DNA of 64,000 nucleotides from Raillietiella orientalis (Eukaryota). The stretch spans positions 62,001-126,000 of the forward strand of contig JAYWIR010000069.1 in assembly GCA_036172245.1 (NCBI GenBank). Reading direction: 5' to 3'. The position numbers and the translations under genes are program-made. Under the pieces are notes generated by a model. It made no database searches and was not told the origin of the DNA. It saw only the letters and a list, made by a program, of their open reading frames with translations. Positions 1 through 64,000 of this stretch are shown piece after piece (the first letter of the stretch is position 1; every line of letters starts with the position of its first letter).

Positions 1-3000
1 CATTCTTCACTTCCACACTGCCTTCATCCCCCTGTCATCGGCATGACACACAAACCACGTCGAAATCAACAAGACTAACGTCAGCGTTCACAAATGGATG
101 GAGCTCTCCCGTCGGGGAGGGGGCAAAAAAAAATGATCCAAGGGTACAAGGATACGCTCGAATTCAAATAATTTCCCTCCACCACGTGGCTGAAATAGTT
201 ATCATCCTTGTAAATTGCACCTGTATGCGGTCATTACATGCAATCACAAAGCGAGGTGAATTGACTTATGCATCCACAAAGTAAACACTCAAGCTACTTT
301 CACTTCGCGGAGGCTGCACGGGTTGCAGAAATCTTGGGAGCTTCACCGAGACGTTAATGGCATAAGCAATATAAAAAGGAAAGCAGGCAATAAACTGTCT
401 TTTTTTTTTTTTTTTTTTTTTTCTATTACAGTGCGCTTCTACGGGGAAAACTACCCAGCCGAACCGTAGACTCCGGCTTGAAAGGACCCACGGCTACCAT
501 CAAACATTCTTCACTTTTAAAAACTCGAATGTTGCACAGACCAAAGAGACGGCAGAACACTCTTAGTGTCGAAAACACACACACGCCAAGAAAAAAGAAA
601 AACCTTTCCATTATAGTAGTAGTTGACAGGAATATACCCTGAATGCTTTTAGAAAAGGTGAATTAAGGACTTCGAGAAACAAACACTGATATTTAAGGAG
701 AACGTACACTACATCAGAAAAAAAAAAAAAAAAACTAAGAGAGTAACCAGCATTGTGTGTTATGGGTAGGCTGTCCCCAGGACATTTATTTTCTCTAGCC
801 CCTGGTATCAAATTGGAATTGGCACAGTATGAAAAACTTGGATTAATTTGGAAACGAACGGTCCTTACAAAGAACACGGTACATGGGACTGATTAACATG
901 TTTTTTTTTTTTTTCACGAACATAATCTGTTAATCGCTAGAGGTAATAAAATTTCGGCCAATATCACAATTTTGTAGACTCTGGTTTTCATCTCATTACC
1001 CTTAAGTGCCAATATAGCATTCAATCACTGTTGGTTAAGTCATTCACTCCTTTTAAATATTTTTACGTCCTTTTTTGTGAAGGAATGAGGTAATGATAAA
1101 CACTAGATGTAAGTGCAAAGAACCTTTTCACTCAAGAAAACCTATGCCAAAGCATAGGATTGACTTTTCAACATTTTTCTCACTTTTGCCAACGGCTCGG
1201 TTCACTTTGCATTAGAATGCTGCTTCACATACCTTTTATACTATTTTTTTGGGTTCCCTTACCTTTCAAACATAGTTTCGAAGGATTTCTCAATGTATTC
1301 TTTGAATGCACTGATTCCATTCTTTGCAATTCTGATTTAATTTGCAGTTATTCTGTTTAGCTTCTTAGCACTGGTTATGTTTAACAATCGTGCAAGTCTC
1401 GAACACAGTGCAAGGATATAAAATAAAGCACTGAGGTACCGTAAGGAATCACTCGAGTTTACCGCAATCGAAATCTCATAATGCCAGATCGATGCAGTGA
1501 AATAATTTTGAGCCGACCCTTTCAGATAAGAAGTGATAAAACATTCTTCACTTGGTTATTACAAAAATGGAATTTTGATCGACGAATGTAATGCGAGATT
1601 TTCGCAGCTGCATCAAATGTGATCTCGATTTTCACCAAAGCGTAGGTTTCTGCACCACGCATTTGGTAGCCCTAACCCTCGTCTTTTCGACGGTATCCGC
1701 GAAAATGGTCGCACGCGTTCCATCTGGATATTAGTTTTCCCGACCCCAAAGAAAAAGCTTACTTGAGATTTTTCAGTGCACACGAGTCCGGTGGACTACG
1801 TCCGTGTTATGGATGTGTCCACGTGCACAGAATGCGATTTTTCGCTCCGCTTTTTTTTTTTTTTTTTTACATAACCAACGTTTATGACGCAGAAAACACT
1901 CGATTAGTGTTCTGCTGCTCTTGTGATGGAAAAGACGAATCTGCATACGATAATTTAGGGTGCAAGCTCACTGTTCTCTGGGAAAAAGTTTCCCCTCTTC
2001 GCTTGTGCTGTTGGTGGCTGCATTTGATATGTTTTTTTCTTTTCTGTTTTATTTTTGATCACCGACGATCACAGGCGCGAGATGTTCCTTTCATCCCTAT
2101 GCCTTCTCATGCCATCGGCTAGCAATGGATCAAACCAAATGAGCTCAAGGTCAGCGGACGGTTTTAGCCTGTTCGAAAAGAATTCAACTTTCTCTTCTGC
2201 TTTCTGGAAAAGTCAGTTTTGCTTTATTTGAAGCGAGAATTCTCTCGAATGATTTTATTTAACGGGCATTTCCATTCCCGATTGGCTTCCCGGGTTTCCT
2301 TGGGTTTCTCGGCTGTGTTCGGATGCTTCCTAATCTTTGTACCCTCAGCGAACTGGAGCATCCAACTCAGTTTTTCCTCTATCGCAGGAGAGTGGATGGA
2401 TACTTTCTAGCAGACTTGGTTCAGTAGGCTCGAGTTCTCATCCGATTCGGCTCCCGGTAAGAGCATGCGCTTGCTTCATTAACTTCATTGCTTTATTGGT
2501 TTCCGTCTGCCAGCTTTCTGCCGCGGGTTGAAGCAGACAGTTGATTCCTTGATTTTCGTGATCTGCACTTCTCTAAATGTCCACTTCCATTTTAATTTCC
2601 TTTTCTTTTTCTTAGTGGGTGATAAACTGCTGTTCCTTTCCTTTGTCTTTCTTCGGCACGCGAATCTTCTGAATGTCCGGTGGATGGTTCGTTTTCTTTG
2701 GCTCTCTCGAGCCAAGTGCAACGGCAGCGACTTGTGCTTCGTGGGTCAGCAGCCAAGCTAAGCGTGGCGAGCGAATAACTCCGAGGGACTGCGTGCGAAG
2801 CGAGAAAGAGGATGCGGTCCCGCAGGATGATCGGTGGCCACCGCGGGGAAGATGCAGAGATGCGCGATCTTTTCGAAAATTGCGCAACGGCTCTCGACTC
2901 GGCGAGCATTCCAACTTGGAGAAGTCCGCTTCCAGATCCCTCTCGAGTCATCTTGTAGAAGGAGGGGGACCTTTCAAAAACTGTGGAGCAGAACTCAGAC

Positions 3001-3354
3001 GGAGACCCGACGATGCACTTGCTCTGATAGCGCGACGCCCTGTCTTGGCAGCAGACGCGAGCAGGAGCGATGGTACATCTTCCCTTTCAGTGGAAGTTTC
3101 ACTGATGCATCCCTCCTATTCTCAAAGGGCCGTAAAAGTTTCGGGTTCCGTTTCGTCGCTGACGAGTCCAGAAGCTAAAAGAGTGCGTTTCCCTGTCTGA
3201 ACCGGAAATTTCCACTTGGGAATTCGCTGCTCCCCTTCGCAGGATGAGCCTAGGACGGCGTATCCAGGATAATGAGGAGAAATTAAAGGGGACACAAAGG
3301 AACGCAGCCGTGTTTCCATGGTTGCGATGTTTTCTTGAAAGGATGATGTTTATC

Positions 3355-4846
3355 CGCCCCCTGCTTGCGCGCCGTTGATAAACCAAACTGAAGATGCGAA
3401 ATCGAGAATTCAGTCGCTGACGCAATTCTAATTCGAGCATCCTCATGTCAGGAACGTTTGGACGTCGGGGAGATGCAGAGTCCGACAGAGCCAGGATGAG
3501 GAGGGGAGATCGGCCCGGGATGATACGCGAGGAAGGAAAGCGCCTCCGGCCTGGACACAGGCGCATGCGCAGGAACGAGCTCCCTCGTCGGAAAGCTCCC
3601 GGACCAGAGGAAGACCACGATCCTGCGAAGAACGGCATTGCATAACAGCGCACTTCCTCTTCAGCACGTCGAAGTTCCAGACTTCCCGACGTTGCGTTCA
3701 CCCCGCGCGGCCCGGTTTTCCATTCTTGTACGAGCAGCGCCCACCAGAAACCGCCATCGACCAGTCGCGCGCAAGATGAGCGGTGTAGGGCATGGCCACT
3801 CGTGCAGTTCCTCAGCATCCGGAACGGGAAGATCGTAGTCGAGAGGCACGACGACGGCGATCGAGGGGACCGCGCGCGAAAGTGCGAGCCAGTGGGCTCC
3901 TCCTTCGACCAGCTCTCCCCAGGAGCGACTGGATACGAGGTGACGAGGAAGAAGCGGTCGGGAGAGCGCCCCTTCCTACCCATATGAGTCTTGCACTGAG
4001 GCACCGGAGCGTGCAAGAGGGAGAGAAGAGAGAGAAACGCACGGGATTGACTCTCTGTGTCGCCGATAAGGAAGTCGCAGCATCCTTCGGAGAGGTCATC
4101 GAAGTTCCCAGAGATCTGAAGTTTCGTAAGCGACGGATGGAGATGGAGTCGGCAAGGAGGAAATCGCGCGCGCTCTAGCGTGGCCTCCCCGCTCGAGGGT
4201 TGAAACAACGGGGTCTGCGGATATCGGTTCGTGAGACCGCAGCCTCGGCTGGAGGGTGGTCGGGGAAGAGGGTGAAGGATGCCCTAGTCATTCTGCAGCA
4301 CATCCTCTGCGGAGCACAAATAGGAATAACGTTCTCAGGAGGACAACTGGAGCAATCCTGGTGTCCCGCATCGGAGGCCGCGCGGCTGCGGTCTCGGCTC
4401 GTGGCACCGAGCGTCGAGGGTTCCCGCCCGGGGGAAGGATCAACGCTGAGGAATGGATGCGTCGTGGGTTTCGAGTCCCCTCCCACCAGATGATGCTGGT
4501 TGGCCTTGTAGGCTTCGGGTGCGGCATGGGTCAAAGCCGTTGATTGGTCCTTCCACGGATCGGTTGCGAAGATGGATCCATTTCCCCCTCGGAGAGGAGG
4601 GATCCTCTATCGAGTACCACGGAGCTGGTGGATTGATACCTCTCCTGAGTGTGAAGTGCGCGCTACTCGCTGAAGGAAGGCTCCCTTCGGAGAAATCGGG
4701 AAGCGTCCCTTCGGGGTTCTCTTCAGAGGAGGAAACCAGGAGCGGTTTCCTTGAGAGCTCCCTCCGGAGAAGAAGTAATGAGGAGTGACTTCTTCCGGGA
4801 AGTCCATCCGGAGGAAACAAGGAAGAGGTTTTCTTCGGGATTTCCC
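3355..4846. repeat. 1.49-kb inverted duplication, copy 1 (partner 44978-46479)
   Basis: Reverse complement of 44978-46479, with about 3 substitutions seen and one 10-bp indel (GAAGGACCCC duplicated in copy 2). The ORF track shows identical ORFs on opposite strands, e.g. 3792-4178+ vs 45656-46042-. Confidence 0.97.
4371..4846 (+). mobile_element. tRNA-derived SINE family copy, 3'-truncated, inside the duplication
   Basis: Colinear with 23325-23877 and 59873-60379 (GGCCGCG head, GATGGATCC...GTACCAYGGAGCTGGTGGATTGA body). The B box is degenerate in this copy. Confidence 0.6.
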
Positions 4847-4850
4847 AACC

Positions 4851-5900
4851 TCCCTGGAGGTTGGAAATAGGCTAGATGGTGCCCATTTCTCTGGCTCGGG
4901 AAGCACCTTCCAGCAACTTCCTCGGGATTCCTTTTAAGCATCGCCTTTTCGCCTTCGAAGTGAGCCGGCAATTCCTCCGGCCTGACTCTCAATCTCGAAG
5001 TGGCTGCAAGGGAGACAAGCAGCGGACTACCAGCTGCAGGGTCAAACGATCCATCCCAAGAGCGCTTTTGTGACAGTGTGGCAGACAAAAAGAGAATTCT
5101 CTGTTCTGCGTAACCACAAAGGGAACAAAAGACAGCACTCTTCTCTCTAAGACTGAAGTTCATTTGCATCCAATAAGTGAAACAGATGTGAGCTGCACAT
5201 TCATCCCAGAAAATCCAGACGGAAATAGTCCTGGAAACCAGCAAAGAATAAATCAATCGCTTTACAAAATGTTTAGATTGGATCCAGGATCCCAGCTACA
5301 GCTGATGAGTGCCGCAGCAGTGCGTTGTTCCTGGATAATTTCGATTCTATGCAAATGGGTCTTCATCGCTGAATGCAGGAATGAAAAACAGATGAATCAA
5401 TAGATGCTGCGCGCCATCTTATCGAATAATTCTGTATATATCCTGGAAAAATATTGATGGTTCCGAAAGCAATCGTGATTTCTTGGAGACGGATCTGGAT
5501 TTAACAGGGTTCTTAGGCACATGTCTGGACTGCTGCGGAGAGGAAAGCAAATCCTCGAGACGGAGTCTCGCACTGCTGGTGTTTCCAGTTTATACGCATG
5601 AAATATCTTTCAGTCGGTAGAAGCATCCCGGGAAATGAGTGAAACATCTTTTTCTCACACCATTTCTTCAGACCGATTTGAGGAGCACTGGACCATTCTG
5701 CGCTTTTGCTTGCTGAGACACTGCAAGAGCAAAAGATCTCCAGTGACAAACAGGAGCTCTTGAGAACCCACTTTGCTCAGAGATGGGTGAAGTTCTGCGA
5801 TGAAGCTCAGCCGAAGAGCACGATACGCAAACTCCTGTATACCATCCTCTCTATGGGAGCACGCACAAAGTCCATGCACATTTTCGAAGTCTGCGAAACG
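4851..5900 (-). mobile_element. Highly degenerate RLE-type (NeSL/Utopia-like) non-LTR RT region
   Basis: Minus-strand frames give weak matches in the expected order: IGLKKW..(GV.QG region), FAFLSAAV (FADD region), WIFWDEC..F..MNF (W..LDALKTF region). Many stops and frameshifts. Confidence 0.35.
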
Positions 5901-6318
5901 AGATAAAAGTGTATGTGGCGAGGTGACGTCTGACAGCGTTTCCGCTGATGACGCCGGACCTTGTCCACTGACATCAAGCGCCCTCGTGCCTTGTTTTGTG
6001 GATTCGCATGCTTGCGATTTAGGAACTTGTTGACGGAGAGAGAACCGCTAATGTCACTGCAAAGGAGTATTCTCCTCTGCGTCCAAAGAGAGGAGGATGC
6101 TCACTGTCACCATGTACAAGGCTCATGGCTACATGAAAGTGCGAAGAGTTGGGACAAGGAGTCATGCTGCTTGTAAAGCAAGGAACTCATGGGGGTTCTG
6201 GCTGGTCGCCTGATCGAAATCTCCCAGATCTGCTGCAGTCCTCATTGAATCACCTGGTGCAACGTGAAAGGTACCGGTACACGCCATCTAGAGCTCGTGT
6301 TACCAAGCATGAACTGTG

Positions 6319-7232
6319 TACGAGGCGCATTTCGAAAGTAAGATCCGATCGGATATAGAGGAAGAACAGATGAGAGAAACAAAAAAACATGCATTGGCGA
6401 TTCGAAAAACATACATCTCCTTGTCATTTTTCTACGTATACCAGTCGATTCTCACCGAAGTGATGCGTGGTCTGGAAACTCACTCAGCTTTTCTCTTGCA
6501 AAGGTGCAGTTTTCGACTCCTCACTTTCCTCGAATCGTTGAGCCACCTCTGGAGGTGTAGGAAGGAAGGAAGACGTGGTAGTTCACTGGGCAGAACTGCA
6601 AGGTGAGTGGCCAAGAAGTTCCCATTTGAATTTCCGAATTGTCTGGAATGGGTTAACGGCATGTGTTGCCAAGGCGCGCGTTGTCGTGAAGGAGAAGAGC
6701 AATTCCCGATCTCAGCATTCCACGTCGTCGGTCCTGCTGAATGGCACGCCGCAGTGTTGAAAGTGTTCCTACACAGAGTGGACTTGCGAAGTGGTGGTTG
6801 TTCCAGGCTCCGCAAAGTCCTCCAAAAGCACACACCCTTTGGGTCCCACACACTGCTGTCCGCACATTCCGGACAATTCGGAAATTCAAATGGGAACTTT
6901 TTGATCGCCCAGTCCCGACATGGCGCCCAGTGACTACCACGTCTTCCTTCCTTCCTGCACCACCAGAAGTGGCTCGACGATTCGATAGGGAACGCGAGCA
7001 GTTGAAGACTGCAGCGCTGCTGAATTGGTTGTACTCCCAGGAAGTGGAATTTCCTGCGGAGAGTTTCAAAAAGCTTTTTCCACGGTATCAAAAGTGTTTG
7101 GAATAAAAATGGTGACCGCGTGGAAGAATGACATGGGGATTTCTGTGTTCGGAACCACCAATACATTTTGTTTCTCTTGTTTGTTCTTTCTCTTATATCC
7201 GATCCGCCCTTACCTTTGAGATGCGCCTCGTA
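6319..7232. mobile_element. Non-autonomous mariner element made of two inverted 3' transposase halves, TA-flanked
   Basis: TA-CGAGGCGCAT at 6319 and ATGCGCCTCG-TA ending at 7232, with long imperfect terminal inverted repeats. Minus strand reads VWDPKGV and LRRAIQQDRRRGMLRSGIALLLHDNAR (mariner catalytic-domain motifs). Plus strand reads FKWELFD and NWLYSQEVEFPAESFKKLFPRYQKCLE (mariner C-terminus). Confidence 0.88.
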
Positions 7233-8449
7233 AATTGAGATGAGGGTGCGCCATGAATGAGCACGGTCTCTGCACTCAAGTGAAGCTGCAGAAGTCATTT
7301 ACGTAAAACAGGATGGAATGGGAACCAGATCTTTACAATCTTCCCTGCGCAATCTCCCCAAGGACGGATGCAGCCAATGCTCGAACTTGAAACTGGACCT
7401 GAAAAAATCATTTCACGACTTATCAGATCCGCTGCTTGCTCAGCTACACATCAGAAGCGCATGCACCAGATTCTCGCCGAAGTGATGCGCGGTCTGGAAA
7501 CTCACAGCTTTCCTCTTCGAAGGGTGCACACCCCAACTGGCCACTATCCATCCGCCTCGCAGCCCCGAACATGTTGGAAGTGTGACGAGAAATCAAAGCG
7601 GCCGCTTGAGAACGTTTCAGGTATTCGTTTTATCCTATCGCGTCTCCTCTCAGTGCATTCGCAGCGGTTTCTACAGCTGACCTTCACTGCGTCCCTCGTA
7701 CGTTTTTTGTTCACCCTTTTCCCTTTGAAAATCTTCCTTAAGATACGTCAGTATTCCCTCTAGGGAACCGGAGTTCATCCTAATCCAACTCTTATCTTGA
7801 ACTTTACTACACTCCTGTGAATAATCCCTCTTTGGTAGGTACTCGCAAATTTAGCAAATTAGCGCTTCTAAGTGCTTTCAAAATCCGAATGTTCCTAAAA
7901 CTCTTAGCTATCTACTCGAAGGATTTGGCTTTTGGTACACATGGAGACTGCCTACTACAGGATGAGGTATTTCAGTGGACCTCATGACGAAGTGTAGCTT
8001 CTATTGATGTCAGAGAGAGAGTGACACTCGCTGTTTCCGCCCCCGTTGCAGCCAGAAACTAATGTTCAGGAGTTCTTCCTATTCCAGGAACTGTGGGCAA
8101 TAGAGGCTCTTTGAATCACACAACTCAGAGAGCGATAGGATCCTGAAATGGTTCCTTTCCTCTGCTTCGTTCTTGCCGTTTGTCTTAAAACCCTTTCTGG
8201 GGCATGAAAAGCAAGTAAAAGAGCAACAGTCGCTGTGACAAGTGGTGACGTCTTCAGCAATAGGGACAATAGATGCGTTCCTGGTTACTTGTTCTCCTTC
8301 TGACGACTCGGAGATTTTCCATCTTCCCACCTATCCACTCTGCCATCTTGCCTATTCTTTTTGTCTCATTTTGTGATTTCGAGGCTTCTATTACGAGCGT
8401 CGACCCATTCTGCGTTTTCAATAGCATTTCAGAAGTACTTGATATTCAA

Positions 8450-11400
8450 GCACCCGATTTCTTTTCCTCCGTCCGAGTCCTGGGAGTTTTCAATTCTTCC
8501 GATACGCCGCTGTTGTGAGATTGCCCCACTTCTCTAGAATGAAGTGTAGAACCAGTCCTCGATATGTGCAGTCCTTCCAACGTGCCTCTTCCAATTAGGC
8601 CAATGTGTGCACGTCAGGAAAAGCGACATCCACTATGATCAATGTTTTTTCTCCCTGGAACGCTAGATGAACTGACTTTAACTTCGCGTTTCTCCCCTGG
8701 GTGATCTGGCCGGGGGCTATGAACTTTCGGCATTTTAGGGTTGCCTTCTTGGCCTAGACCATTGACCTTTGATTTTACTCACACTCATTATTGGATTATT
8801 GACGTGCCTGCTGGGGATATGGCCTGAGTGCTATTCGCATTTTGGTCATTTCCTGCATGGGCAATCAGCACCGTCCCTGCCACGCGATAACATCACACGC
8901 AGAAGGTTGAGCCAATCTGAACGGAAAAATCTATAATCTGTAAATTGAAAGATGGCAAATGTCCCGAAGTTCCACGTTGTCCGATGCCGAATGTGGTCTT
9001 CTCCCATAGTTTTCCATACGCGAATAGGGTGGTAGAGACAATTCTCATAGGCAACGCGGCATTGCTGGATCACCCATCAGTCTATCAGGCTTGCTTGCAG
9101 GAAGAAATCAGTTGCACCGACTGACTCTCCAGGAAAATCCACGATCAGCATCTTTCTCCAGAGGAATTTTGGGAAATTGGCTCCTGCGTGCGTGAATACA
9201 TATGATGTACTTGGTCTCTGCAAATGTGATAAGCGCATACCTCAGCACGCAAGCGTGGATGGATACCCAGGAAACTACCAGAGCCAAGCCTCGAGCCCAC
9301 CATCCGGGAAACAGCTTATCTAACTCTTATCTTGGATCGGAAGAGCATCGGTTCACCTTCTTTTCTTATTAAATGGAAAAAACCCTCGTAGTCAGCTGAA
9401 TGGACCGTTCTGCCTTGGAAGTGTGAAACTTCAGATCGAAGAGAGTGACTGAAATGGAGTTATAGATAGATATTCACGGCGTTACCTAGCCCGTAGAAGC
9501 ACTGGTTTGCTAGGGAGACTTGGACATGGTGGACAATCGTTCTAATTTTCCTGACTGCGAATGGCCAATGTCCTTCAAAGAGAACTGCAAGCCGATGGAG
9601 ATGCATTGGTCTGAAGAAAAGAAAACCTTTAGGGCATCCAGTTTCCACCGGGGGGGGGTCCACAGTCCATCAGGATTTGCTCCCTGAAAAGTACTCTCCC
9701 TAGCTTGTCGATCCCAAACGGCTTGCCAAGGTATTTGCACGCTTAAGACGTCTCGAATGCCCCGCATGGTTTCTTCAGGGAGTCCTTGATCCACAAGGCG
9801 AACGGTGGCGAAGGCTTGGCTCCACAGATGAGAAGCCTTTTCTTCTTCGAGCTCCCAGAGTTGCTCTTGCAGCTTTTCCGGTCAATAAGTTTCTGTGAAC
9901 ATGCTGAAAATCCTCTCATTCTACCCACTTTTTGGAATTTATCCACTTTAAATAACTGGCTCGGCAGTTCTGAATGAGAAAACCCTGAGATCCATGGTCT
10001 ACATCTCCTCTCTTCATACCATACATGTGATGAAGCCTCTTAATCAAAAGTGCGAAGGTCGCCTCGAAGGCCATGTCGAAATCGTGTAGTCCGACACACG
10101 GTCCTTGCAGCATGCCTCTTCTCCTTCCGCTCTCGAAATTGGAACGCCTGAAGGCAGTAGGCACTGGGGTCCCGGGTGACCACTTTGGAAGCGCGCCCAG
10201 GAGCAGCTCTTATGCCGGCCTCTGGAAGACCTCCTGAATGACTGGACGCAGCGGTCCCGGATCGCCGTCACATCCCTTCCCACAGCTCTGCCTGCCCTCA
10301 GGGAAAATGATGACAGCGGCCAACCGGCGGAATGAGAGTTCTTCTGCACAATCTCAGGAGTCGAGAAACTCCTGGACGGCTGCAAGACATGCGAGTTGGC
10401 GGATGCCGCCGCTCCTCGTTCCCGGGAGAAGGGACTCCTTCGGTCGAGCGACCTGCTCGGTGTGCCCCCCTCGAAGAACTCGCGATCCCTGCCCTGCGTG
10501 CGGACACGCTCCCTGTTCCCACTGCGTTGGCAATGTTGAGGAAGTTCTGCTGTTTCTGCACTGAGGATTTCGGTTCAAGACATCTGGTTTCCGGGGAAGT
10601 TGCCTCCTTGAACTGTTCCAGGCGCAGGGCGATACAATCGTTCCCTGCAGATCCTGCTGGACTGCAGTGTCCTGGAGGACATGTGGTGGAGACTCCCTTC
10701 AATGCCCCATCAACCGCAGGACTCCCTCCGTTTCGGACTTGTTGCAGCGCTTCTTCACTCGAGGTGGGCTGACGTCGGGCGCTGTGGTCGCAACGGGCTG
10801 CCGCATCCACGCCATCCTCACAGTCCGCTCCGTGATGGAGTGTCGTTCGCAGGGAAGGGAGGCCACCTGCATGGCAGCCTGCTCCGTGAGATCGGCTGCA
10901 AGGTGGCCTCACCCGTCAGAAGAGGTCGTCAGTGAGATAACCGCCATACGCAGCCGCATCTTGAAGGAAAGGAACGAATGAAACCAAAGGCCCCTGTCCC
11001 TACGCTCCTGTCTCATTTTACTTAATCTTTTCTTCTTCTGTTCCCTACTTTCTTAGAAGTCGACCTGCATGCCCGTGGTCATCCCCAATGAATTGCTTTT
11101 TTTTTTCTTCTTTTTTCGAGCATCTCTGGTATTCAAGGGACGTTGTTCCCCTCTGACTTGAGGCTGATTTTTTAAATAAACATCCCGGGGTGATTCGTAG
11201 CAAACCAGCATGCCTCTTTCAGCTCTGTCTGTGCGTACTTGTCAGGGAAAGTGACTCCACCATGACCTCTCTCCCTTCTATCTGGGACACTAGATCTGGC
11301 TTTAACCTTTGATTTGTTCCCTGGGTGGTCTTGAAAGCAAATATGGGCACAGAGAACCCACGAGCACACCCACTTTCGTCCGGCCCACAGGGACGTACCC

Positions 11401-11500
11401 GGCTGTTTCCTCTGCCTGTGGATTTCTGTTGCAGCGCATCCACCCTTCATGGATCTTCAGGATGCAAGGGAAAAAACGGGAACTTTATGGTGTTGGAACT
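8450..11500 (-). mobile_element. Degenerate NeSL/Utopia-like RLE non-LTR retrotransposon, interrupted by an insertion at 10121-11205
   Basis: Minus-strand motifs in canonical order: HDFDMAF (RT3-like), KYLGKPFG (RT7), WKLDALKVFF, FTDYRFFRSDWLNLL (FADWRFIHRARLNLL-like), IIVDVAFPD (RLE). Confidence 0.65.
10121..11205 (+). mobile_element. 5'-truncated L1/Tx1-like LINE 3' fragment with 13-bp TSD; near-identical inverted partner at 16382-17420
   Basis: Translation ISGVEKLLDGCKTCELADAAAP...RSAARWPHP aligns with 55277-56200. AATAAA at 11175. Direct repeat CAGCATGCCTCTT at 10108-10120 and 11206-11218. Confidence 0.8.
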
Positions 11501-11544
11501 GGGCTGCTGTGCCAGCGTTTCGTTTCCTTAATTCTGTGTCACTG

Positions 11545-12150
11545 ATACTGTAGCGTTACATGACGACTACTTGGCATTGAACTATCATTTCATACACTAC
11601 TGCACTTCTGCTTGATGTACCACTGTACGGTTATTACTGTAGTACATATATTGCTACTCTGCAATATTCCCTGCATCTGCTTTATGACATAGTATTGACT
11701 TTGTATAATAATTTAAAGTTTATGCGATATTTAAGGTAAGAATAACGAAATGAAGCATAAGTATGTTCTGGTTTTTGCAAATGTTAGTGCATGTACAGCC
11801 AAAGCGCACACCAATACAGTATACAATAGCACTTCGTGTGGTGCAGCGGCGCTACTGTTCCGATACTCCATGCGCATGGACCCCCATAATCACTGCAATG
11901 CTACGACTTCCATAACCCTCCTTTAGTATTCCATAATGACCATTGTACTCAAATTACTACTACTACAAAACTAATGCCGGTATTAGCAGCGTGTAGCATT
12001 ATGGGATTTGTTTTATCCTGCTACTACTATCCTAGTAGCATGCAAATACTATTATATCAGTGCTATACTCTACTACAGCTGTTTCTCCGCGCTTACTGCT
12101 GCTAGTACTATACATCTGTACACGACTGCAACCGTAATGATAGAATGGTA
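11545..12150. repeat. AT-rich low-complexity island with degenerate (TAC)n
   Basis: Abrupt drop in GC content and repeated tactac/ctact motifs. Confidence 0.5.
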
Positions 12151-13399
12151 CCAGCTAATAAAACGTGCGCTCGGTTGCCCAAAAGACCATCGGTGGCGCC
12201 CGAGCCACCCCAGGTCGGAGATGCGGCCGAGCAGAGGGGGCTGGTGGCAACCTCCGTTTGGTATCCCCGGGTGTCGGTCCCGCCGCTGCTGTAGTGGGAA
12301 GAGCCAGGGCGCGAAACCTTGCCCTGAACCCTCGCTCGCCTTCAAGCGCGGGTGCGCCATCATCGTCGGAAGAGAAGAGCTGAAGAGCAGCTGCAGAGAG
12401 ACTCGAGCTCCCTGGACCAGACTCTCGCTTCCCGAGATGGGTCTCTCCCGTTTGATAGGTCGGAGGGAAGTGCAGGTGCCCCTGAATGGAGGAAAAGAAA
12501 GAGAAGGAAAAGGTAGAAGGAGAGGACGCCCTTGTGACGTCACAAGGTCGCCTTCCAGGAGCTACGAGATGGATCCCGCGCGAAAGTCACGCGGTAGCAA
12601 CACCCCGTCCATCCACCTCGTGACCAGAGAAAGAGGACTGCGCGCCTTTGGTACCAGGTCGGCCCCGAGAGCACTGTTTCCCGCTTCCGGGAGGCTCCTG
12701 CAGCCTCCTGCGAGATAGAGTGGGCATGAGCTCGGGGATCCCGAGGGAGATGCTCCTCTGACTCCCACTCCTCTCCCTGTAGCCTTCCCAACGCTGATTC
12801 CTTGGCATGACCCCTGCGGAGGGGATACGTTGGATGAAGCAGCATTCCCAGACAGCAGCGCTTCCCATGAGATGCGGAGGCGGAGTATGCGGAAAAGGGC
12901 GACTCGTTTCTTCCCCACGGACCCGGAATGGTACATTCGTTCATTTCTCTTTCAGCATCACGTCCGGAAGGTCGACCGCCGGCCCCTAGGCGAGCAGCTC
13001 TTGAGTACTTGGTGTCCTCCGTCATGTGAGAATGGCACCTGTTGCACGTGGGTCCTCATCGCAAGAAGAGCAGCGCCGTCTCCTGAGTGAAGAAAGGGAG
13101 GATGGAGCCGATGGAGCTATCCAGGCACAAGAGAGGTAGGCATCGGCTCTTGCTGAGGTAGGTCCCGTACGTTTAGCTCATCAACCCTTCCTCTCGCATC
13201 CTCTAATTGTCTTGACCGCCATCCATCCACGGAGCGTTGCTGGTAAACTTACATCTTACCGGTTAGTCACTGTCATTTCTTTCCCTAAGGCAAACCTGAG
13301 AGGCAGATGCATGGGTCTATTTCTTTTCCTGCATCACCTCTCAGGGAAGAGTGCCTTTCAATTCTTAGCCCAAGCACCCGGAGGAGAAAGAAGGGCAGC

Positions 13400-15150
13400 C
13401 CACTGGAGATGCTGCCTCTAACCAGATACTCCCGGAGACTTTGCGAACGCTTGGCAAAGCCATTCGAACTGGAGTACTATCAGTACCAGCCTACCAAGGG
13501 GCATAATATCAACGAATAAGCGACGAATTTATTTTAATTTGGTCTCCTTCTTCCTTGAAAGGAGGTTCATGACGTGCGTTCTACTCCAGCACGTTCACTT
13601 CAGAGCGTTCTTCTTTCTCATGCTCGCTCATCACCAGAGGTTAAACGCGTTCCTCAGTGATGGTTGCTATCGTATGAAAGAGACGATAACCAAATCAACC
13701 GAGGAATCGAGGACATCTGCAGTGACCTTCACGAGGGATGCCTTGGTGTCATGAACCTCGCTGATGTGCCACATAACTTCACTGTGGGTTGTTTCTTCAA
13801 GTTGCTGATGTCTTCAGCGCTAAGCCACTTCCGCACTCTCTCGGGAAACTCTGAGTGGTGTAACTACGGAGAGAACATCAGACACACGAACAACTGCAGA
13901 TCTCGGGAATTTCATTCCGAGAGACACATCTTGGAAATTCGAATGTGGAGATATACCAAGATAGATGGAGGTGTACGAAGATGTACGAAACTAGGTGCCG
14001 TAGCACGTAAGGAGTCCCTCCATATGCTGTTCCAGGGTCCCAGGAAGAAGTCCATGCACTGGTAAAGTGAGGAACAGATGAAGACTTCGAGGAGTGAGAA
14101 ATTTGGAATCTAGAGGAGCTTCTGAGCAACACCAGAAGAGTGTCCCCATCTCTGAGGAGACAGAGCGGTTTTCCAGGGCAAGACTAGAAGAGTCGCTCTT
14201 CATCAGTCGAAGGTTCTGCGCAGCTTTTACAACCTGGAGGTGGACTCCACTTGTGACTCCCGAGAATTTAGAAAACACGCATCCAGTCTACATTGGGTGC
14301 CTCGAGGAAATTATCCTGGATCTGCTTCTTGAAACTAGAGGGAACCTTTAGGGGACCGCAGATTTATCTCAGAGATTGGAAATCGCTCCGTCCTGTGAAG
14401 GACCCGATTTTCTCCTTAGACATCCATAAAACTCTTTTTCCCTAGAAGCACCGAGAAATTGAGACAATCGTTTAAGATAGGAAGAATTGAGGAACGTGGA
14501 CAGAGTGAGGTGGTGAAGGAGAGAAAGCATAGGAAAGAGCAAAGCGACGACCAGAAGGCCACCCTGGTTGATGCGCCGGGATCGCATGCGAAACGATGCT
14601 CTGGAGGCCACGAAGTGGCATCCACTTATGCGTTGGAGACTGAGCTGCGGCGAAGAGAAGAAAAATCTAGAGGTGGCTTCTGGTCTAAGGGTGCAGAGAG
14701 ATGCGTGCTCCTTGCATGCGAGAAGAGAGTGACTGGTATCTGGACCAGAGGTCTGTTGGCATGGATTATCTCAGCCCCTTGCAGGAACACGAGCAGCTGG
14801 CCACTACCAGACGAGCTCGACTTCAGGAGGTTATAGAAGAGTCACTTCTTGTGTCTGAAAATCAGTACCGGTACCCTGTCACCAAGTACTTCCGCGGTTG
14901 CACTGCTTTTATGCTTCTGAGCACTACTTCCGAGCTCGAAAAGAGGATTTCGAACGCGGGTCATCAGCGAATAATTTGCGACATGTGAGTACCCAATAAT
15001 CAGGGAGGGTCCATTCGAAGGTGTCTGGGAATGCTTTGCTGCGGTTCACCCACTCCCCATAGAAGTGGAGGTCAGTGCAGGCAGAGCAGTCGCCTCATCG
15101 CGCGCGACTTGATGTCGCCTGCAGCTTCCCTTGCAGCCCTGTGCTGTTTT
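13400..15150 (+). mobile_element. Probable Ty3/gypsy pol remnant (RT-RNaseH-integrase), heavily decayed
   Basis: QRSVGMDYLSPL, ENQYRYPVTKYF, RIICDM*VP and TPHRSGGQC resemble integrase core motifs in order (14740-15090). Upstream RT-like traces are weaker. Confidence 0.4.
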
Positions 15151-16349
15151 CGTGGGGTCGTGGAGGAAAGAAGCCGAGCCGAAACAGGCCATCGCAATCG
15201 CCTATTCTTCCGTGATAAAGGCGACAGGATGGCCACATCTTTGCCAACAAAAGGAGGAGTTTGTCCACATCTTCCAGAAGATGCTGAGGACGTCAAAAAG
15301 AAACTTGTAATCCCTTCCCTTCCCACCCTCTTCCAAACATTTTTAAACTGACCTTTAGCCTTTTTTTTTTTGCTTTTGTTTGCTCCTATCCCCAGTTCTC
15401 CTGTGCGAATCTCATCGGAGGAGCTGCTCACGAGAAGAGCGCCTCCGAGACATTTCCCACCCATCGTAGTGGTGCTGTGAAACCACTAAGAGGAAAGACA
15501 CTTTGTTAGATGGTGAAACATTTTTTTCATTGATTCTTTTGGCACTAAAACGCCACAATGGCAACGCCCAGGTGTGCAGGAGGGCATCGCAAAAGAGGGT
15601 CTAGTGTAAAGAGCAGCGCTTTGCTCCGTGCTGCTATCCGACAGGCAACGTGGAAGTGCCGTTGACTTCTGTTCTCTCCTTGGAGGAACTCACAGAAGAT
15701 CCACGCAGAAGGTTGGTCCTTTGCAACGAGCTCCATGAATCACCTCATCGACCCTCTGGAGAGCATCGACTGATCTTCTGGGATGAATTTGGTAAATCTT
15801 GTCATCTCGAGAAACTCCCGCCTTACCTGCAAGTCACCACTCACCCCGTTTTCTGCCGCTGAGAGTTGAAGCTAATGGGGCGGCAGCAGACCCAACGGCG
15901 TTCTCCCAACAACCGAGCTGTGTGAGGGAGGTGCCTGAGCCTTTTGGTGGCTGCGAGGTAGCAGCCAACAAAAAGTCCGAGTCACATTTCTCCACAACCA
16001 GCAACACGCCTTGAAGGTCCCTATTGAGAAGGTTCGTAAAGTGGTTACCAGGGCTGATCTTCTGAACAGAAACTGCGGCCAAGTTTACTCCTGAGGCATC
16101 GCGTTCTCAGCGGTAATCAATTTTCGATGAGTACCGTCTATGCAAGCGGACGTGTGGTACTTTGGTGGATTGTCCTGGAGCACTGGAGCAAGTAGGAAGG
16201 ACTGAAAAACCGGACCGTGAGAAGAGCTCTGGTATACGCTCAAGCTGTCAAGAATGCTGTCAGATAGTGGCTCTTTTCAGATGCAAATGAGTTTAGACGT
16301 CTGCCTTGTTCCACAGGATTTTTACTCGGTCACTTCACCACTTCTCTGA

Positions 16350-17950
16350 ATTGTGGTTTATTTCTTAGATAAATAGACCATAAGTCAGAGGGGAACAACG
16401 TCTCTTGAATACCAGAGATGCTCGAAAAAAGGAGAAAAAAAAAAGCAATTCATTGGGGATGACCACGGGCATGCAGGTCGACTTCTAAGAAAGTAGGGAA
16501 CAGAAGAAGGAAAGATTAAGTAAAATGAGACAGGAGCGTAGGGACAGGAGCCTTTGGTTTCATTCGTTCCTTTCCTTCAAGATGCGGCTGCGTATGGCGG
16601 TTATCTCACTGACGACCTCTTCTGACGGGTGAGGCCACCTTGCAGCCGATCTCACGGAGCAGGCTGCCATGCAGGTGGCCTCCCTTCCCTGCGAACGACA
16701 CTCCATCACGGAGCGGACTGTGAGGATGGCGTGGATGCGGCAGCCCGTTGCGACCACAGCGCCCGACGTCAGCCCACCTCGAGTGAAGAAGCGCTGCAAC
16801 AAGTCCGAAACGGAGGGAGTCCTGCGGTTGATGGGGCATTGAAGGGAGTCTCCACCACATGTCCTCCAGGACACTGCAGTCCAGCAGGATCTGCAGGGAA
16901 CGATTGTATCGCCCTGCGCCTGGAACAGTTCGGGGAGGCAACTTTCCCGGAAACCAGATGTCTTGAACGAAATCCTCAGTGCAGAAACAGCAGAACTTCC
17001 TCAACATTGCCAACGCAGTGGGAACAGGGAGCGTGTCCGCACGCAGGGCAGGGATCGCGAGTTCTTCGAGGGGGGCACACCGAGCAGGTCGCTCTACCGA
17101 AGGAGTCCCTTCTCCCGGGAACGAGGAGCGGCGGCATCCGCCAACTCGCACGTCTTGCAGCCGTCCAGGAGTTTCTCGACTCCTGAGATTGTGCAGAAGA
17201 ACTCTCATTCCGCCGGCTGGCCGCCGTCATCATTTTCCCTGAGGGCAGGCAGAGCTGCGGGAAGGGATGTGACGGCGATCCGGGACCGCTGCGTCCAGTC
17301 ATTCAGGAGGTCTTCCAGAGGCCTGCATAAGAGCTGCTCCTGGGCGCGCTTCCAAAGTGGTCACCCGGGACCCCAGTGCCTACTGCCTCCAGGCGTTCCA
17401 ATTTCGAGAGCGGCAGGAGACTCAGGGGTGAGCTACCAGAAGCGAGGACAGATACCTCAGGGGTCAACCAAATCCATTCCTCCTAGGACTGGATTTGGCT
17501 ACCTTCCTAGGACCTAGAAAGTCGCTTGTTCCATGGGACGGGAGCGTGCGGTAAACATGGCTTCCGTGCCGTTAGCTGCCTTCCCCATCTAGGAAGCTGC
17601 CTGCTAGATGGCCAACCAGAAGAGCAGAGAAAGAATGACCGCTTCGGTGGCTCCATGGTGGTCGTCTCTCAGCGATGACATGGAGCTGTCGATGTGGCAC
17701 AAGGGTGTGGTTTGTTGCATTCTCTCCCGACACGAAATGCGGCAGTAGATGAGGAGCATTTTTGACCTTGAATGACAATTCAGGGACTTCAACAGGTTCC
17801 CGTGTTGTGACCCAGGTCGCATTGGCAGTCGCACGTCAAGGCAGCGGAGTCCAGTGCCCCCAGGTGAATCAGGACTCGCTAGATGTAGCCTAAGGGGAGA
17901 AGCAAGCTTCTCGATGGATGATTTGCACCGCAGTGGCTCGGTGGCTGAGG
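16350..17950 (-). mobile_element. L1/Tx1-like LINE 3' fragment (longer copy)
   Basis: 16382-17420 is the reverse complement of 10120-11159. It extends 5' to a GGTGL (GGLGL-like) motif near 17850. Minus-strand AATAAA near 16357-16362. Confidence 0.75.
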
Positions 17951-18887
17951 ATGCGGATCCCAGTGTTCCGGAAGCAGTAGGTCTTTCCACGGTTCAGACA
18001 AGCTTCACGGAGAAAGGCGTATTTTCCCATGGCGACGACCATACCGCAGCTCCCCATACCTCCGTCCACCGTAATTTCGGAACTAGATTCCGGGGCGTCG
18101 CCCGCATCGTGGTCTCTCCCTCGCGACCAGGCGGCTGTGATGGCTAGCGGCGCTCGAAGCGAATCGAGGCAAAGAGGCGAGTGGGCACGCGGATGGGCGG
18201 GAAAGGCCGCCCGGAAGGTCTCCGCGACCTGCGCGCATCGGGCAGGTCGCAGCAGGAGGTGGTTTTTCTCCTCGTCTCAGGGTCAGCCGACTTCCACGAG
18301 CTCCCTCCTGCGTCCCGGAGTTTTGGTGGTGCTTGCCCGATCCGGCGCCGGACTGGTATCGCCGTCGGGTCAGGGAAAAGGAATGAAGCTCGTGAGCCTC
18401 TATGTCGTCCTCCACGAGCGCACGGATAGATGGCGTCACGGCCACGCCGTCCATTTCGGGATACGAAGGTGGTGGTGGAGAGGGATCGCTCCGGAAGAAG
18501 ATAAGGCGATGAATGATCGGCTTGTCTTTGCACGGCCTATCTTTGCCCGCCGAGGCTCGATTGATCGTCTGAGCCGAGATAACCGGGAATCGCTCTACGG
18601 CAGGAACAAACGTATCCTGCTGCTCCCGTCCATTTATCAATTCGCTCCTCGCTGGAGCTGCTTGCGCCTGCGCGTTGAGAGATCGGCCGCTCTCCGAGCA
18701 AAGGGCGGGGGAGAGGGGAAAACTCATGGGCCGAGGTCGGACCCCCTTCATGCCGCCGACCGAGCGCAGTGGGAAAGGGAAGGAGCCGTTCCGAATAACT
18801 GGGAGGGGCTATGCCTGCTGCGGACGGCTTGGAGTGCCTCGTGCTCGGGAGGGCACGGCTCGCTGCCACCGCCGTGCGTGCCGTGCC

Positions 18888-18918
18888 CTTTGATCTTAGC
18901 CAAAAGGCCGAGAAGCGA
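18888..18918 (-). pseudogene. U2: U2 snRNA 5' fragment (nt 2-32), tailless retropseudogene
   Basis: Minus strand TCGCTTCTCGGCCTTTTGGCTAAGATCAAAG matches the conserved 5' end of U2. Flanked by GCCGTGCC at 18880-18887 and 18920-18927. Confidence 0.92.
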
Positions 18919-18964
18919 GGCCGTGCCGTTCCCGAGGGCTCCGAGATGGACACGCGAATGCCGA

Positions 18965-19095
18965 TGGAGGAAGAAAAGGAGCTCGAAGGGATGCTGAGAG
19001 GGATAGAGGGAAGGAGGAAAGGCAAAGGAAGAGAAAGAGAAAAGAGGAGGAGGAAAAGGAGGAAGAAGGGAGGAAGGGAGAAAGAGGAGGAAGAC
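18965..19095. repeat. Polypurine (GA-rich) tract
   Basis: Nearly pure G/A. Similar Pu/Py tracts at 21020-21175, 22205-22290, 22975-23045, 32485-32598 and 37985-38200. Confidence 0.8.
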
Positions 19096-19269
19096 ACTGG
19101 GAAGGCGCTCAAGACCGCAAGGATTAGAGACGACGACAGATGGCGTCGGCGCACCCCACGTCCCGGAGCTCTGTCAGGTGAGTGCGGGGTGGAAAGAGGG
19201 GTCATTTCCACTTCCCCTCATCTCCACGCGCTTTGCGTCCCTGCACGGCGCGCGCCAGGATTGCCGACT

Positions 19270-19760
19270 CTTCCTCATCGCCGCCGTCCTCATCGTCGTC
19301 ATAGTCACGGCCATCGTTTTCCGGAAGCAGATCGCGATCATCATCGCGATCAGGAGACCATGGTCGTCGTCGTCATCGTCTTGGTGATCACGTGCCATCA
19401 TGGTCATATTTATCACAGTCACTATCACCATGAATGTCGATATCATCGTCATCACAATTACGTCATCACGATCGTCCTCTTTGCCTCGGTCACCGTGGTC
19501 AGGTCATCATTGTCGTCGCTTTCGTCGTCGCCATCACTGCCATGGCAATCGTCATCGTATGTGTTGTCATACCTGTGACCACATCATCAATTTCATCGTC
19601 ACAAGTGTCGTCGTCTCCGTCGTCACGATCATGGCTGCCCATCATCGTCATTGCCTTGGCGATCGTCCTCGCGATCCCATCTTCACAACGGTCATTGTCT
19701 GCGTCGTCGTCGTCGTCGTCGTGATCACGTCATCAAGGTGCCATGTTCATCGTCATGATG
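19270..19760. repeat. Degenerate (CAT/CGT)n trinucleotide microsatellite
   Basis: Continuous catcgtcgtcatc-type triplets over about 500 bp. Confidence 0.85.
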
Positions 19761-20182
19761 TCCTCTTCCTCCTCTTTGTTTTCTCTCTGGTCACCGCCGT
19801 CGGGATATGGTGGCAGCAGCGGCGAACACGTCCTTCCTTCTCCGTCCCTCTCTCGTACACCCTTCGTCCAAAGCGGCGGCTTCCCCCTCGAAGAGTGAGT
19901 CTCCGAGGCGACCTTTCTGCCGCCCTCGGATGCGCGCCTGCGCGGGAAGAGGTCGCGCCTGCGTCTGAACGCCTTCCCGGGGGCGTCTGCGCCCGCAGCG
20001 AGCGGCGAGCGGCGAGCCGCACGGGAGGCGCCACAATGCGAGCGGCGTGACGCGGTGACGGGCGGACACCCCAGCGTCGTCGTGGTCATCGCGGTCTCTG
20101 CAGCGGCGGGTGAGCCACCGCGCCTCCTTCCCTCGCCTACAACACTCCCCCCTCCCCCTCTTCCTCCTTTCTTCCGCGCCAG

Positions 20183-20293
20183 GCCTCCTCCCCTCCCGGT
20201 CCACCTTCCCTTCGCCATGGCAACCACGTCGCCACGGGGGACGCTGCTGCTGCTGCTGATGATGATGATTCTTCTGCTGCTGCTGCTGTTGGC
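20183..20293 (+). other. Candidate exon encoding a signal-peptide-like segment (MATTSPRGTLLLLLMMMILLLLLLL)
   Basis: Pyrimidine tract plus CAG at 20180-20182, Kozak-like cgccATGG at 20217, GTAAGT donor at 20294. In frame with a candidate upstream exon 19140-19177 (CAG|GTGAGT). Phase 2, so it does not join the Dpr exon directly. Confidence 0.3.
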
Positions 20294-23200
20294 GTAAGTT
20301 CAAGCTGCACCTTGGCGCTTTGCCTGCTGCTCATCCCCGCGCCCCCTGGACCGCGCGCATCTCGGGGGAGTCCCCGCCGTCCCTTCCATGCTACGGCAGG
20401 CCACGCCCCACTCCGGGAGCATCCGCAGGTCCCGATGGAAGCATCGAGACCCTCCTTCTTCACCCGCTGCCGCAGCGCATGCCGCTCTTGCTGGGGCCGC
20501 CCCGCCCGGTTCGGCCCGGAGAACCTCCGAGCTCTCCCTCGTTGCCAGCCAGGTTCGCATGACAACAACGGAATGGTCTGGGCGAGGGAGGGCTTCCCTC
20601 ATGTCTTTGGGACAGACTCGGAACGGAACTCCCCCCCCCCCCCCCCCCCTATCTGCAATGCCGCTCGATAAGGGGAGCCTCCCTACTCGTTGGTGAACTG
20701 GGGTGAAGCACGGCGGTGGTGGAGGACTCCCTCTCGAACGGGGGGCAGTGAGAACGGGAGAGCAAACAAGAGCACGATGGTGCCTAGCTGCCGGTGCGGC
20801 TTCTAGCGGAGGCACGGTGGAGCGCCATGGCAATGAGCACGCTCCCTAGGGAAGAAGGGTCACCTGTTTCCGATGTGTGCGTGAAGGAAGAGGGGAGAGT
20901 CTGCAGCGCTCCCTCTAGAACACCACCTTTTGAATGCCCTTTTTGCGCTTTCCATGCGTTCCAGCTCCTGGAAGGCAGTGACGGCAGCTGACTGGCAAGA
21001 AAGGGGTCTCAGAAATTGTATTCTTCCTCTTCTCCTTATTCTTCCTCTACTTCTTCCTCCTCTTCCTACATCCTTCTTCGTCCTCTTCTTCCTCTTCTCT
21101 TCCTCCTCCTCCTTTCTTCTTCCTTCTTTCTCCTTTTCCTACTCCCTCTTTCTCTTGTTTTTCCTCGTTTCGTCCTGAAAGACGTAATGCTTTCCCCTGC
21201 ATCCCGCGGGAGCCAGGAAAGGAGAGAAGAGACGGGCATGCCGCAGGCCGGGGGACGATCCCGGCATCCGCACTGGCAAGCGATGAACTGGATATCTCGC
21301 TTACTCCCCAAGGGCGGATCCTTAGTCCTCGAGACGCTGCCGAGGCGCTCCCCTGCCTCTCGCAGGAGGCAGGGAAGCCCTGGACCACCAGCCGCAATCC
21401 TTTCGTTTACACTTTGTGCCGCCTGAGCGACCGACGTCCGCATCTCCGTCTCCAGGGTGGGGCTGTACCATCGAAGCGACCATTCTCTTGGGTTCGCATG
21501 GCTCTTCCCAGTGAGCCTCTCCTGGAACCGCCCAGGCGTTCCTCTTCCCTTCTCGGTTTCCTGACTCGGATCGAGGTGTAGGGGAGGCCAAGCGATCCGG
21601 CGGATGGCACGCGGTGCTCGGTGGGGACACTGGCCTTGGTGTTCCTCGAGTTGTCATCATCGATGGATCGCACTGGACCAAAGGCAACCTGGAGGGCCGC
21701 CTGCAGGTGCGCGGTGGGCGCGTCACGTTTGCGACCCGCGTTCCGCCTCGAAAATCGGGTTCATCACGTGACGTTCCGGGGTCCTCCCATTGGGCGGTGT
21801 CCGCTGAGAATCCACCAGTATGCCACGCGTGCACACGTCCGCGTGTACGTTTGGCGGCGGGAAGACCCAGACGAGGGCGACCTGCCGGATGCGCCTCCCG
21901 CAGCGGGAGCGCCCTCTTTTCCCCGCGATTTTTCAGTCATCGTCCTTTCCCTTAAGCTCAATCGGAGCCTTGCTCCTGGGTACTGACAACAAAGCCGGGA
22001 ACAAGTGGATCCTGCGGCTGCAGGAAGGCTTGTGGGTGACCTACTACCTCTAGCACATCGGTCGTGACCAGCGGGTCCTGCAGCTGAAGGGGACTTTCCA
22101 AACCCCGTCCTCATGGCCAGTGCGCGGCCGTTCCCAATCCTCGAGCGGGAGCAAACCTGAAGGGATGCAGACAGTCAAAGAGGCAGTAAACATGGGACAT
22201 CCCAGCCAAGTTCATCTGCGTCCTCTTCCTCTTCCACTTATTCTTCCTCTCCTCTCTTTCCTTCCTCTTCTGCAGCATTTTTTCTTCTTCCTTCCGAAAC
22301 CAATCATCGCGCAGCTGCTCCACGACTGCCACCCGTTCTTGGCATGGGATGCGTTCTTTGGTTTGCGACCGTTCCCAGAATCAGAGGATGCAAACGGGAA
22401 ACGCACCAGCGATGGAACCAGCACGATCCCATTCCATGCTGGACTCTCCAGCGAAGCGTCTTCCAGCCGATGATGGTGCTCGGAGGGGCGGGATGAGCCA
22501 GGACCCTGCGTCAGGAGAGGCGAATTCCGGAGAGAAAGGCCCCGTGGTCAGCAGAACCTCCAGGGCTCGCTGCAGGTCGAGTGCCCGGAAGCGGAACGGA
22601 GTATCCGGGGCAGAAGGAAAAACTCTGGACGTCGGAGATGCCATGAAGCACAGATATCATGGAGGAGAAGCGGGAACGAGCGGGGAACAACCGGAAAGAA
22701 GTCCATGTGGTCATGGAGTGCTCTGAGCTACATAGAAAACAGCACGTCTCTCAAAGAGTGCCCCTCTAGAATAGGAAATAGACTAAAAAAAAAGAAGGAA
22801 AACAAGAAAGGCAAGTCCTGCCAGATCCCACTGGCGATAGCCGCTCTTTCGATGCGAGTTGTCCTGCTACTCCGAAGACCACTGCTGGAAGGTCGCATGA
22901 GAACAAACGGACTGCCGTGACCGCTCGAAGCGCACGCGGCAAACTCGTTGTCCTGAAGCGTGACGCGAGGTCGTTTCTTCCTCCTCTTCTCCTTATGCTT
23001 CCTCTTCTGCTTCTTCTCCCTTCTCCTGTTCTTTTTTCTCTCCTTTCGTCCAGGAAGAGGCGGTGCTGTTCATCGCACCTCCCGCGAGAGCCAGGCGAGG
23101 GACGGAGGGAAGGGCTCACTGCAGACCGGGCACGACCTCGGCATCCGCACTGGAAGGAGGCGAAGCGGAGGGCAGAGGAAAGCAGAGGAAGAGAGGAAAG

Positions 23201-23324
23201 CTGCAAATTGTTTGAGACTGCGGTCCTTCCAGCGTCGTCCTTGATTTGAGCACATGCCGAGAAAGAGCAGAGGATCCCGTGGTCCACGGTATCCAACCGC
23301 GAAACGTGTCCGGGACAGTTCTAT

Positions 23325-23877
23325 GTGGCAACGCGGCCGCCAGCGCAGTCTCCGCACGTAGCGTTATGCGTCCCGGGTTCGAATCCCGACTCGGGCGCAT
23401 CGACGCCAAGAGTCGCGGGTTCATCGTAGACTTCCCCTCTCAAGATGACGCAGGCTGGCCCATAATCGGGTGCGACACGGTGGTGAAAGCCGGAAACCCT
23501 GGATGCCCCGTTGACTGGCCGGGATTGGAAGTCGACACTCCGGGGGTCCTGCTAGGAATCGAGGGGGTTGGGTTTCCTTCCGGTCGCGAAGATGGATCCG
23601 TTCCCTTCTCGGAGAATAGGGACCCTCCATCCCGTACCATGGAGCTGGTGGATTGACACCTCTCCAGAGTGTGAAGAAGAGCACTGCTCCCTTCGGTAAG
23701 CGACCTCAGAGGAATCGGGAAGCATCCCTTCGGGGTTCTCTTTAGAGGAGGAAACCAGGAGCGAACCTTTACCATGGGATATTTCCACATAAGATATTTC
23801 AGGAGGGGATTCCCTTCGGGGTGCCCCCACCAAGCGTAAGGGGATCGGACTCCTTACTACGGGAACTTCCTGGATTC
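23325..23877 (+). mobile_element. tRNA-derived SINE, near full length
   Basis: B box GGTTCGAATCCC at 23376-23387, about 45 nt after an A-box-like GGCCGC. Body shared with five other copies. Confidence 0.65.
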
Positions 23878-25691
23878 GGCGTCGCGTTTAACTCTTCAAG
23901 TTACACGCGCTCTCGGGCGGCGTGAGCAGAGTCAGAGAGATTCGTCATCCTCCCTCCATTGCCCCCCATCCCTTCCCAAGGAAGCGAGTGGTTTTTCAGC
24001 ACCTGCGGAACCAGAAAGAAGGGAAGAAATCCTGAGAGGGAAAAGGAAAGCTGGATGGAAAGCAGCGAAAGCGGAAGAACCACCCAAAAGAACTCCCATC
24101 ACGGTCATTCACGGTCTCCATCCGCAAGCCGTTCCAGGGAAGAACCTTTCCTCGTCCACAGAAGGATCACAGTGTTCCCACATTCCGTGGACCAAGTCAC
24201 CAGTTATTCGATTCCGGAAGACGAACGGATCGCCTTCATGTACAGCGCGTGCGGGAAGTCCCGGCACCCGTCTTCCGGTCCCCACTGTGCATTACCCCAT
24301 TTCACATCCCCATCTACAAGAGCTGCTTGCAGCCCACCTACCAGCACTCACCAGCAAGAACTGCTTGGTCGTTCCGGTGAGACAACCAGCCCCCGAGAGG
24401 AAAGTCAACTAGCTCCATGATAACGGCTCCATTTTCGCAACCGGAAGGGAAACCCGAAGGACTCCTTCATGTCCTGGAAGGACCTACTAGCACGGCGAAT
24501 GCGCGGAACAGCGCAGGTTCCACTCTTCCGGTCTTACCACCGCGCTGGAAAGACGAAGCGGGAAGAGGCTGAAAGAGTCTGCGCCTTTGCGCTTCGCGCC
24601 CCAAGGCGTGCATGGGGAGGCACAGAGGGAGGCCCAGGGCAGCAGCTGGGGAATCCTCGATCCTCCTGGAAGAGATCGCGGCTCTGCAGTGAGTCTCCTT
24701 CGCGAGTGGGTTCTCGCTTGTTCGGGAGAGCAGAGGACTCGCTGCGCTGCATCGTGTCTCCGTGCAGGGCGGCAGCCACGCCCTGCGGATTCGTGACGTC
24801 ATACGAGACTCGCCCTCCGCGGAAGGGCGGGATGCGAGAAGACGCCCTCAAGACATGCGAGCACCTTTTGTGCCCTCTCTGTCTAGCAGTGGTGGTCGCT
24901 GGGCGCAGGGCGCGGAGCTCGCGAATGAGTTTCGTCTCGATTCGGGGATGCACGGAAGACCGGTCGCTCCCCTTTCCGATCTTCGAGAGGGACGAAGGGC
25001 AGTGCCCACGAGGAGCTTCCTGAAAACGACTAGAAGCATCCGCGGTGGAAGGGGGTTGCCGAGGAAAACGCCAGGGTGGCTCATCCGTCTCTTTCTCCTC
25101 TCTTCCGCTTCCTTCAGCGCTCTCGTGAAGATTCGAACCTTCGCCCGGCTGAAACCAGAAGCTTCATCCGGCACTTCCTGACCGACCGTTCCCGCCTTTC
25201 AATCAAGCGATGCATGGGGAGGACCGGAAAAAAGAAAAAAAAAAACGGACCCTACGGGAACCTTCGCTGGAAGCCCCGTTTGCCGGTCGGCTGCGCTGAT
25301 GCCGAGTTTCCCGGGTGGAGATGGGGGAGCGAAGGAGCGAGCAAGCAAAGAACATGCCGGCCAGAGAGAAGCATTTAGCACATGATTGATGGAGGCACTC
25401 CGAACCCCCGAGGAGCTTTCGTGGGTGGCAGAAGACGGGAGATGGCATCTGCGAAACAGGAAGCTGCTTGCCCTGCATCCGCATGGGGAAGCTGCGCTCC
25501 GCTCCCGTTCCCTCTCCCTTCTTTCCGGTCCGTGCCAGCCGCACGCTAGCCACTTGCTGCTTTTGAGGCGGTCTGGGGTCCAGCTTCCGGGATGAGATTC
25601 CCCGGAGTGGCGCGGAGAGTTTCTGATAGAATCGTACGCGGGAAGGCGCACTGGCCAACTTCGCGAGCCGGGTTCCTGACATTCCCAACTC

Positions 25692-25984
25692 CATGGCTGC
25701 CGCCCCCAGGGTGAGCAAACCATCCCGTCTTCCTTCGCCCGAGCTCCAAGGATGGCTAGAGTGTTGCTGGAGTGCAGGAGACCTCTTCCCACTCCAAGAA
25801 TGCTGCTCCACCTGCTTCCCTTTCATTCCGTAGTGGCGCCGCTTCGGAGCGCCGTGGGCCCTCTGGCCGCCTGGTCGCGCTCGCGCTCCTTCCCGCTAGA
25901 ACTGCCGAGGCTGCGCCAACTATGCAAGCGTCGGTGTCCGCGGTGGTCTCGCGTCAGGCAGGGATGCCAGCAATTACTGGAGGC
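25692..25984. repeat. Dispersed direct repeat, partner 27217-27505 (block order permuted)
   Basis: About 180-bp block CATGGCTGCC...GCCGCCTG is shared at 25692 and 27324, plus two shorter shared blocks. Confidence 0.85.
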
Positions 25985-27216
25985 AGTTGCTAGTAATCCG
26001 TAGCTTGGCGGTTCGCAGCGTCTCCACTTCGAGCCGAGTACGCCTGGATGGAGTCGAAAGGATGCGTTTCTCCTGTCTCCCGAGATGCCTTGCTGGAGAA
26101 ATGAAGGGAGGCAAACATGGAGACGCATCCCGAGTGTTTTACACCTTTGTGCATCACGTCCTGAGGCCTGAGGCTCACATGGGTGGAAGTGCCGCAAGGG
26201 CACAGTTCAAGCATTCTCATCTTTCCCGAGAGTTTGGACGGTGCACCAACTCTGTAGAGGGTCTCTGCGGGTGAGTTCGCGTTTGATCGGGAGTGCTAAA
26301 CTGCTAGTGTACGCTGGGAGCCAATCCTGAACTCAGCTCGTGAGGTTCCCGACAGAAAGCTCCCGGCTGCAAGTAAACAGAGCCATGCTCACGGATCGCA
26401 CACCTCTGCAAGCTGAGGAAAGAAAGGATGTCGGATGTTGACCTTGAGATACACTTCCGCAGTGCCAAGGTCCCTGTGTCTAGGCAGCACGTGTACAGCG
26501 TGCAGCATGTGGAAGTGGTTTTATTCTCACGAAGGGCTCGCTCTGAGCCCTCCGGCAGAAATGGTACAGATTTCTGCAGTCAGTAGGAATGTGTTCTGGT
26601 CTTCTGAAACGTATGTTTATGAAGCATGGATTCGCCAGTTTCTTACAGCTGGTCTCCATTCTGATTTCAATTTTTTTCATGTATTTCTGGATATACGTAA
26701 CATCCAAAATATGGACATTCATGCAGCTAGTATCCTACTATACATACATATTATGATATGTATATTCAGGAATACTATATATATGTGGAATAGAATACTG
26801 GCTGCATATAGTGCGACAGGGTCTTCTGAATGGCGCTCGACATGCAGCGGAAGTGCTTACATGCCATCAGGCAGATGTCCGACCAGTACCTGAAAGCCAC
26901 GTACATGAAGCGGAAGCTGCATCCCTGTGCCGGTTCACAATAAACAGAAACGTTGTTCAAACAACGACCGCGGAAGCATTACGAGTTTGCGTGCGGTCCA
27001 TAAAAAGAAGCGGGGATTCAGGAAAACAGATCGAATCCGATCTGAAGGAAGATTAAGGACGCTAATTTGCAGGTTACCTCCATCACAGAAAGTGGAGTCT
27101 TAGCAAACGTCCCGAGACAGACCTCTTTCTTGTCTTCGGGGATTCCAAACTCGAAGCTCAGTGGCTCGGAGAAAGAGAAAACTTTGTTCGTCCTCACTCG
27201 GGGTTTCCAATTCAGG

Positions 27217-27505
27217 GGTCTCGCGTCAGGCAGGGATTATTGCCAGAAGTTGCTGGAGGCCGCTCTCCTCGCCTCCTGGTCGCCCTCGCGCTCCTTCCCG
27301 CCAAAACTCCAGTCTTCCAGCTGCATGGCTGCCATCCCGAGGGTGAACAAGCCGTCCCGTCTTCCTTCGCTCGATCTCCAAGGATGGCTGGAGTGTTGCT
27401 GGAGTGCAGGCGCTCTCTTTCCACTCCGAGAATGCTGCTCCGCCTGCTTCCCTTTCACTCTGCAGTGGCGCCGCTTTGGAGCGCCGTGGGCGCCCTCGCC
27501 GCCTG
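27217..27505. repeat. Dispersed direct repeat, partner 25692-25984
   Basis: Same three blocks as 25692-25984 in a different order. Confidence 0.85.
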
Positions 27506-29379
27506 CATTGAATTTCGATAAAGAAGAGACCAAGTGCGAGCGCGACGCAAGGAGAGCAAAACAGGAGAGCTGTTGCTGTTCCCATTACCAACCCGCTCGA
27601 GGTCGTTTCGAGAGGAATGAGAGAGGGATGAGAGAGGAAGGCAAAAGGAAGCGCAAACTCAAAGTTCTACATAGTCTCGAGGTTCCGCGTACCAAAAGAG
27701 TAAGTGAAGTATCTTCAGCGCACAATCTCCCAAATCCTGGGCACCAGCGTCTGCATCCAGGAACAGGCAATTAGAAGAGGCAGTCGCACTCGTAGATTTC
27801 GAAAAGATAGGTTGAGGAATGCAAGACTGCGAGTCTTTAGCGCGCTGCCACGAATTGACTTTCTGCTCGGCGTGTTCCACAGGCATCGTCCAATCCAATG
27901 TTTGCTTTGTTCCGGGAACCCCGCTGATCATAGCAGGCGCCATCTCTCGAGACGTGTCCACTTTGTCATGTTGACGACATGATGAACCGACATGTTTGCT
28001 TAAAAACCGTGTGTTTCCCTTTTCTTTCTGTCTTTCTTCCTTTTGGCACCGGGAGGAGAAATTTCATAGACACCGCTCATGAGGAATTCGCACTCAAGAT
28101 GTTTTCGATTGCAGTTTCTAAGGAGAATGAGACGTGGTAGCGCGGAGATGCAAGGCAGGACGAGTCTTTCCATGGTGACGCGACTTCGGCACGGAATGAA
28201 AGGAAAATCCATTTCCAGCGTGACGTGCATCTTCCCCGAAGAGAAAAGTACAGCACTTTCCGTTCCAGCAGATGTAGAAAAGAAAAAACATGCTCTCATG
28301 TTGCAGGTGCAGCCTGTGCTCGATCGAGACACTTGGGATAAGCGATGACATCCCTCATCGTGCTACTGTTCTTGCTCCGAATACCCATTTGCGTTGGCAT
28401 CCTTTGCGAGACAAGGGGTGAGTGATGCTTCCCATTTTTCAGCTCGAGGAGTTCCGGATGCGCGCGATGTCTGAGAAGACGCCCGGGCTGCAGCCGAGAG
28501 GCCCCGTTCCCGGAACGCGGGTTCGAGAGACCGGGCCGTCGCGGAGCCGGAGGGCGACTTCTCGTGAAGCTCGGGTTCGCAGGTGGAGCTGCCGTCTGCT
28601 CCTCCTCCTCGGTGGACCCTGCGTGGCGAACATGAGGAACACCCATGCTCTGATAACCCCAGTCACGAGCGCGACTCGTCGGAGAACGAATACCCCCTTT
28701 TCTTCCTCACTGATTGCGAGGTGATGCAAAGACTTCCTCCCCTCATCCCTCCCCACGAGCGCGCTCTGATTTTCAAGCCTTTTGGCCTTTTCCCGAATAA
28801 TTTCTGTAAATTCGGTCTCACTGATTCCTCCGTGAGAAGTCCCGCTCGCGCGCGCACGCATCAGGAACATTCCCCAAATTCAAGCCTTTCAATCTTATCG
28901 AGTCAGCAAATTGGACGACCCATTTCCGATTTCTGAGCAACTCTCTGTCTGGGACCTAATTGGCTAGAGATGGTAGCTGTAAAGAGTTTCCCACGTCGAG
29001 GTTCGTTAAGGATTCAGCCAGGAGGTTCTTCCTCCCCCCCTCCCCTTCTTCCCTCCACTCTCAGCAGAAATCGTGAATCGTGCAGGAATGCTGAGAACGC
29101 ATGGCGCTTCCAGGGTTTCCTTCCGACGTCCGCCGGAAGAGGAACGCGGCCCACCGGCTCTCCGCCAGCGAGGGATGCGAGTCGCTCGCTGTCCCACGGG
29201 ACACGCTGAGTCACCCCCCAGTTGCACGCTCCCGGCACACGAGGGCTTTTTGTTTCCGAACGGACCGACGACCCTCGTCAGATGATGCACGGACGAAGCA
29301 CATCTCTTTCTTGTCTATCTTCTTCCTTTTCCGGTTCTCTGAGTGCTGAAGAACCGTCCGCCTAGGGGAGAACGAAGCT

Positions 29380-30430
29380 CTTTGGTACCTGTGCACGCCG
29401 TTCGAGGGTGCGTGGAACTCTTCAGGTTAGGGTGTATTCCCGAAAGGGACCACTTTATGAATCCGGTAAGGGTTCCAGAGAAAAGAGTGCGTTCCTCTCG
29501 CCTAACCGGTGTAGGGCACCTCGAAGGGAACCTCTTCCTCGTTCCCTCCGGGATGATCAGGAATCATTTCTTCCCCGGAGGGACTCCCGGGAAAGGAGCC
29601 GATCCTGAAATTTCTTTTCCGGAGGGTGCCTAGAATGGGACTGCCCCTTGCCACTCTTCCGAAGGGAATCCTGAAGTGATGCTTCCCGATTTCTCTGGAG
29701 GGCGCCTATCCTCAGGGAGCAGCGCGCATTTCTTCACGCTCTAGAGAGGTATCAGTCCACCAGCTCCACGGTACTCGATGGGGGGTCCTCCTCTCAAGAG
29801 AAAAGCGAATCCACCTTCACAACCTAAGGGGGACCACGCAGGGCTCCTAGATTTCTGGAAGCATCCCGGAAAAGACCTCCTATGAATTCAGGAAGGGCTC
29901 CGGGGAAAAGAGTTCGCTCCTCTCACTGTTGGGAGGGAACCTCGAAGGAAACCCTCGCCCTGGTCGTCTCCAAAGGGAACCCAGAAAAGTATCTCTCCCT
30001 CATTCTCTCCGGAGGAACTCCCTGAGGGGTTGAGGAGTCGTATCTTCCACAGAGGGACTCCTAGTGAAAGATCCGTTCCCTGTTTCCTAATCTGAAGAGA
30101 ACCCCCCAAAGGGACGCTTCCCGATTTCCCTGAAGAGGCTACTTCCCGAAGGTAGCGGGGCTCTTCCAGACTGGAGAGGCAGCTCCTGAGTGGGAGGATC
30201 AACCAGCTCCGAGGTATGAGATGAAGGGCTCCATCCGGAGAGGAGGACGGCCCCAATTTCAAGCGGTGCTGAACCCAGAAGAGAACCGACCCCTTGGCTT
30301 CTGGATGGATCCCAGAAGGGACCACCCTACGGATCCGCGAAAAGTTCCCTATCGCTCCCTCTTTCTTCCGAAGGAACCTCCTGGAAGGGACCAGGAGTCG
30401 TTTCCTCCCTAGAGGAACCTCCAGCCAAAG
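29380..30430 (-). mobile_element. Two tandem partial copies of the SINE body (about 29380-29870 and 29900-30430)
   Basis: Both carry CTTCCCGATTT...CCAGCTCC...GGTA, matching 45120-45260. Confidence 0.6.
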
Positions 30431-32093
30431 CATCATCTCCCTCTTTCCTCCTCTGAGGAGAGCTAAACAGGAGTTCCCGGTTTTCCCGACCCACCCTGCG
30501 CTGGGGGGGAGCCGGGCGGCTCCGAGTGAGAGCAGCGGGGCAGCATCTTCCGAAGGCGACCCCCGCGGAAGGGATGCCGCCATCTCCGCCTCCTCCCCAT
30601 CCAGCCCGGCCTCTTTCCCGCAGGAGCCGGGATTCGAAACCGCCTCCTCGGCGACCGCGGGGTTCATGCGCCGCCTGGGAGGGGTCACGGTCGACTTTCG
30701 CCCCTGGTCGGGACGGACGCGCGTCCCTCCATTGTTGCTGCTTTTCTGGAGCGCCTAACCGCTGGATCCGGGGACCAGCGGGAAGGAAGGAGGCGGCAGG
30801 GAAGCGAAAGGACGCTTCCCGATTTATCCGAAGGGCACCTCCCCGGAGACAATAGGGAGCTCCTTGCACCCTTGAAAAGCCACCCTTCGAAAGGATGTCA
30901 AGCGACCTCAATTTTACAACAGATTGGAAACTTCGAAGGGCTTCTTGATGCCCCTGAAGGACCCCGGAGGGTCGTTTTCTCATCCCCACTAGTCAACGGG
31001 GCTTCCGGCTTCCATCGATGCCGCACCCGATTATGGACCAACCAGTGTAATCTTGCGAGGGAAAACTCGAAATCCAGGACGCACTCATTCCTCGGTGCCC
31101 GTCCAATCCCGGCTGGGGATTCTAACCTGCTACGCTTAGTGCCACACTCGGAGGCCCGCAGTCTCACGGCCGCCAGCATGGGCGCGCGGCCGCGGTCCCC
31201 CAGATCCTGTTGTTTGCCCTTTCGAGGACTGCCAGAAAGCGGGCGAAACCCCAACTTCATCAGCATTTCGTCATGCATTCGCTCGGTTGCTACTCAGACA
31301 GCGAGGACCCACCGCAGGTGGGTTCGTCTGCCGAGGAAATGCAGCACCTTCGTGGACGGGTCTTCGAAAGTCTTGGGACGGATGCGAAGAGCAGTTGACA
31401 CCTTTGGACCTTTGCGCGCTGACTGCTTCTGGTCTTTGGTTTCATCCCAGCTCCGTTCCCCGGTGGGACCCTCCACCACGCATTGCAGAGCTGGTTGATT
31501 TCCTCACTCAGTTGCTGCCTCTCCAGAGTGCAAGAAGCGCGCTTCAAAAGAATCCGGAAGGGGACTGGCCGAATGCTTCCTGGTCTCATCTCAGCGCCGA
31601 CTAAGCTTCGAGTCCATGGTCCTTGTCGGGCTGAGCCTTCCGGAAGACATGCAGCACGCAAAAACGCTCCTAGAGACGAAACTGAGATCCGTTTCTTCTT
31701 CTTTTCCTACGATCCCTACGACTGGGTGGGAAGGGGATGCGCAAGGAAAGATCCAGGAGGAGGAGGAGGAGGCGAATAAGAGCAAGAAAAGGAGGAAAAG
31801 GGATGTCGGACTCTTTCTCGTCGGCGACGGCAGCGCCTTGTCGAGCTCGTGGGTGATCCGGAAGGAGACGGGATGCCGATCAAAGGACGAAAGGCGAACC
31901 TTTCCTTCCAGCCTGCCCCCGTTCCCGTGCCAGGCCTCCAGCTCGGCGGTCGCCGTTCCGTGAGGACTCTCCCTTCGGCGAGGACACGCTCGCCCGGGGG
32001 AGAGAGGACAAGATGCGCCTTGTCCGCTCCTCCTACTTTCTCTTGTTGCCTGCTGCTGCCTTCCCTTCCCGGCGAATCCGTCCGTCTTTAGGG

Positions 32094-32522
32094 ACCGGCA
32101 AAAGCGCGAGGGTGGTCACCCGCAAAACCTGAGTCAATCCGTTCGCGCTCACGTGGATGCCGTAGCAGCCGCTCGTGAGACTGCCGAAGGGGTATACTAG
32201 GGTACCTTATTCTACTTTGCAAACAATAACTTCTTAAAAATCAATGGCGTCGCGGCTGTGACCCTGGGTGATCCCCTGATCCATGGAACCTTTAGGTTTC
32301 AGGGTCCCTTGCGAGTGCTCCCTGCTCGCAGGAGGTGGCTCTGCGGTTCGCATTCGGACTATGGTTTCTTGCGTAGCCTGAGGATGGGCCTCTCTTAGAC
32401 GACCGGGTGTAGTCACGTCGGTGGCCTTGCACACGCTGATGGACCTATCGCGGGTGGTCCAGCTTCCCGCAGCGTCCGCGCGGTGGAGGACGGAGGAGGA
32501 CGAAGAAGGATGTAGGAAGAGG
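32094..32522. repeat. Diverged dispersed repeat, partner 35556-35750
   Basis: Shared colinear blocks GCGCGAGGGT.GTCAC.CGCAAAACCTG, CACGTGGAT, GACTGCCGAAG, CTGGGTGATCCCCTG, GGTGGAGGACGGAG. Confidence 0.7.
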
Positions 32523-34002
32523 AAGAGGAAGGGAGAAGGAGGAAGGAGGAGGTGAAAAGGAAGGGGAGGAAGGAAGAGAAGAAAGAGGAAGAGAAAGAAT
32601 GTCCATCAGCGCGCGCCATCATCGACCTAACGAGCCGGTAGGTGACGTGTCTGGAACCTGGCGCTCGCGGCCGACCGCACGACGACGCCCGGTAAGGACA
32701 AGGCGCCGTGCGAATCGATAGGACTTTCGGGAGGGCGCTGCAGCCGTGCAGTGCGGCACAGGAGAACGGGAAAGGAGACGAGATGTTTCGTCTCTCTCAT
32801 CCGCATCTTTCTCGCGCAGCCGATTCGCAAAGCTGGAGGCCTTCGAAGAAGGTCACGCGCGTTTCGTACCATACGGGAAGCAGCGGGCGGGCTGAATGGC
32901 TTTTCGAGCTCAGGAGGGGCTTCGGGCTGCTCCACCCGATCCGCTGGCATCCGAGGGCGAAGACATTCTTCATTTCTTCTTAGGTCACTCGCCCTCGGTC
33001 ACCGCAAGGGACGGCCGCGTTTCGAGGACAGCGTTGGGCCCGCCCAGGATCTATCTCCCCGGCAGCGAAGGTCAGCAGCTGCCTCAAGGGAAACGCCTGG
33101 AGAGGGCGCGTGAGGATGGAAGGGGACCTCGCTGGCGGGAGGAGCTCAACAGTGGGGCCCCAGCAGTAGGGGAACCTGGAGCCACTGGAAGACAGAATGC
33201 GGTGGGTGGCCTGAAGGCTCGAGAGCTGCGCCCGAGAACCTCTGACTTTTTGCCCGAGGCGTTTCACAGAGGCTGGAAGGTTGCTGGGGTGGGTGGTGGT
33301 GGTGGTAGTGTGGTCTCCGTATTCGGTGACTTTGCTCCACTTCGTGAAAAGTTTCTGGAAGGGCGAAACGCATTGGAGTGCGGAATCAGCGGGTCGTCTT
33401 TGAACTAGGGCGGAGACTCCGGGGAGAGAGCGAAGTAAGGGATGGCTGCGAACGAGAGAAGGAGCGTTGCCATGGCTCCGGGGAACGCCATCCAGAGCGG
33501 ACTTTTCTGAGTAGCCTGTGGTTTCTCCAGCTCCCCCGGGCTCTCCGAAAAAGGGGGAGGGGGAAAGGTGGGTTCTGAGCCGTTCCCAGAGGCGAACTCA
33601 TAGTTGACCTTCGACCCTTCCGGTCGAAGCTCCCCGGAAGCATTCCCGCAGATCCCATTCCTCCTCCGTTTCTTCCTGCCGGGCGTTCGTCGGGACGGAG
33701 GACGGCAGGAGTGAGAGGGCAGCTGCATTCGTCCGCCCACCCCTGGGGTGGCCTCCAAAAGGCCCACATCGCTCGGGTGACCGAGAGAAGGGAGCAGGGC
33801 TGACCTTGGAGGACCCACCCCTCCTGATGTGTCTCTTCTCGTCGCTCGGCAGGAAGATGTCGGGTCTTCCATCCTCCCTCCCCTCGACTCCCGATGTTGC
33901 CGAGCGAGGTGCGCGAGCCCACGAGACGGCAAAGGGAAAAGGACGTGGCGACGGCGGGAGGAGGAGGTTGCCCGGCAACGAGGAACAGACGCGGAGGATC
34001 GG

Positions 34003-34009
34003 ATGTCCG
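34003..34009 (+). CDS. Dpr-family gene, candidate start exon (ATG TCC G)
   Basis: Phase-1 donor G|GTAAGG at 34010. A 53-nt intron to the AG at 34061-34062 yields MSARRARSIPAALRLILSSLSASSALG, a plausible signal peptide. Confidence 0.4.
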
Positions 34010-34062
34010 GTAAGGGGAGGACTTCCCTTCCTCCTCCTCCGCTCCCCTGCATCCGAAACAAG

Positions 34063-34355
34063 CGCGGCGCGCCCGCTCGATCCCTGCTGCCCTGCGGCTC
34101 ATCCTCTCTTCTCTCTCTGCTTCCTCAGCCTTGGGCCTCTCCCGGAAGGGCTCCCGATCGGCGACGACGGCATCCCAGCACCAAGAGGGCGCCGTGGACG
34201 ACTCCCCTCCTACCGCAGTGGCCACGGCGCAGCAGGAGTCCGACGAGGGTCCTGCATTCGACATGAGAGCGCCGTCCCAGAACCTGACCATGGTGGTCAA
34301 CGAAACCGCCCACATGAAGTGCATGGTGAAGCGGCTGGAGAAAAATCCCGTCCGG
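34063..34355 (+). CDS. dpr: Dpr-family Ig protein, exon with N-terminal region and start of Ig1 (alternative acceptor at 34129)
   Basis: PAFDMRAPSQNLTMVVNETAHMKCMVKRL matches the Dpr pre-Ig1/Ig1 start. Donor CGG|GTGAGT, phase 0. Both acceptors (34063, 34129) are phase 1. Confidence 0.85.
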
Positions 34356-37300
34356 GTGAGTTCAGGGAAGTCCTCTCCTCTTCCTTCACGAGGAGAATGA
34401 GCAGGGGGAACCGCAAACACCCCCCCCCCCCCCCAAAAAAAAAAAAAGAAACAGAAAAAAAGACTCTAGGAGTGTCCGCGATGACGCGTGCGCTGCATCC
34501 GTGGTCCGCAGAGGACGAACCGCGCAGCGAAGAGCTGATGGTTGGAAGGGAAGGGGCAGCGCGGCTGCCTCGGCGAGTCGAGGCAGCCGCGTGGGTCACT
34601 CTGAAAGACGGGGAAGCTCCATAGAAAATGGGGCAGAAGGTAAGAGAGAGGGGAACCATCCCTTTCCTTCTCACCCCAGTCGAGAGACTTCGCTCCAAGT
34701 CGAGGGAGGCGGAGGGATTGGCCCGAACGAAAGCTCCCGGCGAGCATCAGGGGACGCTCGCCTCCGGGCGTCGGACGTTTCACTCCAAACCTCATGACCT
34801 TGACTGCGGTCTCTACCGCCGCCTCTCCCTTGTCGCGCGGATGCGCAGCTCCCTGTGTGCCCTCGACACTCCCAGATCTCCTTGACCATCCCCTGCCATC
34901 CGTTTGCCGACTCAGGTCATCAGCAGCCTGAGAGGGGCTTTATGCCACAGACCCTGCGCCCCTTCGAGAAGGCGAAATGCACGTTCCCGCGCGCCTCCGC
35001 AAGCGGAGGAGCGTCCCGAAAACCACTCGGGGGAACGCGCTATCCTCCGCAGATACGTGCAGCTTCCACGACTGCGCCCGCTACCCGCCGGGGAAAGGCT
35101 CCTGTCAGGAGAAGCACGGGTCCTTTTGCGACCTCCACCCCTTCTTACGCCTCTAAGGGAGGAACCACCGCCTCGCCGATCAATACAGCACGTGACGTCA
35201 ATCCCTGTGTGGACGCAAGCTTGGAAAAGGAAGATTGGGGTCAAGGATGGGTGACGCAGATAGGGAATCAGTTGGCAGCAGGACTCCTCCTCCCCGCGCA
35301 TTCTTTTAGCCGTTGCCGGTCAACCGAGCTCTCGGCGCGCAAATGGCAAGTTGGACAGGCTCTTAGCGACCTTCGGGCGCCACGAGGGACTGCTCGCTGT
35401 CCACACTTCTCCGTCCAAGCGAACTTCGGCTGCACCGTCGTCCTTGCAGCAGTAGCCCCTCGACCGCCATTTTCTAGCAACGCTCCTGGTCCAGTTTTCC
35501 TTGTAGTCCGAACTCTGCTGCCTTTCCTTCCGGACGAGTTCTTCCATCATTCAAAACCGGCCAGAGCGCGAGGGTCGTCACTCGCAAAACCTGGGGTTAC
35601 CAGTTGGCGCGCACGTGGATCCAACAGCCGTTGCTTGTGACGACTGCCGAAGAGGTCGCATCACAACGGTGGCGCTGGGTGATCCCCTGTCGCCTCTTGC
35701 ATGGAGCCGTTCGGTGGAGGACGGAGAGGGACGTAGGAAGAGAAAGAGGAATGAGGCAGAAGGCAGAAGGACGAGGAAAGCTTCGCTAGGAAAGCTATGC
35801 CCGTCTGCGTGTGGTCACGCCATCGGCCACGAAACCGCTGTGGGTCGTCAGCGAAACGACTCTGTAACGGAGCATTCGCCGGAGCTTTCGTTTCTAACGC
35901 GGTCTTCAGCCTAGCGAAATCGCTTGCGATCATTCTGCCCTGGTAGCAGCCCGCAGATCGCTGGCGTCAGTGCAGGCCAATGCTCGGATTTTCAAGTCCC
36001 TCTTTTGCTGTACGTGCATTTGTACGGGAGCATCGTTCACCTACTGGATGTTTCCAGGAATTCCAAGTTGGGTGCAGAATCACGGAAGAGCCGCTGGCGT
36101 TTCTCCTTTTCCTGCTGCTGGCTGGCAGGAACGCCAAGAAACAGTGCTGAGCATTCTGCCACTCGGGTGCCCTTGCATCGTTTTTCCTGCTACCGTATCC
36201 ACAACCCCATCCCAATTCGTCATTCTCAAATGCTGCTTTTGAGCATTCCATCCGTTCTTGAGGCAACGACAGCCTCCTTCTTGCGTGTCTTCGGCACCAT
36301 CTTAGTGCAAATTTTTCCGTTGCTTCGTATGTTCCTCTTTCTGCTATTGGATGCTTCCCTGGTTAGTGCACCTTACGCTCCACGAACCAATACTTCTTTA
36401 CGCACCATCTCTTCTGCCACTGATCTCCTTCAAGTGCTGCGGCCTCTCCAGGGAACGGCACGCCGCTCTTTGAAAACCCTGGCTTATTTTGTTTGCTCAT
36501 TTTTAACAGCTCACTTCCGCGCCAACTGGAAACCTCATATGCCGTCATCTGGTTCGTTTTGCTGTTGATGAGATCAATAAGATGGATGCCCCGTCGGCCA
36601 CAAGTCGCTCCTCGATGCTGCTTGCGTTTCCGTTGGATCAGCTCCCTCGCGAGGCTGCACATCCAAGGGGCTGTGTGCACCTGAGAAGTCTGCATGGACC
36701 GCCAACCAGCCCCAGACCTCGGTCTGCAGGTCCAAGTCGGTCTGCAGATAAGCAAAGATGGGCACTCTCCCATCTTCTCAGATACGAGGACCGATCCCGT
36801 CCTTGGAGGTCCGTTGGTCCAAATGGTGCCTCGCGTCGGTCGAGATGTGTTCATAGCACCGCGCCGTATCGCCTGCGGTCAGGCAAACTGAGATGCGCGC
36901 GGGGCCAAAAGAGATGCTAGGAGATCCTTTAGAGGTGGAAAGCAGGTGCATCCGGCTGCAGTGTCGAGAAAACTCACTGACCACCATGCTGGCACCAGAA
37001 GGGCGTGTTTTTCTTTCTTGTTCACTCCTCCTCCCTCCTTTCCTGGCTCCTGCAACCGCTCCATGCGGAACTTGACTCTCTGGAGCTCGCTGCTCCCGGC
37101 TGGTGGAGAGACGGAGAGGCCGTAGGTCACCCACCCAAGCAGCTTGCTCTCCGGCCACCTCAGGAACCTCTTCCGGAGTACCATCCTTGAGCAATGCCCC
37201 TTCAGCCTTCCTGACGACGAGGCCTCCCACTACCCTTATCTTTCCGGCACAAAATGTCTCTAGGCGGAGTTTTGGCCATATTTCCAGCTGGTTCGTGAAA

Positions 37301-37589
37301 ATCGTGTCCTCGGAAGAAAGAGGGACGCCTTCGGGTTATGTAGGAAGCGTGGCGAGAGCGACTGGGCACGCGCATGTGCGTCGAAGGTGCCTGTGAGGGA
37401 GCGTACAACTAGAGGGGCACCTGGAAGGTCGCTCCCGGGTCGCTTCCGATGTCTTGCTCCGGAGTTGCACTGCTCGATGCATCCTGGAGCTCGCAGAGTG
37501 CGCGGAGGGCAGAACGCGCAGAGAGAGCCCCTGAGGACGATTATGGAAGGCTTGGGAAACGCGACCCTGAACGCTAATTTTCCACGAAG

Positions 37590-37800
37590 GTATCCTGGAT
37601 CAGGAAGAGGGACCATCACGTGTTGACGTCGGGCATCATCACGTACACGAGCGACGAGAGGATACACGTCTTGCATCCCCCTGACTCCGACGAGTGGACC
37701 CTCGCCATCCGCCTACTGCAGACAAACGACTCCGGGCTGTACGAGTGCCAGATCAGCACAGAACCCAAGATGGGCTACACCTTCCGCCTGAACGTCGTCG
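37590..37800 (+). CDS. dpr: Dpr-family Ig protein, Ig1 core exon
   Basis: VSWIRKRDHHVLTSG..TYTSDER...EWTLAI...DSGLYECQISTEPK is the Dpr signature. Branch-like GCTAAT, AG acceptor, G|GTGAGT donor, phase 1. Confidence 0.96.
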
Positions 37801-38813
37801 GTGAGTAGGCGCTCCGCGACCCTCGCTGGTTCCTGGCTTCCAAAACCGCCTGCAGGCTCCGGAGGTGGGGTGGGGTGGAGAGCAAAAGGAACGGGGATTC
37901 TTCCTTCACACCCGCAGCTTCCTCTCCTTTTCCTATTAGTGGAGAGTCCGCGAACTGTGCGGAATAACGTTAGGAACCTTCTGACTCCTCTTTCTCATCA
38001 CCGTCATCTGTTCTTCTTTCTTTTCCTTGTCGTGATCCAAACCTTCCTCTTTCTCTTGTTACCTCCACTCTCTTACCATTTTCCCTGCATCTCCTCTTTC
38101 TTTCCTCTATCTCTTTTTCCTCTTCCTCTTTCCCTTTACCACCACCACCATCATCTCTTCTTCCTCTCCTTCTTACTTTTCTTTCTCTTGTTGCCTTCAC
38201 CCTCTTGTCATTCGCCCTGTTCCTGCTCGACTGTCCAGAGCTGCCACCTGCTAGGATACGCACCCTACTGCATGCACCTCTTGAAGTAGGTCGTTTCTTC
38301 TTTACCACGACAGAAACCGAAGCTTCTATATAGCAGGAGTAGCATGGACCGCTCCTACTGCGACTTGGTCCTGATCCATGAGGCAGACATGCTCTGCTCA
38401 GCTGCAAAGGGGCACCCTGCAGCTCCAGAAGCACCGATGAGAACCTCTGGAGTAACGGAGAACTCGCGTGGCGAAACCAGCGCTCTGGGCAGCTCCAGCG
38501 ACGCCTAGTCCACGAGGCAGAAGGGTCGAGAAACTCTCACTGGGGGGAGGGGGGAATTGAGCTGACCGCCTCCTCTTCCTCCTTTTCCGGTGCTCTCCGC
38601 TCCTCACAGCGCCGTCGCCGCGTATTCTTGCTCCTACCTCTTTCCTTCTGTGGCTCCGAGAGATCCCACACTCTCCTGGAGAACGTGGGTGTGCAGATCC
38701 GGCCGTGGGCCGGGTCACCCCCGCTAGCTCCTAGTCGGGCGAATGAGGAGCGGCAACAGCTCCCGGGAGACGTAGCTTCTTCATCAACGAGGATGGTTCG
38801 CTTCCACTTCCAG

Positions 38814-39128
38814 AGGCCTACGCACGCATCCTCGGGCCAGCGGAGATCCACGTGCAAACGGGGAACACCATCCGGCTGTCTTGCGCGGTGCACACGACCT
38901 CCGGCGACCTGGAGCTTCCCTCGGTCCGCTGGGGCAGGAGGAGCAACTCCTCGGGAGACGTCCTGCCGCCGTCCCGAGAGGGCAGACTGAAGGTCTACTC
39001 GAGCCGCGCAGACGGCGGGGTCTTCGAGACGATGGTTATATCCAAGGTCAATCCAGGAGACAGCGGGACCTACGTATGCACCCCTTCTAGGGGCAGGAGC
39101 TCTTCCGTTCAAATCAACGTGCTGACCG
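38814..39128 (+). CDS. dpr: Dpr-family Ig protein, Ig2 exon
   Basis: ARILGPAEIHVQTGNTIRLSC...VRW...DSGTYVCTPS...SVQINVLT. TTCCAG acceptor, G|GTAGGT donor, phases 1/1. Confidence 0.94.
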
Positions 39129-39314
39129 GTAGGTGGAGCCTCTCTCCCCCCGCCTCACCCCCCTCTCTCCTCGTGCCCTTTGACCCTGTTCCCTTTTTCC
39201 TCGCTCCTTCTTTTAGAAGAAGAAAACAAAAAAAAAAACCCATCCGGCAGTCCCTCCGGCCTTTCCCGCCCGCTGCCTCCTCGCACAGAGAAGCCTTCCC
39301 TTTTTCATCTGCAG

Positions 39315-39472
39315 ACGAGCGCCCCGCGGCCATGCAGCAGGACAGCAGCGGCGGCGGCGGCGGCGGCCGCTCGGGTCAGCGAGCCGCAGTTTCCCCCCTC
39401 CCGTTCCTCCTCCTCCTCCCCCTCTTCCTGCTCACCGGGTGGAGGACGAGGCGAAGATGCGGCGCCTTCTAG
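39315..39472 (+). CDS. dpr: Dpr-family Ig protein, last coding exon (GPI-signal-like hydrophobic tail)
   Basis: DERPAAMQ (Dpr GE.PAAMQ motif), Ser/Gly linker, PLPFLLLLPLFLL, TAG at 39470-39472. TGCAG acceptor. Confidence 0.9.
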
Positions 39473-39706
39473 CAGCTGGCGCGCTGCTCCTCTCTTCACC
39501 TCTTCTTCGCACCGCGCCCGCCCCGCGGGCGTCTGGACCACCCAACCTCCCCCTCCCCCCCTCATGACCCCTACCGGAGGAAACCTGCAGGAAAACTCGC
39601 GCCCGTCCCGGGGGAGAAACAGGAAGAAATCCACTGTCCTGGGAAGGAAGCACTGGAGCGAGAGACGGAGGACAGGAGTATTTTTTTATTGGGATGTACC
39701 CGTTTC

Positions 39707-39712
39707 AATAAA
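39707..39712 (+). promoter_or_regulatory. Candidate polyadenylation signal of the dpr gene
   Basis: AATAAA about 235 nt after the stop codon. Confidence 0.4.
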
Positions 39713-40599
39713 AGGAAGGGTCAGCTGCCCCGAGGCTGGAAAGAAAGAGGGGAGGGGGAAGAAAACGGAACGGCATGGGAGCGTGGCTTCAGGACAGCTC
39801 TCTGGCCGGAGCGCCGGCCAGGATGCGGGACGAACCCTCTCGAACCAGTCTCTCTCCCGGAAGCCGTCCCAGACCACTTCTGCAGCACCGGGCAGGGATG
39901 GAAGCGTCCGGGCTACCGAGGCGTCCTGCAGACGCGCCGAAGGGCGTTCCTCCCCACTCCAGGTGGAGAAAAAGAAAAAAAACCTTCCTCCGCTGCCATG
40001 ACAACATCCGGATCGACCGCGTCCGCTTCCCTCCCCCAGGAGCTTCGGGCTCGTGCTGTCGGGAGGACTCCCCCCAACCGTGCCGGGTCTCGTCGGCCGC
40101 AAGCCGCCGGTCTTGTTCGTCCGATGCCCCATGGACGAAGAAGGGGAGGCCTCGGAACGGGAATTGGAAGCGAGTAGGAAAAACGGATGTACCCCCCCAC
40201 CCCCCTTCGAGGGGGCTCCCGAGTTTTTCTAACTCCCGGAGAACCTCGGGATCCAAACGAGGACCCTGTCTCGTTCCTCCTTGGACGGGAAAGGGATGCA
40301 GGGTCCCGCGTTCCCGGTTTGAGAAAGTTATTTGGGCCCGCACCTTCACCGTGCCTGCTGCCTCCTTCGCTCGCGGAAGCGTCCATTCATCCCTCCGGAG
40401 CTCTCCGTCCTTTTCTCCTCCGATTGCTTCCGCACCCCTCGCGAGCGGCTCCCCGCGCGCTGCCCTCCCAGCTATCGAGCGACAGCGTCCAGCATCCCAG
40501 CAGAGCGGGCGCCATGGAAACGAGGACGGGGAGACAAAATGTAACCGAAGGGGGGCTCGGAGATCCGAACCTCCGTCTACTTCCCCCCTCGGCGAGGAA

Positions 40600-41650
40600 C
40601 CAGGGAGTGCGTGCGGTTGCCTTGGAGACGCCTCCAGGAAAGGCAGAGTTCTTCCCGGGATGTCCGCTCCGCCGGGAGACAAAATCCTGGAGACTCGGCA
40701 ATGCGCGGAAGTCCTTCCGGCTCCCATCAGGAGACGCCGGATGCTGGACCGAGAGTCGTTTGCCAGCAGGGAACCTTCCATTTCCTTCCAGGAAGACACG
40801 ACCCGCAACCGCGGGCTAGGGGAGACCAACAGCCGCCACCGTCGAGGGACGGGTTGGGGCAGCGGCGACCTGAGCGGTTCGAGGATGCGGATGCCTTCAA
40901 GGGGAGTGAGAGAGTGACCTCCGTCCAGCGGGATGACCAGGTCGTCTCCGCGAACCCCGCTGTTGGGGGCAACTGACTCCCTCTGCAGCAGTCTCAGGAT
41001 CCGAACCTCGGCAAGCGCCCTTGAAGGCTCTTGTCCGGGGAAATCGTCAGTCTCTGGAACCCTTCGGGACCTCGAGTCGTTCCCTCGGGGAGCGTCCTGT
41101 CCCAGATCGTATCTCGACCTGGGACAGGACTCTGATCCGCCCTCAGGGCCGCGTCTGAACAGGGAAGGAACCTCCTCTGTCGCGCCCCAGAGCTCAACAA
41201 ACTCGCTGGTGGAACGCTGGGGAACGCCCCGCCGAGCCGGTCGCCAGCAAAACGTGTCGAGAAGCATCCCTTCCTCTGGACCAGGATAAAGGGTGGCAGA
41301 TTTCCGTAGCCGTCCGCATCGATTCTCGAGGAGGAAGGGCAGGTGGATCTTGCGATCCGAACGGCGGAGAGCTCGTGCAAGGACACTTCCAGGGGCCGCC
41401 GCCTCGGGCTGCCGGTCCAGCAACGACCTCCGGTCAGTATCGGCGATCCGAAGTATCGCTACCTGTTGCATCGTCCTAGGCGACTGGCGTCCTCCTTGGA
41501 AACGCCTCGCATCCAGTCCGCCCAGGAGGCCTAGACCAAAAATGGTGCAAAAGGTCGTGTCCCTGTGACCTCGACTTGATTCCCCACCATCATCACCCAC
41601 TTTCATCCCCTGCAGAAGGTCTGACCATCCTTCCGCAGTTGACATGCACA
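40600..41650 (+). mobile_element. Probable degenerate LINE 5' region (ORF1 knuckle traces plus APE endonuclease); partial repeats at 42483-42543 and 43248-43420
   Basis: CIVLGDW...SPTFIP..RSDHPSAVD resembles APE motifs (ILGDFN, PTF...S.ID). DNA blocks are duplicated downstream. Confidence 0.35.
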
Positions 41651-42777
41651 TTGAGAAGCCGAGTTTAGCTCGAAAGCTGCGCAGGGGATGGTGATCCGCG
41701 AGTTCGGCACAGCGCAGAATCTTTCGGTTGTCAAGGCTGCCACTTGTCAGAGGAGAGGGAGGCGCAAACGGGGGAGAAGGAAAGGAGTTGAGACAGGGTG
41801 GAGGAAGGAATGGGGAAGCAACGTAGGAAGCTCCCGACTCTTCTCGGAATCCCGAGCTTTTTTTTCCTCCGGGGGGGCGACCTGGGAGCAACACTTTCGG
41901 CTCGAGCCGCTTCCCGACCAGCCCGTTAGCTGCTCAGCAGGATTCCAGCCTCCCCGCGGGCCGCCGGAAGAGGGAGAAACGAGCCGCGGAATCAATCCGA
42001 GGACCGCGAATCCTGGTCCCGCTTGCGGACATCGAGGGAAAGGACTTTCACTCGCTCTTCCGGCTCGTTCCTGGAACGACGACCGTTTCCTCCCGTGCCT
42101 TACGCAATTCCTATCCCTTTTCGCGCTCCTTTGCCTCTTTCCGGCGGGTGTGGGGACGGGTGTGTGGGGAGTGGGAGGGACGAGTATCCAGAAACATCTC
42201 ACGGAAGATGAGAATCGTCCTCCTCACCATCTCCTCGTCCCACCCAGGACAGCGCAGCAGGGTTTCCCCATTTCTCTCCGGTCTCCTATGCTCCTCCTCT
42301 CCTCACCTCCGATCCCGTGTGGTTGGGATGCGCTCGGAGAAGAGAACCGGGACCGCAGACCGCTCCCTCGGGATGCTTCCTGTACCAGGTCTAGCCCCTC
42401 AGCCCCCAGGGTCATTTCCGAACAGGAAGTGAACCTCAGTGCTCAGCGCTCAACACAGCCGTTGTGTGGGACGCGGGGCAGCGCCCCGCCGATTTGATCG
42501 CCAGGAAAACGTGTCGAGCAGCATCCCCTCCTCTGGACCAGGAAGAACGCGGCTCCTGGCAAGGGCTCGCTGTAAGAGCCGAGGACAAGCGACAACGGTG
42601 GCAAGGTGTGGAGCAGCGCAGGCGTGCAGCAGCGGTTGCCGAGGCAACCCCCGGCCTCCGCTGGGTCTATCGATCAGCTTCTCTCCTTCGTTTCTCTGAG
42701 GCTTGAAAGTCCATCAGGAGAGCTTCTGCATCTTTCCCGGGAAGCTGGAAACTCGTCATCTGGCTGCATCCCGCTGA

Positions 42778-43950
42778 AGGAGATTTACACCTTGGAAGCT
42801 CCACCCGGAAACGGATCCCGACGCTCTCCCCACGAGTCCCGATCTGTCCTGCTTCTCCATCCTCTCTGCTGCTGTCCTTTCCCTGAAGTGCGCGGGACAG
42901 CGGGCGCCGCCTCCCGTCTTTGGTCAGCCGCCACCCTCGCGGCAGGTCGGTGACTCCAGCGCCTCCGGGAGACCCGACCGTGCTTCCCGCTCCGAGAATT
43001 CTCTCTTCCCCAATCTCTCACCCAGGGGTTGTCATGTTTCTCCTCCCGGAAGGGACTTTGTCGTCGCATCCTCCTGATCCCAAGCGGGCGAGGCGTGGGT
43101 GGGGAGGTCTTTCTATTTTTCTTAAGATGGAGGAGAGCGTGACATCACGAGGGATCAGCTCGCGAGCTCCCTGGTTGCGAGGCGATGGCATCGGAGGCGG
43201 AGACTGCGGTCACTATAGGTCTTCCTGAAACGTCATCTCATGCGCGCCGTCCTAGGCGAGTGACGTCCTCCTTGGAAACGCCTCGCCCCCAGCCCGCCCA
43301 GAAGGTAGAGACCGTAAATCCTGGGGGAGGCCGCGCCTCCCCAGGATTTACACCCTGTCACCTCGAATCGATTCCTCCCCCTCTTCCATATCCAGATGGT
43401 AGTCGCACGCGACACGACCTGATGAGGATTCTAAATCGGATGACAGGGGATCTGGAGGATGCGATGGCCGAGTCTCCTGAGGGAGGCCGATATGGACCGG
43501 AGATGGTTGCAGGACCGGCAGTCCAAGGCCGTATTGCATCGATGGGGATCCTGTCTGGAATTCCACCACCTCCCCGCAGTCTCCGCCATCACGCTCTCCT
43601 CCATCTTAAGAAAAATAGAAAGATCTTCCCACCCACGCCTCGCTCGCTTTGGATCAGGATTCGACGACAAAGTCCCTTCCGGGAAGAGAAACATGACAAC
43701 CCCTGGGTGAGAGATCGGGGAAGAGAGAATTCTCGGAGCGGGAAGCACGGTCGGGTCTCCCGGAGGCGCTGGAGTCACCGACCTGCCGCGAGGGTGGCGG
43801 CTGACCAAAGACGGGAGGCGGCGCCCGCTGTCCCGCGCACTTCAGGGAAAGGACAGCAGCAGAGAGGATGGAGAAGCGGGACAGATCGGGACTCGCGGGG
43901 AGAGAGCCGGGATCCGTTTCCGGGTGGAGCTTCCAGGGTGTAAATCTCCT
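42778..43950. repeat. Closely spaced inverted repeat: arms 42778-43142 and 43589-43950
   Basis: About 365-bp arms are reverse complements with scattered substitutions and a 3-bp indel. Spacer 446 bp. Confidence 0.95.
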
Positions 43951-44939
43951 GCTCAAGCACGTACTGACACAGAGGAGAATTCCTGGCTGAGCGGAGTGGG
44001 AAATACATTAGGGGAAGAGGGAAAGACGGGGAAGAAGAAGGGAGGGAGGGGGAAGAAAACGATTTATGGTCTGGAATCAACAACAGGAAAGCTCTTGGTA
44101 TTGCCGGCTGCGAGGAGCTCCAAGGACGTCCTGCTAGAGCGACCGGAAGGACGCGTCTTGCTCTGGCAGTCAGCGCGCTTCCGGTTGATACTGTGGCGGG
44201 CTGTCACACGGGCTACGAGGTCGATCCTGTCCTCCTTCACCCCTTTCTGGAGAGTCTAGCGCCTTCCCGGTCCATCGTCCTGGAGCAAGCGCTTCTTTTT
44301 TCACAAGATGCTTCCCGGATAGCCCCGAGTCCTGCCGAGTCGGCGGAGCTGCCGGGTGCTGCGCGGGGCAGCTGACCTTGGATTCGCCGAAGTCAAAAGG
44401 GATGCTTGTCTACGCCCTCCCGGCAGGTGGTGGTTTCGGGCACTTTACCGCGTCCCCTTGCTGACCTTCCCTTCAGGGAAGACGGCCCGGTAGGACGACG
44501 CGATCAGAGATACAGGGGAGGATGCTATGTCCAAGCGCCTTGTTCGTCACCTTGATGCCTCAACTTTCCCTCTCATCTCCCGCTCTTCCTGTCTCAGAGA
44601 GGCTAGCTCTGATCCACCTCGGGTCTGGGAGCTCCGTAGGGCCTGGAGATAACCAGGAAGGAACTGCACCGCCCCACGTCAGGTGGCAAACAATTCAGCT
44701 TCCAGAATGCCTTATGATCTTTCTACCCTCGCTTTGCGTCACGAAGAGGCTGCAGCTGCAACTCAGGACCATGCGGGCAGGAAGATTGCTGGTCCGAGAA
44801 CCGGGACGCCCTGTCAGCCGTTCTTGAAGTCCTCTCCTTTAGTTCACTCTTCACGAATGATCTGCGACCGAAGACCAGGGCATCCTGACCAATGACCATG
44901 GCATCGTCCAGCATTCTTCACCACCACCCTCCAACCGAG

Positions 44940-45463
44940 GCCTCGGAGGAAGGAGTGTTTTCTTCTCATGCTTGGTAGGGAAATCCCGAAGAAAACCTCT
45001 TCCTTGTTTCCTCCGGATGGACTTCCCGGAAGAAGTCACTCCTCATTACTTCTTCTCCGGAGGGAGCTCTCAAGGAAACCGCTCCTGGTTTCCTCCTCTG
45101 AAGAGAACCCCGAAGGGACGCTTCCCGATTTCTCCGAAGGGAGCCTTCCTTCAGCGAGTAGCGCGCACTTCACACTCAGGAGAGGTATCAATCCACCAGC
45201 TCCGTGGTACTCGATAGAGGATCCCTCCTCTCCGAGGGGGAAATGGATCCATCTTCGCAACCGATCCGTGGAAGGACCCCGAAGGACCAATCAACGGCTT
45301 TGACCCATGCCGCACCCGAAGCCTACAAGGCCAACCAGCATCATCTGGTGGGAGGGGACTCGAAACCCACGACGCATCCATTCCTCAGCGTTGATCCTTC
45401 CCCCGGGCGGGAACCCTCGACGCTCGGTGCCACGAGCCGAGACCGCAGCCGCGCGGCCTCCGA
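44940..45463 (-). mobile_element. tRNA-derived SINE copy that extends beyond the duplication boundary
   Basis: Reverse complement of 4371-4846, plus continuation ACCAAGCATGAG...ACTCCTT matching 23828-23855 and 60329-60355. Confidence 0.6.
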
Positions 45464-46479
45464 TGCGGGACACCAGGATTGCTCCAGTTATCCTCCTGAG
45501 AACGTTATTCCTATTTGTGCTCCGCAGAGGATGTGCTGCAGAATGACTAGGGCATCCTTCACCCTCTTCCCCGACCACCCTCCAGCCGAGGCTGCGGTCT
45601 CACGAACCGATATCCGCAGACCCCGTTGTTTCAACCCTCGAGCGGGGAGGCCACGCTAGAGCGCGCGCGATTTCCTCCTTGCCGACTCCATCTCCATCCG
45701 TCGCTTACGAAACTTCAGATCTCTGGGAACTTCGATGACCTCTCCGAAGGATGCTGCGACTTCCTTATCGGCGACACAGAGAGTCAATCCCGTGCGTTTC
45801 TCTCTCTTCTCTCCCTCTTGCACGCTCCGGTGCCTCAGTGCAAGACTCATATGGGTAGGAAGGGGCGCTCTCCCGACCGCTTCTTCCTCGTCACCTCGTA
45901 TCCAGTCGCTCCTGGGGAGAGCTGGTCGAAGGAGGAGCCCACTGGCTCGCACTTTCGCGCGCGGTCCCCTCGATCGCCGTCGTCGTGCCTCTCGACTACG
46001 ATCTTCCCGTTCTGGATGCTGAGGAACTGCACGAGTGGCCATGCCCTACACCGCTCATCTTGCGCGCGACTGGTCGATGGCGGTTTCTGGTGGGCGCTGC
46101 TCGTACAAGAATGGAAAACCGGGCCGCGCGGGGTGAACGCAACGTCGGGAAGTCTGGATCTTCGACGTGCTGAAGAGGAAGTGCGCTGTTATGCAATGCC
46201 GTTCTTCGCAGGATCGTGGTCTTCCTCTGGTCCGGGAGCTTTCCGACGAGGGAGCTCGTTCCTGCGCATGCGCCTGTGTCCAGGCCGGAGGCGCTTTCCT
46301 TCCTCGCGTATCATCCCGGGCCGATCTCCCCTCCTCATCCTGGCTCTGTCGGACTCTGCATCTCCCCGACGTCCAAACGTTCCTGACATGAGGATGCTCG
46401 AATTAGAATTGCGTCAGCGACTGAATTCTCGATTTCGCATCTTCAGTTTGGTTTATCAACGGCGCGCAAGCAGGGGGCG
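44978..46479. repeat. 1.5-kb inverted duplication, copy 2 (partner 3355-4846)
   Basis: Reverse complement of 3355-4846. Confidence 0.97.
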
Positions 46480-47200
46480 TCCCTGATGGCGTTGTCGAGT
46501 CCACCAAATTCATTCTTAGTGATTCATCCTTTTCCAACACGAAACTTACAAAAACAGCTTCTGTCTGTGGTGCAAGTTGCTTGTTATTTTTGTCCACGGC
46601 ATGCTTGGAGAGAATTGCGGAAATCTGGGTACTGTCGGATGGAGGACTCTTTAAGGAGGAATCGTCCGCCTCCTCAAATCGACACGGTGGAGGAAGACAC
46701 ACCTTCGTGCGATTCGCACACATGCCGTCGTCTGCTGCCCTTCTTGTTGACTCAGGAATCTTGGAAACCGTCTTGCAGCATGCTTAACAAGACGCAACCA
46801 ATCTGCTTCTCCCGACGGCCAGGAGTTCGCTGTCTTGGAGGACGGGAAAGAGACATTCACTTGAGACGATCCACTGTTCAATCTGGTCATCGCTTTGGTT
46901 TGGATTTGTTGTCTGGTGGGTGCAGATAAGAACCAACTTCTGGACAAGGCAGTCGCCCTGGGTGTCTACACGCATCGCTGTAGCCAGGTATCAGGATGTT
47001 TTGTTTCCGAATCGGGAAAGGGATTTTCACGATCCCCCTCAGATGAAGTTGGGGATTTACTCTGCAATGTTGGATTTCAAGTGCCTCTAGCGAATCATCC
47101 GCTTTCCACATCCTTCTCTACTTGTTTGGTCGAGACGCTCTTTCATCCCTTTATTTCGGGGTGCGTTGCAGCTGCTGGAGCTTCTGAAGGCTGGCAGCTC
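46480..47200 (+). mobile_element. Possible C-terminal part of an RLE non-LTR element
   Basis: SSASSNRHGGGRHTFVRFAHM resembles the S.HF..G..TRFADW block; RFGLDLL and PFISG are weak RLE-like traces. Confidence 0.3.
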
Positions 47201-48469
47201 AATGGGAGAGGAACTTCCCATCACCACCGTCCGGAATTTATCCTCTTCTTGCGCCAGGTGCGACGCGGAAAGTTCACACCCAATTCCCAGGAATTGGATG
47301 GAAGAGGGCACAAGAGTCTCACATACCGCTGCTCCTCAATCGCAACAGCCAGTCCTTCCGATTCAGCCACCTCTCTCTTTTTCAGCAAATTGTGGTCTCT
47401 TCTGCTCCCGTCCTCCCTGGCAACCACCTGCTTGTGATAAAAGGAGAGGCTGTAGGCAGCACGGTAAGAGGGATCTTTCTTGTGCTCTGCAGGGACTCTG
47501 GAAGACAAGCAGTAGACACGTCTTGGAGTTTTTTTTTTCCTGCGCGGTAGTAGGCCGTAGAGGACAGGACGGGAGACAAAACTGTATTTCAGCAGAAAAA
47601 CGGACCGCTGTCTTGCTACTAGCAGGATGGTTGCCATGGAAGTCGGAATCCGCTAAGGAATGTCGGAAACGACTCACCAGCCGAGGCAACCGGCTCTGAA
47701 AGTGTCTGGTACTGAAGCGTCGAACCTGCACCCGACAGCCAGGACCGAGCCCTCCGGACGCGTTCCGGAGGACGGCAGGTTCCGGCGAGTAAGAGGGTCG
47801 CGACGGTGCGCGCTGAACGGTTGGACGCAAGGTCGCCTGGAGCCGAAGTCGGCAGCGCAGATCTGAATGGTAGCAGCAAATACTTCAGTGAGATCCTGGA
47901 GTTCTGATATGGAGGAGGGTTCCATGACAGTCTTTGAGCACGGTCCCCAGTCAATCCTAAGTTCCCGGACCTCCTATCAACAGTCCCAGATCTGATGTCC
48001 GAATAAACGCTCTCAGCGGAGCTTGAAAACCCGAAAAAAGTGGATTTGCGCCGGTGCTTTCTCAGGATGACTTGGAACCTTGCGTGGCCCTATGCTGTAA
48101 CCAACAGGCACGCCCTTGTTCCTTCGTTCTCATCCGTTCCACTTGAGCAAGAGGGATGGTGGGCAATTTCTGAGACCGATTCTACATTCTGAAGAACGGC
48201 AATCCTTTCGTGAGGTTCATTTCGCAAACTGACCTTCCGAGGAGACCAGGCCGTGTGAGTGACCCTGTCGCTCTTACGAGTCACGCTGGGGTAAGGGAAC
48301 GTTGAACGACGGAGTCCTGCCTCACCTTGCTATGGACTTTGAAGATCTTTTCCTTGGTACTGCCGAGGAAATTCTTAGATCGCGCGAACCCCAATCAGCA
48401 AACAGAAGCAGAACTAAGCTAAAACTCCGAACGTAAACCTCTCAGTGGATGCGCGGCTAACCACTGCCA

Positions 48470-49188
48470 TCGCTCGTGGCTGTGAGCTGCTCCACCAAGA
48501 TCGCAAGAGTGACCCTGCACTTTCCAAAGCGCGCTGAAGGACAACTGGGTGCCCTCCCCCTGAAATGACAGGACACTTCTGCTGTTGCGCTGGGGTATCC
48601 TGTGCAACTCCTGCCCTTCTCACTGGGCCCAGAGGAGTGTGGACCCCAACTCTTACAGATGCAGGGAACGGGAATCCCTTTTGCACCTGCTTGTAGACTG
48701 TGTTGTCCTCTGACCCCTGTGGTCACATTGTGCAACAGCCCTTGGTGCACCGACGGGCAATCCCAGGGACGTGATGAAGCGCGCCTCTTCGTGCGCGATG
48801 CTCTTTCTCCCACCGCACCCCAGCAGTTCTTTGCTGCCTGCACGGGATTGTGGAGGTACGCGAGAGGAGGACGGCACGGTAGGGATACCATCTGCTTCGC
48901 CCTGAGCTTCCTGAGAACGTCAGCAAGATGGCCCCACCTGGGGCATACTCGGATGGAACTTGCCGGGCATCCTGGAATGCAAAGGATTCCCTCCAGCGGA
49001 CAGTGATCCCTTCCGATGCCCCTTAGGTTTTTTTCATTATTAATTTTTATTTATTATTATGTTTGTTTGACCCTCCGTTGCCGAGACGGACCTCGCTGGC
49101 ATGCCGGTTATTCGGAAGGTTCCGAATATTTTCGGACGATGTACGGCCGATGGCTCTACACATGTATGTTTATTATGTTTATAATAAA
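48470..49188 (+). mobile_element. L1/Tx1-like LINE 3' fragment
   Basis: RLFVRDALSP...LSFLRTSARWPHLG is homologous to 55703-56200. T-rich UTR, AATAAA at 49183. Confidence 0.75.
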
Positions 49189-50299
49189 CGCTCCGGCATT
49201 AAAAGGTGTTAAACCAAAGCGTGCATCGCCTTGAGCACGCTGACCACCAGTTCGCCTTTGCGGGTCCGAGCGGGTCTCTTAGAAACCGCTTCGTGTCCGT
49301 GGAAGCAGGCATTTGATTGAACCTGTAGGTTCGTGAACTTCCCGCTTGTGGAGGTCTTCGTAGCGCTCACTGGTGTTGCAACGAAAGGTCAAGTCTCAAG
49401 GTCAGAGAGACTATCCATGTTTTCTACACCCGACCGTCAAGGAAGGATGCAGAAGACTCGACTGACATAAGGAAAGGATCCATGATCCTCGCGTCAAGGA
49501 GTCCTCCCCGGTCAAGACCACGAGTTGGATTTACAAGCTGGAAGCCCTCCGCTCTGACCACCAGAGACATTCAGAGATCCTATGATCTTGGAGCTGTGCT
49601 CCAGGTGTTTCAGAGTAGTACCTTCCTGGTATCCGAACCCCGTCCATTTCAAAAGGTCTCTCGACAGCTTATCCCGGTGCAGAGAAGGTGAGTACGTGGG
49701 CCCCAGTCTTCTGGGACGAGTCCGGGGGAGATCGTCCCCTCATGCGCGCGTGCTGCGTCCTTCAGGAGGCAAACGTAAGTCCCACCCTGTGCTCTGAATC
49801 ATCCCTCCTTCTCTCTGTCCTCTCCCGGGAAACCTGAGGCACAGTTTGCGCGAACGTTCCCGCTGCGGTGGAGCTACGCTGACTATACGCTACACGCCCA
49901 CAAGATGGCCATCGGCGAACCGACGACTTTGAACGAGCACGCATTCGGAACGGAAGCCTTGCAGAGCCGGAGGCTAGGAAACGGCGGCGGCGGACACAAC
50001 ACACAGACTGCACACCCCTGTGTCGTTTGCAAGAGAAAAACCCAGCAAGGCTTAGGCGCTTCTCCCTCTCTCGATCTCGTGAAGGCTCCTCGGGGAGCAG
50101 GGAGAATGGCACTGTCGCTACGCTTTAGAGGGATTCACACGTGAGGCGGCGGGAGAGTGGAATCTCATTGGTTACCCCAGAAACTGCAAGTAAGGTCTCT
50201 ATGTCTCGGTTGAGATCTTCGGCTGCAGCATCTACAGGCAGTGACCCCTTTCCGCCGCTTTTGCTCCGCCCTTATCTTTTGCATGCCGTCGGCGACAAC

Positions 50300-51590
50300 C
50301 TGTGGATGTGACGTCACAGCGAGAAGGTGTCGAGTCACTCTGTTGGTTCGCCATTGACGCTTTCTCATGGTTCAGCAGCCCTTCTCAGCACATGAGGGTG
50401 GCATCCTTCTACAGGGTGAGGTGTGCGAGACGACTGTATAAGGCGAGAAATCCGGAATTTGCGGAAGAAACAAACACTTTAGGAATTTGTGGAAGGAACA
50501 AACGCATCATCCCTGCTCGAGGTCATCACTGGGATCGTGGCGCACCAGCTGCGTCACGTTCTCTTTACAGAAGACGGATCGTGGATTACGGACAGCAGAT
50601 CTGTGGTCGGATGGCAGAATGGAAAATTCTGAGGGGGCCATCTGGTTTACAGCCTGCCACAGATGTAATCAGAATTGTCAGATCTGGCTCCATCGCATGG
50701 CTCCATTATAATTCATCGCGTAAGGAGAGCAACTCTTTCTTCAACACCTTTGGAATCCAGCATCCTTAGGTGTTTAAGATCCACTGAAAACTTCCACCAT
50801 CCCTTGGAAGATGATAGATAATGGAGTGACCTGGATATCTCAAATAGCAGCGGTGGGACCCTGGAAAAGAGTAGCCGGGACTCCCGACTCGGTCGAGTTG
50901 CCTCTCTCCGCACTTGGGTAGAAGAACCTCCCCGGATGGGGGCGTCCTCCGCCCTGCAATACGTGCCGCAAAGCTGTGTGAGGTCACACAATTAGTGCCT
51001 TCCTCAAGGAAGGTCTGCTAATCCCTTGGGACTTCTGGGTTGCATGCGAAGGCTTGAAAGTCGTGATGGTGACCTCGTGAAACCAGAAGAACGCGCGTGT
51101 CGGTGCTGCTGGATGGAAGACGAAACGCTGCTTCACATATTGAGCAGATGTAGGAGGCATTTCATGTCCATTGCGCGACACGACTCGATTCAAGAGATGA
51201 TCATTAAGGTCGCAGTGGATGAACAGAAATGGACCCTAGTGTCCACTAACCAGAGAGCACCAGCAACGAACTCCCTCTTAAAACTGGACTTCATGATGGA
51301 AAAAGGGAACCGGTTCATAGTGTTAGACGTCTGCTGCCTGTTCGAGGGTGTAAGAGATGCGTTCAGGGAAGCTAGGAGAAGGAAACAGGAAGAGTACGAG
51401 GAAGTCGCTCTCCAGCTGGGAAAAAAGAGGAAGCAATGCAGGGTGTATGCTCTCAGCATTGGCTCTCTGGGAGCCTGGGATCCAGGGAAGTAGGACCTTG
51501 GTAATTTCTAAGGAGCACTTGAAGATGAGGCACTGGATGGTGGCTTAGTGCATCCGGTACTCCAGAGACATGCATGCAATCTACGTCAGA
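50300..51590 (+). mobile_element. NeSL/Utopia/R2-superclade RLE non-LTR remnant; ORF 51026-51493 encodes CCHC knuckle plus restriction-like endonuclease
   Basis: CRCC...ETLLHILSRC, ARHDSI, LKLDF, IVLDVCCLFE, K...Y, IGSLGAWDP form the full RLE motif set. Upstream WSDLDISN is RT3-like. Confidence 0.85.
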
Positions 51591-51754
51591 TGAAGGACTG
51601 ACAAACAGATGCAGCCGGGGAACCCCAGCGGTTAGCTATCGCGAGACGAAGAACAGGAAGCCGAGGAAGGGACATACTGAGGGACAATGAGTGCCCCAGA
51701 TGAACAGAGGCAGAATTCAGGAAGAATGTCAGGAGCACTTCCCGTAACATGTTA

Positions 51755-52860
51755 TTTAATTATAAATCAAAATAATAAAAATGTGACCTCTTGCGCACAA
51801 TTCGGAGTGGACACATCGAAAATTCATCCCTAGCCATGGCATCGAGCCCTGTGGAAACACCCAAAGCCTTCAAAGCTAGCCGGTTAAGATGCCGAAGATC
51901 CGAGCGAACTCGACGCAACCCAGCTTGAATTCGAAGCGGACGTGCAAGGGAGCCACGGTGTCCTGAGGATTCGCATCTGCTGCGAGAGGGTGCGGCGGAC
52001 CGACAGAAAGACCTGTGGCGTGTGGTGGACGTACTGCATGACAGCGAACAAAGAGCACAGTTTGGGTCCACGCACCCCCCTGTGAAGTGATGCCGGCGGG
52101 CGTTGCATGGGAGTCCCCAATGCAGCAGCATCAATGCCGACTCCTGCAACTTTAAGGGAAGCGTGAGGGTGTTCATGAGCACCGGGGCCACTGCAGGTCT
52201 TACTCTGGGACAACTAGCAGCACGAACCAACGCAAAAGTCCATGAAGTAGAGCAATCGGGGTCACAGCGTTGGTGAGCTGACCCGTGGTCCATTTGCTCA
52301 GTCTTTCCACCTTCCCGAGATTTCCGCAGTAACCACCCATCTAGAAGCAAGACTGCTGCCCATGTGTTCCCTGAGAGGGAGCAGAGCGGCTGTGAGGGAG
52401 GTTCTGCTTGCCCATGCACTTTCGCGGGATCTTCCAGGATCTCCCGGAGCATGCAGTTGTTGTTACGCGCGCACAGGAAACGTCGCACCTCTTTCGCGCT
52501 TGGTTCCTGGGTCCTCTTTCACGAGCGGACGGTTCCCTGCAACCAGGCGCTACCGTTCGCGGGACGGCACGAGATCCATGCGTTTTTCCTCGCCAGCGTA
52601 CCACCTGCCGAAGGTGCAGGCCGCCGTGGATGAACTGCGTGGAGGGAGCGAAAGGATAGGCGCGAGTCCCACGCTGCCGGTGGCTTGCTGGACGAGATGT
52701 GCAGGTCGGCTCCAGGTGGTGTTCCAGAGGTTTGTCACAAGGGCGAATGTTCGAAATTGGGGCTGCAGCTCCATTCGTTTCAGCTCAGGGAGGACCCTAG
52801 GCCGCCGTCTCGGCGCGGAGCACACAAGTCCTTCAGGCGTCTAGGGGCCTCCATTGGTCC
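51755..52860 (-). mobile_element. L1/Tx1-like LINE 3' fragment
   Basis: LPLKLQESALMLLHWGLPCNARRHHFTGGCVDPNCALC (zf-RVT-like). Confidence 0.8.
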
Positions 52861-53625
52861 CAGAGGGCGATCCGGAGGAGGTTCTTTTTCCGTTTAATGC
52901 TGCATGGAGGGGAGTTTACAAAAATCAGGGGGGCGAGTAGGGGAGCCACGGACGTGTTTTAGTGATGTGGCACACTGGTGGAAGCCAGAAACCACGGATG
53001 TACGCGTTGACTGACCGGGACTGGAAGTTGATCCTCCGGGGTCATTTCAGTCCGGTCTTCCAAAATGGCACCCAGAAGGCAACAGACGGGAAAACACAGG
53101 ATGGCAGGGAGGGCTGCTAAGCAGATTTTCTTGGTGTCCCACCCGGCTGGGTGAAAGCTCCTGTGCTTCAGATGCTTCCGATGAAGATGCAGGTGGTTTT
53201 CTTTCCATTCTTTTTCTCTCTCCTCCTCACCTCGAGGTCCTGCTGTTGCTAGTAGAAACCGAGCCGTTTGGGGGCAGCGGCAGACTCGCAGTCCCTGGGT
53301 GGACCCTGCAGCTTCCGCGTGTCCTCATCGAGGGAGCAGCACGAAGGTTCTTCGGAATGTTGTGACCTCTATGATGGAATCTGTGACCCTGTGGTTGCGA
53401 CAGAGGACTTCGACCGCATCCATATCGGGAAGGTTGCAGATCCATCCTTCGCTGGGCAGATGCCTGATAAGCAAGAAGAGAAGATGGGTGGAACGGCCTC
53501 AAATTCTCTCCTTCTTAGCCCCCTCCCTCCTCTAAATAGGCGAGAACGATCGGAAGCTGTCGTCGGTGACCAGAAGAGACCATTAGCCGAGGGAGGCGGG
53601 ATGCAGAGCGGAGAAGGCCTTAGTG

Positions 53626-53655
53626 CTTTGATCTTAGCCAAAAGGCCGAGAAGCG
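53626..53655 (-). pseudogene. U2: U2 snRNA 5' fragment (nt 3-32), tailless retropseudogene
   Basis: Minus strand CGCTTCTCGGCCTTTTGGCTAAGATCAAAG. Flanked by GCCTTAGTG(CTT) at 53617-53628 and 53658-53669. Confidence 0.92.
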
Positions 53656-55089
53656 GAGCCTTAGTGCTTCCGCTCTCCCTTCGGCCTCATGCCCAATTTT
53701 CCAAGAACTGTTCTTTTGCCTGCCGTCGCCTATGCAACCGCCCCTCTTCCGTGCCGGACGACGCGAGGAGAGAGAAGGCCGTAGCTGCAGCTCCCAGCTT
53801 CTCCCTTCTTCTCCCCTTCCTTCCCTCTCCCCTAATGCTCAGTTACAAAAAAAATGGGACGCCTTAGGGGAGACTGCCACCCCGCTGGGGGAAAAAGGGA
53901 AGTGCCCAGAGCGCACCTGGCACGAATTTCCCTACGGGCCATCCCGCACATGCAGCTCACTCGATGGGTCCTGGAAGAACATTTAGGTGCTCCAAGCTGC
54001 GGTTTCCTTCTCCGGATCCTCCGAGAAGCTGGAGGAGAACGCGGATGCTCTTTTGGACCACTGCGTCTCGTCCTCCTCCCATCCATTTCTCTTCCTCTTT
54101 TCCTGTTCCCTCGCTTCTTCCTTCACCGGAAACCACGAAGGCCGGGGTTTTCGGCGGGCACTTTGTAGCTGGAAGGCGCATCCCGGCTGAAGCCTCGGGC
54201 AGGGGGAGCAGGCAAGGGCGCAAGGCAGCGTGCGTTTAAGGCGCTGTCGTTTGGTGAGGGAGAGAGAGCGAAGAAACCGACCCACCAGCGACCACGAGGA
54301 TGGAACGCTGACCGAAGTAGACTGCAGATCTCTGTTGACCCTCCTGTGTCCTGCTGGAGCGCGGAAGAAGGCGTTTCTCCAGAAGGAAGGAGGGAAGAGG
54401 GAGGCGAACCCTTCACCCTAGGTCACGCACGCTGTATCGATACGTGGCAATAGCTGGACCCTCCTCTCCCCTTCCAGCCCCATGCAACTTTTTCGCTGCC
54501 GACTCAGTTCACCTCCGAAGTTCCTTCCAGGAGTTTCCACAAGTGATTCTTCTGCGGGTTCGGGAGGCTCGCCCCAGTATGAACCCAGTGGTGCTCCCGA
54601 GATGGCCCTCGGGCGGCGGAGGGACCCGCGGTCCAATGCCCCCTTGGTCCTTCGCTTTTCAGTTTCCCGATTTTCTTACGCGGAGAGGACTTGCACGAGA
54701 CGAGGAGGCGCACGTGTCACGCTTCAGCCTCTTGAGTTTTGAAATACGCGACAGCGCAGGCGAAAGAGCATCAGGGAGTTGTCCAAGGTGGACATCCCTT
54801 CAGCTTTGCGAGTGAGCAGCGTCTCTCCCTCTTCCCGAATCTCTTCCTGAGTTCGCGGGAAGGGTGGTCTCCTTCCTCGCCGGGTGCCTCCGATGCGCAT
54901 GCACGTACCTCCGGAACGAAATCGCCGGCAGCGGTGCGTGGTCCACTGATCGGGCCTTCCCCCTCGGCGGACGCAGACTTCCCTCGATGCCAAAGCCTGA
55001 CGGTCAGCTGCTAGGCGAAGAAAGGAGACGCCGCAAGCCGAGGGAGAGGATGCTCCGCGGCGGCGACCTCGTGCAGTGATGTCATTTCT

Positions 55090-56431
55090 GGGACTGCCGA
55101 TGATCAGCATTCCCTCGCAGGACCAGAGGCAAAGGGGAACGAATGGATAATGTGCAGCTTCGCCAACTCCACCGTATGGCTGGAGGAGACTGCTGGTACG
55201 TGGGCGAAGTTAAACCAGTGGAGAATCCTGGAACCGCCTGCGTCTCGGCATCTACACCCGCTGCACGCTGCGGAACATGATCGAGTGTCCCGCCAGAAGC
55301 ACGTGGGTGGAGACGACCCCACTGGCCACGGCGCTGCCCTTCCTAAGAAGGGCGCTTCATAACAGCCGGAAGCCGAGGTGGCAAGTCACCTGCCGGATAG
55401 CGGGCAAGGAGAAGGAGTTAAGTGGATGGACCATGAGGGAACTGGCTGACGCCGCGACCCCAAGCGTTCTCCCGCGAGGAATCCAGAGATGGGGCGAGCT
55501 GCTTGGCATCCCGCAGGATGACCTAAAGTGGCCCCTGTTATTTAGAGACACATCTACCCTCCCCTTCAAGTGGCAGGAAACGGCGCTGCTGTTGTTGCAC
55601 TGTGGTCTTCCCTGCAACGCGCGCCGCCACCACTGGACGTTGGGGAACGTGGGACAGAACTGTGCAGTGTGAGGGGAGAAGGGATCCCTCCCCCATCTGT
55701 TAGTGGACTGCGCTGCCCTCCGGACCTTGTGGGAACGTTTTGCTACGACCCTCCCTATGCCGGTCGGCAGCACCCCCAGAGACGTAGTGAGACTCCTCTT
55801 CGTGCGAGACGCCCTGCAACCAGCCTCAACCCTGGCAGAGCGGGGAAGAGTGAATCCTGAGTGTGCCAGGTGTGGGGAGCGGGAATGTCTCCCCCACCTT
55901 ATAGTTGACTGCGCTGCCCTCCAGCTTCCGTGGGAACGTCTCGGAACGACCCTTGGGATACCGGTTGGCGGCAACCCCAGAGATGTTTACAGTCCTCTCT
56001 TCGTGCGGGACGCCCTGAGGCCAGCCGCAGCCCTGGCAGCACTTTGCTGCATCTGTGGGATTGTGGCGGCCTGGAGTGAAGCCGAAGATGAAGATGCCAA
56101 CGAAAGGGACGTCATCCCGTATGCTGTTCGCTTCCTGCAGAGAGCTACCGGATGGCCCCGGCTGGGTGGATTAAAGGAGGACCTCGAGGGAATCCTGTAG
56201 AGAATGGACCCTCCTCCTGGTGGGCAGTGATCCCTTCCCCTCCCTCCAGAAACTTTTTTTTCGATTATTGTTTTATTTTTATCTTTTTGTTTCCCCCCCC
56301 CCCTCCCCTTCCACTGATGAGGAGAGTCACGCTGGTCTGCGTACCGGTGTCCCGTCAGGTCCGGCGAGATGTTGGCCGTTATTGGGGTCTTGTACCACGT
56401 ATTGTATTGATCATGGAAGAGTTTGAATAAA
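55090..56431 (+). mobile_element. Best-preserved L1/Tx1-like LINE 3' fragment (ORF2 C-terminus with doubled zf-RVT/CCHC)
   Basis: One frame from 55277 to 56200 with a single TGA. LPFKWQETALLLLHCGLPCNARR...CARCGERECLPHLIVDC. T-rich UTR, AATAAA at 56426. Confidence 0.85.
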
Positions 56432-58429
56432 CGTCCTGGCGTATCCGGGTAGCATCGCAGGACCGGAGAGCCATCCGCGCCCACAGTCGCTCGGAACGAA
56501 GAGGTCCATCTGGCCGCATCCTTTTGCACCGAGGTGTCGAGAATGCTTTGGGGTCCTCGAACCTCCTCTCCGCGGAACGAGATTATCATTCCCCTCCTCC
56601 CCGTGCATTTCTCCACGAGGTGCTCTCGATCTCATTTCCATGGCTCCAGCTGCTTGGAACAAACTAGCGATTCCGGAGAGGTGCGCGGTAGATTCAAGAA
56701 CTGCCTGCCGTTCTTTCATTTCGCGGTCGAAGGACGGCAGCCGCCGTTTCCTTGACAACCACGGGTTCAGGAAACAGGTTCTCCAGACGCATTCTTATCT
56801 CTCCTCCAGGCTTCCAGATAGCGGGATGAACGATGATTCTAGCGTGAGTCCAGGAATTCCAGAGTCAGGTTTTGATTCACAGATCTGGACCAGACGGTGC
56901 ATCCCGGGTCAGACGATTTACTTCAGGCAGGGTTTTCACCTCGGGATGTCCAATCGAGCATCTTGACGGAAGTCAGCTACTGCGAAAAAGCCTTGGCAAC
57001 CCGAAGGATACAAATAATCCTCTCGGAAGAAGAATCTTACCGCCTGCCCGCTCCGGAAGCTCCGATGTGGATTAGGGACGTTTCAGTAGGAGCGGTCCGG
57101 TTCGCCAAGCGGCCGAGAGTCTGTCTGCTCGGATGGAGGAGATTCGGAACGATCTGCTGATTCCCGTGTGTGTGTTTCCCCCTCTCCTCCTCCCCCTCCC
57201 CCCTGTCTTCCCCAGTCTCCTGCGCAGGCGCTGACCGGAGAAGCGCTGCCACAAAGCCGCCGCCGCCGCCGCCGCGCGCGCGCGCGGGCTGCCGGGAAGA
57301 CTCCACGTCCGAGGAGATTCGCTCCTCGTGCGCGTGCGCCGGAAGGGTTCCGTTCGGCTAGCGGCGCAGGGTCGAAGAACCCCCACCACTTGTGCGGTCC
57401 GACCCTCTGAGTCAGATCGCCGCCTCCGCGGTCGAACGTTCCAGGCCCTTCTAGACCCAGAGCTCAGGTCGGCCACCTCCCACCTGCTGGTAGATGGAAG
57501 GAAATGACAGAACGTCTTCTCGACATGGCGGCGGGAAGACTGCAGTGACCTGCAGTGAAGGCTGTGCTGCGAATGGAAGGGCGTTTCGTCCTCGCTCTTG
57601 CCCGCGTTGACCCTCTAATCCGTGAGATCCATGGGAGCAGATGTGATTTGAGTTTTTCCTCTATTTTTTTTGCTCCCCGTGGGAGCCGCGCCGTGTCCTC
57701 AGATGCTGGAGGCTTCGATGCCTCTTCCTGGGTTCGGACGGAGTCATCCGAGCCGCACGCATCCCCCCTCCCCTCCGACTACTCCTGGAAGAGTTCCAGA
57801 AGAGCTCGCGAGGTCACGACGCCGAGACCAAAGTCTGGAGAGCGCGCCGGAGGCGGAGCTTTTTTCGGGCCTCTCCGGAGCAGCCGCACGGTGGCGACGC
57901 CTTCCGACGGCTTGCGCGATCTTCCGCGATCCTCCTGGAAGGCGGGATCTTCGCGATCGGACGGTGGTCCGTGAGATGATCGGGAGCGGCGAGTACCGTC
58001 GAAAGCGAGGAAGAATAGCTCCTCATCAAAATGCTACCTCTGATGGATCCATCCCGAGGAAAAACGCACTGCCTCGCGCACGACTTGCGAGGAAACGCGA
58101 CGTTCGCCCCCACAGGGAGAGATCGTCCCTCGAGACGTGCCATGGAAGCTACAGAGCGGGCTAGCTTCCTGGCAACGCAGTCCCTCCGGCACAGCGGAGG
58201 CTGCCGGCGGATGATCGTGTGGACCTCGAAGATGGGAATTGCACTCGCCATGCCGTCGGGCAAATGCGAAGGGAACGCGACTCCAGAAAAAAGGAAGGCA
58301 GCAGAGGGAGGACAAACAGAAACACGGGGTCCTGCCCACCATAGTGGAGGAAAGATGGCCGCTCGCCCACCGCCTTATCCGTAAGACAGGCCCGAGAAGA
58401 TTTAAACCCGATGATACCGGGGCGTTTAT

Positions 58430-59040
58430 TTCGAAAGAAAAAAACCAAACAAACTACGAGGAAGTGGGGAAGAAGGGTGTCCCCTCGAAAAAACAGGAAA
58501 TGCTCCCCCGAAAAAAGAAGTTCCAAAGGGTGACCACCGGCACGCAGGCCGGCTTCCAAGAGGTAAGGAATGGAGGAAGGAGACAATAAGTAAATAAAAA
58601 AGAGACGGAAGGGTAAGGACTGTGGTCTTTCGTTGAAGATGTTCCTTTTTTTCTAGAAGTGACTCTGGACGGTGGCGATCTCCCTGGCATTCTCCTGGAG
58701 GTTGAGGCCACCTTGCTGCGGTCCTCATGGTGACTCCCCTCGGCCGCGAAACTGACTCCAGAACATGGCGGGCTGTCACCGTGACGCAGACGCAACTGAC
58801 TGTCGCCATTACAGCGCCCTTCAGTCCGCTTACTGAGAAGAATCGTCGCAGCAAGTCCGTTTGCGGTGTCCTGCGGTCGACGGAGCGCGCCGAAGGAGCC
58901 TCCGCCACAAACCCTCGAGGGCACCGCAGTCCAACAAAGGCCCGAGGGGGCAGAGCACGCTGCTCCAAGAAGCCTTCCGGCAGGGACCTCCACGCTCGCC
59001 ATCCGGTGAATTGCATGAACGGCCATGTCCGCTGAAGTAG
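58430..59040 (-). mobile_element. L1/Tx1-like LINE 3' fragment, same subfamily as 10121-11205
   Basis: MRTAARWPQP, and 3' UTR blocks colinear with 16385-16650. Confidence 0.7.
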
Positions 59041-59872
59041 CGTCTTCGCCGGAGGTGCACCGGGTAATGGACGTCGCTGTCCATCTGTCGTCCTCGTTCC
59101 CTCGGAAGATTATCTTCTTTCCCTAGAAAGACGTCGGTGGGGGCTGGTCGAGCCACTACGAGGCAGCTGCCCTGGTGTGAGGGTCGCGCGCCCTCAGAGT
59201 TGTCCGGAGGTCTCGTCTTTCCTTCCGCCTTTCCCAAGAGGTTCCCGAGGAGAGGCGCGAAAGCTCTCCTCGATTGGCATGGTCGTCTCCTCCAAGGAGA
59301 GCGGGGAATGGGAGGAGGAGGGAGGGAGGGAAGAAGGGAGGCAATGACGACCATCTGCAGCCACGCTCCCCCGCAGCGCCAAGTTGGGGCGCGCGCCGTT
59401 TGGTTCTGCTCCGGAAGCTGTCAAAGAAATTCCTCAGAAGTTTTCCGATTTCCATCTCGTGACGCGGGAGAACCCGATGATCGATGCTGCCGGAGTCGGA
59501 AGAGCTCGGAGGAGACGAGTTTTCCGCTTCCCACGTCGGAATCTCTTCCGGGACCACTCTCGCCGCTGGGAGCCGTCCGCTCACGGACGCGCTGCTCATC
59601 TTCGGCGCCGATCCAGCGGCGGTGGGAAAGGGGGGAAGCTGCGGCGGAACCCGAGGGCAGGCGCCCGTTTCCAGGACGAAAGCATCCCTGTGGAGATAAC
59701 AGCGGAAGGCGCGCCGAATGCAGGGATGATATGGACGCCACGTGGGGCGAGCCAGCGCTCTGCTTTCCCTCCGAGGAAGGTTCGGTTTGTTGCCTTCACA
59801 TTACGCTGCTGCATGCCCCGTAACAGCGGGAAACGCTGCAGCCCCTGTTGGGATGTGTTCTGGAACACGCGT

Positions 59873-60379
59873 TGGCGATCGTGTGGCCGCGGCTCTCCGC
59901 GCGCGCGCGAGACACCGCCAGGCATCGCGGGTTCGAATCCCACCCGGGGAAGGGTCGACGCCAAGAAATGGGTGCGTCGTGGGTATTCGAATGCCCTCCA
60001 TAACGCTGTTTGGCTTCTTCGGGTGCAGCACTGGTGGAAGCCGACATCCCCCGTCGACTGGCCGGGGCTAGAAGTGGAGCCTCTTAGGTCCTTCCAAGAC
60101 ATCGAGGAGCTCTACGGGGTTTCCCTCCGGTTGTGAAGATGGATCGGTCGTCTCTTCTGCGTGGGGAACCCTCCATCTCGTACCATGGATATGGTCGACT
60201 GATAACCTTCCAGAGAGTGAAGAAGTGCGCTGCCTTTCGGGGAGAGGTCCTCCAGAGAAAAGCGGGAAGCATCCCTTCAGGGTTCCCTTCGGAGATAACC
60301 AAGACGAGGGTTCCCTCAGGGATTCTCTCACAAGCGTGAGGGGAATAGACTCCTCTCCCCAGAGACTTTCCCGGATTCA
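59873..60379 (+). mobile_element. tRNA-derived SINE, near full length
   Basis: TGGCCGCGG A-box-like at 59884, GGTTCGAATCCC at 59930-59941. Body colinear with 23325-23877. Confidence 0.65.
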
Positions 60380-60659
60380 TGGGGTGGTTCCCTTTTGGGG
60401 TACCTCCTAACTTGAAGATTCAACACGCACCCTTGGGTGACGTGGACAGAGTGAAAGAGCTCCGTGACCTCCTCCCTAGGGAGGCGAGCGGTTCTTCAGC
60501 ACTTGACGAACCAAGAAAAAAAAAGAACTTCCCCCCCCCCCCCCCCCCCAAAAAAAAAAGGTGGAAGAAAAACAGCGAAATCAGTAGAGAATCCCTCAAA
60601 GGATTCCCATCATTCCTCCATTTTTCTCGCCACAAAAAGAACAAGTGCTCCCTAAGGGA

Positions 60660-61551
60660 CGCGAGGGACAGCGTGATCCCGGTAAGGTGGAAGGCGACAT
60701 GCTGCATGGCAGCAAAGACGACGCCTCTGGAAGAGTGGAAAATTTTGGAATTGACGCACTCTGCGACCCCGAGTGTTCCACCCCACTGTCGTGTACGCTG
60801 GGGAGAGCTGCTCGACATCCCTTTGAAGGAGGTGAAGCGGACCCAGCGTGCTGGAACAGTGCAATCGCACCCATCCCCTCAAATGGCAGGAGACGGCGTT
60901 GCTGGTGGTGCATGGAGAAATCCCGTGCAAAGCGCGCCTTTACCACTGGACACGGAGGAGCGTGGACGCTCAGTGAAACAAGTGCAGAACCCTTCCTTGC
61001 CTGCTGTTGTACTGTACTGTCCTCCGACCACTTTGGGATTGCCTCGCGACGATCCTTGGAGTCCCGGAGGGCGGTCCCCCAGGGACATTTTCAGACACGT
61101 CTTCGAGCGTGGTGCCGCACTGCCGTCAGCCACTCCCCTAGCAGTTCTCTGCTGTGTCCGCGGAATCGTGGAAGCCTGGAACGCAGGAAGAGTCCAGGAT
61201 GGCAGGGACTCTATCTAATTGGCGCGGATCTTCCTGAAGACCGTCTCGAGATGGTCCCAGCTGGACGGGACACCGACAGAACTTTCCAGCATCCGGAACG
61301 GGATATGTAGGACGCCGGACATCGTACCGTGATCCCTTACTGGGTTTCCCCCTCTTCCCCCTTCCGCGTGTATAATTTCCCCTCTTCTGCTTTGCTTGCT
61401 TACTTTTTTTTTGTTGTTTTTGTTTTCCCCTCCCCCACGCTGCCGAAGAGGACCTCGGCGGTGCGTGCACCGCTCTTCGGCAGGTTCATTGAGCGTGATA
61501 GAACTAACGGTTCTACCACAAAAATGTATTTTGATTTCTATACGTAATAAA
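60660..61551 (+). mobile_element. L1/Tx1-like LINE 3' fragment
   Basis: ELTHSATPSVP..RWGELLDIP and LAVLCCVRGIVEAWN are homologous to 55277-56200. AATAAA at 61546. Confidence 0.8.
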
Positions 61552-64000
61552 TGCCCCGGGCATCACCGAGTGACAATCAATCCCCGCATGCCATCTTCAC
61601 CTCTGCTTGTTATGCGGCGCATACAGCTGCCCGGGAAAAGTCCGCACTGGGATTTCCGTTCCTCTTTCACCGCCCGTCCAGTCAAATACCACCTGCAGGC
61701 TCACCCAAACAGTTGAGCGCCCGCGCTCCCCTACTAATCACGGGGAGCAGAGCACTCCCAAGGGGGAAAGCATCTCATCTTTTTTGAGAATGCTCTCTTC
61801 GACAGATCAACTCTACGAAAGAGCTCTCCAGCAATTCAGTGGAGGCTGTGAGCAATTCAACCCATTCTTCCTACAGGGGGCTCGATTTCCGATTCTGTTC
61901 TCTGGAGAGGCCGTGTTCACGACTCCAGGAGCTTCCGATGGGCTCTTGTGGACCTCAGAAGCGGTGGGTAAGACTGCGCTTGATGAATGCCGACGGTCAC
62001 ACCGAACTGAGGATGAAAAGTTTCTCAGGGCCTCCCTAACATCTGTGGTCTGGCAGGTGCCAGACCACAGATGCAGAGTCACCCGAAATTCCAATGAAAT
62101 TTCACTCCTTCGTCAACGGGAACGGCAACAGAGTGCAGGTTCTTTCGGCGAGTCAAGATCCCGGAGAGGTTTATCCAATACTGTCTGCTTCCTGGGCTCA
62201 GTTGGACAAGAGCAACAAGGGCTGATTGGTGGAACACTCCGGGAGAATTCAGCTTCGTTGCTTCTAGAAGTTTTAGAGCTGAAGGTGAAAGACCTTACAT
62301 GCAGATGAAAGGAGAGTTTCAGAGAGGATTCTGCTGAGGTTTGTTGCAAGGTGTTTTTCGGGAGCACCGATTTCTTCTGGAATCGATCTTTCTCGTCCTG
62401 AATCTTGGGACCAGTTCGTCCCATCTAGTCAAAAAATAAGAATGCGGGGAACCGTTTTGCTCATGGATCCACCGGAGAGTCCCTCTCGGTCGAGTGGAGT
62501 GCGGATGGAATGATCAATCAAAAAGTGAGGCGGAATCCACCTGGAATTGCTGCTTCCCCTGCCTCTGTTACTGACCTAAGATAGGCGGACGATGAGACGG
62601 AGGCTGCGCTGTCTGACGACAACACCTGAGACCCCTTCCGGATTTTTTCATCTGAGGGAGAGCAGCCACCCCAGGAGGGCCGCATCTAAGCAAGGTCAAA
62701 GGGTGTCCCGAGTTCAGTGGAGGTGTTTGTTTTGATCAGGACAAGCACAATCGCTCGCGCACACCCATGGTCGAGGGCGCAGCCTCCGGGGCCCGAGGGA
62801 GAGAAGACACGCTCTGCCTTGCTGCCGTCTTGCATACTAGGAGTTCGCTGGGAAGAACCAGAGCAATTCCCTTTCTTGAGGATTCGCAGGACGGTTGCTT
62901 CGAGATCCTCCACGAGCCAGATTGCAGCGCTCGTAGCGCAGTGGCAGAAGGAAGTGGAGGAACAAGGACCTAGAGTGCTGTTTCTTGAGAGTGCAGATCC
63001 TTGGGATTCGCAAGGACGCTTTCCTCTACAGTCTGCAAACCCCTTCATTCCCAAGTACTTCCCTTCCTGGTTGCATTGTCCTCCGCTGGGCAGCACGTTT
63101 TGTGAGGAATCTATTCAGGATTCTGGATCCTTCTTTCTCTCGGGATGGATAGGGCAGGAATTCAACGAAGGACGTGGACGAAAATCCAGATCACACTGTA
63201 ATTTGTCCAGGATCTTCGATGGTGACCCACACTTCATGAGGAGGGGATCCCTCTGTATAGATCTAGTTGCTCCGCACTCCTTGCTGAGATGTGTTCTTGC
63301 TCAGCGGACGGTGAGAAAATCCACAGGTGCCTCCCCAGCTACTGGTCGCCTCGGGAAATCACAGAGGTCCTCTGCGTGAGGCACGAGCCGTATTTGAACC
63401 TGACGGCCTTCCCAAGGACGATGCATCCCGGCGGACACTGCCGGGATGTCCACCACCTCGTCAGTAGGGTCTACCCTGCAAAAGTGGTTGTTTTCTCGGC
63501 GAGCGAGCTCAAACTGTGCGTGACGTCATGCGGGCACTCCACCTCACTTAGAGCCTTGCCAAGGCTCCCAACAGGACACCTGCACGAGATCCAAACAGTC
63601 TGCAGCTTCTTCACCCTAGGATAGGTTGGAACGATGAAAAAAAAAAAGACGAAGCACGGAATCTGGAGGAGATGCAGAAGTGTCAGACTTCCGGGCAGCA
63701 GGAGGCGGGAAGAGGCTGCAGCTTCTCCAAGAATGAATCCTTCTCTTCCAGAAGGAAGATGAGGGCGTTTCCGGGTGCGATGGGCATCCACAGGAGCAGC
63801 CAACTCGAGATCGAAGTCCCCGTTAGCCACTGCTCTCTGAGCCCAGCTGCCAGCCTGGACTCTCATCATCTCCCGATTCGGGGCGACTCGAGGACAACTT
63901 CGGAAGCTGTCGCCGGAGTCACTCTGGAGGCAGAAGGAAAAGGCGGTGGAAGGCACAGAGAGGTAAGAAGGGGGACCAGCTGGAATCGATCAATACGGGC

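Follow-up and report, generated by a model that had tools for sequence, protein, structure and literature searches.

Tailless copies of the U2 snRNA 5' end at unrelated sites in the genome of Raillietiella orientalis

We analyzed a 64-kb stretch of DNA from Raillietiella orientalis (referred to as the window here) and found that the U2-derived insertion at its positions 18880-18927 (copy 1) is one member of a genome-wide family of U2 5'-end stubs lying at mutually unrelated sites. We are highly confident that copy 1 belongs to the class of tailless (3'-truncated) U2 retropseudogenes and has no function. In the fuller reading, to which we assign a probability of roughly 0.6, it arose by internal priming of reverse transcription on intact U2 RNA, with a LINE of the APE type as the likeliest source of the enzyme.

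The insert of copy 1 is 32 bp long and is flanked on both sides by the octamer GCCGTGCC (Table 1). As a reference we used the genome's own U2 5' half, taken from contigs C389 and C482, which hold halves of real genes. U2 positions are given in the numbering of this genome, which has one extra A before the branch-pairing stretch relative to the Rfam consensus and runs one above the human numbering from nt 31 onward. The minus-strand match to U2 nt 2 to 32 reported in the preliminary description is exact over all of its 31 nt, and the C found in place of nt 1 is either an untemplated base or a later substitution. The insert has no run of A or T, which bears out the claim that poly(A) is missing. 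The bracketing direct repeats hold up as well: a junction-adjacent repeat of equal score turned up in 0.3 to 0.4% of flank-swapped controls, and on the plus strand of the 64 kb the 8-mer occurs only at its two sites in copy 1 (on the minus strand it occurs once, at 18852-18859). An alternative reading of the repeat, with 12 bp and one mismatch, stems from local GGCAC repeats. Searching the window with a U2 19-mer at up to three mismatches gave two matches, with 0.06 expected. The proposed confirmation with the Rfam U2 model failed: copy 1 is unlisted at E ≤ 1 and copy 2, the second stub of the window, reaches 25 bits (E 0.58), neither being long enough for the model. Outside its U2 portion, the surroundings of copy 1 (400 bp) are single-copy, and a genome search for an empty paralogous site, with this single-copy flank, found none. 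The criteria of Noll 2015 (PMC5322556) comprise a 5' end complete within 5 nt, a length of at least 30 nt, a 3' truncation of 10 nt or more, a TSD of 8 to 35 nt, no oligo(A), and a target complementary to the last 2 to 18 nt of the copied RNA. Copy 1 spans nt 2 to 32 with 31 nt, has an exact 8-bp TSD and no oligo(A), and shows 0 to 1 nt of microhomology between its target and the U2 3' end.

Table 1 Coordinates of the features discussed (plain positions refer to the window; the others refer to the assembly or to fetched loci)
Feature	Position	Strand	Details
TSD at the 3' end of U2 stub copy 1 (GCCGTGCC)	18880..18887	+	8 bp, exact
U2 snRNA nt 2-32, tailless (copy 1)	18888..18918	-	31/31 identical to the genome's U2 5' half
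Single base at the position of U2 nt 1	18919	-	C, not A
TSD at the 5' end of U2 stub copy 1 (GCCGTGCC)	18920..18927	+	second copy of the same 8 bp
GC-rich inverted repeat, left arm	18844..18859	+	right arm = empty target (TSD + 18928-18936)
Second independent stub (copy 2)	53617..53669	-	U2 nt 3-32 at 53626-53655, 12-bp exact TSD
Utopia-clade RLE retrotransposon, decayed 3' tail	51053..51783	+	51053-51484 tblastn E 1e-27; not joined to U2
L1/Tx1-like ORF2, weak C-terminal remnant	55490..55795	+	tblastn E 8e-5
Interrupted U2 loci	G000:C389, C482, C30:2720076, C30:2726593		L133, L134, L221, L201
Long-TSD Utopia-clade tails, 5'-truncated, outside U2 genes	G000:C1:1122600-1123600, C25:1277680-1278660		L281 67-811 (85 bp), L282 48-833 (83 bp)
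U4 head of L1/Tx1-group LINE	L255 5150-5289	-	loci L225-L274, e.g. G000:C71:70000-79900

Near position 18880 we found neither an RLE or RT match nor a U2 3' half, and the 64-kb window as a whole contains no U2 promoter and no U2 3' half; the promoter is present at four other places only. The missing promoter and 3' half speak against an origin from a U2 gene in decay or from duplication at the DNA level, with an 8-bp repeat arisen by chance, as do the identity of 31 out of 31 nt with abrupt ends and the control rate given above. The GC richness of the region, its local GGCAC repeats, and the fact that 4 of the 92 copies examined across the genome did duplicate together with their flanks would fit such an origin, but for copy 1 we still regard it as extremely improbable.

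A search of the 210-Mb genome with the exact 22-mer of the U2 5' end returned 139 matches, while the reversed control returned none. We examined 92 of the 139 (90 among the matches listed, plus both window copies) and dropped four duplicates sharing flanks, which left 88 independent stubs. Neither of the outcomes that the preliminary description had feared from such a search, namely, a lack of TSDs or one flank common to all copies, was observed, and its central claim that the U2 5' end was retro-inserted at unrelated sites stands. The stubs start at nt 1 (47 copies), nt 2 (22), nt 3 (11), or nt 4 (8). Their 3' ends, strictly scored, fall at nt 32 (5 stubs), 33 (2), 34 (20), 35 (13), 36 (12), 37 (23), 38 (6), and 42 (1), or before nt 32 (6); that is, 68 of the 88 end at nt 34 to 37, with peaks at G34 and G37, and 87 have ended by nt 38, leaving a single one beyond it. 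The ends at nt 32 to 38 (81/88) correspond to an unpaired stretch in the Rfam U2 structure line, and we take nt 34 to 37 to fall inside the branch-pairing stretch. Copy 1 is atypical in ending at nt 32. Among stubs matching U2 perfectly up to the base in question, nt 37 is matched in 21 of 33, nt 38 in 5 of 21, which is the chance level, and nt 39 in none of 5; alignment columns past nt 37 are near background, and the downstream sequences are unrelated among the 88 copies.

TSDs of 7 to 16 bp flank 29 of the 88 stubs, compared with 2 of 523 flank-swapped controls (22 of 88 versus 0.3% of 874 controls by an alternative score), and 17 of the 29 TSD-bearing stubs show at least 2 nt of 3' microhomology (null, 0.17; P = 4e-7). 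In copy 2, the two TSD copies (53617-53628 and 53658-53669) overlap U2 nt 30 to 32, corresponding to 3 nt of microhomology. Position 1, scored in the 64 copies intact at nt 2 and 3, is A in 42, C in 11, T in 6, and G in 5; a cap-templated G at the 5' junction was discarded, given that positions 1 and 0 show no G excess. An A-rich target consensus of the L1 type is absent from the base counts of the 29 stub targets, which show no A-run, and the bases upstream of the targets are C/T-rich and G-poor.

The clustered ends, the TSDs, and the microhomology together make up the anatomy of target-primed reverse transcription begun inside an RNA, and from this anatomy we infer internal priming on intact U2 by a LINE enzyme. 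A LINE protein would make staggered nicks at an arbitrary site, and the freed DNA 3' end would prime reverse transcription directly on the U2 RNA, in the unpaired stretch after stem I (nt ∼31 to 37), usually aided by a pairing of 1 to 7 nt. The cDNA would then run to the U2 5' end, and gap filling would leave a short duplication. The likeliest enzyme would be that of an APE-type LINE, for example, a young and abundant L1/Tx1-group family whose elements begin with an entire U4 snRNA. The same internal-priming model is found in Noll 2015 (PMC5322556) and in the accessible part of Doucet 2015 (PMC4476161).

What counts against this explanation is that 59 of the 88 stubs lack a scored TSD, be it due to age, to short TSDs, or to another route. 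One other route would be endonuclease-independent patching, in which U2 RNA or cDNA is captured at an existing DNA break, with copy 1 sitting at a hairpin arm. Besides the copies without a scored TSD, the lack of a clear target consensus and the messy joints seen at some stub loci fit this idea, as does the finding that the sites of copies 1 and 2 have the lowest folding z-scores among the 29 stub targets (−2.1 for the empty site of copy 1, the lowest of all). However, TSDs of 7 to 16 bp in one-third of the copies imply staggered nicks, and a general hairpin preference of the stub targets was rejected, as there was no enrichment over flanking controls (P = 0.42). We consider patching to be very unlikely, and the GC-rich inverted repeat at the target of copy 1 is probably incidental.

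The process is not restricted to U2, given that U6 stubs with TSDs are present in the same genome. The 5' 30-mer of U6 (up to two mismatches) gave 31 matches, and among the 30 loci fetched, 1 is full length and most end at nt 36 to 58; TSDs were scored at 6 of the 30, versus 5 of 433 controls. At one among these six TSD-bearing loci (L018/L168; G000:C3:1470485-1470560), a U2 stub lies directly before the U6 stub, and the same short repeat brackets each of them. The ratio of U2 to U6 matches is about 4.5 here and 666:143 in human, although the criteria differ. In the first 98 U2 rows of Table S2 of Noll 2015 (PMC5322556), the human stubs have a modal length of 35 nt, which corresponds to nt 36 in the numbering of this genome, and 80 of the 98 are no longer than 39 nt. 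Since Utopia, an element clade inserting into U2 genes, is not listed for mammals in the accessible part of PMC4640811, the human mode in the same region shows that the end point needs no U2-targeting element. The two species differ in how often stubs run past the Utopia site: at least 41 nt are reached by 17 of 98 human stubs but only 1 to 2 of 88 here (P = 5e-4, with methods that differ), and at least 46 nt by 8 of 98 versus 1 of 88 (P = 0.04), the human lengths being RepeatMasker spans that may overrun.

All four loci in the assembly that combine the U2 promoter with the U2 5' half are interrupted at nt 33 to 38, and none of them lies in the window. No match in the assembly spans the Utopia site intact (pattern of nt 19 to 51). 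Intact U2 genes must nevertheless exist and have probably collapsed out of the assembly, as suggested by the position of the U2 cluster at the end of contig C30. On C389, the U2 promoter and nt 1 to 38 are followed by a 5'-truncated element, which retains a zinc knuckle and an endonuclease tail of the restriction-like type, and then by U2 from nt 40 onward, with nt 28 to 38 duplicated at the 5' junction. An RT found in the U2 cluster has R2 proteins as its nearest matches. Of 46 Rfam U2 matches we fetched 30 loci, all of which lack nt 1 to 38, and Utopia coding remnants occur within 1.5 kb upstream at 10 of these 30. U2 genes split at the reported site and U2 halves without their first 38 nt agree with Utopia as described in the accessible part of Kojima and Jurka 2015 (PMC4640811), which also reports weak specificity, in crocodilians, comparable to that seen here. 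In contrast to a Utopia insertion, copy 1 has no Utopia sequence, no U2 3' half, and no U2 promoter upstream.

Utopia is also widespread outside the U2 genes. For its C-terminal part, 150 matches were scored among 2,041 candidates in the genome, and the Utopia-clade tails fall into many families that are 28 to 56% alike. U2 heads directly capping Utopia in sense were found at four ectopic loci (L072, L094, L132, and L148) among 107 distinct heads, including two real genes; a fifth U2-headed match (L022) is T-rich and doubtful. L123 joins U2 nt 1 to 38 to 85 nt of Utopia tail, and by eye there may be a degenerate repeat of 9 bp. Among five ectopic Utopia-clade tails, two have TSDs of 83 to 85 bp, and the others have none or a doubtful 8 bp. 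This long-TSD pair falls within the diversity of the U2-joined families, and its duplications differ from the absence of TSDs in arthropods and the 20 bp in reptiles given for Utopia in the part of PMC4640811 consulted. No excess of TSDs was found around 29 Utopia-U2 3' pieces, and no long TSD at 30. These dispersed pieces (L031-L060) consist of the Utopia 3' end, U2 from nt 40 to its end, and at least 50 nt of 3' flank; seven continue into an inverted U2 fragment, and most of the pieces have a C in the Sm-site region. A remnant of a small-DNA-virus Rep gene (L166 1872-2884, minus strand; G000:C57; Pfam Viral_Rep, E 7e-6) lies directly upstream of the Utopia copy on C57, which is U2-headed but situated outside a U2 gene.

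Dispersed and U2-headed Utopia copies away from the target uphold the premise of lost specificity in the preliminary description, which had explained the stubs as by-products of U2-targeting elements that lost their site specificity. This premise stood, with Utopia abundant and off target (150 scored of 2,041; nt 1 to 38 missing at 30 of 30 fetched U2 loci). The by-product part did not fare as well, considering the same end in human, the U6 stubs, the lack of 83- to 85-bp TSDs at all 88 stubs, and the L1/Tx1 elements examined being tied to U4. Specifically, a Utopia (RLE) protein without target specificity might have copied U2 RNA to random sites. The large number of dispersed tails from many families, the four ectopic U2 heads directly capping Utopia, the possible 9-bp repeat of L123, and a candidate 8-bp repeat at the Utopia tail of the window are in line with this. 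However, long TSDs accompany two of five ectopic tails and none of the 88 stubs, the Utopia-U2 3' pieces show neither a TSD excess nor long TSDs, and arthropod Utopia is reported to lack TSDs in the portion of PMC4640811 seen. Further, the stub targets, C/T-rich and G-poor upstream, are unlike the U2 site, and neither the U6 stubs nor the human hotspot needs Utopia. Long TSDs at the stubs themselves were rejected: local alignments above 26 occur at 11 of the 88, of which the junction-adjacent ones correspond to short TSDs (13 to 22 bp) and the others are distant or of low complexity. Overall, we judge a Utopia-driven origin to be possible but unlikely.

The edge of the stubs lies 1 to 2 nt before the Utopia site, and this keeps alive the idea that the template was something other than intact U2. 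In that case, U2 genes interrupted by Utopia would give rise to transcripts whose U2 leader is cut near the junction, e.g., by a ribozyme that cleaves itself at the 5' end of the element, and is then copied by any LINE RT. We find this unlikely; either driver would be compatible with it. The interruption of all four U2 promoter loci at nt 33 to 38, together with the absence of a match intact over nt 19 to 51, argues for this idea, and so does the survival of matches along U2, which drops to chance by nt 38 (5/21) and to 0 of 5 at nt 39. Off-target U2-headed Utopia shows that read-through RNAs, or template jumps, do get copied. Weak support also comes from 10 independent ectopic copies with T38, five of which continue with C, the base that opens Utopia on C482, and none with A, the base of U2. 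On the other hand, the human mode is at the same place without Utopia, and there must be uninterrupted U2 genes, which the assembly has probably lost by collapse. T38 is seen at chance level, which argues against a cut behind the junction, as a leader made that way would frequently retain this base.

The 5' end of a full-length Utopia, located behind U2 nt 1 to 38, is conserved in two copies (L134 329-405 and L132/L166, G000:C57:797603-797850), and by eye it has what we take to be an HDV-ribozyme-like look in both. A ribozyme at this end is no more than a guess: the 5' end on C482 gave no Rfam match at E ≤ 10 and a folding z-score of −0.24 relative to shuffled sequences, and this also weighs against the leader as template. 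In an extended version, which we likewise hold to be a doubtful proposition, the stubs would be fossils of U2-promoter capture: Utopia would be transcribed from the U2 promoter, free itself at its 5' junction, and release a capped U2 leader (nt 1 to 37/40). Most U2 genes would then be occupied by Utopia, possibly with an HDV-like ribozyme, and LINE enzymes would paste the leader at a mammal-like density. If true, this would account for the abrupt stop at nt 37, provide first evidence on Utopia expression, and mean tailless retroposition by hairpin-ended, snRNA-associated LINEs outside vertebrates. The accessible part of Kojima and Jurka 2015 (PMC4640811) makes no mention of a ribozyme, read-through, or promoter for Utopia.

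Returning to internal priming on intact U2, the candidate source of the enzyme is a LINE family of the L1/Tx1 group, a label that rests on domains and nearest structures and does not separate L1 from Tx1. The best 30 of 150 scored RT loci (3,358 candidates) form one young family with APE and RT whose members are 75 to 99% alike. The element starts with a complete U4 snRNA (75.6 bits); where copies are arrayed in tandem, the end of one falls at nt 19/20 of the U4 heading the following one, and dispersed copies have TSDs of 9 to 19 bp with the U4 head inside. The 3' end of most copies consists of a hairpin and a few A's, and four copies share a 5' extension derived from the L263 locus. A related family (about 29% identical), which forms tandem copies by the U2 cluster, resembles human L1 ORF2p more closely than R2; its array at the contig end beside this cluster (L222; G000:C30:2731901-2740705) includes a 970-amino-acid open part of ORF2 and a zinc-knuckle ORF1. 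U1 genes alternate with RT matches at a spacing of about 5.5 kb (G000:C51:1016080-1021772, C71:407506-413195, and C188:29810-35502), suggesting a U1-linked LINE array.

The TSDs of 9 to 19 bp at 14 junctions in 20 fetched L1-group loci, together with the absence of long Utopia-type TSDs at all 88 stubs, favor an APE-type enzyme, which we regard as the probable driver if the stubs are tailless retropseudogenes. This comparison of drivers covers the best 30 of the 150 scored RT matches and five ectopic Utopia tails. Several features do not fit: stub TSDs are shorter than those of the L1 group (mean, 10.8 versus 13.9; P = 0.007, or P = 0.08 with both counted from 9 bp), the upstream bases differ, with C at position −1 in 14 of 29 stub targets versus 2 of 14 L1-group copies, and the A-rich L1 consensus is missing. 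The 3' end of the candidate family is also not of the "relaxed" poly(A) type. As with Keno, an APE element of the Tx1 clade that targets U2 (PMC4494074 and PMC4640811, as far as accessible), LINEs of the L1/Tx1 group with APE and a link to snRNA genes are present here, but those examined join U4, U1 genes lie beside RT matches, and none is joined to U2 nt 40. At the 20 fetched L1-group loci we found U4 or unrelated flanks and no Keno-type junction of an APE Tx1 element with U2 nt 40, in keeping with a tie to U4, not U2. We found no published report of a U4-targeting LINE, with limited coverage of subscription papers and Repbase Reports.

Tailless retropseudogenes were reportedly described by Schmitz et al. 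in 2004. The stubs share the features given for this class in Noll 2015 (PMC5322556) and the accessible part of Doucet 2015 (PMC4476161), being 5' complete and 3' truncated, without an A-tail, with TSDs and 3' microhomology, with U2 as the commonest snRNA source and with the same end region. Noll 2015 (PMC5322556) screened 12 vertebrates and 3 plants, reported U2 stubs in therians, anole, and maize (8), with 666 in human or 233 per Gb, and tied tailless copies to L1 with "relaxed" poly(A). The TSD-bearing stubs here amount to ∼215 per Gb (extrapolated as 29/88 × 139/0.21 Gb), compared with the human 233 under differing criteria. The differences from the tailless copies of that study are the invertebrate host, the lack of an A-rich L1 target consensus, the near absence of stubs past nt 38, and a hairpin-ended, U4-headed LINE of the L1/Tx1 group as the candidate driver. 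The dispersal of U2 5' sequence by retroposition also resembles SINEU, the U1/U2-headed SINEs of crocodilians (PMC4494074, accessible part), and a few U2-headed Utopia chimeras exist here; unlike SINEU, the stubs have no common body, tail, or promoter, each being an independent dead insertion.

We found no published report of tailless snRNA stubs in invertebrates, with limited coverage of subscription journals and Repbase Reports, which agrees with the earlier statement that they are not described in arthropods; the class itself is known, and the invertebrate host group is mainly what is new. A comparison of HSP70 gave a weak lean toward an arthropod host: the leading named full-length neighbors come from a damselfly, a centipede, a spider, and a sawfly (88%), with molluscs, an annelid, and vertebrates at 87 to 88%. 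Copy 1 alone is a neutral fossil. As a family, the stubs show that tailless retropseudogenes, described as a by-product of relaxed L1 in therians and lizards, also occur in an invertebrate and at a comparable density. This suggests that internal priming on the unpaired stretch of U2 stems from the RNA itself and from the general workings of target-primed reverse transcription rather than from mammalian L1 of the poly(A) type. The stubs might be used as presence/absence markers. Their genome context is more interesting than the stub itself, with Utopia interrupting all assembled U2 genes, duplications of ∼84 bp at off-target Utopia-clade tails, and a young U4-headed LINE family.

Finally, the statement that remnants resembling both U2-targeting clades fill the window was not confirmed. 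A tblastn search with six peptides from Utopia and L1/Tx1-group elements of this genome, which older and unlike families could escape, recovered a single Utopia-clade tail and a single, weak L1/Tx1-like one, neither adjoining a stub, and none of the 57 open reading frames of the window has an RT or endonuclease Pfam domain. No long TSD was found at the Utopia tail, whose candidate 8-bp repeat is doubtful. No tRNA gene was found in the window. An internal, diverged fragment of 28S rRNA at 47597-47716 (plus strand, 54.9 bits) probably extends toward 47900 and is possibly a retro-copy or an rDNA relic. Two segments of 1.5 kb, 40 kb apart and inverted (3355-4850 and 44974-46479), are 100% identical and represent either a very recent insertion or an assembly artifact, and a second duplicate of about 1 kb (10120-11180 and 16361-17420) is 97 to 98% identical. 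An open reading frame at 38747-39469 (plus strand) with immunoglobulin domains (Pfam Ig_2 and V-set, E 1e-6) is probably a host exon.
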